From assembly GCA_965112155.1 (NCBI GenBank), contig OZ218099.1: DNA of 64,000 bases. One strand, written 5' to 3'. Below are positions 1 to 64,000 of the stretch, piece after piece. A program made the translations under genes and the position numbers. The first letter of the stretch is position 1; every line of letters starts with the position of its first letter. Origin of the DNA: Podarcis liolepis. Taxonomy: Eukaryota. The notes under the pieces are model-generated. The model was not told the DNA's origin, did no database searches, and was given only the letters and a program-made list of their open reading frames with translations.

Positions 1-801
1 TATTGCCCAGACAGAACGCAATGTTCCACCTTCCTTGTCTCTCCAAACAACCCTTTCTTGCTATGCTGTGAAAAGCTGTGGCATTCATATTCTACATAAT
101 ATCTGAAGGGCACAAAGGAGCGCCAATGGCAGGAGTGTTTCCTAATCATAATAGGGCTGAAATGCAGGTGCTACAAAGGCAAGAATTTGTCTGTAAGGGT
201 TACACATTCCTGCATTAGCCAGCATAATACACGATACGTATAAAATACTTTGCATTCCTTTAATGCTTTTCATTATTTTGCCATTATTTAAGTTCTCAGA
301 GGTGGATAATCCTCCAAGACTAGGACTGCAACCTTAAGTATGCATACCTGGAATCAAGTTCTATTGCAATCAGTAGGACAGAATTGCAAGTAAATGTGTA
401 CAGGAGTTGAGTGTGAGACAACAGACAGAAGACCCAGTGGTGGACTCTTTGGGGAAGTAGCATGCAAATATAGTAGAATCAGGATTCCTGGTGTTGGTGA
501 ATCCTGCTGTGAAATTACTAGGAGTGAATTGCCAAGAAGATCTGAACTAAAAATGCCAAAAAAATCAGGGCTCACAGATTAATTGAGAGCTAATCCTGAG
601 TCTTCCTTCATAAAATAAAAAGATACTCTTGCAATTATCTGTTCAGAGACAGATTCCTTGTGTCTCAGTCTTAAAAATAAATCAAAAGTTCAATTTTGGC
701 CGTACTGGATGTCTTGTTGGCACATGACTTAGCTCTCTTTTCTATAAAAAAAAGTCCTAGGTTGCAGAAAATGAAATGACACAAGTAAGCTACTGGCAGT
801 A

Positions 802-1042
802 CAGTGGTACCTCAGGTTACAAACTTAATTTGTTCTGGAGGTCCGTTCTTAACCTGAAACTGTTCTTAACCTGAGGTACTAATTTATCTAATGGGGCCTC
901 CCACTGCTGCTGCGCTGCTGGTTCACGATTTCCGTTCTCATCCTGGGGCAAATTTATTAACCTGAGATACTACTTCCGGGTTAGTGGAGTTCATAACCCG
1001 AAGTGTTTGTAACCTGAAGCATTTGTAACCCGATGTACCCTG
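802..1042. mobile_element. Tc1/mariner (Tigger/pogo-like) MITE
   Basis: TIR CAGTGGTACCTC..., TA on both sides; same family as 20317, 20708, 23841 and 55873. Confidence 0.8.
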
Positions 1043-1628
1043 TACTCAATGTATGTACCTATTGAGGCAACATTCAGTATATGCACCTATTAGTGTTAAG
1101 TAGCTTGGAGAATGCCCAGAAAATAAGGGGCAGACCAATAGCTTGTGCCTTCTTCCAAACATTAATTATAATATGGGGTCAAATATGTGGCAGGTGCCAT
1201 TGCCACACAGTAAACTGCATAAGCCTTATTCACATCTTACTTTCATGTAGCATGTTACTGTGATTACTTTAGAACTGGGTCTAAAGTGCCACTTGTTTGG
1301 ATCACACATACCTGCTGCACGTGAGCAGGAACATGTGTGTTTGGCTTTCACCTCAGACAACCATGAGCAGCACGTGGTTGTTTGAGGAAGGAGACACCAC
1401 ATCAGAAGTGTGGCTAAAAGCAGAGCCCCACTTGAAAGTAGTTGCAGTAATAGCCTGTGCATGAGTAACATGTGACTATGGCCACCAGTGTGTCTACATA
1501 TGGTGTTGGTGTTGTCTTCTGGCACAACAACTGAGTAGCAACACAAACTTCTAATGGAGCTGCCTTCAGTAGTATGTCTTGTATCCATCTCTAAATAGCT
1601 ACCAATTTCCCCTTTCCCCTTAAATTAG

Positions 1629-1785
1629 CAGTTATTCGAAGCCTATGTACAAGAAGCAAACCAGCAGCACCAAACTAGTGCAGAAGACATCTGACAGAGA
1701 GATACAAGGAACGAAAGACGCCCTCATTCAAGACTTGGAAAGGAAACTACGATGTAAAGACAGCCTTCTCCATAACGGGAACCAA
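1629..1785 (+). CDS. MYOT: Myotilin internal coding exon (SYSKPMYKK...DALIQDLERKLRCKDSLLHNGNQ)
   Basis: Polypyrimidine tract plus TAG/CAG tandem acceptor (1626-1631); donor CAA|GTAAGA; peptide matches the myotilin/palladin-family motif EIQGxKxALIQDLERKL. Confidence 0.9.
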
Positions 1786-2029
1786 GTAAGAGATGCATAT
1801 TATCTGGCAGAGGGGAACTTGCAAGTTAAGTGACTGAGCTGGATGGCTCTGAGCTTAGTTACCGCGCAGTTTGTGCATCTTAAGCCAGGCATAGCCAATG
1901 TGGAGCCCTCTGTCTTAACTCCTATCAGTCCAAGCCACTAAAACATGAGGGCACCATGGTGTCTCCGCTGCATTAAACCAATTTAATTAGCTATAGCTCG
2001 TTTCTAAAACTTACTTGATGTGTGATCAA

Positions 2030-2290
2030 ATATTTATTTCATGAATTTTATATATTAAAAACATGGGAAAAAAATCAGCAATAAACTAAAAACGGATTAC
2101 AACATACACCAGTATACTACACATCTGGGGAGACTTGTTTAATAAATATGATTTTAGTAAGTGCTAAAAGAGCATGTTGAAGGCGCCTTCCTGGTGTCAA
2201 TAGGCAGGGAGTTCCAAGTGTAGGTAATGCCACACTAAAAGACTGATTTCTTACAAATGCAGAATCGATATTATGTGACACCTATAACAC
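2030..2290 (-). mobile_element. Degraded L2-clade LINE 3' fragment
   Basis: Weak resemblance to the L2 3' ends at 24170 and 53806 (GAAGGCGCC...GGGAGTTCCA). Confidence 0.4.
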
Positions 2291-3183
2291 CTGTAATGTA
2301 TGTTGAAACTGCCATTCAAACTGTGTCAATTGAGAAAGACATTCTCTAGATTAATTTAGGAGTACTTTTAATACTAAAGGCAATCATTTCAGAATTGGGA
2401 ATGATTTCACTGAAGTGCTGTCCTCCAGAGCTATTGAGCTCTGGCAACAGAGTGGCTTCTTAGAGATAAATTGGCCCTTGAGTCACCGGTGCTTAATTTC
2501 TGATCAAGTGCCATTCATGGATGTAATCCTATAATTTACAGTTGATGCCAAAGCCATAACATGATCAAAGTCAAAGCTAAAATCCTATGGCAAGGATGTG
2601 AGAGAGATTAGTTCAACCACCAGGACCTCAACCATCAGAGTATGTCAGACTATATTGTAGCAGACAATTAACTACAAGGGTCCCACTGAAAATGTCACTT
2701 CTGTGTTGAGTTTTCCCCTGATGTCAACATCAGCTTACCCTGTATATGTCATTAATATGTTTTTCCATAGCAGTCATCTAGGAGAAGGTGAGAGTAGCAA
2801 GCACATTATGATTTTGAGTAGATTGAACTGGATTGACACTGGGTACATTGAATTAGACATTGAAAGAGGAGAAGGAACTCCACACAAGGCTGTTACTTGC
2901 CACAGTAACCCCTTGGTTTTACCCTGCTTACACCTATTTGCACAGAACACTTGTAGTATACTAGCTTATTATTGCTCTTGCTTTATGTATTGGCCCAGGC
3001 TGAATATATCTCAAATGAGTTAAAGCTTCTATTTATCTTCCCAGATCAAGTATTTTATAGTTTGTTCATTCATCAGGTAGCTTGAATTTGTAACAACCAT
3101 TAGTAATTTGCGAGTACAGTACTCTCAAGCTGTGTGTGTGTGGGGGGGGGAATATCTGCCTGTATCAGCTGTATGTTTAGTAA

Positions 3184-3539
3184 TAAAGGTAAAGTCCAGT
3201 CAGAGTTGATTGGGGTGCGACGCTCATCTCGCTTCAGGCCGAGGGAGCCGGCATTTGTCAATAGATAGCTTTTCAGGTCATGTGACCAGCATGACTAAAC
3301 TTCTTCTGGCACAACGGGCACCATGACGGAAGCCAGAGTGCACAGAAACGCCGTTTACCTTCCCAATGCAGCTGTACCTATTTATTTACTTGCACTGGTG
3401 TGCTTTCAAACTGCTAGGTTGGCAGAAGCTGGGACTTAGCAATGGGAGCTCACCCCATCGCAGGGATTCAAACTGCCGATCTTCCAATCAGGAAGCCCGA
3501 CAGACTCAGTGGTTTAGACCACAGCGCCACCCACATACC
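3184..3539 (-). mobile_element. Sauria SINE (Squam1-type)
   Basis: Reverse complement of the tRNA-derived head GGTGGCGCTGTGG..., body CCAACCTAGCAGTTTGAAAGCAC, (ACCTTT) tail. Confidence 0.85.
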
Positions 3540-3822
3540 TGTTTTGTAATAAGTCCTTCCTTGGCCCAAGCCCTGAGAGACATGCATGTGGAATGGAATC
3601 CAGAGCTAGTTTTATTCTTGTTAATGTGTCCCTTCCTTGGTTCTCTTGACTGCAGTGAAGAGATCCCCTGAGTAAATCAAGTATTGGAATACTTTAAGGA
3701 GTTCATGGGCTTGTCTTGTAGTTATCTCTTAATGTAGTTAGCTCTGTTATGCTGAATAGGAATTAGAAGTTCAAACAGCATTAAACAGCCTTTTCTAACT
3801 AACCTTTTCTTTTGCTACACAG

Positions 3823-3924
3823 CGTTTAAGCTACGAGGAGAGAATGGCTCGCAGGTTACTTGGACCAGAAAATGCTGCATCTGTGTTTGAACCACAGAGT
3901 GAAGAAAATGTACAGGATGCACAA
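3823..3924 (+). CDS. MYOT: Myotilin exon (RLSYEERMARRLLGPENAASVFEPQSEENVQDAQ)
   Basis: CAG|CGT acceptor and CAA|GTAAGG donor; 102 nt phase 0/0; RLxYEExMARRLLG motif of myotilin/palladin. Confidence 0.93.
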
Positions 3925-4892
3925 GTAAGGTTTTTTTCAAAAAATTGTACACAGTCCAGAACATAAATTGGGATTTGCAAAAATAAAATAGGAGTGGGGG
4001 TTGGTATCATAACCGACAATACTCATATTTGTTCCTACTGTCATCCATCGACCTAGCAGAATTTTTTTTCTGAACAACATTCAAGGGATGGATATTAGGA
4101 TTCTTCATATGAGGAATAAAGATACATTACATTGCCCAAGACCAGACATGGATTAAGTAACACTTGTATCCTCCCGCCATAGTTTCCCATGTTACCATGG
4201 TAACATAAGGATAAGACCACTTCACAAATGGCCCGTCATGGTTCACTGTAATATGCATAATAAATGCATATTCATAATAATAAAGATATATGTAGGTTAA
4301 ATGTAGGAAAGGAGGAGTACTTGTAGCCATCTGTGGGTTCCCATGCTGTCTTAACCCGCACCATGAGATGATTACTTCAGCTGACACGTATAGTTGGCTT
4401 GTATAATGGCTAGCACATCTACCTTGCTTCTAGAATTTGCACCGGATAGTGATTCCTTACTGCATAGAAAATGCTAAATGGTCACCTGGAAGATCCAACA
4501 AAGCTGTCAGACCACTTTGTCTTTCACCTTGAGGTGATTTCTCTCCCACACCGAATTATTGTGACTCAAAATAAATCCCAATAGTACAGCAAAATTTTGA
4601 TCCAGTTCACTGTGGCAGATGCTCATAGTGTATTGCTGCTCAGATGTGGCCACAGTGACTTTCTGTAGCCAACAGGACACAGGAAGAAGTGGAGTGATGG
4701 GAAGAGAGCACACAGAGCCAAGGAAGTTGTAGAAGTGATGCAGAACACAGCATGCAGAAGGATGATGGTGAGCAGAATGGGCTGCACTGTATCACTGAGC
4801 ATCCTAAGTGCAGATGCTTCTCTTTTTCAATGGAACAATTGAGCCAGGAAATGCGCTTCCCCTCTGCTGTTGGAACAATGGGATCTGACTGA

Positions 4893-5191
4893 GGCCCCAT
4901 ATACACTACCAATTTAAAGCAGTATTGTGCCACTTTAAATAATTTTGTCATTCCCAAAAGAATCCTGGGAAGAGTGGTTTGTTAAGAGTGTTGACCCCTA
5001 TTCCCCTCACTGAGCAATCTTCAAATTAATTTAACAATCAGTGCCTCTTCTCAGGGAACTTGGAGAATTGAAGCTCTGTGAGAAGAAATAGAGGTCTCCT
5101 TTAATAGCTCAGGACCCTTAAGAAACTACACTTCGCAGGGTTCTTTGGAGGAAGCCATGACCATGTAAAGTGGTGTGATGCAGATGGAGCC
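4893..5191. mobile_element. PIF/Harbinger-like MITE
   Basis: Imperfect TIR GGCCCCATATACAC / GATGCAGATGGAGCC, 3-bp TGA duplication, internal inverted symmetry; related fragments near 19190-19345 and 28300-28465. Confidence 0.55.
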
Positions 5192-7199
5192 TGAGACAAA
5201 GGCTGAACTTGGCCCCACATTACCAGTATTTGCTCCATTGATGTATAGAAAAAATGGGGGGAAATGATTGGGGGAACTATATCTGTGGCCATGGTTAAAT
5301 CCCAGGTGGAGAATTTATTTTCTAGTATGCTTTGTCCTAGCTGCTGCTGTCAGTGGCCTCTTCAGCTACTGGATTTATGATTTATTGATGGTTGATTAGG
5401 ATTTTAACTGGCCCAGCTTACTCCCAGTACTGGACAGAGTGGTATGGCAATTAAATGGGGAGAGGGGCAGGAGACAAGACTTTTACTTAAGGTTTTGGTA
5501 GGGTAACAGGTTAAAACAGTGGGGGGGGGGTTGGGGGGGGAGGGAACCAAATATTACATTTAAGTAGCTAAGATAAGATAAAATAGAGAAATGCATCCAG
5601 CTATATCTATAGGAGATGTTTTCCTTACCAAGACAATACTTATCAATTTGCATCTCCAATTTCCACTTCGGGATCACTTTTTTATTTTTTCTTCCACTCC
5701 TTTCTACTGCAGTATCCACCTGCTCCCTAACACTTTTCATTATTCCAACTCCCTTAAAAGTGTTTTCAGCCCTCTTCTATCTTCTTGCAGCTGTTCAACT
5801 CTTCGGGTTTTTATCTCTCTGTCTTCCCAACTTTCTGACTGATTTCCCTTCTTCTTGGAGTTTAATGGTGTTGAAAGCCTGTAGGAGAGTCTCTGTTACC
5901 ACCACATTAGTCATAGTGTTATTGCACCTCAGTTATAATTGTTTAAAATCCTTATATCTCTCAAAAACCTCCATAAAGTCTCTTAACACTGGACCCTGAA
6001 GACAAATTTGCAATGCCAAGTCATTATGTTTATGACAGGTACCCTATTTTGAACATAACTTACATAAACGATATCTCAAAGAAAAACTTTTAAACACAAG
6101 GAGGAGAGTTTTAGTTAAGTGTCTATTTCTTCTTTAATTTCTAGGTTGCTAGGGGAACCTTTAACCTACAGTATCCCACTGTACAAAATTCTCTGAGCAA
6201 AACATCCTCTTGTACTTTTAACCTGCCTGTGAGCTTTTGACTCTCCCATGCACAAGAGGGTTTAAAGTGAAAAGGACCATTTTATAAACATCAGTTCGAA
6301 ATAGCTAGAAGTCCTATTTCTTCACAATGTAAAATATTGTCAGATATCTTCTGAAAATGCTAGCCGATAGCTCATTGGTGTAGCAAAATAAAAATACCCA
6401 TGTTAGATAGTTCATGAGCTTACTCTGGTGTAAAGGTTCTCTTGACTGCTAAACCAGTGTTCCAAAATGCAACTATCAGATGTGAAGAACTTGACACAGT
6501 GTTAATATCGTACTGTGTTGGATATACAAATACTTAGAACTGTTAGTGCTGCACTTCCTATAATTAACTGTCCTCATTGCTAAAATGGCAGGAATACCAC
6601 TGTGCCTGAATTATACCTTGTATTGAATTCAATTACATCTGTTCTTTAAAATGCTAAGATGAGTTGGGTTAGTGAGGGAAAAATAAAATAAAATCCCAGT
6701 TGCTCTTATAAAGCCTGTGTGATTTGGTTCTAGCGCTGTGACCTAACAGGGAAAATATTTTCCAGCTTAAGATGTGCTGATTGCCATTGGTACCCTTTTA
6801 TGAGTGTGCACAACAGTGTGCTCTTGCCAATACTTGACTTCTATTCCTGTTCAGCTGAAGGACACTGTGTCCCTAGCTCTCATTTCAGATACTCCAGTGG
6901 GATAATAGTCCCCCCACCCCACCCCACAACAAAGGTGACATGTTTGCCAAAATAGTTTGGACCAATGGAAAGAATTGTGTCATTCCTCTTGCGCATGACT
7001 CTGGCTCACATTTGTGACTGCTGATTATGATGACTTTAGGGGATCAATTTCTTTTATAGTCGGCATTAGAAAGTGCTTGTGGTTTTAAATGAGCAGTTTG
7101 TTTCTCCAGAAAGATTTAAGCTGTAGGATGTTCAATTGAGAGTCCATCATATGTGTTCATGATTAAAGCAGTGATCATTACCTCTTCTGATTTTTGCAG

Positions 7200-7249
7200 C
7201 AGCAGAACTTGGAAAGCACACGACTGCACGTTCCTTCAGCACAAGCAAG
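7200..7249 (+). CDS. MYOT: Myotilin small exon (QQNLESTRLHVPSAQA-R)
   Basis: TTTTTGCAG acceptor, AG|GTACAT donor, 50 nt phase 0/2, which bridges the neighbouring exons in frame; resembles mammalian QHNSEHARLQVPTSQVR. Confidence 0.85.
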
Positions 7250-7359
7250 GTACATGTTATGTGCACATTAAGCTGCAAAGGTGTATGCTAATGACATGAG
7301 ATCTGATCCAAACTGCATACACTGGTTGTGTGAACTGTTACCGATAGTGGCCGTAGAGC

Positions 7360-7497
7360 AAGGGTAGCCATCATAGTGCCCTTTGGATGTTCTTGGACTA
7401 CAGCTCCCATCAGACCCAGCTAGCATGGCCGATAAAAAGGGATGATGGGAGCTGTAGTTGAGCAACATCTGAAGAGCACCACATTGGCTACCTTTCC
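7360..7497. mobile_element. Short palindromic (hAT-like) MITE
   Basis: GATGTT..ACTACAGCTCCCATC...GATGGGAGCTGTAGT..AACATC inverted symmetry; relatives at about 1885-1965 and 34666-34798. Confidence 0.6.
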
Positions 7498-8030
7498 CCA
7501 TGGTTTGAGAGCCTTGGGCAAGCGAGTCCTTTGGAGTCCCTTAAAGGTATGAAAGCAAGTCAGGCATCCACATCATCTGGTCCAGCTGCTTGCCACGTGG
7601 AAGGTCTGAAGTGGGAAGCCTGCTCATAATCATATGAAGTTGAATGCCCAATGGGGACAGAGTTTTTAAATCATACACTTCAGCGCATATGATTGATTCT
7701 AAGTTCGGGAAAACATGTATTATGAACAATGTAGTTCAGTCTTCCTTTAAGGGGAAACTGTGTAAGGCACAAGATACCACATTAAATACCATGAGACCAA
7801 AGATGGGAGTCATTCTATGAAATATGCATGAGTTATTCTCTTCAACAGTCCTAGATAGTTTATTGCCATAATGAAACTGCAAAACTAGAAATACAATTTT
7901 GCCTTTTTGGAAACTTATCGTCACCAGGCTATCGTGTAATGGAACTATGAACACATACTTACTGTGGGTGTGTAGGGGGAGAAAGATTATTATAGGAATA
8001 CTTTATTGCCTTGTTGATGTGCCCTTTTAG

Positions 8031-8163
8031 GAGCAGGCCATCTTCAAGAGGGGAGAGGAATGAGCAAGGGTCAATCCAGGAGAAATTTTTTCAACCACGT
8101 TTTGTACAAGTGCCTGAAGACATAACAGTTGAAGAAGGAAGATTTTGCAGGATTGATTTCAAG
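8031..8163 (+). CDS. MYOT: Myotilin exon, start of Ig domain 1 (SRPSSRGE...QEKFFQPRFVQVPEDITVEEGRFCRIDFK)
   Basis: CTTTTAG acceptor, AAG|GTAATG donor, phase 2/0; I-set Ig N-terminal strands. Confidence 0.95.
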
Positions 8164-8219
8164 GTAATGTATGATTTCAAACCACTTTCAGCACAGCTGT
8201 CCCTCCTAATAGATTTAAG

Positions 8220-8813
8220 CAGTTCTTTTTTTCTGGGGGGACGCAGGGGTACGCATACCCCTAAACATTTAGTGAATCTTTGTACAGTGGTACCTCGCAA
8301 GACGAATGCCTCGCAAGACAAAAAACTCGCTAGACGAAAGGTTTTTCCGTTTTCGATTTGCCTCGCAAGACGAATTTCCCTATGGGCTTGCTTCGCAAGA
8401 TGAAAACGTCTCGCGACTTTGTTTTCTTTGTCTAAAAACAAAGACATGTTTTGTTTATAAAGTTAATTTATTTTCCCTTCAATTTTTGAACTGCTCTTTA
8501 CAGTATGTGTGACTTTAAAGAGCAGTTAATAAACTGTTGTTGTACCAAATTTGGCTTTGTTTGGACTTTTTTTGACCATAGGAACGCATTAATTGATTTT
8601 CAATGCATTCCTATGGGATTTCGTGCTTCGCAAGACGAAAAATTCGCTAGACGACAAAAATTGCGGAACGAATTAATTTCGTCTTGCGGGGCACCACTGT
8701 ACTTTTGTCCATTTACTGTATTTATTTTTCCCGATTTGAACTATAAAATAGTGATTTTCTTGAGTCAAAATAAGAGTACTCCTAAACGATTTTTTAGGGG
8801 GAAAAAAGCACTG
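8220..8813. mobile_element. hAT-type MITE containing a nested Tigger-like MITE
   Basis: TIR CAGTTCTTTTTT / AAAAAAGCACTG; perfect 8-bp TSD GATTTAAG (8212-8219, 8814-8821). Confidence 0.85.
8285..8699. mobile_element. Tigger/pogo-like MITE (GCAAGACGAA subfamily)
   Basis: TIR CAGTGGTACCTCGCAAGACGAA / TTCGTCTTGCGGGGCACCACTG, TA TSD, repeated CGCAAGACGAA motif. Confidence 0.85.
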
Positions 8814-8821
8814 GATTTAAG

Positions 8822-9480
8822 AATTGCCTTGTTGGACCAGACCATGGTCCATTTTGCTCAGTGTTCTGTTTCCAGCTATGGTCAGTCCCATGGTTCCTAG
8901 AAGCTCACAAGCGGGGCACAGAGGTAATATCCTTCTGTTTTTGTTTTACCCAAACCTCTGAAGCTTTGGAGGTATATTCAGTGGCGTAGCGTGGGTTGTC
9001 AGCACCCGGGGCACTCTCTGGCCTGTGTCACCTGCCGCCACTGCCAGCTTCTTCTTGCTGCTGCCTGGTCTGGTCTGGTGTGGTTCTCTCCCGCGCTCAG
9101 CGCTGCGCTGGGCGGCCGCTGCACTGTCCCTCCCCCAGATAGTCCCTCGCTCTCTCTCCGCACCACACGCCTGGCACCCCCCCTCCACAGTGGGCGGCGA
9201 CCCAGCGGCTCGGATTGGATTCGCACAGCCAGCACTGCAGTGAGAGAGAGTGAGTGAGCCAGGCAGGGGCAGAGAGCTGCAAGTGCGAGCGTGCCCCCCT
9301 CCCAGATGTTGCGTCCGGTGCAGCCTGCACCCCCCACGCTATGCCACTGGGTATATTGCCTCTGATCATGGAAACAGGATTAAACCTACATCCTCCATGA
9401 ATTCATCAAATCTCTCTGTAGCCATCTAAGTCGCTGGCCACCACTGTATCTTCTGCTAACATATTCTGAAAGTAAATTAT
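8822..9480 (-). mobile_element. Old CR1 LINE 3' fragment interrupted by the hAT element at 8979-9349
   Basis: Similar to the CR1 3' ends at 60515-60800 and 42480-42660 (GGACCAGACC..GGTCCAT..; CCTCCATGAATT..GCCATC). Confidence 0.55.
8979..9349. mobile_element. GC-rich non-autonomous hAT element
   Basis: TIR CAGTGGCGTAGCGTGGG / CCCACGCTATGCCACTG; perfect 8-bp TSD GGTATATT (8971-8978, 9350-9357). Confidence 0.88.
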
Positions 9481-10026
9481 GAAATTCCAGTAAGAGGAAT
9501 TTAGGGTATGATTGGAAACCTTCCTGGGCTACCTGATCAGCCACTGCCACAAGGCAAGGCATTTTTAAAGAAACATATTAACACTGCAAAAATGTGGAGC
9601 AGTGTATCTTCTGTAAACTGAGTGCATACTGTGGTTTGGTTTGTGCTGTGCCTGGTAATCTTCACAGAAATGAGAGTCTAGGCACAATTTGCTAGTGTTC
9701 TTGTGACCTCCCCCCTGCGCTGCCTTTTTTGTGCTTGCATGTTGACAAAATCTGATAATGGGCAGAAAGGTCTGAAGTTTTGCAGGCCACTGAGCATTGC
9801 CCCAGTTATCCCTTGTGACCTAGTTTTGTGTCATACAATTTCTTTCACACAGCCAATGTCGCACCACTATGTGTTGTATGTATTTTTATAGCACAGACCC
9901 ATTTTGTGAATAGAAACCACTCCTTGTCTTGTTTTTGTTATTTTGTTAAACTATGACATTTATATATGACAATACTAGAGTCTTTTGTAGACCATGTGGT
10001 ATGAACGTAGCTCTGTTTCTGCTTTA

Positions 10027-10266
10027 CAGTTGTACCTTGGAAGTCGAACGGAATCCGTTCCGGCAGTCCGTTCAATTTCCAAAACGTTCGAAAACCAAAT
10101 TGCGGCTTCTGATTGGCTGCAGGAAGCTCCTGCAACCGATCAGAAGCCGCGGAAGCCCCATCAGACGTTCAGGTTCCAAAAGAATGTTTGCAAACCGGAA
10201 CAATCACTTCTGGGTTTGCAGCGTTCGGGAGCCGAAACGTCCAATTTCCAGGGCGTTTGACAACTG
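10027..10266. mobile_element. Tigger/pogo-like MITE (third subfamily)
   Basis: CAGTTGTACCTTGGAAG...TTCCAGGG..CAACTG termini, TA TSD, CpG-rich interior. Confidence 0.7.
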
Positions 10267-10467
10267 TATATGTTGCAAAACTGCAACCCAGAATAACATG
10301 TACTACACAAGTCAGTCACAATGTGTGCAGTGATTCTGCATATATAGAGTATCAAATGAACACTCATTGATGTTCCCATGCAGACTTGCCTTTTGGCATG
10401 AATTACAGTACCACAATACCTTTATCTGACACTACCCCCTTAGTATCTATTGTCTTTCCCCTTGTAG

Positions 10468-10675
10468 GTCAGCGGCCTCCCAACTCCAGATGTGGCATGG
10501 TACCTAAACGGAAGATTAGTTCACCCAGATGACTTCCATAAAATGATCGTATCTGAAAAAGGCTTCCACTCATTCATTTTTGAAGTTGTCAGGGTCTATG
10601 ATGCTGGAACATGGGAGTGTGTGGCTTTCAATCGTGCTGGAGAAGCTTCCTTTACAGTAAAGCTAGATGTCATTG
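10468..10675 (+). CDS. MYOT: Myotilin exon, Ig1 (VSGLPTPDVAWYLNG...NRAGEASFTVKLDVI)
   Basis: TGTAG acceptor, G|GTATGA donor, 208 nt phase 0/1; I-set Ig motifs. Confidence 0.95.
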
Positions 10676-11529
10676 GTATGAGAGAGCTTTGTCTATTTGG
10701 AAACAAATTTTTGTTTCTTTACTTCAGCTGGTGCATTCTGTTACAAATATCATTTCCTTATGTGCTCTTCATTAAAGGCTGTAGAAGAAAAGAAATTTTC
10801 TGGTTCAAGATGTCAGAATTTTAAATGATCATGACATAAAGTCATACCTTGTGTGCATGACTTTCTAACAATGAAATTTCTAAATGTTATCTACAGTGAC
10901 GGGATTTCTCATTCCACTGAAAGTGGGAAGCCACTACTTAGCCTCAATATATGAGTTTGAGAGCTGTTCTTCTACCCCTGCTCTTTTGGGTACAACACCA
11001 AATGAAGTGTAGAGCTGGCATGGGTGCACAGCCATTGATACTAAAATAAATAGGAAGACTATGTTCATAGCAGGGCTTCTGGATATGAAGCCAGTTCAGA
11101 AAGGAACCACCGATGCATGCATGTGTGTCATACATCGCACAGTCCAGGATATATTTTTCATTTGCAGCGAAAGAGGGAAACCCCAAGCAATTGATGGGGG
11201 AAAGCTGCAAGCAAAGAGATAGAAGAAACTGTTTAACATCCTAAATTAAACAAATATTGAACATCAAGTCCTTCAGCAAGGGACTTCAAAATGCAGAAGC
11301 CTAGGTCCTTAGTTCTGCTGTGTCCACTTCCCTTCTACTTTCTGTTAGCTTCTGTATTTTTGAAATTACCAGATGAAGGACCTGATAGATTTTAATATGC
11401 TGGATTATAAATACATTTGGGATATTAAAAATGGTTTTGTTTTTATTTGCCTTCACTTTTAGTCTGTCATGGCTGTAAGATGTCATCTTTTGTCTCTCTC
11501 TTTTTTTTTTAATCCAAACTTCTATCTAG

Positions 11530-11695
11530 CTCGAGAACATCGGAAAGCCCCAACATTCATCTTTAAACCTCAAAGCACAAGAGTTTATGAGGGGGATTCG
11601 GCCAGACTTGAATGCCAAGTGTCTGCTATCCCCCCACCACAAATATACTGGAAGAGAAATAATGAAATGGTACAATTCAATACAGACAGAATCAG
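11530..11695 (+). CDS. MYOT: Myotilin exon, Ig2 first half (AREHRKAPTFIFKPQ...VQFNTDRI)
   Basis: CTAG acceptor, AG|GTGGGT donor, phase 1/2. Confidence 0.95.
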
Positions 11696-12424
11696 GTGGG
11701 TATCTGTATCAATGATGGGCCTCTCAGCTGTTCAGGAGTCAAGTTGAATCCAATACTGTTGGTGGGTCTAGTTTGAAGGTTTACAAACTGGTATGTGGTG
11801 CTTTTGGCTCCAAGCATCGGGGAAAAGGGAATTGCTGTGATTTTCAACGTTATCACTCTACAACAACAAAAAAGTGTTGTTCAGAAGACTGTACTATAGT
11901 CTGCAGTGTAGGAGAGCATTTTTGCTTTAAGCAATCTTGAGCTAGATGTGGACTAGATGTTGAATGTGGAGAATGGGCCCTCCAAAGTGACTGCATAATG
12001 GGAATTTGCAAAATATTAGAAACTCTTAGACCTGAAAAGTGGGAGGGGATCTGCAAGATGAGGACTTGCTTACATGGCCTGATACTACTTTCAGCTCAAG
12101 GGCACTGCTGGACATTATCTATAGCACCCCCTGGGTATGGTCTGAAGGGGCATGAGACTGTCATCTTGTTGAAGCTAAGTAGGCCTGCCCAGGATCTTGG
12201 TGGATGACCACCTGGAAAACACATTCATGCTGCTTTGAGTTTCATGATGGAAGAAAGGCAAAACATAAATATCAGCAAATTTATATATGCAGCTGAATAT
12301 AGGTCTGTGTCTTAGAAATACTGGGCAATGCTTAACAAGAATGATTTTCATGAAGTATATTAGTCTTAAGGTAGGAGAGGGGACTGTAATCTTCAATTTT
12401 TTTGTCATTTTTCTCTTTTCCTAG

Positions 12425-12558
12425 TATGTTTCATGATACCTCTGGGAAGGTTTGCTTGCTGATCCACAATGTAAATAAGAAAGATGCTGGTTGGTACACA
12501 GTATCTGCTGTCAACGAGGCAGGAGTGGCAACATGCCATGCCAGATTGGACGTGGCTA
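12425..12558 (+). CDS. MYOT: Myotilin exon, Ig2 second half (MFHDTSGKV...KKDAGWYTVSAVNEAGVATCHARLDVA)
   Basis: CCTAG acceptor, A|GTAAGT donor, phase 2/1; DAGWYTVSAVNEAG motif. Confidence 0.95.
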
Positions 12559-12640
12559 GTAAGTACTTCTTTTTTCTTCTTCTACATATATGAATGTTGA
12601 TACTACCCCCCCAAAAAAAATAGGTGAACCCAGGCCAATT

Positions 12641-12992
12641 GAAACGTGGGTGGCGCTGTGGGTTAAACCACAGAGCCTAAGACTTGCTGATCAGAAGGTT
12701 GGTGGTTCGAATCCCCGCGACGGGGTGAGCTCCCATTGCTTGGTCCCTGCTCCTGCCAACCTAGCAGTTTGAAAGCACTTCAAAGTGCAAGTAGATAAAT
12801 AGGTACCGCTCCGGCGGGAAGGTAAACAGCGTTCGATTTGCTGCTCTGGTTTGTCAGAAGCGGCTTAGTCATGCTGGCCACATGACCCGGAAGCTGTACG
12901 CTGGCTCCCTTGGCCAATAAAGCGAGATGAGCGCCGCAACCCCAGAGTTGGTCACGACTGGACCTAATGGTCAGGGGTCCCTTTACCTTTAC
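12641..12992 (+). mobile_element. Sauria SINE, near full length
   Basis: A-box/B-box (GGTTCGAATCCC) head, characteristic body, (ACCTTT)n tail. Confidence 0.92.
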
Positions 12993-13245
12993 TTAATTTT
13001 GCATACATTTGGACTGAAGATGTTGAAAGATGGAAGGTATTGATGCACCAAGTATATGAACCTGTCTAATTGGCATGATTGCCTAAACTCCCTTTATGTG
13101 TCTTGCATGTAGTACAGATGATCTTCCCTTCTGATGTAGCAAGCTGAAATGGGGCAACTTACTTGATTGGACTGTATCCCACTTTTCTCTCTCCCACTTT
13201 TTAAACAAAGTAACCTGAATTATTTCTCTTTGCTTTCTATTTCAG

Positions 13246-13421
13246 CTCACACATACAAGCCAGTTCCAAACCCCAAACCACTGAAGGTTCGACCAACTTT
13301 TAGCAAATACTTGGCACTCAATGGTAAAGGTTTAGATGTGAAACAAGCTTTCTTCCCGGATGAAGGAGAGTTTCAGCGTATGGCTGCACAGTCTGGACTC
13401 TATGAGAGCGATGAACTTTAG
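13246..13421 (+). CDS. MYOT: Myotilin terminal coding exon (...VRPTFSKYLALNGKGLDVKQAF...SGLYESDEL*)
   Basis: TTTCAG acceptor, in-frame TAG at 13419-13421; C-terminal ESDEL is the PDZ-binding type tail of the myotilin/palladin family. Confidence 0.95.
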
Positions 13422-13830
13422 CTGGCAACAGGGAAGAAACTTTCACTCCTGCAACAGACGTTTATGAACAGCACATGCAGTTAAGGGGTTATTGCGCTGA
13501 TAAGCAAACATACCTAATATATTTTTATTTATTATTTAACTCCTGCTCTTAGTTCTGCTGTTGTGATTATACTAAGTCTGATTTTTATAAATATGTGTGA
13601 CTGTAGCAAGAAGGAGATCCAAATGTTTGTATTTTTAATTTTAAAGGCCAAGAAACAAGGCCAGTGGATGATCATGAAAGTGTAGATGGTTTGAATGCAT
13701 CTAGATTCAGTCACAATATTTTTATTTGTACTGCTTTGTTAATACCATGCCCCATAGTATTATAATTTTCTGCTGCCTGGCTATTAAACATAACTTGAGT
13801 GCTTTTAATGAAAGTTTTATGTCTGATGCA

Positions 13831-13836
13831 AATAAA
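13831..13836 (+). terminator. Probable MYOT polyadenylation signal AATAAA
   Basis: AATAAA about 410 nt after the stop, followed by a GU/U-rich stretch (13860-13910). Confidence 0.6.
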
Positions 13837-16032
13837 ATTTTAAATATAAGACTTGTCATGTGCTTTATCCTTATAAGTTTTGTGAGTTGTTGTTTTATTA
13901 TTATTATGTGAGCTTTGGGTACTCTCTGTTACAGAAATTCTCAACAAAATTGTCATAAACAGTACTTGACTAAAGAAAATTGTCATTAGTATTTGAGTTA
14001 AAGCCAGACAAAGAAGAGAGCATAAAAATAAATCTGAAGGAACTGCACAACTATCGTCAGGCCATAAACAATACAGTATGTTGAATATTTATTTAATTTG
14101 TATTCTGCATTTCCAAAAGCACTCAGGCTGGCAAATATCAAAACATGAAACAGTGCAATTTAAAATAAAATAGAAAGAACATAAAAAATAATATTTAAGA
14201 TAAAGTAATATTTTAAATAAAATGATATAATAATATTAAAAACATTAAAAAATTCAGCATTGCATATTTTTAAAAAATCAGCATTCCATTTGCTCTTATG
14301 AACCAATCTTTTGATGCTACATTTTGGGGTATGTTGGCTGGTTTCACTGGCCTGGTTTGCTGCAGTGCCATGTTGAGCTAAGTCATGGTTTGGCTTAGCA
14401 TGTCCAAACCTGGGCTCATATTCTCCCTGGGGAAGAGCAAAGTTGCCATGATCTCCTCTCTGGGTGCTCATAGATTTTAAGAATTAGTCCGCTGGATAGC
14501 AAAACTTCAGACATAAGGAAAGTAGACGATGGAAGAGTTTTCAACTCCCCCAGTGTCTTGCTTTTGCTTTTTTAGAACCCTACTAGCTTCCGTTAAAAAT
14601 ACTAAAATAGTTAACTAAAGTGCTGGATTCACTGTAATTAATGAGTTTTGACAGACTGAAGTAAAGTCAGCTTCCTGCAGATTGTGAAAGCAAAGTCTAA
14701 GTGATTTTAAACCCTTGCATTCAGGCTATAATAACTTGCAAGACATTGAATGTACTGCTGCATGACACCTTCAGTCTCCAAGCTGTGGGGTTCCAGATGC
14801 TCACCCCAGGGTTCATGTTTCCTTTTGGAAATGAGGCCCAGCAGAGACTGTGGTGTCTTTATGACATATGGTTTATTTACACAAAAACAACCTGAGCCTA
14901 TGATGGAGAGGTTCACAGCATTAGTACTCAAAGAGGGTCTTGCTTTTCCCCTAGGTGCAGATTTGGATTCAAACAGACATCAAACATCCTGCACTTACCC
15001 TCTCTCCAGCTTGCTACCTTTACCAGACTGCAAGCTTTTCCCTCCAGCTCACGTCCAAGCCAACTTTAGGACTCTACTTCAGACTCTGGCTTTGTCTTCT
15101 AACTAACTCCCATTTGCCATTTGGCACAGAGCATCCTCTCTTTGGCGTTCCTCATCAGCTTCCTTTTGTTCTGGCTTATATTTTAAAATACTGGACCCAG
15201 GAATTTAGGGGAATTTGGTACCCACAAACTCATAATACTACAAATACCATGAGCTTTCAGAATCTTTTTATTTTATGGATGTGGTTTGTAAGAAACACTT
15301 GAAGTAGCATCGTTCTAGGTACTCCCTAGGCTGAGCTGCTCTTAAATCCCCCTTCCGTGTGCTGAGTCATAGATTCCTTGGAGTGGAATATCTCTAATAG
15401 TTAACCATTAACATGAATAATAAGAAAAATTTTGTGAGATACACAGGCTGAGACTTTTAGGACTTTTCTCAAAGGCAGCTATTTCATAATTGGGCCCCAG
15501 CAACGTGGTTCTTGCAGCTCCATTCCATCTCTGCCCTCCCTCCATTGGTCAGCCATCTGTGCCCATGGAGCATACCCATAGGCAGTGTTGGGCTTCTTTC
15601 TGCTCCATTTAGGTCTCCTCACTCCTGTTTCTGTAGGTGGAGGACACAGCTGCACTGAATTATTTAGTTGCTCCATTGATGTCCACAGACAGGTCTCTTC
15701 TGGGCCTGGAGGCAATGAAAACTATCTTGTGTGAACCAAGAAGTGACATGCAGGAAATGAGATGCTTCTTTCTACAGTTTTTATATACAGTATTTCTCTG
15801 TTCCCATCAAGAGTCTCTCAACATTCTATGCCACTGAATTAATGGAATGAGTTGGTTTGTTCCTGGTGGGGTGGAGGTAAGGAATCCACACAGGGGTTTT
15901 TCTGCCAATTTTTCTGTACTTATTTATACCTTGGGGTTAGTCTGTACCTGCCAATATTTCTCAGTATTTCGTGTGTTGGGTGTGGTTTTGGCTGCATAAG
16001 CATGAGCACAGGAAGACTCAATATAGAATATA

Positions 16033-16385
16033 AGGTAAAGGTACCCCTGCCCGTACGGGCCAGTCTTGACAGACTTTAGGGTTGTGCGCTCATCTCACTC
16101 TATAGGCGGGAGCCAGCGCTGTCCGCAGACACTTCTGGGTCACGTGGCCAGCGTGACAAGCTGCATCTGGTGAGCCAGCGCAGCACACGGAACGCTGTTT
16201 ACCTTCCCGCTGGTAAGCGGTCCCTATTTATCTACTTGCACCCGGGGGTGCTTTCGAACTGCTAGGTTGGCAGGAGCCGGGATCGAACGACGGGAGCGCA
16301 CCCTGCCGCGGGGATTCGAACCGCCGACCATGAGATCGGCAAGTCCTAGGCGCTGAGGTTTTACCCACAGTGCCACCCGCGTCCC
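16033..16385 (-). mobile_element. Sauria SINE, young subfamily, with 15-bp TSD
   Basis: Full head GGGACGCGGGTGGC on the minus strand; TSD TCAATATAGAATATA at 16018-16032 and 16386-16400. Confidence 0.92.
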
Positions 16386-16432
16386 TCAATATAGAATATA
16401 GATAATAATTTATCATATATTGTATATTGCAT

Positions 16433-16547
16433 TAGTAGATAGGTAGCCGTGTATCTGAAGAAGTGTGCATGCACACGAAAGCTCATACCAAGAACTAACT
16501 TAGTTGGTCTTTAAGGTGCTACTGGAAGGAATTTTTTTTTTTTTATT
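16433..16547 (+). mobile_element. Short Penelope-like element (pLTR) fragment flanked by a 13-bp direct repeat
   Basis: TTGTATATTGCAT at 16420-16432 and 16548-16560; sequence AGGTAGCCGTGT...TAGTTGGTCTTTAAGGTGCTAC recalled as a reptile Penelope terminus; T-rich end. Confidence 0.7.
16451..16488 (+). ncRNA. Minimal type I hammerhead ribozyme motif
   Basis: GTAT-CTGAAGA-A-GTGTG(CATG)CACAC-GAAA-GC-TC-ATAC: both catalytic boxes, stem II, stem I (GTAT/ATAC) and palindromic AGCT stem III. Confidence 0.72.
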
Positions 16548-17599
16548 TTGTATATTGCATGGCATACAACATAATCATAACACTATATAATCCATGAAAA
16601 CACAAAGTACATTTCTAAAAAAAATTGCAACCAATGCTTAAAGCAAGGAAAGCAAGGAAAGTCTAGCAAAAAGCATAAAAAGCTACACATTAAAACTAGC
16701 GACAATAAAGATCAGTGTTACACATTAAAAGCCCAACCATGTAATAACTTACATTATACTGTATGTTTTTAGTTTTAAAAGTGTAAAGTGGGATTATACA
16801 TCCAAGAAATAACGTATGACAATTCAAAAATAGTGAAAAAGTTCATGCAGGTTCTGTGTGCACCTGTTTAGTATCAGGGTGCCTCAGTCATTGTGATTGT
16901 GTGTCTAACTAGAGGCATCTTAATCTCTGAAGCACAGAAGCAATGTGTATCAGAAGCAATGTGCTGGAAAAGGTGGGGTGACAAAATGGATATGCTGTCC
17001 AGTGACTTTGTTCCACACAAATTCATACAGGCAAGAGAAATATGCTTTGGGTTTCTATAGGGCAGATTTCCACATTTTAAAAAATCTGTCATTGCAGATC
17101 GGGCCAACTAAGGAATCCAGGTGCATGAAGAAATATCTGACATGAGGTTGGAAACTAGTTTCAGACTTAATAGATATGCAAAACCCTGCTGGAAAATGGC
17201 AATTGTAGTAGGATGCTGTGACTCAGATATTTATTTCTGATTTATGACTGCTCACAGGGATGCTGGGACATTCCATCTGGAGATATTTTCAAACACCTAA
17301 TCCTTTCCCACCTGATCTTACTTATGAACTTGCTCTATTAAAGTTATTTCTGTCTTCAGTAAGAAGTGGTTTCTGAATATTTAAAAACCCAAAATTACAG
17401 AGAGAAGACAGGAATCAGCAAGAAAGCAGATGATGCATATTATTATACTTTATAAAGATAATAATATAATATTTTAGAGATCAATGGCATGATTTGAAAC
17501 ATCCACATCAATTAACCTCCCAATATTACTGGCAGGATGAAGCTCTTCCAAATTCAGAACTTTCCAGACAGGCTGATTAAACATAGTATGCCGTCAAAT

Positions 17600-17760
17600 A
17601 ATAGTTGCTGGGAATCACAAATGTGGAATGTGTTGTTGCGTTCATGTCATACTTTGTGACCTTCTCACAGAGATATTGTTGGCCACTATTGAAAACAGGA
17701 TGCTGGACAATGACAGGGCTTTCAATCCATAAGAAGATCCAGCAGACCTCTTTTTATACA
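17600..17760 (+). mobile_element. Degraded CR1 LINE 3' end
   Basis: GTTGGCCACT...AACAGGATGCTGGAC...GATCCAGCAG motif shared with 42480-42660. Confidence 0.5.
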
Positions 17761-18043
17761 GTATTATTAAAGCAGGCTTGGGCTTCTGTAATTTTATATT
17801 GAGAAGAGGGGATTTTGGCAGGTGGAGCTGCTGGTTTTAGATATGACCAGCTCCACTTTGGAAATCCACACAATTCCCAAGGCTGTAACCTTAACTTATG
17901 CTTTCTTCCTCGAACGAGTCCCATTCAGCAACATGCGGCTGACTTCCGAGCCCTGATGTGCAAAAAGGTAGGAGCCTCGGCCACCTGTGCACTTGGCGAG
18001 CTTCCTTAACTGCAAAATGAAGTTTATACCGAATGTTATATTT

Positions 18044-18175
18044 GAGAGCCAAAGTGGACCTGGGAAAAACCAATGTTCAAATCCCCACTTGGGCATGAAG
18101 CTCACTGGGTGACCTTGGGCCAGTCACTAACCTACCTCCCTCACAGGGTTGTCGTGTGGATTAAATGAGGAGGGC
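18044..18175 (+). mobile_element. Squam3-like (CORE-type) SINE fragment just upstream of the PKD2L2 promoter
   Basis: GTTCAAATCCCCAC..CATGAAGCTCACTGGGTGACCTTGGGCCAGTCAC..CTCACAGGGTTGT. Confidence 0.7.
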
Positions 18176-18309
18176 AGAGCAATCCCGCTCAGAAGTATGC
18201 CTCATATTTTTCCATGGGCTTACTCTCAGGGTGGCAGGTTTATTTCCCCACGGGAGTGATGGGTTAAGGGGGTAGCATTAATATGTATGCATCCCCAGCT
18301 GTAATCCAT

Positions 18310-18720
18310 CTTTGTGGGGCGGAACTTGTGGTGGGAGCCCTACTGCCCGACGAGGCACCTTGGCGCGGTAAAGCGAAGGCGCGTCGCGTGTAGAGAAGCA
18401 GCCTCTACCCCGCCAAGGCAGTCGGCCCGTTCGTTACTTCGAACCCGGCGCGGGGCGGGGGCGAGGCAAGCGCCCCGCGAAGGGAAGCGGCTCCTCTTCT
18501 CCCTCCCGAGAGTCGCCATGGCTGTGTCCACCCAGGACTCGTCCGTCCTAGAGCGGCGAAGCAGTTTCGGTGAGTAGTAATGGCTGGTGGGGCGGAGAGC
18601 CCAACTGTCGGGTAGAGGGCCGAACTAGGCCTCTGGTCGCTGCCTCAGCGCCTTGACTGGTCTCTCCCCCACGTTGCCTCTAGTCAGGGCCACAGGCCGC
18701 CCAGTCCTTAGCTTCAGGGC
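18310..18720 (+). promoter_or_regulatory. CpG-rich promoter / first exon region of PKD2L2
   Basis: Local CpG enrichment, GC boxes (GGGGCGG near 18316 and 18451), strong Kozak GCCATGG at 18515-18521. Confidence 0.75.
18518..18569 (+). CDS. PKD2L2: PKD2L2 exon 1 (MAVSTQDSSVLERRSSF)
   Basis: Kozak ATG in the CpG island, G|GTGAGT donor, phase 1 matches exon 2. Confidence 0.8.
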
Positions 18721-19556
18721 GACATTGCCATTCCCACTACTTCCTATTCCCTGCCGAATGATAATACAGCACTTATTCTTCTTATGATGGAAGGTTTGGA
18801 AGAGGGAGGAGGAGGAGACGCCTCCCAAGCTAGGCCTGAGGACATGGAGTAAAAAAATAAATAAACCAGAAATGCCGCTGCTGTTCAAAACGTAGATACC
18901 ACTTCGACGACGCCAACCCCCCCACCCCAAACCATTTCTCCACAGTCCCATTGCAGGCAACGTGGCTTGACAAGGTGTCCGCATACCTTCCCTCCCCATA
19001 CAATCAAATTCATACATTTTGTATGAGGAGCTTAAGGAAACAAGTACGTAGAGACTAGTTTGATTGCACCAAATGGCATTTGGTTCCTAGCAGGAATAGC
19101 CAGGCAGATGCTACTGGCAGTTCAGAAGCAGGGCATGCAGGCGCTCCTGTTTAACTCAGTGAGGCTTTCTCCTAGGGAAGTGCAGCTAGGTTTGCCATGC
19201 ATTTTAAAGTACATGATTCCTCTCAAATAATTCTGTGAACTGTAGTTTGTTAAGGGTGCTAGGCATTGCAGCTCTGCGCAAGGTAAACTACAGTTTCTAG
19301 GATTCGGGGGGTGGGGGTGTATTATAAATGTATGGCACATAGATAGCCTTACTTGCATTCAGCGCTATCAGAAGCTAGTTGATATATTTACGTTTATATC
19401 TGTCTTTTACCACAGTCTACAGATAATTGAATATTTATTTTTCTGCAATGTAGAAGCGCGCTTTTGTTTGGTTAGGTTTGATCATTCATACCGCAAACTT
19501 TTAATTAGTTTTTCACATTTTCTTTGTGTTCTTTCTGAAAACTTCATATTTTATAG

Positions 19557-19658
19557 GGAGTATTAAACCTCGACTGACTCATAGCAGAGAACTTGAAATG
19601 AGAACTACCTTTCAAGAGCTACTGATTTACATAATTTTCCTTACAGATCTATGTATAT
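19557..19658 (+). CDS. PKD2L2: PKD2L2 exon 2 (SIKPRLTHSRELEMRTTFQELLIYIIFLTDLCI; S1 helix)
   Basis: ATAG acceptor, T|GTAAGT donor; TTxxELLIYxIFL motif of TRPP S1. Confidence 0.92.
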
Positions 19659-20316
19659 GTAAGTCCATGGGGAAAAGGGGATTGTTGACATGCAAATGCT
19701 GCTCTCCCCCCCCAAAAAAAACATTTCATGAGGTGCAAATAATGAATTACTTAGTTTGCAAGCCTATGCAACTTGAAAATGGTATAAATGTAGGGTGGGG
19801 TGAGGAACCTTAGGCCCGGGAGCTGAAGGGGCTCCTCAAAGCTTCTCTACCCAGCCCTGGGAACTCTGTCCAGCCTACAGTCCTCACTGGATGAGTTTCA
19901 CAACCTACTTGAACTGTTCTTGAACTGTGTCTTTTAAGTGTGATAAAGCCTCTTGTTTGCCTAGGACGATGATGGAGGTGTGGATGTGAGCTAATGGTTC
20001 CTCATCATGGGGGGAAAGTGACAAGTGGGCCCATTGTTGTTCAATATCTTTATAAATGACTTGGATGAAAGTGTTGAGGGGATGCTAATCAAATTTGCAG
20101 ATGATACCAAACTGGGAGGGGTAGCCAATCCTGCTGAGGACAGAATCCGGATTCAATATGAGCTTAAAAGATTGGAGAACAGGGCCAAAACTAACAAAAT
20201 GAAGTTCACTAGAGACAAATGTAAGGTTCCACCTGTACACTTAGGCAGGAATAGCCAGCTGCACAAATAGAAGATGGGGGACACCTGGCTTCCCAGTAGT
20301 ACATGTGAAAAGGATA

Positions 20317-20542
20317 CAGTGGTACCTCGGGTTACATACTCTTCAGGTTACAGACTCTGCTAACCCAGAAATATTACCTCGGGTTAAGAACTTTGCTTCA
20401 GGATAAGAACACGAATCATGCTCCGGCGGCACGGCAGTAGCAGGAGGCCCCATTAGCTAAAGTGGTGCTTCAGGTTAAGAATTGTTTCAGGTTAAGAACA
20501 GACCTCTGGAACGAATTAAGTTCTTAACCCGAGGTACCACTG
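20317..20542. mobile_element. Tigger/pogo-like MITE nested in CR1
   Basis: TIR CAGTGGTACCTCGGGTTA / TAACCCGAGGTACCACTG, TA TSD. Confidence 0.88.
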
Positions 20543-20707
20543 TATAGAGATCTAGTAGACCAGAAGCTTAACATGAGTCGATAGTGTGATACAGCAACAA
20601 AACAGCGCTAATGCTATTCTAAGCTGCATCAGCAGAAGTATAGTGTCCCTATCAAGGAAAAAAATAGTCCTGCTCTATTCTGCCTTTGTCAGACCATACC
20701 TGCAGTA

Positions 20708-20955
20708 CAGTGGTACCTCGAGTTACAAACGCCTCAGGTTACAAACGCTTCAGGTTACAAATTCTGCTAACAAATTCCAAGGAAGAGTTACCTTGAGTTG
20801 AGAACTTTGCCCTAGGATGAGAATGGAAATCATGTGCCGGCGGCGCAGCAGCAGCAAGAGGCCCCATTAGTGAAAGCACGCCTCTACTTAAGAACAGTTT
20901 CAGGTTAAGAACAGAACTCCAGAACAAGTTAAGTTCATAACTAGAGGTACCGCTG
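20708..20955. mobile_element. Tigger/pogo-like MITE nested in CR1
   Basis: TIR CAGTGGTACCTC / GAGGTACCGCTG, TA TSD. Confidence 0.85.
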
Positions 20956-21462
20956 TACTGTGTCCAGTTCAGGGCACCACAATCTAAGATGGATATTGAC
21001 AAGCTGGAGTATATGCAGAGGAGGGTCACCAAGATGATCAAGGGTCTGGAAACTAAGTCTTGTGAGGAACAGTTGAGGGAATTGGTTATGTTTAGCCTGG
21101 TAAAGAGGAGACTTAGAGGAGATATCTATCTTCAAGTATCTAAAGGGGTGTCACATGGAGGATGGAGCAAGCTTGTTTTCTCCTGCTCCAGAGACTAGGA
21201 CCCGAAGCAATGGATTGAAGTTACAACTTCCTGATAGTAAGAGCTGTTCAACCGTGGAACAGACTCCCTTGGAAGGCAATGGACTCTCCTTCCCTGGAGT
21301 TTTTTAAGCAGAGCTAGGATGACCATCTGTCATGTATGATCTAGTTGAGATTCCTGCATTGTAGGGGGTTGGACTAGATGACCCTCGGGGTCCCTTTCAA
21401 CTCTACAATTCATTGATTCTCTGTAGAACACTGCATTGCAAGAGCTGCATATTTTCCATATA

Positions 21463-21968
21463 CTGTATTTTTACGTGTATTAGATGAGGTTTTTTTGACC
21501 CAAACATTATGTAAAAAACCTGGGGTCTCCCTATACACGGATAGTGGCGTGGGGGGGGGGGTAAGCTGCGCACTGCCAGCCAGCTGGTTGGGGAGTGCGC
21601 AGCTCTCCCTCATGCCACTGTGGGAGGAGAGCGTTTCCTGCAGCAGCATGGAAGGGAAGCTGCGCCTGCCAGCCATCTGGTTGGTGGACATGCAACTCTC
21701 CCCCATGCTGCTGCGGAAGCGTGCGCTCTAGGGAGCGTTCCACAGCAGCTGGGGGAACTGCGCAGCCAGCTGGTTGGCGGGTCTGTGCTCTAGGGAGCGT
21801 TTCTGCCCGCGGTGGCGTGGGGGGAGCGGCTATCCACTTTGCCAACCCCCAGCAACTGTGTGCAATTAACCCTTAGAAATGCTTGACAACTTTGGGCCAC
21901 TCCCCTCATTTCCTTTAAATTTAGTCCCCCAAAATACATGGGGGCGTCTTATACACAGAAAAATACGG
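21463..21968. mobile_element. Non-autonomous Tc1/mariner (Tc2-like, CCGTATTT-type TIR) element with GC-rich repetitive interior
   Basis: TA-CTGTATTTTTACGTGTAT...ATACACAGAAAAATACGG-TA; internal repeats of GGGAGCGTT..C and CAGCCAGCTGGTTGG. Confidence 0.72.
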
Positions 21969-22139
21969 TAACTGAGGTGATAACTGCCTATTTGATCATT
22001 CTGACCTATTACTAAGACTCCAGTACTTTTGTTTTGGGGTCCTACTAATAAACATTAGGTGTTTGATGTTTGCTAATATGAAGTGTCTTCCCATTTCTCT
22101 TTGTTGCTTAGGATTTTATCCTGATTTCTTTCTTTTTAG

Positions 22140-22273
22140 TGACATTTGGAATGGTGAGCACAGATATGTATTATCTGAACAAAGTTATGGCAGATCTCTT
22201 TCTAGAAACCCCTCTGTCAGATAATGATCATACAGACTTCAAGTCTATGAGCAGCATTGCTGACTTTTGGCAG
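22140..22273 (+). CDS. PKD2L2: PKD2L2 exon 3 (LTFGMVSTDMYYLNKVMADLFLETP...IADFWQ)
   Basis: TTTTTAG acceptor, CAG|GTAAAG donor; LTFGM...YY..KVM..LF...DFW polycystin motif (not in the ORF track). Confidence 0.93.
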
Positions 22274-22673
22274 GTAAAGGTTGTTGTTTTTTAAATGAGA
22301 AAAACATAACTTGATGATAATAAAAATAAACCTGATTTTTGGCACAGGTTTTTGTAGACACATGGTTTCTGTAATCTGCTACTGTCCTATCACCACTAGA
22401 CTGTTTCACACTATAAAGTTAAGGGTAGGTTTGGGTACCCTCAGAAACCTGCCTCGATTGTTGGGAAAGAGTTTGGGGAAAATACATCAAGAGATATGTA
22501 GCAGTAAAGTTGGGGACTTGACTTTTTAATTTTTTTGGCATTAAGTCCTGCCAGGTAGCAGAACTTATATGACTTACTTACTCTACTTTTTATCTTGCTG
22601 TCATCACAATTTGTTGCTATCTGGGATTAACACCATATTGTACCTTGGCGTAGTGATAATCGATTTTGGATTA

Positions 22674-23746
22674 CCGTAATTTTCGCTCCAAAACACGCTC
22701 TTTTTTGCTCCTAGAAAGTAAGGGGAAATGCCTGTGCGTGTTACGGAGCGAATGCACGGATCGGAGCCATGGCTGCCGTCAGTCAAGCAAAGCGGGAGCC
22801 GCTTACACGCTCTACGAGGCTCTCACTTTGCTTGCTTTAAAGCGACCTGGAGCAGGGGAGGAGGGAGGGAAGGAGAGCCATGGCAGCAAAGCCGGCAGCA
22901 GCCGCTTACACGGGAGGAGGGACAGACGCTAAGCAAAAGTCCGTGCGCTCTCTAAACAGAGCAATGAGGCTGCAGAGGGACTGCAGGAAAGATAAAATTT
23001 AAGCAACCAGCAGCAAAATAAAACCAACCTCGAGCTCTGAGCCAGCGCAGTGAAAACCAGGAAGTAAAAAAAAAGGCTGGGGAGGGCATGAGGGAGAGGG
23101 GAAAACTTTGCAAATCCCTGCGTCTCAGCTGATCGGAGCAGCTTGTTTTCAGGCAGGATAGATTTGAGCTTTGTCTGGGTCCTAGTGCCCCTACCTCTTT
23201 TTTGTGCTCCATTCTATTGCTGCTGGTGGCTGCTTATCGTTCAGGCTGCAAGGAGGAGCGCTTTTACACAGCTAATGGCGAATCCCCTGCAATCCAAGTC
23301 CTCCTCACTTGCTCAAATCTATTCTGCCTCAAAACAAGGAGCGGAAGGAAAAGGCTGCAAACTGTTAAATGGAAAAAACCCCAGGCACAGGGCAAATACC
23401 GTAAGTATACCTTTAAAGCAACAGTGCTTTTTCCCTCCCTCCTCCCCACTCAACTCGCGGAAAAGCTCCTTCTCCACACACCCCACGCGTGCTCCTTGTC
23501 CCTTGAGTTCTTTTCCTTCCCTCCCCACTTAAAACGTGGTTACAAAGCACGGATCCACATGGATCCTCAGGATTTTTGCACTGGGTCACCCCAAATTCAC
23601 CATCAGATCACATGTCTGTGGCCACAGCATGAACCATAAAAATCATACATCCACTGTTTCGTTTAGAATATTTTTTCCTTGTTTTCCTCCTCTAAAAACT
23701 ATGTGCGTGTTATGGTCAGATGCGTGTTATAGTGTGAAAAATACGG
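22674..23746. mobile_element. Non-autonomous Tc1/mariner (Tc2-like) element of about 1.07 kb
   Basis: TA-CCGTAATTTTCGCTCCAAAACACGC...GCGTGTTATAGTGTGAAAAATACGG-TA inverted termini; no transposase ORF recognisable. Confidence 0.72.
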
Positions 23747-23840
23747 TACTTTATATTTATGTAGTACTTTTCCTAAGTGTTCCAAGCACTTAGTGTACAC
23801 GAATGTATACTATCTTAGTAACCCTTACAACAGCCCTGTA

Positions 23841-24068
23841 CAGTGGTACCTCTGGTTACGAACTTAATTCGTTTCGGAGGTGTATTCTTAAGCTGAAACC
23901 GTTCTTATCCTGAGGCGTGCTTTCGCTAATGGGGCCTCCTGCTGCACACACGTGCTAAAGGCGCACGATTTCTGTTCGCATCCTGGGGCAAAGTTCGCAA
24001 CCAGGAGCAGCTACTTCCGGGTTAGCGTAGCTCGTAACCTGAAGTGTTCGTAACCAGAGGTATCACTG
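23841..24068. mobile_element. Tigger/pogo-like MITE
   Basis: TIR CAGTGGTACCTCTGGTTACGAAC / GTTCGTAACCAGAGGTATCACTG, TA TSD. Confidence 0.87.
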
Positions 24069-24169
24069 TAATATAAAACCTTGTGATATGTTGTATGCAA
24101 ATGGGGTGACTACATGGGAAGAGGTGTTCAAACCTTACACCTGCTTTTTGGATAGCTGCCACATGCTCA

Positions 24170-24865
24170 TTTATTATTATTTATTAAATTTATATGCTGC
24201 CCTGTACCTTCAAAGCAGTTTATAACATAAAATTACAATAAAAATACATAATAATAAAAATAAAAAAGACAACTCAATAATCCCCCTTCCACAACACATT
24301 TAAAGGGCATTAGATGTCAATTAGCCAAAGACCTGGTTAAAGAGGAACACTTTTTCCTGGCATCTAAAGATGTATAATGAAGGCGCCAGCCAAACCTCCT
24401 TGGGGAGAGTATTCCACAAATGGGGAGCCACTGTGGAAAAGGTCCATTATCATGTTGCCACCCTCCAGACCTCTTGTGGAGGAGGCACATAAAGAAGGGC
24501 CTGAGATGAAATGATTTCAGGGTCTGGGTAGGTTCATATGGAGAGAGGCGGTCCTTGAGTTATTGTGGACCTGTGCCATTTAAGGCTTTATAGGTCTAAA
24601 CCAGCACTTTGAATTAGGCCTGGAAACTAATTGGTAATCAGTTCTGTCAGACCAGGATTGCTGTAATATGCTCAAACTGTTTTGCCCCAGTGAGCAGCCT
24701 GGCCGCTGAAGTTTTTGAACTGTCTTCAGAGGCAGCTCTACATATAACGTGCTGCTCCATCCTTATGAACTTACCTAACCTAGAGGTTACCAGAGCATAG
24801 ACAACAGTAGTTAAGCTGTCCCTGTCAGGATAAGGGCACAGCTGAGGCACTAGCCGAAGCTGATG
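24170..24865 (-). mobile_element. L2-clade LINE 3' fragment, degraded
   Basis: ORF 24647-24850 (LTTVVYALVTSRL...AARLLTGAKQFEHIT) is homologous to the L2 copy at 53806-54683; AT-rich tail. Confidence 0.75.
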
Positions 24866-25946
24866 TCACGTGATAAAGTGCTTTACAACAGCCTTCACCT
24901 GAGGTCTGTAATGCTTTTGTCTGGTGCTGAGATGAATCTGGTGTCATTAATTTCTGTGAAGAAAGATGCAATTTAAGTAATCCGTAATATGTTATAGTTT
25001 CACAGTTTGTTATAGTTTAGAGTTTACTGTAGATAACAAAAAGATACTGAACACAACCCAACAGCTGCTGTGCAAATGCAGGGCCTCTGGTTTTACTATG
25101 CATGAACAGAACATTATTGATGTGTTCTGTGTGCATGAGGCACATCCCTTAACAGAAGACATCAAGAGGTGTCTGCATTTATAGTATTTTAGACCATCAC
25201 CAGTGTTTTTAGTGAAATTCAGTGTGCCATTATAAAGAATTAATATTGAAAGACCTATGGCCTTGTTTGCACATTACGTAGAATTATGAGTTGTTTCACT
25301 TCCAACAAACCATGATCTGCAGGCAAGATTTGTTATTTGCTTACGTAAAGGGCTGTCCAAGGCATTTTGCAAAGGACAAAGACTCCCCTCCCCAAGCCCT
25401 TTACATGTACAGAATTTGTGTGGAACACTCGGCTCTTGATTTCCAACAGGGAAGAATAACCAGAAGGCTCAGGAGAAATGGTTGGGGCAGCAGGTGCTGC
25501 CACCTGCAATATTTGCTTTCTGTGATGATTGCCTCATTTTGCCTAACAGTTTGGTTGAACAAAACAAACCTTGACACCTGGTTTCATACATAATAGTAAG
25601 CTAAGGATCTTGATTTATTTCTTCAATGTTCTAGCAAGGAGGAGCAAAGCAGCTCAGATTGGCACATTCACAGTAAACTATTAACTGTGATTGACCAGGA
25701 TAGGTGGAGTGACCCTAGACCTCTTAATCTGCCAAGTGAAATCAATTGGTTGTTTTTTATAGTAGTCCAAATAAGATGTAAAAAACAAACAAAATAGATA
25801 AACAAACATTTTATAAGGCCATTGTGCCTCAGATTCCCAGGTGTAACAGTGGGTTTTCAAATAATATTTGATTCCAAGTAAACGAGTTTCAGATGACGAA
25901 TTTCTTCTGGTAAAAGTTTATTTTCTGCTTATTTCATGCATTGTAG

Positions 25947-26197
25947 TTTATAGAAGGACCACTTCTGGATGGCCTTGATTGGGGCACTTCGTACAACAAC
26001 GATTCCACACCCAATAACACCACACTTATCTACTATGAGAATTTACTGTTAGGAGTACCTCGAATTCGACAACTAAAAGTCCGTAACAACACATGTTCTA
26101 TCTATCCCTCTTTCCGGGCATTTATGAAAGAATGTTATGGTAAATATCAGTATTTACATGAGGATAGACAATCATTTGGCTTTAAGAATGCCTCTGA
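25947..26197 (+). CDS. PKD2L2: PKD2L2 exon 4, TOP domain (FIEGPLLDGL...IYYENLLLGVPRIRQLKVRNNTC...ECY...)
   Basis: TGTAG acceptor, GA|GTAAGT donor; ENLLLGVPRIRQLKVRN polycystin signature. Confidence 0.95.
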
Positions 26198-28849
26198 GTA
26201 AGTATCGTGACATTTTATTTTCCTTGCTCCTTCTGACTGTATCTGAACATACTGTACACATACTTTAGCAAAATAAGTTTAATAGTGGGATTTGGTTTCC
26301 TTAGGGAGCACTGAGAAATTCTGTTATTAATGCATTTGTACTGTAAATAAATAAAACAATATGTGTCAAGGGGCTCAAGTAGTGGCACCCTGCTGATTTG
26401 CACCTACATCAGCTTGTCCTGTATAAGGGTGAATCAAACGCTGCCTTAGTTTAGACAATATTTGCACGAGCCTTGTGCCTGTGCTACCCCTTCCCTCCTT
26501 CAGTGCTTCTAGATTGGAATTTATTGTGGAATTGGTGTTGTTCATTGTTTTTGCATGGTTCACACAACATTATAATAAAAATGCCAGTCCATTTCTCCTT
26601 ACTGTGGAAACTCTGAAGTAAAAAGGAGCCAGTATGCACCTACAGTCACTGCTGGTATGGAACACATTAGCACATATTTTTGGCACATAGTTTGTCATAT
26701 GTGGTCCCCTACTTCTGTTTGCTTCTCATTCAAGTACAATCTAGCCTTTTTGCTTCTGGTGGCCACAATGATGTGACTGTGACTGTTTCCACCAATTGCT
26801 GCATGCAGAAGGCATGTTCACAGTTCATATATCAGAGACCTCTATATTAAAAATAAAATTTGGCTCATCAGGAGTTCTGCTAAATCTTTTAGCCAGCTGT
26901 TCGCCACATGAGTAAGAAGAAGTAAGAGTGGGAGGATCATGGGGCCCCATGGCCGCTAATGGGTGTGTGTGGCTCTTATGGAAACCCTGCCAACCAGCAC
27001 AAAGAATGGCCATGGCTATTGCAAATTGATGAGACCAAACTAGGCCCAACTTGCTTTTAAAAAAGGACATTGTTGTGTTAAACTTTCTACAAGTTGTCCA
27101 GGAACAAACATTAGCCTCAGTGACCTAGAATTTCATGGTTCCTGCCTAGATCCCTTAAATATAATTGTTTCAGTGGTACCATATTAGTGTTAAAGCTTCC
27201 GGGCTAGGAAAAAGAAAGCAAGAGAATGCATGACACCTAACTGAGTACAGCCACATCAGATTGATTTTTTGGTGTGTGCGCTAGTGTCATTCCCCCACCT
27301 ACAACCCACCATTTTGCCCATGGTGAAACATACTAGTTATGCTTCTTTGTATGTTCTTCATGTGGTTTTGTTTTGTTTTTTTAAGAGGAAGGTATGCGTG
27401 TGCACAGATACAGAAATAACTGCATGTATGTCTAGAATGGAAACGAGCCGTAGATGGTGAGGGAGGAGTGACTGAGAGGAAGGAGAAAACAAAATTACAG
27501 ATACATTCCATCAACTTCCACCTATTAGTTTGGATAGCAACCAACAGAATAGCGATTAATTGCATATTAAGATTGAAAAAAGGGGAATGTATGGAAACTA
27601 ATCTGCCAGCTGCACTCACAAGAAAATTAAGTGAGTCCCTTGCTTCTCAGTGTACCAGGACTGAAGACTCCTTGGGTTTATTAATCATGATTTTCAGTTA
27701 CATCAAAGTCAGGAAAGTATGGTTACCAGGGCTGGAACCAACTTAAGATCTGAAACAAACTTTGAACCATGTTTTCATAGACTGGTTTATTCCAATACTG
27801 GTAAACATTGTTTAGTTTTACTCAGAGTAGATGCATTGAAATTAATGGACCTAACTTAGTAATGTTCATTAATTTCAGTGGGTCTACTTTGAGTAAAACT
27901 TTGTTGAATGTCGCCCCAGTGTCTGAATATTTATTTTAAATTACCCCAGATAATAGATATTTGTTTTATGTTTTTAAAATGTTTGCTAAAGCACCTTTGT
28001 TGATATTATTTGTAAAATTGTTTTGGTATTGTCTTAGGTTGCCACCCGTTTCAGGCATATAAATTGATATGTGAGGTATTTATATATTTAACAACACGGT
28101 ATAGTCCCTGTGCACTGTGGGATGACTATAGGGTTCAACGCAATATTATTGCTCTGCATCCCCTGCCACACATTCATAGGCATATGTGCAGTTAGCCCAA
28201 CAGGCTGTTATGGGAAATGGCAAGCCTCTACACAGCTTACATTTCCCAACACAGCCCTTCCACGCTTCTTGACCATACCATCTTGGTGCACTGCCTGTAT
28301 GTACAACTGGAGTTATGCCTTTACTTTTAAACCACATTCAAGCACATTGTTTCCTTCAAGGAATTCTGCAGCTTACCCCTCACAGAGTTACAATTTCTAG
28401 CAACTCTTAACAAGCTACAGTGTCCAGAATTCTTTGAGAATGTGCTTTGTACTATATACACAGCCCACAAAAAAAGAATTAAGGCTGTATACCAAAGTAG
28501 ACAAGATGTCATCCATGGAATTTTGCATTCATGTGATTGAGTTTTTAAAAGTAAATAGCAGGATGGGATAGGGGATGGGACCATCTGGATTGGGAGCCTG
28601 GTGAGAAGGGGAACTTTAACCCTTCACCCCTCTTGCCCTGTTCTAGATGATCTAGATGGGGGTGGGAGAAATCTGGTACGAATGAGATTTTTGTTTCCAC
28701 CGTGAATAGCAGGTGTGCAGTGTTCAATTAACTATTTCTGTTAAAAAGGCACTGGAAAGCTAAGAGTGATTGAATAAATCCTTGGGGAGTAAATGGGGGG
28801 GGGGTGCTTTCTGTAAACTGAAGTGCCTCAATTCCCTTCTTTCCTACAG

Positions 28850-29071
28850 GTGGCATTATTCCACTTCTAAATCACTCTCCCCATGGCATTGGGGCCTTAT
28901 TGGGCTATACAGTAGTGGAGGATTTATGTTCACCTTGCCCAAGTCAAAGGCAGAAAGTGCAGCAAAACTTGCTTTCCTCAAGAAACATAACTGGATCACC
29001 AGAGGAACAAGGGTTATCTTCATTGACTTCTCAATGTATAATGCCAATGTAAACCTCTTCTGTGTGGTCAG
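28850..29071 (+). CDS. PKD2L2: PKD2L2 exon 5 (WHYS...YSSGGF...WITRGTRVIFIDFSMYNANVNLFCVV)
   Basis: CTACAG acceptor, AG|GTGAGC donor; WxxRGTRxxFIDFSxYNANxNLFC motif. Confidence 0.95.
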
Positions 29072-30022
29072 GTGAGCTCTTCTGTTTGCTGTTCTTAAAA
29101 TTCAGTTTTCAAGATAAAGTAATCGCATTACCAGTCCTGTTGATAAAGTAATAATGGCATGTTCTACTCTGTTGCTGAATGGACGAATCTCACCCTGTGC
29201 AGGCTACTTAAAATTGTGGTACATCTACTACGCAAATCAAATCCTTCTTTCCACTCCTTCCAGTTGCTACTGGTTTAGCATACAAACTCTTCTAGCCCTT
29301 GACTTTAGCTTTGCCTTTTCAGGCATTAAATCTAGGGTGCCGCCATTGCATGGACTGTATCTCATTTCATTTCCTAAAAGTTCCACTGATGCCAGAGTTT
29401 GAAATCTTGACTGAATGCTATAGAGCAGCAGCTTTTTTTTGGATCCACAAAACCGAAACATGTTAAAACTTGTCAAGAAACAAAACCCTTATTATATCTA
29501 GAGCAGAAGTGGTTGGCTTTTCTTGGTTCAGTAGCTACTTACATCCTTAGACAGTTCTCTAGGTGCATGCTAGTGGTGATTGTGACCAAAAGTGGGTATG
29601 TGCATGCTATACTCACACAAGCACAGAATGCATGTGTGCACGCTCACATAGGTACAGAGCCCTCACTGATCTACTGAGTTATTGCACCTTCCCTGCTCAT
29701 CAAATGAAGCGGAAGGGTGTGATATGCATCTTCAACAGGGCACTGGACTGGGCCGAGGGGTTTAAATCTCTTGGCCCACTGCAGTTCATGCCTATTTATA
29801 TTTTTTATTCCTTTGCCACCACTACCAAAATTTGTGGGGTCTTGGGGGCCAGAAAAACTTGCTTAGGGGACTACATCAGCCCCCCAAGCCAGAAGTTAGC
29901 TACAACTGATCAAGAGGTAATAATAGTTCAGGGGGCTTTGAAATTACCCCAGGTGAGCTTTGCAGTTTGGAATCAGTCTTATGTGTTACTGGATAGCATC
30001 CTCCTTTACTTTCATTTCACAG

Positions 30023-30251
30023 GCTCATTGTGGAATTTCCTGCAACAGGTGGTGCAATCCCCTCCTGGCAGTTCCACTCTGTAAAGCTTCTCAGATACGT
30101 CAGCTATTACGATTATTTCCTGGCCTCTTGTGAAGTCATTTTTTGTCTTTTCATCTTCACTTTCACCATCCAAGAAGTTTTAAAATTAAAGAAACAGAAA
30201 AAGGACTATTTTAGAGATGCCTGGAACTGGCTGGATGTGTTACTGCTCCTG
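30023..30251 (+). CDS. PKD2L2: PKD2L2 exon 6 (LIVEFPATGGAIPSWQF...YFRDAWNWLDVLLLL; S2-S3)
   Basis: CACAG acceptor, CTG|GTAAGT donor; EFPATGG and WNxLD motifs. Confidence 0.95.
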
Positions 30252-30937
30252 GTAAGTCTCAGAAATTACAAAAAAGAATTATGACAGAAACCACATTGCT
30301 GTGTGAGGACAGGATGCTTTCCATTATGCCACTAGAGAGAGCTGGGAATACTGGGAAGAGGGGTAGATGTTCCTTGGGCAAGGAACATTCGCAGCTTCAA
30401 ATTTAGTATGTTTCTGCCCCTTGAGAAACATAGCAGTTAACTGTGTTTTACACATGGCAATTCTTTTCTGAAAACCAGGCCAAAGCAGTCAAAATGCAAG
30501 GCTCACAATCAATGTGTACATTCAGTGTTTCCTGGCCATCTACAACTTAGCTTGTATAAGATTTACAGTAAGCATACTGGTAATCAGAATAATTTTCTTT
30601 CCCTGCTTTCCTTAAAGTAAAGTGCTTGAAAAAGTTCTTAGTGTTTTATTTTTCCACAGTTACATAAGAACCTGGCTACATTGAATTTATTATATTCAGA
30701 GTGGTGCTGTATTTATGTTGAATCCATTGGCATGGGTAGCAATCCCTGCTCAGTCTTGGTTTCCTTGGGTGTCACTAGATCAGTCAGATAAAATGTTAAA
30801 CTTTGGCTTTTCATTAGAAGAATGTGCCAAGAGCCTCAGGGCTCATGTGTTCCCTTTTCCTCCAGATTTTGATTCCATTATTCACTAGCTAAGGTTTAGT
30901 GTTATGTCAAAAACTGAAATTTACCTATGATTTAATG

Positions 30938-31083
30938 CAGTGCTTCTTTCTAGGGGTATGCAGGGGTACACATACCCCTAAACATTTTGTGAATCTAAGT
31001 TTTGCCTCATCGAGGGGCAGTATTTCAGTATGAGTAGGAAAATAAGAGTACCCCTAAACAATTTTTATAGAAAAAAAGCACTG
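30938..31083. mobile_element. hAT-type MITE, same family as 8220-8813
   Basis: TIR CAGTGCTT / AAGCACTG; shared GCAGGGGTAC.CATACCCCTAAACATT and AAATAAGAGTAC.CCTAAAC blocks. Confidence 0.78.
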
Positions 31084-31448
31084 GTTTACTGAAAGCAACT
31101 TCAAACTTTTGTTTATTAAGGTGGCTCCTTTCAAAAACCATAGCTAAGTTCAACCATAGTTCAGGCATAATGCTAAACTGCAGCTAATTGAAAATTGAAG
31201 GGAAAGCTTTCAATTGTCTCTTTGCAGTCTGCTTTCACCCATTTAGGATGAAAAAGCAGGAATTATAGGACAGATATCACCTTTCTTTTGGGAGGAAAAT
31301 TGATACCTAAATTAGGAACAAGCTTGTCTGATACCTCTTTTGGGCCTTTGGCAGGGATAGGATTATTTCTTGTTTTCTGCTGTCTACTACTCCCTAGTAA
31401 TTGGGATACAGTAAAAAGAGAGTTCCCTGATCCCCACCCATCCAAATA

Positions 31449-31790
31449 TTTTTTATTTATTAAATTTCTATACCACCCTTCAACTGAAGATTATAGGGAG
31501 GATTACAATATAAAAATGCAAAAATATATAACATAGTAACAAACAAATATAGTACCCCCTCCACACAGCTTAAAAGGCCATAAATTGTATAATTAGCTAA
31601 AGGTTAGGAGAAGAGAAACGTTTTTTCTTGGCACCTAAAGATACATAACGAAAGGGCCAGGCAAGCCTTCCTGGGGAGAGCATTCTACAAGGGGAGAGCC
31701 AACACAGAGAAAGAGCCCTCTTGGCCTCTCATGGAAGAAATGTCTCAGATGATGATTGCAGTGTCTGGGTTGGTTCATGTGGGGAGAGGG
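31449..31790 (-). mobile_element. L2-clade LINE 3' fragment
   Basis: Collinear with 24170-24550 (CTAAAGAT..A..GAA.G.GCCAG..AA.C.TC.TGGGGAGAG.ATTC). Confidence 0.6.
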
Positions 31791-32496
31791 GTGCAAACTT
31801 CCCATCCTTGAAAAGCCTGTTGTGTCATGGCAAGAATTTTGCAGTCCCCAAAAGGCGACAGATGGATAAAGAATGGCAACTCTATAACAATAGCTAAAGA
31901 AACAGAGTCCCTATCTTTTTTCCACCGAAAAGGTTTCCACTTTATCATTTTAATGGCCTGTCGGTATTTTGGGGCACTCCAGGTGACAGCAGAGCTTTAA
32001 GAAAGAGACAGATGCAGAGATAGAAAGAGAGACAGAGAAGGGGTGTGAAAATCTAGTTCAGAAGGTGGAGACTTTTTCAGCAGTATCTGGAAAAAGGCAA
32101 ATCAGTATGTCATCATCCTGTCAGCACAGGGAGAAGGGCTGTTTTCAGTCTCTGAGGTTTCTACACAAACATGTAAATACATTTGCTTGCAAACTGTAAT
32201 AATTACAACAGCAATTCTTAATCCTTATTTTGTATGTAAATAAATGAAATTCTGGGACTCATACAGAAATCTGAGGGAAACTCACCCCACACAGAATCCT
32301 TTTAGGGGAAACCATTCTAAGCTAGTAATAAAACTTAAATGAGTTCTTCATGTACCCTAAAACATTCCATTTCAGGTGACAACTAAGATGTGAGTATTCC
32401 ATGCCTGAAGAAAAATATTAATGTTACCCTCATGGTGAAGAAGAGCATGTTATGGTGTTTCATAAAATAAAATGCTCCTTATATAGATACTCAGAT

Positions 32497-32700
32497 ACCC
32501 AGAGGGCCTTCTCGGTAGTGGCGCCCGCTCTGTGGAACACCTTCCCATCAAAGAAATAAACAACTATCTGACATTTAGAAGACAGCCCTGTTTAGGGAAG
32601 TTTTTAATGATTGATGTTTTAATGTATTTTTACTCCTTTGTTGGAAGCTGCCCACAGTGACTGGAGAGGCCCAACCAGATGGGTGGGGTATAAATGATAA

Positions 32701-32751
<51 letters not shown>

Positions 32752-32757
32752 TTATTT
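32497..32757 (+). mobile_element. L2-clade LINE 3' end with an expanded (ATT)n tail
   Basis: AGAGGGCCTTCTCGGTAGTGGCGCCC...GCCCTGTTTAGGGAAG matches 53806-54040 on the opposite strand. Confidence 0.78.
32701..32751. repeat. (ATT)~17 microsatellite
   Basis: Directly visible trinucleotide repeat at the L2 tail. Confidence 0.9.
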
Positions 32758-32909
32758 ACTCCCTACATACATTTTAATGCATATTTGGCTTATAGGCAGA
32801 TATGGTTGACCTCTCGTAGCCCTTTATCGATCAACTTCATTAAGATATGAAGACTATATCAGAAAAATATAAATTGTAACCTCACAAACGTTTGCTTTTC
32901 CCCCTCCAG

Positions 32910-33080
32910 TTGTCTGTTTTTGCTATTTTCTTCAATGTTTACCGAACTTTTGAAGTGTCCAGGTTGATGGAAAGTCTGCTCTCCAATTCAGAAGCTTATC
33001 CAGACTTTAATTTCCTTTCATTCTGGCAGACCCGTTACAATAATATGATTTCAGTGAATGTATTTTTTGCATGGATAAAG
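32910..33080 (+). CDS. PKD2L2: PKD2L2 exon 7 (LSVFAIFFNVYRT...YNNMISVNVFFAWIK; S3-S4)
   Basis: CCAG acceptor, AAG|GTACTG donor, 171 nt phase 0/0. Confidence 0.95.
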
Positions 33081-34134
33081 GTACTGCTGCTCACATTGCT
33101 AAATATATTAACAATGTTTTATTTTCATACTTCTCACAGAAAATTTTCAAATTTTCTCTTAGAGATTTTAAAAAGCTATCTGAAGAATGTTTGCATAGGT
33201 GTTTATAGATATTTTCCTCTTTCCTCCACATTCATAATCTCTGCCAAGGCTTATCCCTTAGGGGACTATAGTACATTATTTGTCAGGGAGACCCTCAAAA
33301 ATGCCACTTTAGTAACATCCACTGTCATGTTCTTTATCACCTTCCTTCTAAAATTGCAGCCTACTTAAAGTATAGGAGTGGGGAAAAGCTGTTGTGTAGT
33401 ATTATGGACTGCTAATGTGACCATGAAATGCCTTGCATTGCTTTAAGAAAATGGGTTAACTTTTCACTAATCTTCCATTGGTCAAAGCTGGTCATACAGT
33501 CACACTTGCCTTAGCAGTTACTCCAAATTCCAAATATGTCCGTTGGTCCAAAAAGATTAGAACACCCTGTTCTAGTGTAATGTTCAGAAGGGAATTTCCA
33601 TGGAGAGAATGTCATGTTCCAGTTAAATAAAGAGCTTGTGCATTTCCCACATTTATTTTCCCTTTTAAACTTAAACTGGAAGTGCCATAAGAGAAAGTCC
33701 CCATCGCTTGCTCTTCTTTTGCAGTTTCAGTTAGGTTACCAGAGTAGCATGGGATCTCACACTAGGGACCAATGTAATGTTTGAAATTGGGCTTAAAGGT
33801 CCGCCATTCAGTACGTCCAATACTGATTATTTTAATTTATATAGAGTTATATAGAATCTCCAGCAGAAATCCTTCCTCTGAAAAAGGGAACTGTGTGAGC
33901 ACTGGAAGTGATCTATAAGCACTAGAAGAATGGGATATAATTTTTTATAAAAATTCAAAATAATATGTCTTTTATAAAGAACTTCATTTCTCTAGTTATT
34001 TAATTTCAGGCTCACCTGAATATTCATCCAGTTTAGTATTGGTTTCCTGCCAAATTTAAGCAGGTAACTTGGAGCCCCTTCTGTTGGCTTGGTCTTTGTC
34101 CCACCACAATATATCCTGTTCTGTTTTCTTCCAG

Positions 34135-34316
34135 ATATTTAAATACATAAGCTTTAACAAGACCATGACCCAGCTGTCTTCCACTCTATCCCGCTGCGCT
34201 AAAGATATCATCGGATTTGCCATCATGTTCTTTATCATCTTCTTTGCATACGCACAGTTGGGTTACCTGGTCTTCGGGTCTCAAGTGGACGAATTTTCCA
34301 CTTTTCAGAATTGCAT
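34135..34316 (+). CDS. PKD2L2: PKD2L2 exon 8 ([24 protein letters not shown]...[18 protein letters not shown]; S5)
   Basis: CCAG acceptor, AT|GTATGG donor; strong TRPP S4-S5 signature. Confidence 0.95.
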
Positions 34317-34665
34317 GTATGGAGTCTTCCAGATTGTCTTCATATAGTTCTGTGATTAGTTGGAGCAGAATTTTCTTAAGTGAAGTGCTAAGAGTGCCTG
34401 AGATGTTTGATAATGGCATGTTGTGGGATATCTGAGCTGCCTGGTAAAAGTATACAGCTGGAATGGGCAGTGGTGGCACAGCAAATCTTTACTGGGTGGG
34501 CAAAGTGACCCATTTACTCACAGCCATTTTAAAGGAGCTCGCACCTGAAACAACAATATATCACCAAACCCTTCCCGCTTCACTTCTCATCCAGGTACAG
34601 GGAGACATGATGACTGTGAATGAACATTTCTGCATGCAGGGCACAAAGTGGAGTGTTACCTAAGC

Positions 34666-34798
34666 CAGCCTTTCTCAACCTGGTGCCCTCCAGGTGTTTT
34701 GGACTAGATGCTTTGACCCCAGCCAGCATAGCCAATGGTCAGGGATGATGGGAGCTCTCGTCCAAATCATCTGGAGGGCATCAGTTCGAGCAAGGCTG
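34666..34798. mobile_element. Short palindromic hAT-like MITE
   Basis: CAGCCTT.CTC.AAC..GGTGCCCTCCAG...CTGGAGGGCATC.GTT.GAG.AAGGCTG inverted symmetry. Confidence 0.65.
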
Positions 34799-35059
34799 TT
34801 CTAAACTTTTATGTCTAAATTGTTTTGCCACTATACACTCTTTGGGAGCTATGCTGAGGAGCAAGGTAAAAATCTTAATAATAATAAAATCAGCTAGTCA
34901 CTATAGAAACAGGTTTGAAAGCTCAGAACAGATAATCTATGGAAGCCAGTGGTTGATATTTTAAAACTGAGTATAAGCTGTATCATAAGATTTAACTCAA
35001 TATAAATTGTAGAAGAATATTGTATACTGACCGTTTCTATATTTTTTCTCCCTCTCAAG

Positions 35060-35180
35060 TTTTACCCAATTTCGCATCGTGCTTGGAGATTTTAACTTTG
35101 CCGAAATAGAGCATGCAAATCGAATTCTTGGGCCAATATACTTCATCACATTTGTGTTCTTTGTGTTCTTCGTACTGCTG
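35060..35180 (+). CDS. PKD2L2: PKD2L2 exon 9, pore and S6 ([40 protein letters not shown])
   Basis: AAG acceptor after a pyrimidine tract, CTG|GTAAGT donor; LGD filter in an LGDFNF context typical of PKD2L2. Confidence 0.95.
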
Positions 35181-35849
35181 GTAAGTAGTGTTTTAGATAA
35201 TTCCAATTAAATACAAATACACATACAAGCAAACAAACAAACAAACAAAGTAATTAAATCTCTGTATTTGGGCTGGTATCAGAGTAATAAAACATAGTAC
35301 ACATGTTCATAGTTTTATGGGACAGTGTTTAAATGATCATATATTGGCTTAATATGCTGAGATATCAATGTGCCTTTTGTTAGCATAGTCAAGTACTGTT
35401 CTTTTCAATTTGCAGTGCAAACAAATAAACCAGGAAAGCTTCAATTAACCATATTCCAAGCCACAATTTGAAGTTGTTTTAATACTGTGGTTTGTTCTCA
35501 AGCTGGTAACCATAGTTTCATGGCTTAGATAAAACTGGCAATTATGGTTAATTAGAGACTTTCCAGTTAATCATGGCTTGTGCAAAGGGAAGAGTGAAAG
35601 CAAAAGTCGTGTTTATATCTTTGCTTATTAAGCTGAAAGACTATTGTTATATATATTTCACCAAAGTTGTCATATTTTAATGCAAACCATGAGCACCAGA
35701 AAGCCAACAACAAAAGCAACAACAGTATAATCCTATGCATGTCTTATTTGGAAGTAAGTCCCACTGAGTTCAGTGAGACCCACTTCCAGGTATCTGTGTA
35801 CAGCTGGGTTGGGAATTGTGTGGCCCTCCCAGTGGTGTTCAGCTCCCTT

Positions 35850-36006
35850 NNNNNNNNNNNNNNNNNNNNNNNNNNNNNNNNNNNNNNNNNNNNNNNNNNN
35901 NNNNNNNNNNNNNNNNNNNNNNNNNNNNNNNNNNNNNNNNNNNNNNNNNNNNNNNNNNNNNNNNNNNNNNNNNNNNNNNNNNNNNNNNNNNNNNNNNNNN
36001 NNNNNN
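35850..36006. other. Assembly gap (157 N), next to an L2 3' fragment (36007-36130)
   Basis: Run of N; the right flank TGCCCCAGCCACTCTGGGCAGCTTCC matches the L2 tail at 53850-53880. Confidence 0.97.
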
Positions 36007-37022
36007 TGCCCCAGCCACTCTGGGCAGCTTCCAACAAATTAAAACATTAGACACAGTAAAACATCAGACATTGAAAGCTTCCCTATACAGGGCTGCCTTC
36101 ATATGCCTTCTAAAAGTCAGATAGTTTATGTCCTATAGAATTGGCCTGAGACCACTCACTTACAGAAGTGCAATATGGTCTACCTTCTGCTGGAATTTCT
36201 TTTGAGAGATACATTTGTAAAGCACTGAGGCATGACTTTAAATTATTCTGCTGTTTAAGCATTCAGGGCTGACACTTACTTCAGCAGTCCTTGCAGTGCT
36301 AAGCTTAGTAATGGTTTGTTAATGAGTCAGGGAAAAAGGAGATGTGGCAAGGAAGCAGGGATGCAACAAGAGGGAGATTGAGAGATGGTAGACTGCAAAT
36401 GTTGTGGAGCAAGGAGCTAATTTTAGAAAGGCTTACCATTCTTATTTGTCTATTCCCTCAGGTTTAGCGGGTAAAGTTAGAGAACTCGAGGTGGGGCATG
36501 AGTTTTCTTTTTTTATACTTTGTTTTGATTATGTTGCCCTGCCAATTTACTGTGATAAACCTTGAATACTGAATAGCAGAGCCAAGTTGCTTATGTAAAA
36601 GTAGGCATGATTATAAAATGTAGGTGCACATTTTCATATTTGCCACTGGGATGTTAGAAGATGAGAAAACTAAATCAGTCAGTCATCCCAACCTTATTTT
36701 TCCCAAATAGAGGTTTGTAAACATGGGGTGCTTTTGTTAAGGCTGCAGTCTTATGAAGTAAGCCCAGTTGAATTTCCATTGTAAGACTTTGCTTACATCC
36801 ATGCTGCATCATTTCCCCATTATCTTTTGAAATCTGACCTACCCACTTTCCTATTCCTGTGCATACCTGGGGGTCTTTTTGCACACAGATAGCACACAAC
36901 TTTACTTGTAAGCCAGTTCACAGCCTATGCTGAGGGGCAGGTTCAAGCACTTAGTCTGTCATCATGATGAGCAGCAGTGTGACATACTTATTTAATTGGA
37001 GATGGTTAAGTACAGTGGAATA

Positions 37023-37385
37023 GGGGATGTGGGTGGCACTGTGGTCTAAACCACAGAGCCCAGGGCTTGCCGATCAGAAGGTCAGCAGTTCGAATCCCCG
37101 CAACCGAGTGAGCTCCCGTTGTTCGGTCCCAGCTCCTGCCCACCTAGCAGTTCAAAAGCACATCAAAGTGCAAGTAGATAAATAGGTACCACTCCGGCAG
37201 GAAGGTAAACAGCGTTTCCATGTGCTGCTCTGGTTCTCCAGAAGCAGCTTAGTCATGCTGGCCACATGACCCGGAAGCTGTCTGCAGACAAACGCTGGAT
37301 CCCTCAGCCTGTAAAGTGAGATCAACGCCGCAAACCCAGAGTCGTTTGCGACTGGACCTAACGGTCAGGGGTACCTTTACCTTTA
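37023..37385 (+). mobile_element. Sauria SINE with a degenerate 17-bp TSD
   Basis: Head, body and tail as at 12641; TTAAGTACAGTGGAATA (37006-37022) versus TTAAGCACAGTAGAATA (37383-37399). Confidence 0.9.
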
Positions 37386-37920
37386 AGCACAGTAGAATAC
37401 AGAATGGAATCTTTTCACCAGTAAAACATCCCTGCCCCTCATTTCAGGTGGCATGGACAGTGTATCTTGTAGTAGTCATCCAAACATCATGAGGAAAATT
37501 GCAATCAAGTTTGATTTGTACCTCATTACTAAGGTACTAAACATGACACAAAATTTTGAAGTAAAATCCTCATCAAGGGCCAGCAATTGATGTGATCCCC
37601 TTGGACAAACGGAGAAAAAAATAGTGGGTGTAGTCATCATATTAATATTGGAACTTTGGAAGGAGTTGTAAAATTAATAAAAACTACTATTAGCCACTAT
37701 CTTGCAAGGTTGGTGAGTTGTCTTCTATTATGAATGTACTAATTTTTCTTATTCACTGCACCTTGCAAATATTGTTGACTCTAATCGCTGCTCTGTTGTA
37801 TTGACTAATCTGGCATCATTGCTTTTGACTGTAATGGATCCGATTAAATAACCATTGAGACCCCTTCCTGTAAGTTCAGCCTCTGATTTTGTGACTCAAA
37901 ATTCTTTCTCTTTTGCACAG

Positions 37921-38022
37921 AACATGTTCTTGGCAATCATTAATGACACATACTCTGAAGTGAAAGCTGATTTTTCAGTCATCCCAAGCAGAGAATTTGA
38001 GATCAGTGATCTTATTAGACAG
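37921..38022 (+). CDS. PKD2L2: PKD2L2 exon 10 (NMFLAIINDTYSEVKADFSVIPSREFEISDLIRQ)
   Basis: GCACAG acceptor, CAG|GTAAGC donor; NMFLAIINDTYSEVK motif. Confidence 0.95.
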
Positions 38023-40730
38023 GTAAGCACCTATAGGTGTTTGTTCATATTACCATTGTCAGCAACAAAATAATGGCTGCTTGTTAATCATATATTGGCT
38101 TAATAGAATGAGATGTGAAGAAGTTTCATTTTGTACCTGCAGCCACTTTGCTGCTCCTTTTGTTAGAGCAAGTAAACAAGACAGGAAATCTTTCCATCTC
38201 ATCCTGACTGGGAAATTAATGGTTAATGGTTTCAGGACGAACAAGTATATTAATACTCATATAATGGTTTGGAGTGGTTTAATATCCTGGCTTGTTCCAA
38301 AGCTATCATGAGGACAAAATGGGAAATTATAGTTAATGGAAAATTTCCTGGCTTATTTTCTGTTCACACAAAGGGAAGAGCTAAGTGGTTGTGTGTGTGA
38401 TCAAAAGCTTGTTCATATGTCAGCTTAATCATGTGACTATATTAATCATAGATAATAGAATCTATAATGAGTAGTTACTGACTACTTGCTTTATTCATAA
38501 AAACCTTTAAGGATCAACCCGGTACTACTTCCTATAGTTCCAATTAACTGAGATGCAATTCACTTGGCTTCAATGGGTCTGTGGTTCCATAGACAATGAA
38601 TGGGGTTTTGTCACCTCATTGTTTGGGTTGCATCTCCTAATCAAGGAGTCATTTCTGGTTGGCTGCATTTGTGAGGCTGGGAAAAATAAGAAAGTCACCA
38701 CATGATTCCAACCTGATCTTCGTATTTAGGGGCTCAACCATCCCTTGGGGTTGGTTGATAATCCCATCCATTGGGATTATGTGGTACACCTTTTGTGACT
38801 TGTGAAAACTCCTTGCATCACTTTATATTACCCATGTCTTCTTTTTGAGCATATGATATTTTTAAGCAGGTTACTAGCAGTGCCCCATTTGGTTGTGCAG
38901 AGTCTGGTGATAGGGAGAAACATGTGTTTGGTGTGGCTGATGAATATGTAAATCTAGTTTAATTGAGAATCTCATGTGAGATTGGCTTATTTAATAGCAG
39001 GGGTTTTTATCATCCCCCCAAGTCGCTGTTATTTATTATTCATTTGCCAGGTGTATATTTGCAGTCACTGCATATTCAGAAACTACAAACACTTTCTGCC
39101 TCATGCTTGTGTAGACACCTTGTTCAAGGCCTGATTAATCCCAAATTCACCACTGTAACATACTACCTAATTTAGCTTCCATTGACTTTTTTTCTTATCC
39201 TTATTCTTGGGATTTTGAAGAAAGGCTGCTTTATTTTAAGCAACCGAGCATCTAGAGGATGAAAACAGAGTGCAGAAATACACATCCTGTGATAGGATGT
39301 TCAAGTGACAGGTGTCATAATTTCTAACATCTTGAAATAAAAGCATTCCCTCATTTTTAAAAGCCAAGGATTGCTTATTGCTCAGATATGATCATGGGGA
39401 AAATATTAAGGAGGCTCATTTATAAAAGATACCATGGATATTTCCAGTACATAGAACTCCCACCCAAGTTTATTAAAGCTGTTTTTCACAGCCCAGCCTC
39501 TATTTAGCACTGAATGTATTGAGACAATGGTTTTTAATAAATACATACAACAACTAAAATCTGTGAGGACAGTTACAAGAATGGTTGCCAAGTTTTTATT
39601 CCACCCCCCATACAATTTTATTAAAGTTTTTCCATAATACAATAAAAGAAAAGAAACTAATTAAATAAAAACAATAATAAAAGGAAGATAAAGAAAATGC
39701 AGAGTCCTCTCTCAAAGGTAGCTCTTAACCCTCACATAGAAAGAGGTAGACTTTCCCAGCTCTCACCAGGGAGCTTTCGTTTTTTCTCCTATTTTCTCAC
39801 CCTGGCAGATCTTCCCTTCCCTGCCTCTCATTCAGGGTCCTTCACAGCACTATCCATCACCAAGAATGGTTTCCAAGGTTTTTCCTCTGATGTTTCAGTT
39901 GTGTGTGTTTTTACCCAGTATGCCGCTTAAAATTAATCTCCGGAATCACTTATAAGGAGTACCACTTTTTTCGCTTCTGTTTATGATTCTATGATTCTTC
40001 CTCACAAGAAATTTGTGTGTTCTAAGTTGTGCTGGAGACAGATCTGAGTAAGTGTTACCTTTCATAGTTTAAAAATAGACGAGAAGAGGCAGCTTGCTTG
40101 TTTGGCACAGTAGCCAAAGATGGTGCATACTGAAATTGTTTTGCATTCACCAGAGCTGCATCCAATTTAAGGGTACAATTCTCTGTCCCTGGAATGGCAT
40201 CCCAGTGACTATAGAATTTTATAGCTTTGACTGTATCTGGGCAGAGCAGGACTTCAACTATTCCTCCTCCAACAGTAGGAAGGTATATATCTGTGGATCC
40301 AGGAAATCTTTGCATCCTCTGAACCCAAATCCTTTCTGTTCCCCTATGTGCCCAGGATGGGTTTGGGGAAATATGTCAGCCCTCCAACCAGTCCCATCGT
40401 TTCTACCCTCACCAGCACAAAACGGTTGTTACTCAGGATTTGGTGGGTCTATGTTGCCCCTTCTCATTGGTTTCCTCTGCCCATCTGCCTAATACATCAG
40501 CATTCCCTCTTAAGACGCATACATACTGCAAACTTTGCGGCTCCAACATCATTTTCAGCTTTTACTCTTTCCCCACCCTGTTTTGCTTAACATCCGTTTG
40601 AAAAAGTTTCTGACAACTCAGAAGCTTATTCACTATTTTGTGACATTTCAGTGAGATATAATGAATATATTGCCAAGCTGTGATTTTGGGAGATATCCAC
40701 CTAACAGTGCTGTCTTTATATTATACTTAG

Positions 40731-40807
40731 AGTTACAATAAAGCTCTAGTCAAACTCAAACTGAAGAGGCAGACATCACAGACAGAAGACTTGTATGGAG
40801 TAAGCAG
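40731..40807 (+). CDS. PKD2L2: PKD2L2 exon 11 (SYNKALVKLKLKRQTSQTEDLYG[VS]); alternative donor after 40799
   Basis: CTTAG acceptor; SYxKALVKLKLK resembles the TRPP post-S6 helix; two candidate donors, GTAAGC (40800) and GTAGAA (40808). Confidence 0.8.
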
Positions 40808-41932
40808 GTAGAAATCACATGCGCACCTCAGTTGTCAAAACCTTGAAACCAAAAAAGTATTTGCTATGTTAGCTGTGTTTTTCAAGCTTGCAATCAAATC
40901 TAATGTGCACCCTAATTTTCATGACGTAATTAGGCCAAAAAAGGTGTGTATTACATTCGAGTAAATACAGTATATATCCCATATACTATTTCGATAGAAA
41001 GAAGGCTCACAAGAGAATTCCGTTGCTATTGCAGCATATGGTAGAATCCATGTTCTGTTGCAGTCAAATGGCAAAACTGATTACAGTGCTGCTAGACTGC
41101 ATGTTAAAGTTTTGAAATAAGGGGGTGGGGAATCTACTCCTGGTCCTGTCACATGTAAATTTAATGTCAATCTAGATGTTTCCTGAAATGTATAGCCATT
41201 GCCATCCTATGTCTGTTCTTATCTCTTGGTTGAATATGTGTTATTGAAAGTAGTGTTTTCTTTCTACCACATCTTACCACTTCCTTGGCTGCTGTATGCG
41301 AGGGGCAGGGAAATGCTGAACGGCAATAATAATCATGTCATGCATCTTCTTTAACTAGATATAATTGTGATGTGGGAGATGTGGGTGAGCAGTGGGGTAA
41401 CTTTTTAGCATTAATTGACTGATTAACTGCATTCAGGCTTTTTGGGAAGAAGTGGGGACTTAATTCTTTTCACACAAAATAAGATCTACATTTTACACCA
41501 GGTTCCATTTTGTAGTTTGCTGACATCAGTTTCACTCAAAGCTGTTTCACAGCAGCGAGGAACCTCTGGCCCACAAAGGCTGTTTTGAGCTGGTGTTGCC
41601 CACCTCTTACTCCCCTGAAGTCATATGATGTGAGGTGTGGGACTGATAAAGCCATGAATGCCAAGGGACTGTCGGGAGAGCACACTAGGGTGTGTGTTCC
41701 TAATTGCTCCTTTCCTGTGGGACTTGCATGTAATGCTGTATGCGAGCACTGCTGCCTTTTACAGGGATCCGATCACCCAACATCATAAGATATTGGATGA
41801 TTGGCCTATAGTGTGTTGGCCACTGCTTGATCCAGCCTACTGGACCAAAGTGGTTCCCCACCCTTGCTGTATCAGGAAGTGGCCATAATATGGACTGTAA
41901 TTGTGTACTGTGTTTTATTGCATGACAATTAG

Positions 41933-41987
41933 AAGCTCCAGGACAGATATGAATAAGAGCCTCTCCAGAGTTGGAAGTTTGGACAAG
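41933..41987 (+). CDS. PKD2L2: Candidate PKD2L2 exon 12 (SSRTDMNKSLSRVGSLDK)
   Basis: TTAG acceptor, strong AAG|GTAAGA donor; open only with phase-2 entry and exits in phase 0, fitting both neighbours; low sequence conservation. Confidence 0.55.
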
Positions 41988-42311
41988 GTAAGATTCTTCT
42001 GCTCTAAAAACTTGATGCTGAATTCTGCACACAAGACTACAGACACGTTCCCTCTCTTTTTGGCTGTTCTCTGGTAGAATCTAGCATTCATCTGACCCTG
42101 CACACATTCTTTTCTTCAGGTATTGTGTGTTTGTATGGATCAGTAATAGGAATGTGTTTTAAGGACAGAAAATGCCTAGTCCTTTCTTCTTTTATACTTC
42201 TGCACTTTGTATAATGCGACTTGAGCATGTGAGCAATGCAACACGTGAACATGGGAAAGTGACTTAATGATGGCTGTTTTTCTTTGTGTAAACAATATTG
42301 TGTCTCTACAG

Positions 42312-42391
42312 GATGTTTCCAGGAAACGGAAATCTTATGGTAGCTCATCCGCAGGACTTCAGAATGCCGTTTCTTACACTGAATTTCAAAG
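42312..42391 (+). CDS. PKD2L2: PKD2L2 exon 13 (DVSRKRKSYGSSSAGLQNAVSYTEFQ)
   Basis: CTACAG acceptor, AG|GTATGC donor; VSYxEFQ resembles the motif before the TRPP coiled coil. Confidence 0.8.
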
Positions 42392-42479
42392 GTATGCTGC
42401 TTAGTGTCATAGTCACTGTTGTCTTCAACCCTTTCAGGCTGGGATTCATGTTCAGGCCAAATGTATTGGAGACCCACTT

Positions 42480-42662
42480 GTTAAGCCCCCCCCCCAGGAA
42501 ATGCTGCTCTTGTGACCCAGCTGAGCTCAGGAGGGGAGAGTGCTCTTGTGCTCGAATCCTGCTTGTGGGTTTCCCACAGGCAATTGCTTGGCCACTGTGA
42601 GAACAGGATGCTGAGCTGGATAGGCCATTGGCCTTAGCCAGCAGAATCTTCTGATGTTCCTA
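42480..42662 (+). mobile_element. CR1 LINE 3' end fragment
   Basis: GGAGAGTGCTCTTGTGCTC..TCCTGCTTGTGGG..TGGCCACTGTGAGAACAGGATGCT motif. Confidence 0.65.
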
Positions 42663-43481
42663 CATCAGATAGTAATCCAGTAATGGGGTCATGATACACC
42701 AGTTGAAAACTAATGTAAGAAGAGACAGTGTGATCCTCATTTGGACAGTTTTCCACCCCAAACAACTTATTTATTCATTTTAAAAAGCATGCTCCTGATG
42801 GGATCATCTGAACTACCCAGTTGGAACTCCATAATGCAGCTGATCCCTGCCCAAGCAGGGCTGCCTCAACGCTTCTCAAAAGCATTGTTTCACATAGCCA
42901 CCACCACCCCATTTAAAAGAGAAGGGGGGCAGCTGCTTCAAACAGTGCTTCTCCTTTCAGAGGTCCATGGGAAGTTGATCTTTCCCAAAGTACTACTTCC
43001 AAAAGTAGCTGCTTTCTTTAGCTGCACATACTTTGTTCCCAGGAAGGAACAAGTGCACCCAAACAGCCCTTTTTCAGGCCATCCCATGTTACTCCTTTCA
43101 ACTTCTGATTTGGGAAGTGGAAATGGGCTGCAGGGACGGTGTCAAAGAGTAGCACTGGGAAGGAGAAGTGGCTTCCATTGGACAGAAACCTATTCCCCCG
43201 CAAGGCACACTCCTACTGCCCATCAGCTCATGGGTGGATTGGAGAGCACCTTGCTCCAGCAAAGGAACCACCAAGAGCCTACATTAAGCTCCCAATTGTT
43301 ATTTTGAAGCCCCACCCTCCACCTAACATCATGTAGGTATAGAGCAGGTGGGTGTGGCTTCCCAAAAATGGCTAGTTGAGCCAAATGAGGAGGCGTGGCA
43401 GGCTAAAAATGATTCTAAAGCCCCGCAGATGAGTTTTCTATTTGTACGTTTTGTTGAATTTTGATTTTTTCCTTGTTCTAG

Positions 43482-43584
43482 ACTTTCCAGATATACAGCA
43501 GAAATGGAGAAACAACTGAAAGAAGTGACCTATAAGCTTGACATGCTTATGAACGCTGCTCCTAAAACCACAGTCTCACCATGA
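43482..43584 (+). CDS. PKD2L2: PKD2L2 last coding exon, coiled coil (LSRYTAEMEKQLKEVTYKLDMLMNAAPKTTVSP*)
   Basis: Long pyrimidine tract plus CTAG acceptor, phase-2 entry, heptad pattern, TGA at 43582-43584. Confidence 0.82.
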
Positions 43585-46397
43585 AAGCTACAGTAGGGAA
43601 AGGTAAGAGAGCAGATTTTACAATTGGGACCCAGTCTGACTGAAACCTTAGATGCAACTTCTTATGCCTTTCAGAAACAAGGTTGCCCAACTTGCCTCAG
43701 TATTTGTATAGCTGCAGCACTGGGAAAACGTTCTAGACTCTAGAATGTAGATGTTGAAAGGAATCCTTCCCCAGCTTATGCATTACCCCCTCCATTCAAG
43801 TGGCGTGCCAGTTGCCTGGCTGAACACCACATAGATTCTGAGAAAAAGTTACTTCATAAAGTTTAAAAAAAGGAAAGTTCCAACCAACCAACCAAAGTCT
43901 AAAGATGGGGTTGCCCAGGAGCTCTGATTGCTTGCCTCCTACTACTAAATGTAAGGCAGAAGAGCTGCTTTTGGCATATCTTCTTTTGTCAACAGTAGCT
44001 TAACAGGAAGTGAGAACTGTAGGCATGTTACATAGCCATGAACATGCACTGAACACCTCCACCTACTGTTTTATTATGTGGCTGTTTTGGGGGCACTGTA
44101 CTTAAACCCAGGCAATCAGGTTGCAGCTGTGGGAAAACACATAAGAATAGAAATGTTTTAAAAGATAAGGCAAAAGTGTTTTCCTTCATTCTTTAGAGCA
44201 GCATTAGAGGGGCAAAGAATAAATCTCAATTTGGAACTGCTGGGAGCAGGCTGTCAAATGTTATAGGATACTAAATAAAGTTGTTTAGTTTTGTATCGTA
44301 TTCTATATTCCGAAGCCAGTTTGAAAAAAATGATATATATCCCAATCCAGAAAAGGCAATTGCCACATACTTATCAGAAACCATGGACATACCTTAGAAT
44401 CCCCAAGATCCCACTCCCCAAATTCATCCTTTAATTGATTTTATTTCTCGATGTAAGAATTAAACAATTTTTAAAAGTGTAGAATTGCTAATGGGAAAGT
44501 CTTTTGGAAGGCAGTATTTAGAATTGCTGTTTTCACCACACCCATGTTTATTATATGTTGCCCCCCTGAGGGTTGACCATGGTGGCTGGCCTTCAGCACA
44601 AAAAAAGAGTTAAGCCTGCCATAGATACACATCTGAATGTACCTTCAAATAAAAATGTTACTTTCAACAGGACACGTTCATCACCCCCATGTCAGTGCAG
44701 CTCCAGGTTTGTGTCTGCTTCCCACTGAAAGTAACTGAGTACTGTGTGTGTGTGTGTCCCCAATGGTGAAGTGATCTGATTTACACTCCCATCTAGTGTT
44801 TTGTGGACCAGGGTAAGACTGGAGAAGTCAGCTTCTAAAGATAATGGTGATATTTATTTTGTTTTGCATTTGCTACATTGTTCTGAAAGCTCAATTAATT
44901 TAAAAGTGGATAAATAATGTAAGACAATTTTCATCATTTAGAATATCCTATTTACCTCAGTAACCAAATGTCACCTGAAAAATAATGCCTCTGGATATCA
45001 TTCAAGCTTGAAATTTTATCCCCAGGGAAAGAAGGCACACGGCCGTAATACAGTCACTGAGAATACCCTTCTCTGTGCCCTTGGCTGGTAGTGCAAAGAG
45101 GATGCTCTCAGGTACTTGTAACGGTAGCAGGGAGGTGTTAAGTATGAAACAGTGCACTTTGCACTAAAAAAAACTGTGTCAATACCACTTATTTCCTGTG
45201 ACTTATATGAATTAAGGAAATTTACAAACATTTACTCCTTGCAATCAATTCTGCTCCTATAGATGAGGATGCTCAGAGCTATGGAGGGGAAAAGTAGAGG
45301 TTTTTTTTAGTGCATTAGCATCAAGGCCATATTGCATCAAAAACTTACTTCCAGCAACCATCTCCCAAGCTTACATTTGCTCATGGAAAAGGACTTTCTT
45401 CTGGCAACAGCCAGGTCCCATTTTTAAAAGTGTGAGCAGCTGAAAACCATGGTTAACAATAAAGGAACCCTGGAAGGCTAGTATACATACATGGCTGAGA
45501 CCCTCCCTTTAACAGGTACTGCTAAATTCTACACCCAATCAGCATCTTGTTTTTAGTTCTTGAGGGATTTTTTTTTTAATCCTATGTTTCCCAAAGCTCT
45601 TACAACTGCACCATCATTTTAGATGGATCAGTTGTTTTTACTGCAAGCGATATTTCTTTGTGGATCAACAGAGGGCTCCAAGAAGGATGTGTTGCCTGCC
45701 TTGCAGCTCAGAAACACAAAACTGCACTTCAATGCTGTTTTCTTGAACAGAAGAGAATGGATCTCTGTCAAGTATTAGAACATGATTAGGTGCATGATAG
45801 TAATAACAAGAACTTGTTAAGCAACAGTCTAATAAGGAGGTTAATGGGAAAAACCAGACCAAAAAATCAGGTGGGAAGGAATGACTTGCTGGCAGGAGTA
45901 CCCCCAGATACTGCCCCATACCCTTGAGACAGAGAAGAAAAACTGCACAACTCGCCAAAACAGGGTGGACCTTGGAACGCCCTATACATCCACAAAGAAA
46001 TTAGGTTAACAAATTCAGATGTGGAAAAAATCAGGTCTGTAGAACACAAGAATAACCTTGCTGAACGTTCTAGAAGTATAATATAATAAACTGCTTCCAG
46101 TCGGCAGCACTGTAAAAATTAGAAGAGTGTGCACAATGAATATATTTATTTATTTATGGGTCACCTTTCAACCTGAAGGCCTTTAAAGCAGCTTACAATG
46201 TAACAAGATAAAAAACACAAGTACATGCTTGTTTCTGGTGAAACTGCAACTACCACCAGTTCTGAGACTCTAAGCCAGGACTACATGTTAAAGCCAAACA
46301 GTAGAATTATAGGCAACAGCACACAGGATTAAAACAAACAATTGTTAAAACCTTGTTTAAACGCCCTAGAGTCAATTAGGAGAAACAACACATGTTC

Positions 46398-46435
46398 CAC
46401 ACACACACACACACATACACACACCACAAACACAC
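46398..46435. repeat. Imperfect (CA)n microsatellite
   Basis: Directly visible. Confidence 0.85.
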
Positions 46436-46461
46436 AATGGAGTATGACAATAAAAGATCCT

Positions 46462-46467
46462 TTTATT
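46462..46467 (-). terminator. Probable FAM13B polyadenylation signal (AATAAA on the minus strand)
   Basis: TTTATT on +; on the minus strand it is followed by a GU-rich (TG)n tract (46398-46435), about 2.2 kb after the FAM13B stop. Confidence 0.6.
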
Positions 46468-48679
46468 ATAAAAATCTATACAATGAAATACCAGACATAG
46501 CAATCATTTATATCTGGTTTATTTATATATATATTTATATATCTATGCAGGTTTTGGTGTCCTCGGGTGTATATATCTATATATCCACATATAGTTTTTA
46601 CTTATACCAAAGTAAAACTATGTTATATCACAAAATGCCTAACACTACCATTTATTGCTCAATAAGATGGCACAACACACACTCTTAGCATAACTGATGC
46701 CATGCTAGCTACGATACTGAACAAACAGCCAAACACTGCATAACACACAAAAGCAGCTGTTAATTCTGAAGTGGAACCAGTCTGATCACTCACTTTATAA
46801 AAATATTGGAATCATATAGATTTAAGCATTATAAAGGAGGAATATATTATTTAAAACATTTAAATAGTGCATATTGACATTTTGCATGTGGTATATAAAA
46901 CATTCATGTACAACACTGTACAGTACACATAAGTTTCAATGTTTGGGTGCACCTGTGTCTGCAGATTGATAGAAAACAAAGTGAAGTGTACATTGCACAA
47001 TGGAGCTGAATAAAAGCCACAGATGATCTCCAGATTAATTTCCAAACTTGTAATTCACTACTAAAAAAACCCTTCTAGTTGTATAAAAAGGCAAAGCATT
47101 TGAATATAATCTCATTTCAGTGCTCTTGGGTTCCAAAATTACATGCCTATAATCACAGTAAAAAGAGAGACATAGCAAACAGGCAAGTATGGAGTATTGA
47201 AAATCTACTTTCTATCTATTCCATGTTAACACACTGACCTGATGAATTACATGCTAGCCACTTATTTCACAGACATTCATTTTTTGGTCTTTCAAAAAGC
47301 AATGAGAATCAATATCTGTGTTGACATTAGCTGTTCATAACACATGCAGCAAATAGGCACATACAAAAACATGGCCACAGTACAAAAGATATCAAAAATG
47401 TGCCAATTTCAACATTTAGGGCTCAGTCCAGTTGTGCCACAGATGCAGCACCCACATGCAAAGAAATCCCATGACACTGCCCTGTTCCTCCCCATTCAGT
47501 GTGCACACACTGGCACTCAATTCATCAAACCATTTTTAAGGGCCTGAGGTACAGTGTCTGCACACATGCCATAAAGACAGGTGGTAAAACGGAGTCTCTG
47601 ACCTTTGATAATCTCTCTATGTGCAGACTGTATGTCCACAGTAGGCTTGGATAGAGCCTTTCAGACTGCAGATTTAAGTGGGGCGGGGAAGGGATTGAGA
47701 AGAACCATTAAAGGCTACTGTCATCTATACTAGACAAAATAAACATCACAAAAATGTTTCAATTCTGAAGCTTCATCATGCAATAACCATATGATATCTG
47801 CTTATTGCCACAAACAAATCACTTTTCCTTCCATTTTTACAACAGTGACATAGCAGAGAGGCTTTTCTCAAACTGTGTGTCTACCTTGAATCCATCACAC
47901 TAATGATTTTATTTTAGCCCTTGGTAAGATATGCTTATTTCAGATACAACAGAGCTGAGCACAGACACTCTCCCATACAAAGGTAAGATGCAATATCCAT
48001 TTGAGATCACACACTAAATCACCATCAGCTGATAAATTAACAGTAATGCAAGTCTTGTAGGCAATATGTGATATAAATGTTCAGGTTTTTCCAAGTTTTA
48101 AAAATACAACAAGCAAGGTCACTTTCTGGTTTGTCCATTGTAATCTGAAACTGAAGACCAAGGAGCTTTAAGTTGCAAATATCTACAGACCATAAACCAT
48201 TCTATCGTATGAAAAATGTCATTTGAAATCAAACAGAGTTATTCCGCAGCGGTCCTCTGAAAGGCATTTCAGTTCAGTTTGGTGTTGAAAAACACAGTTG
48301 TGTTCTTAAATTTGCTGCCATTGTTCCCCAGCATAAAAAGGCAACAGAGGGAGTTCAGTACAACACTAACAAATGCAGATGAAACGAAGTTAGAAGGTCC
48401 AGAGTTTCTGAATGGTTCTAGTTCTACAGTCTTTTGGGGGGAAGATGCATTTTTAATTAAAAGAAACAAGGAAAATGTTTTCTAAAGTTGGACAGAGCAG
48501 TCTTACTTTTTAAAAGTTTTTTGTTAGCTTTCTAGATAGGACCTACTTGCCTTTCAAATGTGGCACCATAAAATGTACAAAAACTGCATTCTTTCAACAG
48601 CGCAAGACAAAAGTGAACACCTAACAGTACTATGGACATCATAAGAAAACAACCTTTCACTATTATGAAGAAACTTAAT

Positions 48680-48823
<144 letters not shown>

Positions 48824-50266
48824 TTAACAATTCTGACCAATTTTGTTGGTTTGAAATAGATTGGGGATGCATGCAGGCTAGAGGTGTTTCATGTTATACT
48901 GGTGAACTGGAGGTGGTGCATCTGTCATCCTTGACCCTGTGCTTCATTCTAAGCATTTTTAGGCAAAAGCTTGTATTTTCTGAAGTACAAACATCAATTC
49001 ATGGAAGGAACCTAGTAATCAGAGATATATTGCTTCTGAACATGGAGGTTACATTTCTATCAAAGGTAAAATATTAGCATGTGATAACAATTTAAAGAAG
49101 TATCAAGAAAAGGAAATACATCTGCAGCACTCTACTCATAACAGTGTGTAGTTCATTTTATCTGTTGTTCTCATAAGGTTTTACAAATTGTCTATAAAAA
49201 GTTAACTTTGTGGGTTGTTTTTTTTTAAAAAAGGTTAAAAATCCATTTAAATGAGTAAGAGTAGCTAAGCCCGTTCTCATTCCACCCAAGTCAGTGCAAA
49301 AATGTTACAGGGTGGAATTCAAACTAGTGCTAATTGCATTGTAAGCACAAACATTTCTGCTTGCCTAATTGAACTGTCTCCTCTGTTTGCATGCTGTTCT
49401 GGGGCTTCTTTCAATCTCCCAAGAACTGGCTGGGGGGGGGGGGGAGAGAAAGGCGAGAAAAATATATTGTGCTGCCTCTTACTAGCATAGCTATTTAGTT
49501 GAATCCAGTACATAACGTTTAACAAGGCTGCATTGTCATCATGGCAAAGTTGAGAGATGCAGTTGACAGTAATACTGAAGTTCTATTATGCTACATTTCT
49601 CAGTATCTTTATGGAATGTAATGACTTATTTGATTGGCAAGCATTATGTGTAATGAATCTGAAGCCCCCTCCAGCTTCTTTCACAGAACCTATTTCTTGC
49701 TGAACTGAGGTAAAAATGGCTAGAATCCAATGGGAAACACGTACTAAATTTTATAATTTATTTTAATTGGCTATATTTATACAAATATTCATTGAAACCA
49801 AATAGTGTGGCTGATGATCCTACTAAAATAGATGAACATTGGAGGCCACATTTGCAAAATCCAATCAAGGGACCCACTGTTGCAAGTAAACATAGAAGCT
49901 ATGGCTTCCAAACAAGTCAGGGTATAAATCTATGGTTTAAAGTTGGTTTATGAATCCTGGTTTGTTTGAAAGTCTTAAACCAGAGTTCCCAGTTTGCACC
50001 TAGTGTAAAGCTATAGTTAACTGTGGATTCCTTGTTTTCCCACTTGTACAAAGAGAGAAGGCAAGGGGGCTGCATGCAATTGCATAAAGCAAGTGTATCC
50101 TGGCTTAGTAAGAGTCATGTGAACTGAGTCAGTGTTAGGTTGTCATTTTCAACACTGTACATTACTAGCATAACTAATGCCTTCATCGACAAACACAATT
50201 GCATATTTGTCTCATCTTCATTATGAGTAAACTTCTGGGCCTACAATCATTGTATATTCAACTAAC

Positions 50267-50368
50267 CTTCCATTCTGCTGATAAAACCCTTCTTCAAATT
50301 CCCGTAGAGTTTTGCGCAATTTCTTTTTTTCAGCTCTGGCTTTCCAAAGTTGCTCCAATAATTCAGGC
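50267..50368 (-). CDS. FAM13B: FAM13B exon ([33 protein letters not shown])
   Basis: TAG acceptor, AG|GTTAGT donor, phase 2/2. Confidence 0.93.
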
Positions 50369-50908
50369 CTATAAAATTATTAAAAAATGCATAGGGTAAT
50401 CAAAACCATCATGGGTATTCCACCCATCAACAAAGCAATAATATCAATGCCCCTTGCACAACATTTTCCAGGTGCCTGACAGCCGGCTGCAGCACTGAGT
50501 ATAGCATAGCTGCTTTCTGCAGTCATCAGCTATGCAATCAAGTTCACCATAGGGGAATGGATTGGCTGTGTGATGATGTTTCTCATGGGGAACTCGGTCA
50601 CACAGCTGATCCAGCTGCACCTCTGCTTGCCCCACACCTGATGTGATTTTGGGAGAACAGCCTCTCAGGTCAAACTGGGATCAGAGCTGGGCCAAATCTG
50701 GCCCATGGGATCCTCTGATTTAAACAACTAAGTAAGTAAAATGATTTGGCTGACCTGTTACAGGAGGACATTGCAAATGAAAACCCTTCACTGTTCCACC
50801 TCACACCCCATCACGATCCACAAGTGTTGTTTTTTTAAAAAAGAACCAGCTGTTTTGATTACAAAGCTACATTTGTTTTGTGGTGCTCACATGGTCGCAT
50901 TTACGTAC

Positions 50909-51081
50909 ATGGAAGCTGCACGTGTACTCGACAGACGAAGCTCTCGAGTCAATTTCTCTTGACTTTCTTCAACATCAGATTCTGAGTTTTCAACTGGACT
51001 AGTAGTAATAGACTGCGTTTGGGTGTTAGTTTTTAAGAGATCAGTGAACTCTGATGACACATCACCATCTTCCTCCTCTTC
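50909..51081 (-). CDS. FAM13B: FAM13B exon ([12 protein letters not shown]...[10 protein letters not shown])
   Basis: TTTTTCAG acceptor, AT|GTACGT donor, phase 0/2. Confidence 0.92.
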
Positions 51082-51333
51082 CTGAAAAATAATAAAATTG
51101 TTGTTCAAACATGCATTAAGTATTTCAACCACCTTGAAATACTTCAAACATGCATTAAGTATTTCAGCTACCCAGTAAAAGACACATTCATTCTGCACAC
51201 ACATTCAAGCTTACATTTTTGTTACAATTTGAGGTGTAGAGATGTGTGTATTAATGTGAAATGCTGCAGTTAAATTCAAGTGTACACTATAGGCCCTTAT
51301 GGGACCTCTGTTGTCTTTGGATAGATAAAATAC

Positions 51334-51417
51334 CTTGATTTCTTCAAAGAAGTGGGCTGTTTCTCCTTCAATGATAGGTTGTAACATCTGACCTCGTCTT
51401 TTGGTTGATGGTGAGCC
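51334..51417 (-). CDS. FAM13B: FAM13B exon ([28 protein letters not shown])
   Basis: TTTAG acceptor, AAG|GTATTT donor, 84 nt; FAM13 LQPIIEGET motif. Confidence 0.93.
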
Positions 51418-52176
51418 CTAAAATATACGTCACAATATGTTACGCAATATACAAGAAATCTATTATTTTGTTCAACTTACGATTTGGTTGAGTACAGCAT
51501 CATTTTATATTTTGCGCTATGTTGGCTAAGCAGCACATTCAACCCTAGTCAACATTTATCTTCAGGCATTTGTTCCCAGCATAAAGTGAGAACAGTAAAT
51601 CTTACATGCAAACCAATGCCCAATTCTCAACTACTGCACAGGAAGCTTTACAGTGTGTCTAGAGAAAGACCACCATGTTAAAAAATGGTAGTCATTTCAG
51701 ACAAAGGTCAGTATAACAAATATTGATGAATGTAGACAAATAGACACATTTAACATTTGCTACAGCTGAGAAACTAAATAACATCTTAAGAACTGCTGAG
51801 AGTTGGAACTAGTTTTATTACCCGATTATTGTTATTGTTATCCTACCCTTCCAAGTAGCCCAGGGTAGTAACCACCAAAGTAATAAAAATATTTTAAAAA
51901 AATAAACTGAATACATATTCAAAACATTTAAAAACGAAAAGCTCTAAAAAATTTAAAGGCATTAATAATTTGCAAATCCAAAACTAGGAAACCATATGAA
52001 AACAAGATTAAGGATTTAAAAAATTCACTATCTAGTGTTTCACTACCTAGCTTGGGAACACCTGTTTTGAGCATAAGGGCTAGTCCAGAAGGGAGACATC
52101 TAGCAAGATGAACACTCATTGTTGAGGCAAGTACACACCAATCAGTTGGCAAATGAAACACTGATTAACTACTTAC

Positions 52177-52272
52177 AAGGATGGGAGTAATGCTCGCTCG
52201 AGTTAACATTTGTTTCACAAGCCTGTATCTGTCATAGAGAGGTTTAACAATATGCCTTTCTTCTTTGGAGAC
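52177..52272 (-). CDS. FAM13B: FAM13B exon ([32 protein letters not shown])
   Basis: CAG acceptor, CTT|GTAAGT donor, 96 nt; [11 protein letters not shown] motif. Confidence 0.93.
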
Positions 52273-53106
52273 CTGAGTGAAAGCAGAAATGGGTTATCTA
52301 ACACTCAAAACAAAACAGGGTATCTTCACCACTAAGAGGATCACATGATGTCAGAGTCTCCTTGCTCACTCATTGTCCTGAAGTGGTCCAGTTGATATGC
52401 AATGCTAAGCCATGATTTAGCACTATGTGGACATGTTTCCAGCAGCCTGAGCAAAGTACTGGGCTTGCGACACTTTCTTCTTCCCACACGGTGGGAGTAG
52501 GGCTTCTGCCAACTTTTGTTTTACTTTAAACCATTTTGGCCTATCATTAGATATGATCCCGTTTTAAAACAATGACTGTGTTCACACATAAAACAAGTTC
52601 AGTCCACTCCCTGGCCTGGTCAGTTTTTAAATCTGTGATTTTAATTTGGAGCTGTGAGATCCATAAGCACAGTGCTCATACACACAAACCACAATAAGCC
52701 AGGAAGTCTAGCTTATCATTATTAACAAATGTGGCCAATTATGAGTTGCTAAACAAGCCAACTTTGATCCATGGGTTGGTTATAGAGCTGGCTTGTTTAA
52801 CAGATTACTGTTTAAATCAGGGTTTGTGGTTCATACATGATGCTAAGCAGTGGTTATTTGGCAGCAAAAGCTTTCCTCCCAGTCACATGGGAACCCAACA
52901 CTTCACTCAGGCTAACGGAGTTTTGTCCTGATAGTGCTTCCCCCATAGTTTATCATAACAAGTAAACATGAGCATTATCTGGTGACGCTTCAAATAGCTG
53001 GAGAATACCAAAACTGCAAGTTCACAATTTAGGTATGGACAATAAGTAATCACAGAAAAATAAAGCTTTCCGATACTGGTAATTTTGCATCTTGCTACTG
53101 AATGCG

Positions 53107-53454
53107 GGTGGCGCTATGGGTTAAAGCCTCAGCGCCTAGGACTTGCCGATCGAAAGGCTGGCGGTTCGAATCCCTGTGGCAGGGTGCGCTCCCGTCGCTT
53201 GGTCCCAGCGCCTGCCAACCTAGCAGTTCGAAAGCACTCTTAAGTGCAAGTAGATAAATAGGGACCGCTTACTAGCGGGAAGTTAAACGGCGTTCCGTGT
53301 GCTGTGCTGGCTCGCCAGATGCAGCTTGTCACGCTGGCCACGTGACCCAGAAGTGTCTGCGGACAGCGCTGGCTCCCGGCCTCTAGAGTGAGATGAGCGC
53401 ACAACCCTGGAGTCTGTCAAGACTGGCCCGTATGGGCAGGGGTACCTTTACCTT
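53107..53454 (+). mobile_element. Sauria SINE, same young subfamily as 16033-16385, with 11-bp TSD
   Basis: TSD TACTGAATGCG at 53096-53106 and 53455-53465; diagnostic GTCTGTCAAGACTGGCCCGTA.GGGC 3' part. Confidence 0.92.
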
Positions 53455-53805
53455 TACTGAATGCGAATTCTGTAGAAAGTGTGTACTTTGCAATGTTTTA
53501 TACAGACTAACCTCCCTACAGCGCCAGAAGAAGGCTTATTTATCTGTTATTTATTTATACACAGCAGAAAAAATACCAAAACAGTGAACTGAAAACAAAA
53601 ATACAATAGAACATCAGCTCAGAATATTACTTCCCTCCTCAGTGTTAACAGTGTTTAAAGAGCTGCCCTTTGAATCTTATTTTGCAGCTCATTCTTTGAG
53701 CCTCTACATGGCACACAATAAATCTATATGCTATTTTAAGAATCATTTGGTAATCATAAAATATGAGAATTATTTGAGGCAGGTGTTCAGTGATATTTCA
53801 TAACC

Positions 53806-54683
53806 ATAATAATAATAATAATTTTATTATTTATACCCCGCCCATCTGGCTGGGCCTCCCCAGCCACTCTGGGCAGCTTCTAAAAAAAATATTAAAATAC
53901 TATAATACATCAAACATTAAAAGCTTCCCTAAACAGGGCTGCCTTCAGATGTCTTCTAAAAGTCTGGTAGTTGTTCTCTTTGACATCTGGTGGGAGGGCG
54001 TTCCACAGGGAGGGCGCCACCACCGAGAAGGCCCTCTGCCTGGTTCCCTGTAACTTGGCTTCTCGCAGTGAGGAAACCGCCAGAAGGCCCTCAGTGCTGG
54101 ACCTCAGTGTCCGGGTAGAACGATGGGGGTGGAGACGCTCCTTCAGATATACTGGACCGAGGCCGTTTAGGGCTTTAAAGGTCAGCACCAACACTTTGAA
54201 TTGTGCTCGGAAACGTACTGGGAGCCAATGTAGGTCTTTCAAGACCGGTGTTATATGGTCTCGGCGGCCGCTCCCAGTCACCAGTCTGGCTGCCGCGTTC
54301 TGGATTAGTTATAGTTTACGGGTCACCTTCAAAGGTAGCCCCACGTAGAGCGCATTGCAGTAGTCCAAGCAGGAGATAACCAAAGCATGCACCACTCTGG
54401 CGAGGCAGTCCACAGGCAGATAGGGTCTCAGCCTGCGTACCAGGTGGAGCTGGTAAACAGCTGCCCTGGACACAGATTTGACCTGTGCCTCCATGAACAG
54501 CTGTGAGTCCAAAATGACTCCCAGGCTGCGCACCTGGTCCTTCAGGGGCACAGTTACCCCATTCAGGACCAGGGAATCCTCCACACCTGCCTGCCTCCTG
54601 TCCCCCAAAAACAGTACTTCTGTCTTGTCAGGATTCAATCTCAATCTGTTAGCCGCCATCCATCCTCCAACCGCCTCCAGACA
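53806..54683 (-). mobile_element. Young 5'-truncated L2-clade LINE (ORF2 C-terminal part plus 3' UTR and AT-rich tail)
   Basis: ORFs 54309-54659 and 53910-54281 are in one frame split by a single TAA; LRLNPDKTEV...LDYCNALY.GLP...QNAAARLVTG...HITPVLKDLHWLPV motifs. Confidence 0.9.
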
Positions 54684-54739
54684 TTAACCACATTAACTGT
54701 GTATTAAATAATTGCAGAGAATGAAATAATGAATATTAC

Positions 54740-54823
54740 CGGTCGTCCATGCTGACTTTCATAGTACAAGAGACTTTTTTGGAGAGACGTTTTTTCTTCT
54801 ACCAGATCATCCTTCGTCATTTT
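54740..54823 (-). CDS. FAM13B: FAM13B exon ([28 protein letters not shown])
   Basis: CAG acceptor, CCG|GTAATA donor, 84 nt; LQKxLLYYESxHGRP motif. Confidence 0.93.
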
Positions 54824-55559
54824 CTGTAACAAGAGAGACAAGTGTCTTACTCTAAATATGCTCTTTAGTGTAAGCTTCCTTCTGAAGCTAAAATTATAAA
54901 AGACAAGACAGCTATACTGAATATATTTTATAAATATACGGCCCAAAAGCTCCAAAGAGTTCAAAACTCAGATAATGGCACCTGCTGCATGAGGCTTCTC
55001 CTACTGTCAGGAAACTGTAGCCTAATACCAAATGACAACTCTTACTCCATATGTGCATTTGAGACTTTGCAATAGTTTGTGCAAGTGTCTGCTTATAAAA
55101 TTAAAATACAGTGAATGATTACTGTAATCTAGTGCTGCATGTTATACAGTTGACTCTCATCTTGTGTGGGGGTTACGTGGCCTTGGGTTTGGCATGCAAA
55201 GCCAAAATCATTAATAGTCAAAACAACCCTTTAAAAAACTCGCCCAAGGCCACTGAATACTCTGACCACCTCCGTAATCTCCCCAAAAGCCGTATGTGCT
55301 CTCCCAAGGCCACTATAACCTCTCCATGCACCTCTGAATACTCTCCCAGAGTGAGTGCTATGGTGGGTGGGATTGCCGTCATCCCCCTGCCCCCCCTTTT
55401 TGAACAAGCATGTTAAGCTACAATCGCACAACTTAAATGTGCATAAGTTGCAAGTAGTCAACTGCCTTAGGAAATTTGCAAGTGCTGTAAAATAAGCTGA
55501 ACTGAACTATTTTCATCTCTTCAAGTGCAACAATACAAGTACAAAATAGGCATATATAC

Positions 55560-55789
55560 CTTTATATCTTCTGGAAGGCAGCTTTCAATTCGTTTTTCCT
55601 TCAGCCTTTTAAAAATGAGTTCCACTGTGGCCTCCTTGGTAGGCTTCCTTTCTTTCTGTGCAACCCGGTGATCATCTTCATTTTCTTCATCTTCATGATC
55701 CAAAGATGAGCCAAAGCTTTTTGGAAGAGTGTTACTTCGTGGCCGTGTCTGAGGTATGAATTCTCCATCTGAGCTTTTGTGCTTTGCAT
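55560..55789 (-). CDS. FAM13B: FAM13B exon ([30 protein letters not shown]...CLPEDIK)
   Basis: CAG acceptor, AAG|GTATAT donor, phase 1/0; [13 protein letters not shown] motif. Confidence 0.93.
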
Positions 55790-55872
55790 CTGTATTCAAG
55801 AAAGTACCAAACTCAAAGTCAAAGTCAATTACTTGAGACAACACAGAAACAAGAAACTTATTCATTCATATA

Positions 55873-56114
55873 CAGTGGTATCTCGGGTTAAGTACTTAAT
55901 TCGTTCCGAAGATCCGTTCTTAACCTGAAATTGTTCTTAACCTGAAGCACCACTTTAGCTAATGGGGCCTCCTACTGCTGCCGCGCCGCCGGAGCACAAT
56001 TTCTGTTCTCATCCGGAAGCAAAGTTCTTAACCTGAAGCACTATTTCTGGGTTAGCGGAGTGTGTAACCTGAAGCGTCTGTAACCTGAAGCGTATGTAAC
56101 CTGAGGTACCACTG
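55873..56114. mobile_element. Tigger/pogo-like MITE
   Basis: TIR CAGTGGTATCTCGGGTTA / TAACCTGAGGTACCACTG, TA TSD. Confidence 0.87.
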
Positions 56115-56204
56115 TATAATGAGTGAAAAATGAGTCACCCTTCTCTCCAGTAAGGTCCAATGAAAGGTGTGAAAGCCCAAGAAGATGAAACACAAAATTC
56201 TTAC

Positions 56205-56286
56205 CTTTTATTTGCTTTTTCAATTTGGTAAGCTCTGTCATCCACTTTAAAACCTTTGGATTTGCTGCAATATCAGAATACGACGG
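56205..56286 (-). CDS. FAM13B: FAM13B exon ([27 protein letters not shown])
   Basis: TTTCAG acceptor, G|GTAAGA donor, phase 0/1. Confidence 0.93.
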
Positions 56287-56659
56287 CTGAAAAGAGATAT
56301 GTATAGCATTAGGATTCTCAGAAATCACACACACACTGAATTTAACAGGGTTGACTTCTTCATTGGAAGAGTTCTCCATGCCCCTTGCTGGACAAAGTAA
56401 GTAACAGCAGCAAAATCTGGGCTTGTGTTTTTCATACACCCAAGCATGCAACTTGTTTGGGTCAGAGAATTAAGAACCTAAGAATTACCATGCTGGATCA
56501 AGCCATCTACTTCTGCCCAACCCCCAATAGATTTTTTGGGATACAATTGAGACCTTTTTACTGACTACAATACAGGAATACATAGAGCCATGTGAAAAAC
56601 AAAACTTTTAATTTTGGGAATGCTAGCTAGCTAGCTACCAATGTGTAACAGCAGCTTAC

Positions 56660-56792
56660 CTTGAAATTTTTGTCTTTTTCAAACTGCTCCTCAAACTGCC
56701 TTATTTTTTTCTGCAGCTTTTTGACTAGCTGATAAGGAGTCTTGTCTTCCCTTCTGTCATCCTTAGAACTATTAAATGATGCTCTTCGAGTT
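56660..56792 (-). CDS. FAM13B: FAM13B exon ([44 protein letters not shown])
   Basis: GCAG acceptor, AAG|GTAAGC donor, phase 2/0. Confidence 0.92.
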
Positions 56793-59700
56793 CTGCATTT
56801 AAAGGGCAAGGTTTTAGATACCGAATACACATATCGTAAAATGCACAACACTGGAAAACAGTGAGCAGGTGTACATTTATATTTCTATCACAAAGGCCAG
56901 AACAAAAATAGTCTCACCTGTTAACTTCTCTCACACAACATTGTCACTAATTCCTCACTAAAGCTGCATTTTGCTCAGATGAGAACATGGCAGGTGAAAA
57001 AGCTGTCAGTCAAGTGCTTGAGTCACTCATAAGGGCCACCCCTTCCTCTTGCCACAAGATGATTGATATCTTCCAAAAGCTGTAAACCATAACATCTAAA
57101 AAACTATTAAACCGTTGCAAACCCTCCTCTATGGGAAAAGTACAACTCTTTCACACCACAACTTAAAAGGTATCTGGTAAAAGCAGCAACAGAAAATGAT
57201 GTATTCTCTCTGACACCATTATCAAATTGTTTATAATGCAGGGATTAATGGAACACGATCTTAAAAGCTCATTTCAACTATTATTTTCACAATAGCATTG
57301 TTACTTAGCTCAGTTGAATAAAAGCTAACAATTCAGATTCACAGCCAACCACTCCTACAAGTGCTGAATTCTATGCATGATTTTAGGATTCTTAGTTTCA
57401 AAGTATCAGATGAAGAACTGGAAATCAAACTGGCAGGATATTCCCGACAAAGTTTTATAGCTTTTCTATGCCTTTTTCTTAATGTATTCTATTTCTTCCC
57501 TCCTTGTAGTGATGTGACCTGCAACAGCTACCCCATTTTAAAGGGTATATTAGATGTTCTCTCTACAGCCAGACGACAAAAAGACACTAAGATTTGGAGC
57601 TTATGCTAGCTAAAAGCAAACACTAAGGGCTGGATTCAACTAATGCATCCCGCAGCAGAAACCTGCACAAGGACTTCCACTAGAGCAACGGGGCTTTCCC
57701 CCCTTCTCCACACACTCTCCCAAATTGACTCAGGAGAGGTTGGAACTTCTCGAGTAGCACAGATTTCACCTCCGTGTTGTCAACAATTCACTCTTCCTAT
57801 TTTGCCTTCTTTTAGACTATTTTACTCTCTGAATAATATTCTGATCAATATTCTGCCGGAAAAAGTTAATCTCCCTTTACAGCCTCAAATTCAAATGGTG
57901 CACTTGAAAAGTGAAAACATTGGAAGCTCATAAAAAGAGGAAGAGAGCAAAAAAGAAAGAAAGTCAACACTGATGAAATTAAGTACCATTCATCTCAGAA
58001 CCATGAAGATTTGCATGTAAATATACAAATTTTTGTCACTGGTAACCTGAAAATTGAAGTTTTTCTCCCTAAAACATGTGTTTGTTTTGTACCTTTGGTA
58101 CAGCCTTTCCCCTGCCAGACTTAAGAAAAAATTCTCTAATGCACCTTAGCTACTAATTCTTTATTGCACAAGTCTGCCTACCTGGTATATATTTACTCAT
58201 TATGAGGTATGCCGAAGCATTATGAATGTTACAAAGTTCAGTTTTAGGAGGAAGGAGAAGCCAAGGCTTAAGACTATCTTAAGACTATTTTGTCCCAATG
58301 CACCTGCAAAAATGGAACATCAGAACAGATCATTAGCTTCAAAGATGGTATTATGGCTGCCAGAAAAGCCACAATGAAACAAAATGAATAAGCCACAGGT
58401 TGAAACAGAGAGTAAAGAAAGAGCTGCGAGTAGAGGTGCCCCTCTGCCGATCCTTCGGACCCCCTGGGAAACTCAACAAACCTGTTGTACCTAGAACTGG
58501 GTGTGGAGAGTGCAGCTGAATGGGACACAGCTGGAGGCAGCCTGCTGAAGTACCATCCACCTTGGGATTACTCATAAAAAGCAAGACTAGAGTGAGAGAC
58601 TACAGCCACGACTGCTGTTTCTAGGAACTCTTCTCGCTGTGAAACGTTTGTGGTTGAGCTGAGTGTTTGTTTGGACCCTGGGTGAAAACCCAGAGGATGA
58701 GAGGGTGTGTCAGAAGGAAAATGAACTGATACTGATTTATATACATTAGTAACTGTGTTAATGTAATGTTTTTATATGTAACTATTTTTGTAACAATTTA
58801 AGTTGCCTGTTGTTGCTTCAGTTGTTTGTAAACCTCTTAGAGATATTTTAAATATATTAAGCAGTACAGAAATTAAATAATCATCAAATAACCAGCAATA
58901 GGAAACCTATGAATCTAATGAATAGGCACTTGAAGAAAAATGTCACTGCTAATCATACCATGATTTGTGATGATCTCAGGATCAAGATGGTAACAACTCT
59001 AAATGTACCAAAGACTCATCTGGTGCCTACAACATAGGAAGAAACAAGATTTTCTGCAGCCGGGGGCAGTTAAGTCCAGGGAAGTGAAAGTAGTACTATT
59101 TTAAATTGATGTTTTGGAAAAGTAGTCACAAATTTGGACAACTGACGACATGCTGTGATCCAGGCAGATTAAGAAGTTATTTCTTACTGAACAACACAAA
59201 TATCGCTCCATGCACCATGGTACCATATGCGACATAAGCTCCAAGTATTTTGTTAATACGGGGGGGGGGGGGCGACCTGACAAGGTTTGAGTCAAAAGTT
59301 GGGTAGAAAATGGGAGACAGATGTCAGGTGGTCCATGCTTATGCAAAGTGCACATTGTTAAACATAGTCTCAGAAGACATATTGGCATGGGGTCAAAAGT
59401 AAAAGGCAGCAGAGAAAAAGATATAGAACAAGTGTATCATCAGGCAAGATCTCCGAAGCCTGAATTCCCTAGCACCTGCTTAGCAAAATGAGTAACAACT
59501 ATGCATTTAAAAAAGAAAAACAAATGGACATCACCATTTCTCCATAGATTTTCCCAGACCTCTATTGCTCTGAGGCAAAACCAACCAATTTCCATTTTAA
59601 TTAAAGCCAAGGGACCTTATTGCTGTAAACACCGAGATGAAGGCTCTACAGATGTAGGTGCTATAGGTCTATGGTCTGCCTGGCTCCAACAAATGTGCTT

Positions 59701-60514
59701 AAGAAGCAGTGAAGAATGGTAGTGAAATATACAAGTACGCAGGGAAATGAGATCTTGAGAATGGCAAACAATTTAGCTAACAATGGAAAAGAAAAGGGGA
59801 AAAAAAGCTGACATGTTAGGAAACAACCACTGCTCTGTAAGTTCAACACTATGGACTGTATCTAAATTTCTCTCCGCTACCCCAATTCATCACCAAAATT
59901 TGCTGCAGGGGGTCCCCCCGTCTGGAGATGGTTTTGAAGATGACAGTGGGGAGGAAAAGGGCAAATCCCAATGTGTGAGTGTAAGTTTGTTCCATTCATG
60001 CAACAGCAGTGCTAGACACAACCCTTAACACTTTTTGCAGCTATAAACATGTTTAGGAGCACTGAAGTCAGTTGTAGCATTGTAAAACGAAGAAAGCTTG
60101 TGGCAAGACGATGGTTCAAGCCCACATGAGGCTTAAAGCCTTGACTGAGTATGCTTTCCACTCATTGTTCTTCCACTTCAGAAAAAATTGAAAAAACTTT
60201 GTCGTGACAATGGTTGGTTTATGTATAATTTTCATAACCAGAAAAGTATTATTGTATAACAATGCTCAATAACTAACATAAATCAGAACTCAGGGCAAGA
60301 CAAGTCTCCATCATTAAAATGATATAACATTTTGCCTATTATGGGTGGGTTCAGTGTACTCTAGAATGCCTCTCTCTACAACCACAGTGCAAAATCTGCT
60401 TTACGTTAGCTGGAAACAGGTGGGAAATCCATAAACACTAAAAGTCAGACTAGATAGCATCACAACAATGACCATGTAGTTTAAGCATAAATGGATTGGA
60501 TCCAGACTTAGTTA

Positions 60515-61170
60515 TGAACAGAAGACCAACTCTGCTGGATCAGGCCAAAGCCCATCAAGTCCAGTATCCTGTTCTCACAGTGGCCAACCAAATGCCTATG
60601 GGAAGCTGAAAAGGAGGGCCTGCCTGCAGCAGCACTCTCCCCACGTGCGATTCTCAGCTGCAAGTACTCAGAGGCATGACGCCTTCACTGGGGGGAATAA
60701 AGCCATCATAGTTAGTAGCCACTGATAGCCTTATTATCTATAAATTGGTCTAATCCCTTTTAAAGCCATACAAGCTGGCAGCAAAATTCATAGTTTATGT
60801 ACCGTATAAAGAGGTACAGGATGGACCTGCGTACTAGTGTTGTGAGAGAAGATGAAAAACATCTTCATGTCCACTTTCTGTACACTTTGGGTGGAATTCA
60901 ATGTTGCTCTATGGCGAACTGCTGCCTGCCCGATGGAACAATTGATCAGCCCCGCTCCTTTCCCCAATGTGCTGTTCTAGGAGTTCTCCTGACACCCCCC
61001 AGGCCAATTCCAGACGTGTGAGGGGGAGGGGGAGAACTCTCCTGCGCAAGCAAAATCCCTTGTACAGGCTTTGCAATGACAGATTAGGTGAAGACCACCC
61101 CATGTTATCTTATACACCTCTATTGTGTCCCACCTTACTTCTCAATGAAAAAGACCAAAATGCTCTAACC
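60515..61170 (-). mobile_element. CR1 LINE 3' fragment with an inserted short palindromic element (about 60890-61095)
   Basis: CTGCTGGATCAGGCCAAAGCCCATC.AGTCCAG.ATCCTGTTCTCACAGTGGCCAACCA; boundaries approximate. Confidence 0.6.
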
Positions 61171-61319
61171 TTTCCTTGTAGTTACAACTTTGACTAGACC
61201 CACTGGATCCAGTAGGGCTTAAATTAGTCCTGACTAGATTTCAATGAGCAATGAGCATATTCAATGGATCCAAATTAAAATCAGGTTTGAGATTTCTACA
61301 TACTAGGTAGAGAAGTCTC

Positions 61320-61388
61320 CCAAGTCTGCAATGCAGGAAGATGGACTAGGTGACACTTGGGGTCCCTTCTAATTCTACAATTCTATCT
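61320..61388 (+). mobile_element. CR1 3' terminal stub
   Basis: TGGACTAG.TGAC...GGGGTCCCTT..AA.TCTACAATTC matches 21370-21411. Confidence 0.6.
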
Positions 61389-61485
61389 CAGCTTTTACAC
61401 CAAAACACCTCTTTTCTAAAGCGAACTGACTCCAAACATCAGAATTTGATCTTGTGTAGCTTAGTTGTGAGCATTAACTACCTAC

Positions 61486-61693
61486 CTAACAAAAGAAAGT
61501 GCTTTAGATGAAGAATCTGCTTTTTCTGGATCATGCAGAAAACGCTGGCTTTGTCCAAAATCCAAACTCCGATGTGACAATATGGGATGACTGTCTTCTT
61601 CCAGAGGATGATTCATTCTTCCAGCTTGTGGAGAAAGCTGAGCTTCTCCAGATTCACTCTCTTCCTGCCAAGATTTAAAAGCAGGAAACGGCT
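61486..61693 (-). CDS. FAM13B: FAM13B exon ([26 protein letters not shown]...SSKALSFV)
   Basis: TGTAG acceptor, AG|GTAGGT donor, phase 1/2. Confidence 0.92.
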
Positions 61694-62764
61694 CTACAAA
61701 AGACAATGAAATAAAAAGCAAATGGCACTTAGGTATTATAGGGTCACAAGAAAACCAAGTGTGCATTAAATAGTATGCTTATACACAAAATGAATAGTGA
61801 AATGCACTGGAAAGCTACATGTCATAAAGCAAACAAAAAAGAAATAGCCCAATACACCCAAAATACATATACAACAATATTCATGAGTGTATACAACTTA
61901 CGCATTTTTCTAAATAGTCAGCATGCATTACTTTAAAAAGTTGTACAATTCTGCACAACAAATTATATACAGTGTGCATTTTAGATAACACAACAAAGCC
62001 AGTGGGATGTTTAATCCACTGGCAGCAGATATTTTCTGTAAAAGCAATAAAAGGCACACTGAAATAGTTCAAGTGCAACATTAAGTGCATGGATCCATCT
62101 ACATAAAGATAATGAATACAATCTTTTACAACTCTTAGGTTGCAATCCTATATATGCTTGACTAAGAGAAAGTCCCATTAAACTCAACAGGGCTTACCTC
62201 TAAGTAGACATGTATAGGACTGTACTGTTAGAAAACAAAACAAAATCAACTATGCTTCAGTATATAAAAAGTTCTGACTTCCTTCATGTGTTGATATATA
62301 GGATTAGTTCACTAGTCTTAGAGCGATGCTGAAGGAGCATAAATTGTTTTCAAACATGAAAAAAAGAACAGAATAAAATTTCAAATTTGAGGGGGGAAAT
62401 GATTTGTTGATATGTTTCATAAAACAATTTCTGCTTTAAAGGAACTGAAAGATTAAGTAAGGGATCCCAGGAAATAAAATCCTTGCTAATGTCCCTTAAA
62501 AAATTTGTATCTACATCTCTCTTAAGGGCTTTTTAGCTGTCTGCTTAGCTGCTATCAGGATAAGTATAGTCACCATAATTTCCAGTGCAATTCTTCTACT
62601 TGAATGCTAAGTTTAAAGAATATGGAATGGTACCACAACAAAACGCTGATTGACCCACTTGTACCTGCTTCCCACCGAGTACAAAAATGCCTTTAAGGAA
62701 TCACCGTCTTGAAATAAAAGATGCCGGGTTTAAAAAACACAAACCAAGCATGTCCTCATGTTGT

Positions 62765-62960
62765 GAGCATATTAAGCTGCCCTATGCAGAGTCGGACCAT
62801 TGGTTGTCCATCTAGCAGATTAATAACCCCTCTGACTGGTAGCAGCTCTCCAAGGTCTCAAGCAGAGGTATTTCCCAGCCCTGCTGGTTGGAATGCTTTA
62901 ACTGAACCTGGAACCTGATGCAGGCAAGGCATGTGCCTCTGTAAGTAAGTTATGGCTCTT
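62765..62960 (-). mobile_element. Squam2-like tRNA-derived SINE, degraded
   Basis: Minus strand reads GAGCCATA..GAGGCACATGC..TGCATCAGGTTCCAGGTTCA..GGAGAGCTGCT.CCAGTCAG..CTAGATGGAC.A..GGTC.GACTC..ATAGGGCAGCTT. Confidence 0.6.
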
Positions 62961-63048
62961 CAGAAGGCAGCAGGTAAAGGGGTAATTTGAAAGCAACCAT
63001 AACCATGAAAAAATGTAGATAACTGAATGTATGGCGAGCCATACTTAC

Positions 63049-63114
63049 CCTCCCCTTCTGTCTGCAGATGCATTGTTTTGAAATCAATGAGGGGAAAAGT
63101 GATAGGGCATGGTG
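63049..63114 (-). CDS. FAM13B: FAM13B 66-nt symmetric exon (APCPITFPLIDFKTMHLQTEGE), probably a cassette
   Basis: TTAG acceptor, G|GTAAGT donor, phase 1/1; resembles the mammalian FAM13B segment CPITFPLIDFKTMHLQ. Confidence 0.85.
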
Positions 63115-64000
63115 CTAATAAATGAAAAAATGGCAAAAAATACTGAAGTGAACACATCGCACAGTTAGAACAAACCATACATAACATGTAGGAAGTACAG
63201 CACAAGGAAAGTCTTCCAACTGAGTGGGCCAGGTGTGAGCACTCCATTCCCAATGATGTGGGACAGTTGAAGGTGCCCAGCACCACTCAAGATTAGGCCC
63301 TTTATTAATTAAAAGCCTTTCCAGAAGGGTTGGATCAGAGGTGACAAACAAAAAGCCACATGCTTTCCCATGTTTTAGCAAAACACGTTTTTAAAGGAAG
63401 AGGATTTCCACACAAGACAGTTTTTGCTCATATTTTTAAAGACAGTAATAGCAATTCAAAATGCAGGGAAATAATTAAATTATTTGTGCACTCAATACAT
63501 GCATTTGTTTAATTAGAATGATAAATGTTAATACTAGTTGAAGCAGATTTTTTAATCACAACATACTAAGCAGACCTCACTCTGCAAACCAATGAAGTAG
63601 ACCAGGATCCCACGGGCTTACACAGGAAATCCAACTAGTCTAACATAAAAAGTTTAGCATACTAGAATTCTAATTGATTTCGAGAGAACAGAGAATGACC
63701 AGATTTAGTCCAGGGTCCAAAGGACCATGCAAGACCTTCCAAGAGCGCAAAGGAGGTACAGAGTACAGCAGCAACATAATAAGAAATCCTACTTGCCACG
63801 TGTTTTCTTCTAAAAGCAACCTGAGATGCTGACATTCCTACCATAACAAAGGACTGTTGTTGCTTTTAAAGCAGATATTTGGGCACAAAGAACACTTCTT
63901 ATGCTTAGATTCAGGAAAAAAATGGGGATGGAAGCTATCACCTATGTAGGAAGTAATTCTATGTTGGGATTAATATTGGTACACATCCACACACTGGCTC

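Follow-up and report, generated by a model that had tools for sequence, protein, structure and literature searches.

The window, i.e., the whole stretch of 64,000 nucleotides of Podarcis liolepis DNA that was analysed, contains a myotilin exon at 11463-11744 (best PDB match myotilin, E 3.5e-26). The last exon of this gene has its stop near 13421, and an AATAAA is present at 13831. An exon of a polycystin-2-family gene is located at 22112-22291 (E 1.7e-11). The intergenic region between both genes harbors an insert of 115 nt (16433-16547) that is bordered by the 13-nt direct repeat TTGTATATTGCAT; the two copies, at 16420-16432 and 16548-16560, are identical and can be extended on neither side. 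A first-pass annotation had located this insert between MYOT and PKD2L2, on the MYOT sense strand and 2.6 kb beyond the AATAAA. Its strand and distance are correct, and both neighbors are supported by protein matches, whereas PKD2L2 is the paralogue that we presume the polycystin-2-family gene to be. Within an intron of the latter gene, two open frames (20022-20267 and 20941-21300) read like reverse transcriptase fragments of what we take to be a CR1-type LINE. The features at and around the insert are listed in Table 1.

Table 1. Features at the insert and in its immediate surroundings (TSD, target site duplication)
Feature	Position	Strand	Remarks
SINE-like high-copy insertion	16033-16384 (about)	+	own 16-nt TSD; separate from the 115-nt element
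Left TSD copy, 13 nt	16420-16432	+	identical to 16548-16560; single in empty alleles
Short arm, inverted family 3' tail, about 20 nt	16433-16452	-	tail end faces the left flank
Inversion junction, 4-nt overlap GTGT	16449-16452	.	fits both arms
Long arm	16449-16551 (about)	+	family 5' boundary, hammerhead, T-run; depth 12,700/16,500 versus 0-4 in the flanks
Minimal type I hammerhead motif	16451-16488	+	predicted; core letters, min-HHR consensus, Chrysemys row
T-run	16532-16544	+	13 T, versus about 7-8 in the majority of family reads; lies within the family sequence
Right TSD copy, 13 nt	16548-16560	+	contigs of X1, X2, X13, X14 and X15 run rightwards from 16544/16548, never into the insert
Target sequence resembling the family tail	16559-16571	+	ATGGCA, AC, then AACA with one gap; comparison by eye

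The SINE-like repeat upstream of the insert, presumably a Sauria SINE, has a TSD of 16 nt (16017-32 and 16385-400), the right copy of which ends 19 nt before the first 13-mer. Hence, a Sauria SINE annotated at a distance of 20 bp is confirmed as an adjoining SINE-like repeat, but its name is an assumption. The repeat is present in the public sequencing runs X1 and X3, the contigs of which enter the SINE, and it is absent, together with the 115-nt insert, in X13 and X14. Thus, it is the older of the two insertions. Both elements inserted into one AT-rich patch of 50 nt. In all four runs considered in this respect, contigs of other loci link the 3' end of the SINE to the 5' boundary of the hammerhead family described below (joints of 16384-86 to 16449-59), which may reflect common AT-rich targets or chimeric insertions. 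A 9-nt tandem duplication at 16640-16657 is single in X1, X3, X13, and X14, where nine letters are absent.

Target site duplication and empty alleles

Across the 64 kb, nine direct repeats of at least 13 nt with a spacing of 50-300 nt are found, versus a mean of 0.28 and a maximum of two in 50 block shuffles of the window, from which 157 N were left out. Evidence for the empty site was obtained from public runs, 24 of which were listed and eight, with six organism labels, were used. X13 and X14 each yielded one contig in which 15850-16032 and 16544-16886 are separated by 15 letters. These letters are those of 16401-16415, which is exactly what is expected if the SINE-like repeat and the insert are both missing and each TSD is single. 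In X2 and X15, a contig starts at 16548 or 16544, respectively, and runs rightwards, and it carries 36 or 35 extra letters that are unlike the insert. Since the depth of these right-side contigs (11.2 and 17.9) equals that of the left flank, we read each of them as one contig spanning the empty site. X1 yielded a similar contig with 59 extra letters, and X3 is only suggestive as an empty-site case. Three letter differences at 16434-36 do not fit an empty allele and probably stem from another locus.

Since contigs of relatives show an empty site with a single 13-mer, the 13-nt repeat is a true TSD, as had been proposed; the comparison with related lizards that the first-pass annotation had suggested revealed such alleles in X13 and X14, with X1, X2, and X15 being consistent. 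The insertion is recent and not fixed. The junction of a filled allele is crossed by no piece among the best 30-32 of more than 120,000 and the best 16 of 14,927 in the eight runs, to be read with the caveat that rare alleles get dropped from contigs, and the two raw-read runs X22 and X21, at a cover of about 1.2-1.6-fold, hold little information on the allele at the MYOT-PKD2L2 locus.

The hammerhead motif

The insert contains the letters of a minimal type I hammerhead. It comprises a 4-bp stem I (GTAT at 16451-54 and ATAC at 16485-88), CTGAAGA (16455-61), an unpaired A (16462), a 5-bp stem II (GTGTG-CATG-CACAC, 16463-76), GAAA (16477-80), and CTC (16482-84), with a predicted cleavage site after C16484. 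The palindrome AGCT is located at 16480-83, and loop III is absent. Every coordinate of this layout had been given correctly before, with one small mend: the first A of AGCT is shared with GAAA and is the normal A15.1. The Rfam search that had been recommended yielded no hammerhead match, whether 15500-17500 was searched with E values up to 10 or the whole window with gathering scores; two weak matches to other models (E 2.9 and 5.7) are unrelated. Also, the isolated motif folds no better than shuffled sequences (z-scores -0.44 to 0.81). Therefore, the motif is identified by its core letters, its conservation in a repeat family, and a match in a turtle, and not by its stability.

In reads of the family, the variants within the hammerhead that have a frequency of at least 3% are C16476T (10-12%), G16477A (12-14%), and C16484T (18-22%), and A16469T reached this level in one contig run only. 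Of the core letters, only the CpG G16477 and C16484 vary to this extent, with the caveat that the seeds and the 85% cut-off bias hammerhead variation towards conservation. C16476T and G16477A, located at a CpG, look like neutral decay. An exact 34-nt version of the motif gave 0 matches in each of the metagenome, genome, and viral contig collections, and 0 in full texts of papers. Three other CTGANGA...GAAA strings in the window appear by eye to be without stems.

The turtle match is a min-HHR of Chrysemys picta bellii, which, in the available part of the source, has the same CUGAAGA, bulged A, G-C pair opening stem II, and GAAA, as well as AGCU without loop 3 and a stem I of 4 bp (PMC4209133 Fig. 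S3). Comparison of GCAU/AUGC and GUGGG/CCCAC in the turtle with GUAU/AUAC and GUGUG/CACAC in the insert reveals one compensatory pair per stem. The insert differs in its loop II, CAUG, which makes stem II a perfect palindrome of 14 nt. Like the lizard family, min-HHRs are described as dispersed single copies in the thousands; the Chrysemys row is not starred for a link to an ORF of Penelope-like elements (PLEs), and no such lizard motif is listed in the available part of that source (PMC4209133).

The folding predictions depend strongly on context. Stem I has a probability of 0.64-0.73 in the bare 38-mer versus 0.00-0.05 in four contexts of 99-401 nt, and it is predicted not to form in the context of the locus. 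For two molecules, a duplex of stem II (-30.6 kcal/mol) is predicted to outcompete a double hammerhead (-12.7 kcal/mol). The palindrome of stem II and its loop (16463-16476) is predicted to pair between molecules at -25.2 kcal/mol versus -4.1 kcal/mol for the hairpin, and it could either compete with or help nucleate dimer formation. A bound protein of the element could alter all of these predictions. Single min-HHRs did not cleave in vitro and dimers cleaved weakly, according to the part of the report available (PMC4209133), and the hammerhead motif of Anolis is described, in a source likewise available in part, as needing its protein (PMC11167929). As a lone copy without stem III, the hammerhead of the insert is predicted to be inactive.

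The repeat family and the two arms of the insert

Raw reads of runs X22 and X21 (1905 and 1938 million letters, respectively) were mapped at 85% likeness. Peak depths of 12,708 and 16,522 were found over 16508-15, versus 0-4 in the flanks. For an assumed genome of 1.25-1.65 Gb, a range taken from contig totals, this raw-read depth corresponds to a family of 8,300-14,100 copies, which is probably an undercount; summed contig depth was not used. Of the mapped family reads, 94% continue into sequence unlike the MYOT-PKD2L2 locus. The loose ends, of which the best 24 of 568 were considered, each visible over 30 letters, fall into distinct classes. Those before 16449 share a common sequence (2878 and 3483 reads, agreement 0.74 and 0.71), those before 16451 run into unrelated, AT-rich flanks (1073 and 1471 reads, agreement 0.34), and those behind 16544 share a tail (3024 and 4344 reads, agreement 0.60 and 0.62). 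Thus, 16449-16451 is a sharp 5' boundary common to many copies. The ribozyme cut is not the 5' end of the family: depth does not step at 16485 (ratio 1.05), and no loose end among the best 24 corresponds to it.

The depth at 16436-43 is only 0.12% and 0.22% of the peak, and, therefore, the 5' part of the insert is not normal family sequence on the plus strand. The 16-37 reads covering these positions may represent other copies with the same junction or pieces of the tail on the opposite strand. Indeed, in both raw runs the final 15 of the 30 tail letters behind 16544, read as reverse complement, agree with 16438-16452 at 15 of 15 positions, and this match breaks at 16453. The letters at 16433-37, which would lie beyond the visible tail, are assigned to the short arm by extension. 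The insert is thus composed of two arms on opposite strands, and about 18 nt of family sequence are lacking where they meet. TTGT (16548-51), at the right junction, is compatible with the target as well as with the family and represents the last 4 nt of the long arm; this assignment is based on the A that follows the T-run in 19% of the X22 reads and on a class of loose ends behind 16543 that begins with GTTT. In the tail, about 35-39 nt lie between the point where the long arm ends and that where the short arm starts, i.e., the 30 visible letters plus five deduced from 16433-37. As the short arm, of about 20 nt, is confined to the tail, the pair of arms forms no hairpin.

Head-to-head arms are common in the family. 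Among the best 15 of 321 family joints, all 15 connect opposite strands, and one side is located at 16449, 16451, or 16452 in 13 of them and at 16449 or 16451 in 12, with the other side spread over 16449-16475.

The first-pass annotation had described the insert as a mini-retroelement of 115 bp that ends in a T-rich run, and it lacked two observations, i.e., that the T-run is internal to the family and that 16433-16452 is on the opposite strand. The T-run exists, but, since shared sequence continues behind 16543/16544, it is not a terminal tail: the family extends at least 30 nt beyond it, and a 115-nt unit with a terminal A- or T-rich tail was not found. In family reads, the run contains variants T16539A (19%) and T16540G (49%). 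Nor was a fixed, two-ended family of 115 nt with the same internal order found in the reads, given the depth at 16436-43 and the 94% of reads that run on. The 115-bp family thus dissolves into a composite of opposite-strand arms, and of the mini-element idea a small part is retained, i.e., the sharp common 5' boundary, but not the fixed unit. Further copies were not detected in the 64-kb window by blastn. No description of the family was found in the literature searched; it may well be named in Repbase, Dfam, or subscription journals, which are outside that search.

The family is heterogeneous. Positions 16496 and 16511 show near 50:50 splits, and about 1730-1917 reads depart from the sequence of the window at 16526 into a different T-rich stretch, which together indicate at least two subfamilies. 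A few reads at 16448 show a 14-nt duplication of the 5' part of the hammerhead. Furthermore, in a few contigs, 16520-44 is followed by a return to 16451, producing short tandems that could form double hammerheads.

Origin of the insert

In its organization, the insert looks like an insertion of an endonuclease-positive PLE, and it most likely arose like one. PLEs, in the available parts of the sources, are described as carrying an inverted, 5'-truncated arm and a tail of 30-40 bp at one end (PMC8557442), and as having TSDs of 8-10 bp, inverted pLTRs, and a TATA box plus initiator in the pLTR (PMC3846280). The likely assignment to this class is based on four marks other than the defining one, a linked ORF for a telomerase-like RT and a GIY-YIG endonuclease: a minimal type I hammerhead, which in PLEs is located in the terminal repeat, an inverted arm placed head to head (15 of 15 letters in reverse complement, and 15 of 15 listed joints between opposite strands), a tail of about 35-39 nt at one end only, and a TSD, with empty alleles carrying one 13-mer. 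In addition, the upstream continuation is shared in 2878 and 3483 reads, over 30 visible letters only. Thus, the first of the alternatives that had been offered, i.e., a very short Penelope insertion, is supported by the inverted arms, the one-sided tail, and the TSD. EN+ PLE units, including Adineta Pen2/Pen2a, show the same head-to-head 5' inverted arm, one-sided tail, short TSD, and overlap at the inverted junction, as far as described in the parts available (PMC8557442; PMC3846280). Compared with them, the insert is an extreme minimum without an ORF and with arms of about 100 and about 20 nt, and its TSD measures 13 nt versus 8-10 nt in the PLEs of PMC3846280.

A further likeness, in layout and priming, is with Poseidon of Anolis carolinensis (PMC11167929, available in part). 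In vitro, both strands of its target were cut and extended, two adjacent internal start sites downstream of the hammerhead bracket the tail, ribozyme activity was dispensable, the target is AT-rich, and the ends are independent of the ribozyme cut, as in the insert. The ORF of Poseidon starts in stem II, whereas the ATG in loop II of the insert opens a frame that closes after nine codons (PMC11167929). Metazoan non-LTR retrozymes, as far as described in the parts of the sources available, are likewise non-coding, carry a type I hammerhead, have a TSD of more than 4 nt, and share a probable PLE origin (PMC7229834; bioRxiv 10.64898/2026.07.22.740005). However, they consist of tandem monomers of about 220-400 nt with canonical hammerheads and form circular RNAs, whereas the insert is one composite of 115 nt whose motif is minimal. 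Tandem monomers were not found, as the 64 kb contain one hammerhead copy, and joints that go back are few in the contigs and absent among the best 15 of 321. Neither is the motif a canonical type I hammerhead: loop III and an Rfam match are lacking and stem I has 4 bp.

Altogether, we consider it highly probable that the insert, with its two head-to-head arms, entered the locus recently and belongs to a repeat family of about 10^4 copies. It is likely the dead remnant of a Penelope-like retroelement, and the two ends of one staggered cut likely each served to copy it. Directly observed are the TSD, the unoccupied site in relatives, the copy number, the location of the arms on opposite strands, and an overlap of 4 nt both where the arms meet and at the right junction. 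In the proposed mechanism, the endonuclease of the element would nick the two strands 13 nt apart, generating two 3' ends with overhangs. The bottom-strand 3' end would pair via TTGT with the RNA just past the U-run, i.e., at the upstream start point, and the resulting cDNA, of about 100 nt, would terminate at 16449, a common end of family copies and probably the transcript's 5' end. Priming from the top-strand 3' end would take place at the tail end, about 35-39 nt downstream of the first start point, and this extension would cease after about 20 nt. Joining of the two cDNAs by the 4-nt microhomology GTGT would then drop about 18 nt of family sequence, and the hammerhead, a regular component of the terminal repeat, would have been carried along. 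The marks of the insertion agree with a process in which each target strand serves as a primer at a start point of its own; neither nick falls at the ATT motif that the Poseidon enzyme of Anolis prefers. Searches for twin priming or start sites in Penelope, in listings and starts of abstracts, revealed nothing on this lizard family.

The start of the transcript at 16449-51 is suggested by TCA-GT and an A/T-rich stretch 30 nt upstream. This upstream line, with an A/T stretch and then TCA before GT, resembles the TATA box plus initiator of the PLE pLTR, as described in the available part of PMC3846280. A splice acceptor (TTTCAG) behind the 16449-51 boundary is less favored, since reads starting at 16451 have unrelated flanks (agreement 0.34) and not a common first exon; in D. 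virilis, an intron ends at helix I, according to the part of the source available (PMC4209133). In four of four runs, the letter preceding 16451 in reads with unrelated flanks is G, with T excluded there by construction. This G is possibly, if weakly, cap-derived.

A 13-nt TSD, an inversion with a short deletion, and microhomology are also marks of twin priming by LINEs, a mechanism reportedly described by Ostertag and Kazazian in 2001. All of them are present here, and a SINE inserted only 19 nt away, so an L1-like or other LINE enzyme might have inverted a copy of a passenger RNA by classical twin priming. Nevertheless, we regard this origin as very unlikely, since neither arm has a poly(A) or simple-repeat tail, the short arm begins in the family's own tail, and inversions pivoting at 16449/16451 are frequent in the family, as they are in PLEs in the parts of the sources available (PMC8557442; PMC3846280). 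Still less likely is the proposal that the motif serves the host as a ribozyme, cleaving read-through transcripts of MYOT before they reach the PKD2L2 promoter. The core letters are all intact and the motif lies on the sense strand, 2.6 kb after the AATAAA at 13831. However, it is a single motif without an intramolecular stem III, the predicted probability of stem I is at most 0.05 in the four longer contexts, the stem II duplex is predicted to outcompete the double hammerhead, and the single min-HHR is inert in vitro and the Anolis motif protein-dependent in the sources available in part (PMC4209133; PMC11167929). Besides, the filled allele appears in no listed piece of the eight runs with six organism labels, and a search of public runs, directed at DNA, gave no RNA run containing the stretch. 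As stem I is predicted to be unformed and the filled allele was seen in none of these pieces, a role at the MYOT-PKD2L2 locus is unlikely, and the read-through cleavage envisaged earlier is not upheld.

More serious, if still improbable, is an alternative in which the source RNA was not a full-length element but a short, non-autonomous unit of about 135 nt, running from 16449-51 to the tail, with masters of its own and served by the Penelope enzyme in trans. The locus would then hold a two-armed copy of a mini-element. Such a unit would fit the sharp 5' boundary with unrelated flanks (1073 and 1471 reads) and the contigs with long unique flanks that cover 16449-52 to 16537-45, and non-autonomous derivatives of PLEs have been reported in sources available in part (PMC8557442; bioRxiv 10.64898/2026.07.22.740005). 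On the other hand, reads with the shared upstream sequence (2878 and 3483) outnumber the starts at 16451, short start-to-tail copies would equally result if a full-length transcript were primed internally, close to its 5' end, and few copies have the 115-nt form (the depth at 16436-43 is 0.12-0.22% of the peak). Thus, the stub of a Penelope-like element remains the preferred reading.

The insertion is real and recent, but it is ordinary, since it is a single fragment of a repeat present about 10^4 times and carries a ribozyme motif predicted to misfold; stubs of this type have already been described for PLEs. As one of about 10^4 stubs, it has little weight alone. It can serve as a presence/absence marker, and it is a small but clean example, since an allele without it is available for comparison and the inversion and the two primer junctions are resolved to the nucleotide. 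Its weight would grow if a likeness between target and family tail held across many copies, as this would bear on how PLEs choose their targets.

Such a likeness was noticed, after the fact and at this one site, in the target sequence at 16559-16571. It is doubtful that this reflects a general choice of tail-like targets by this Penelope-type family, either because a GIY-YIG nuclease reads tail-like DNA or because the template RNA pairs with the target, and it could be due to chance or to an old, decayed tail. If true, Penelope-type elements would be partly sequence-guided, and the approximately 10^4 copies allow direct testing. The nuclease of D. virilis needed tail sequence for recognition, as recounted in the available part of PMC11167929. 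Counted from G16550, ATGGCA is located at offset 9 and AC at offset 16 in the target, as in the major form of the family, and the AACA of the target follows after a gap of one base. Since this sequence is present in empty alleles, it predates the insertion, and the top-strand nick falls inside it. In 128,001 positions, there are 49 occurrences of the 6-mer ATGGCA and a single one of the longer pattern, at the target.
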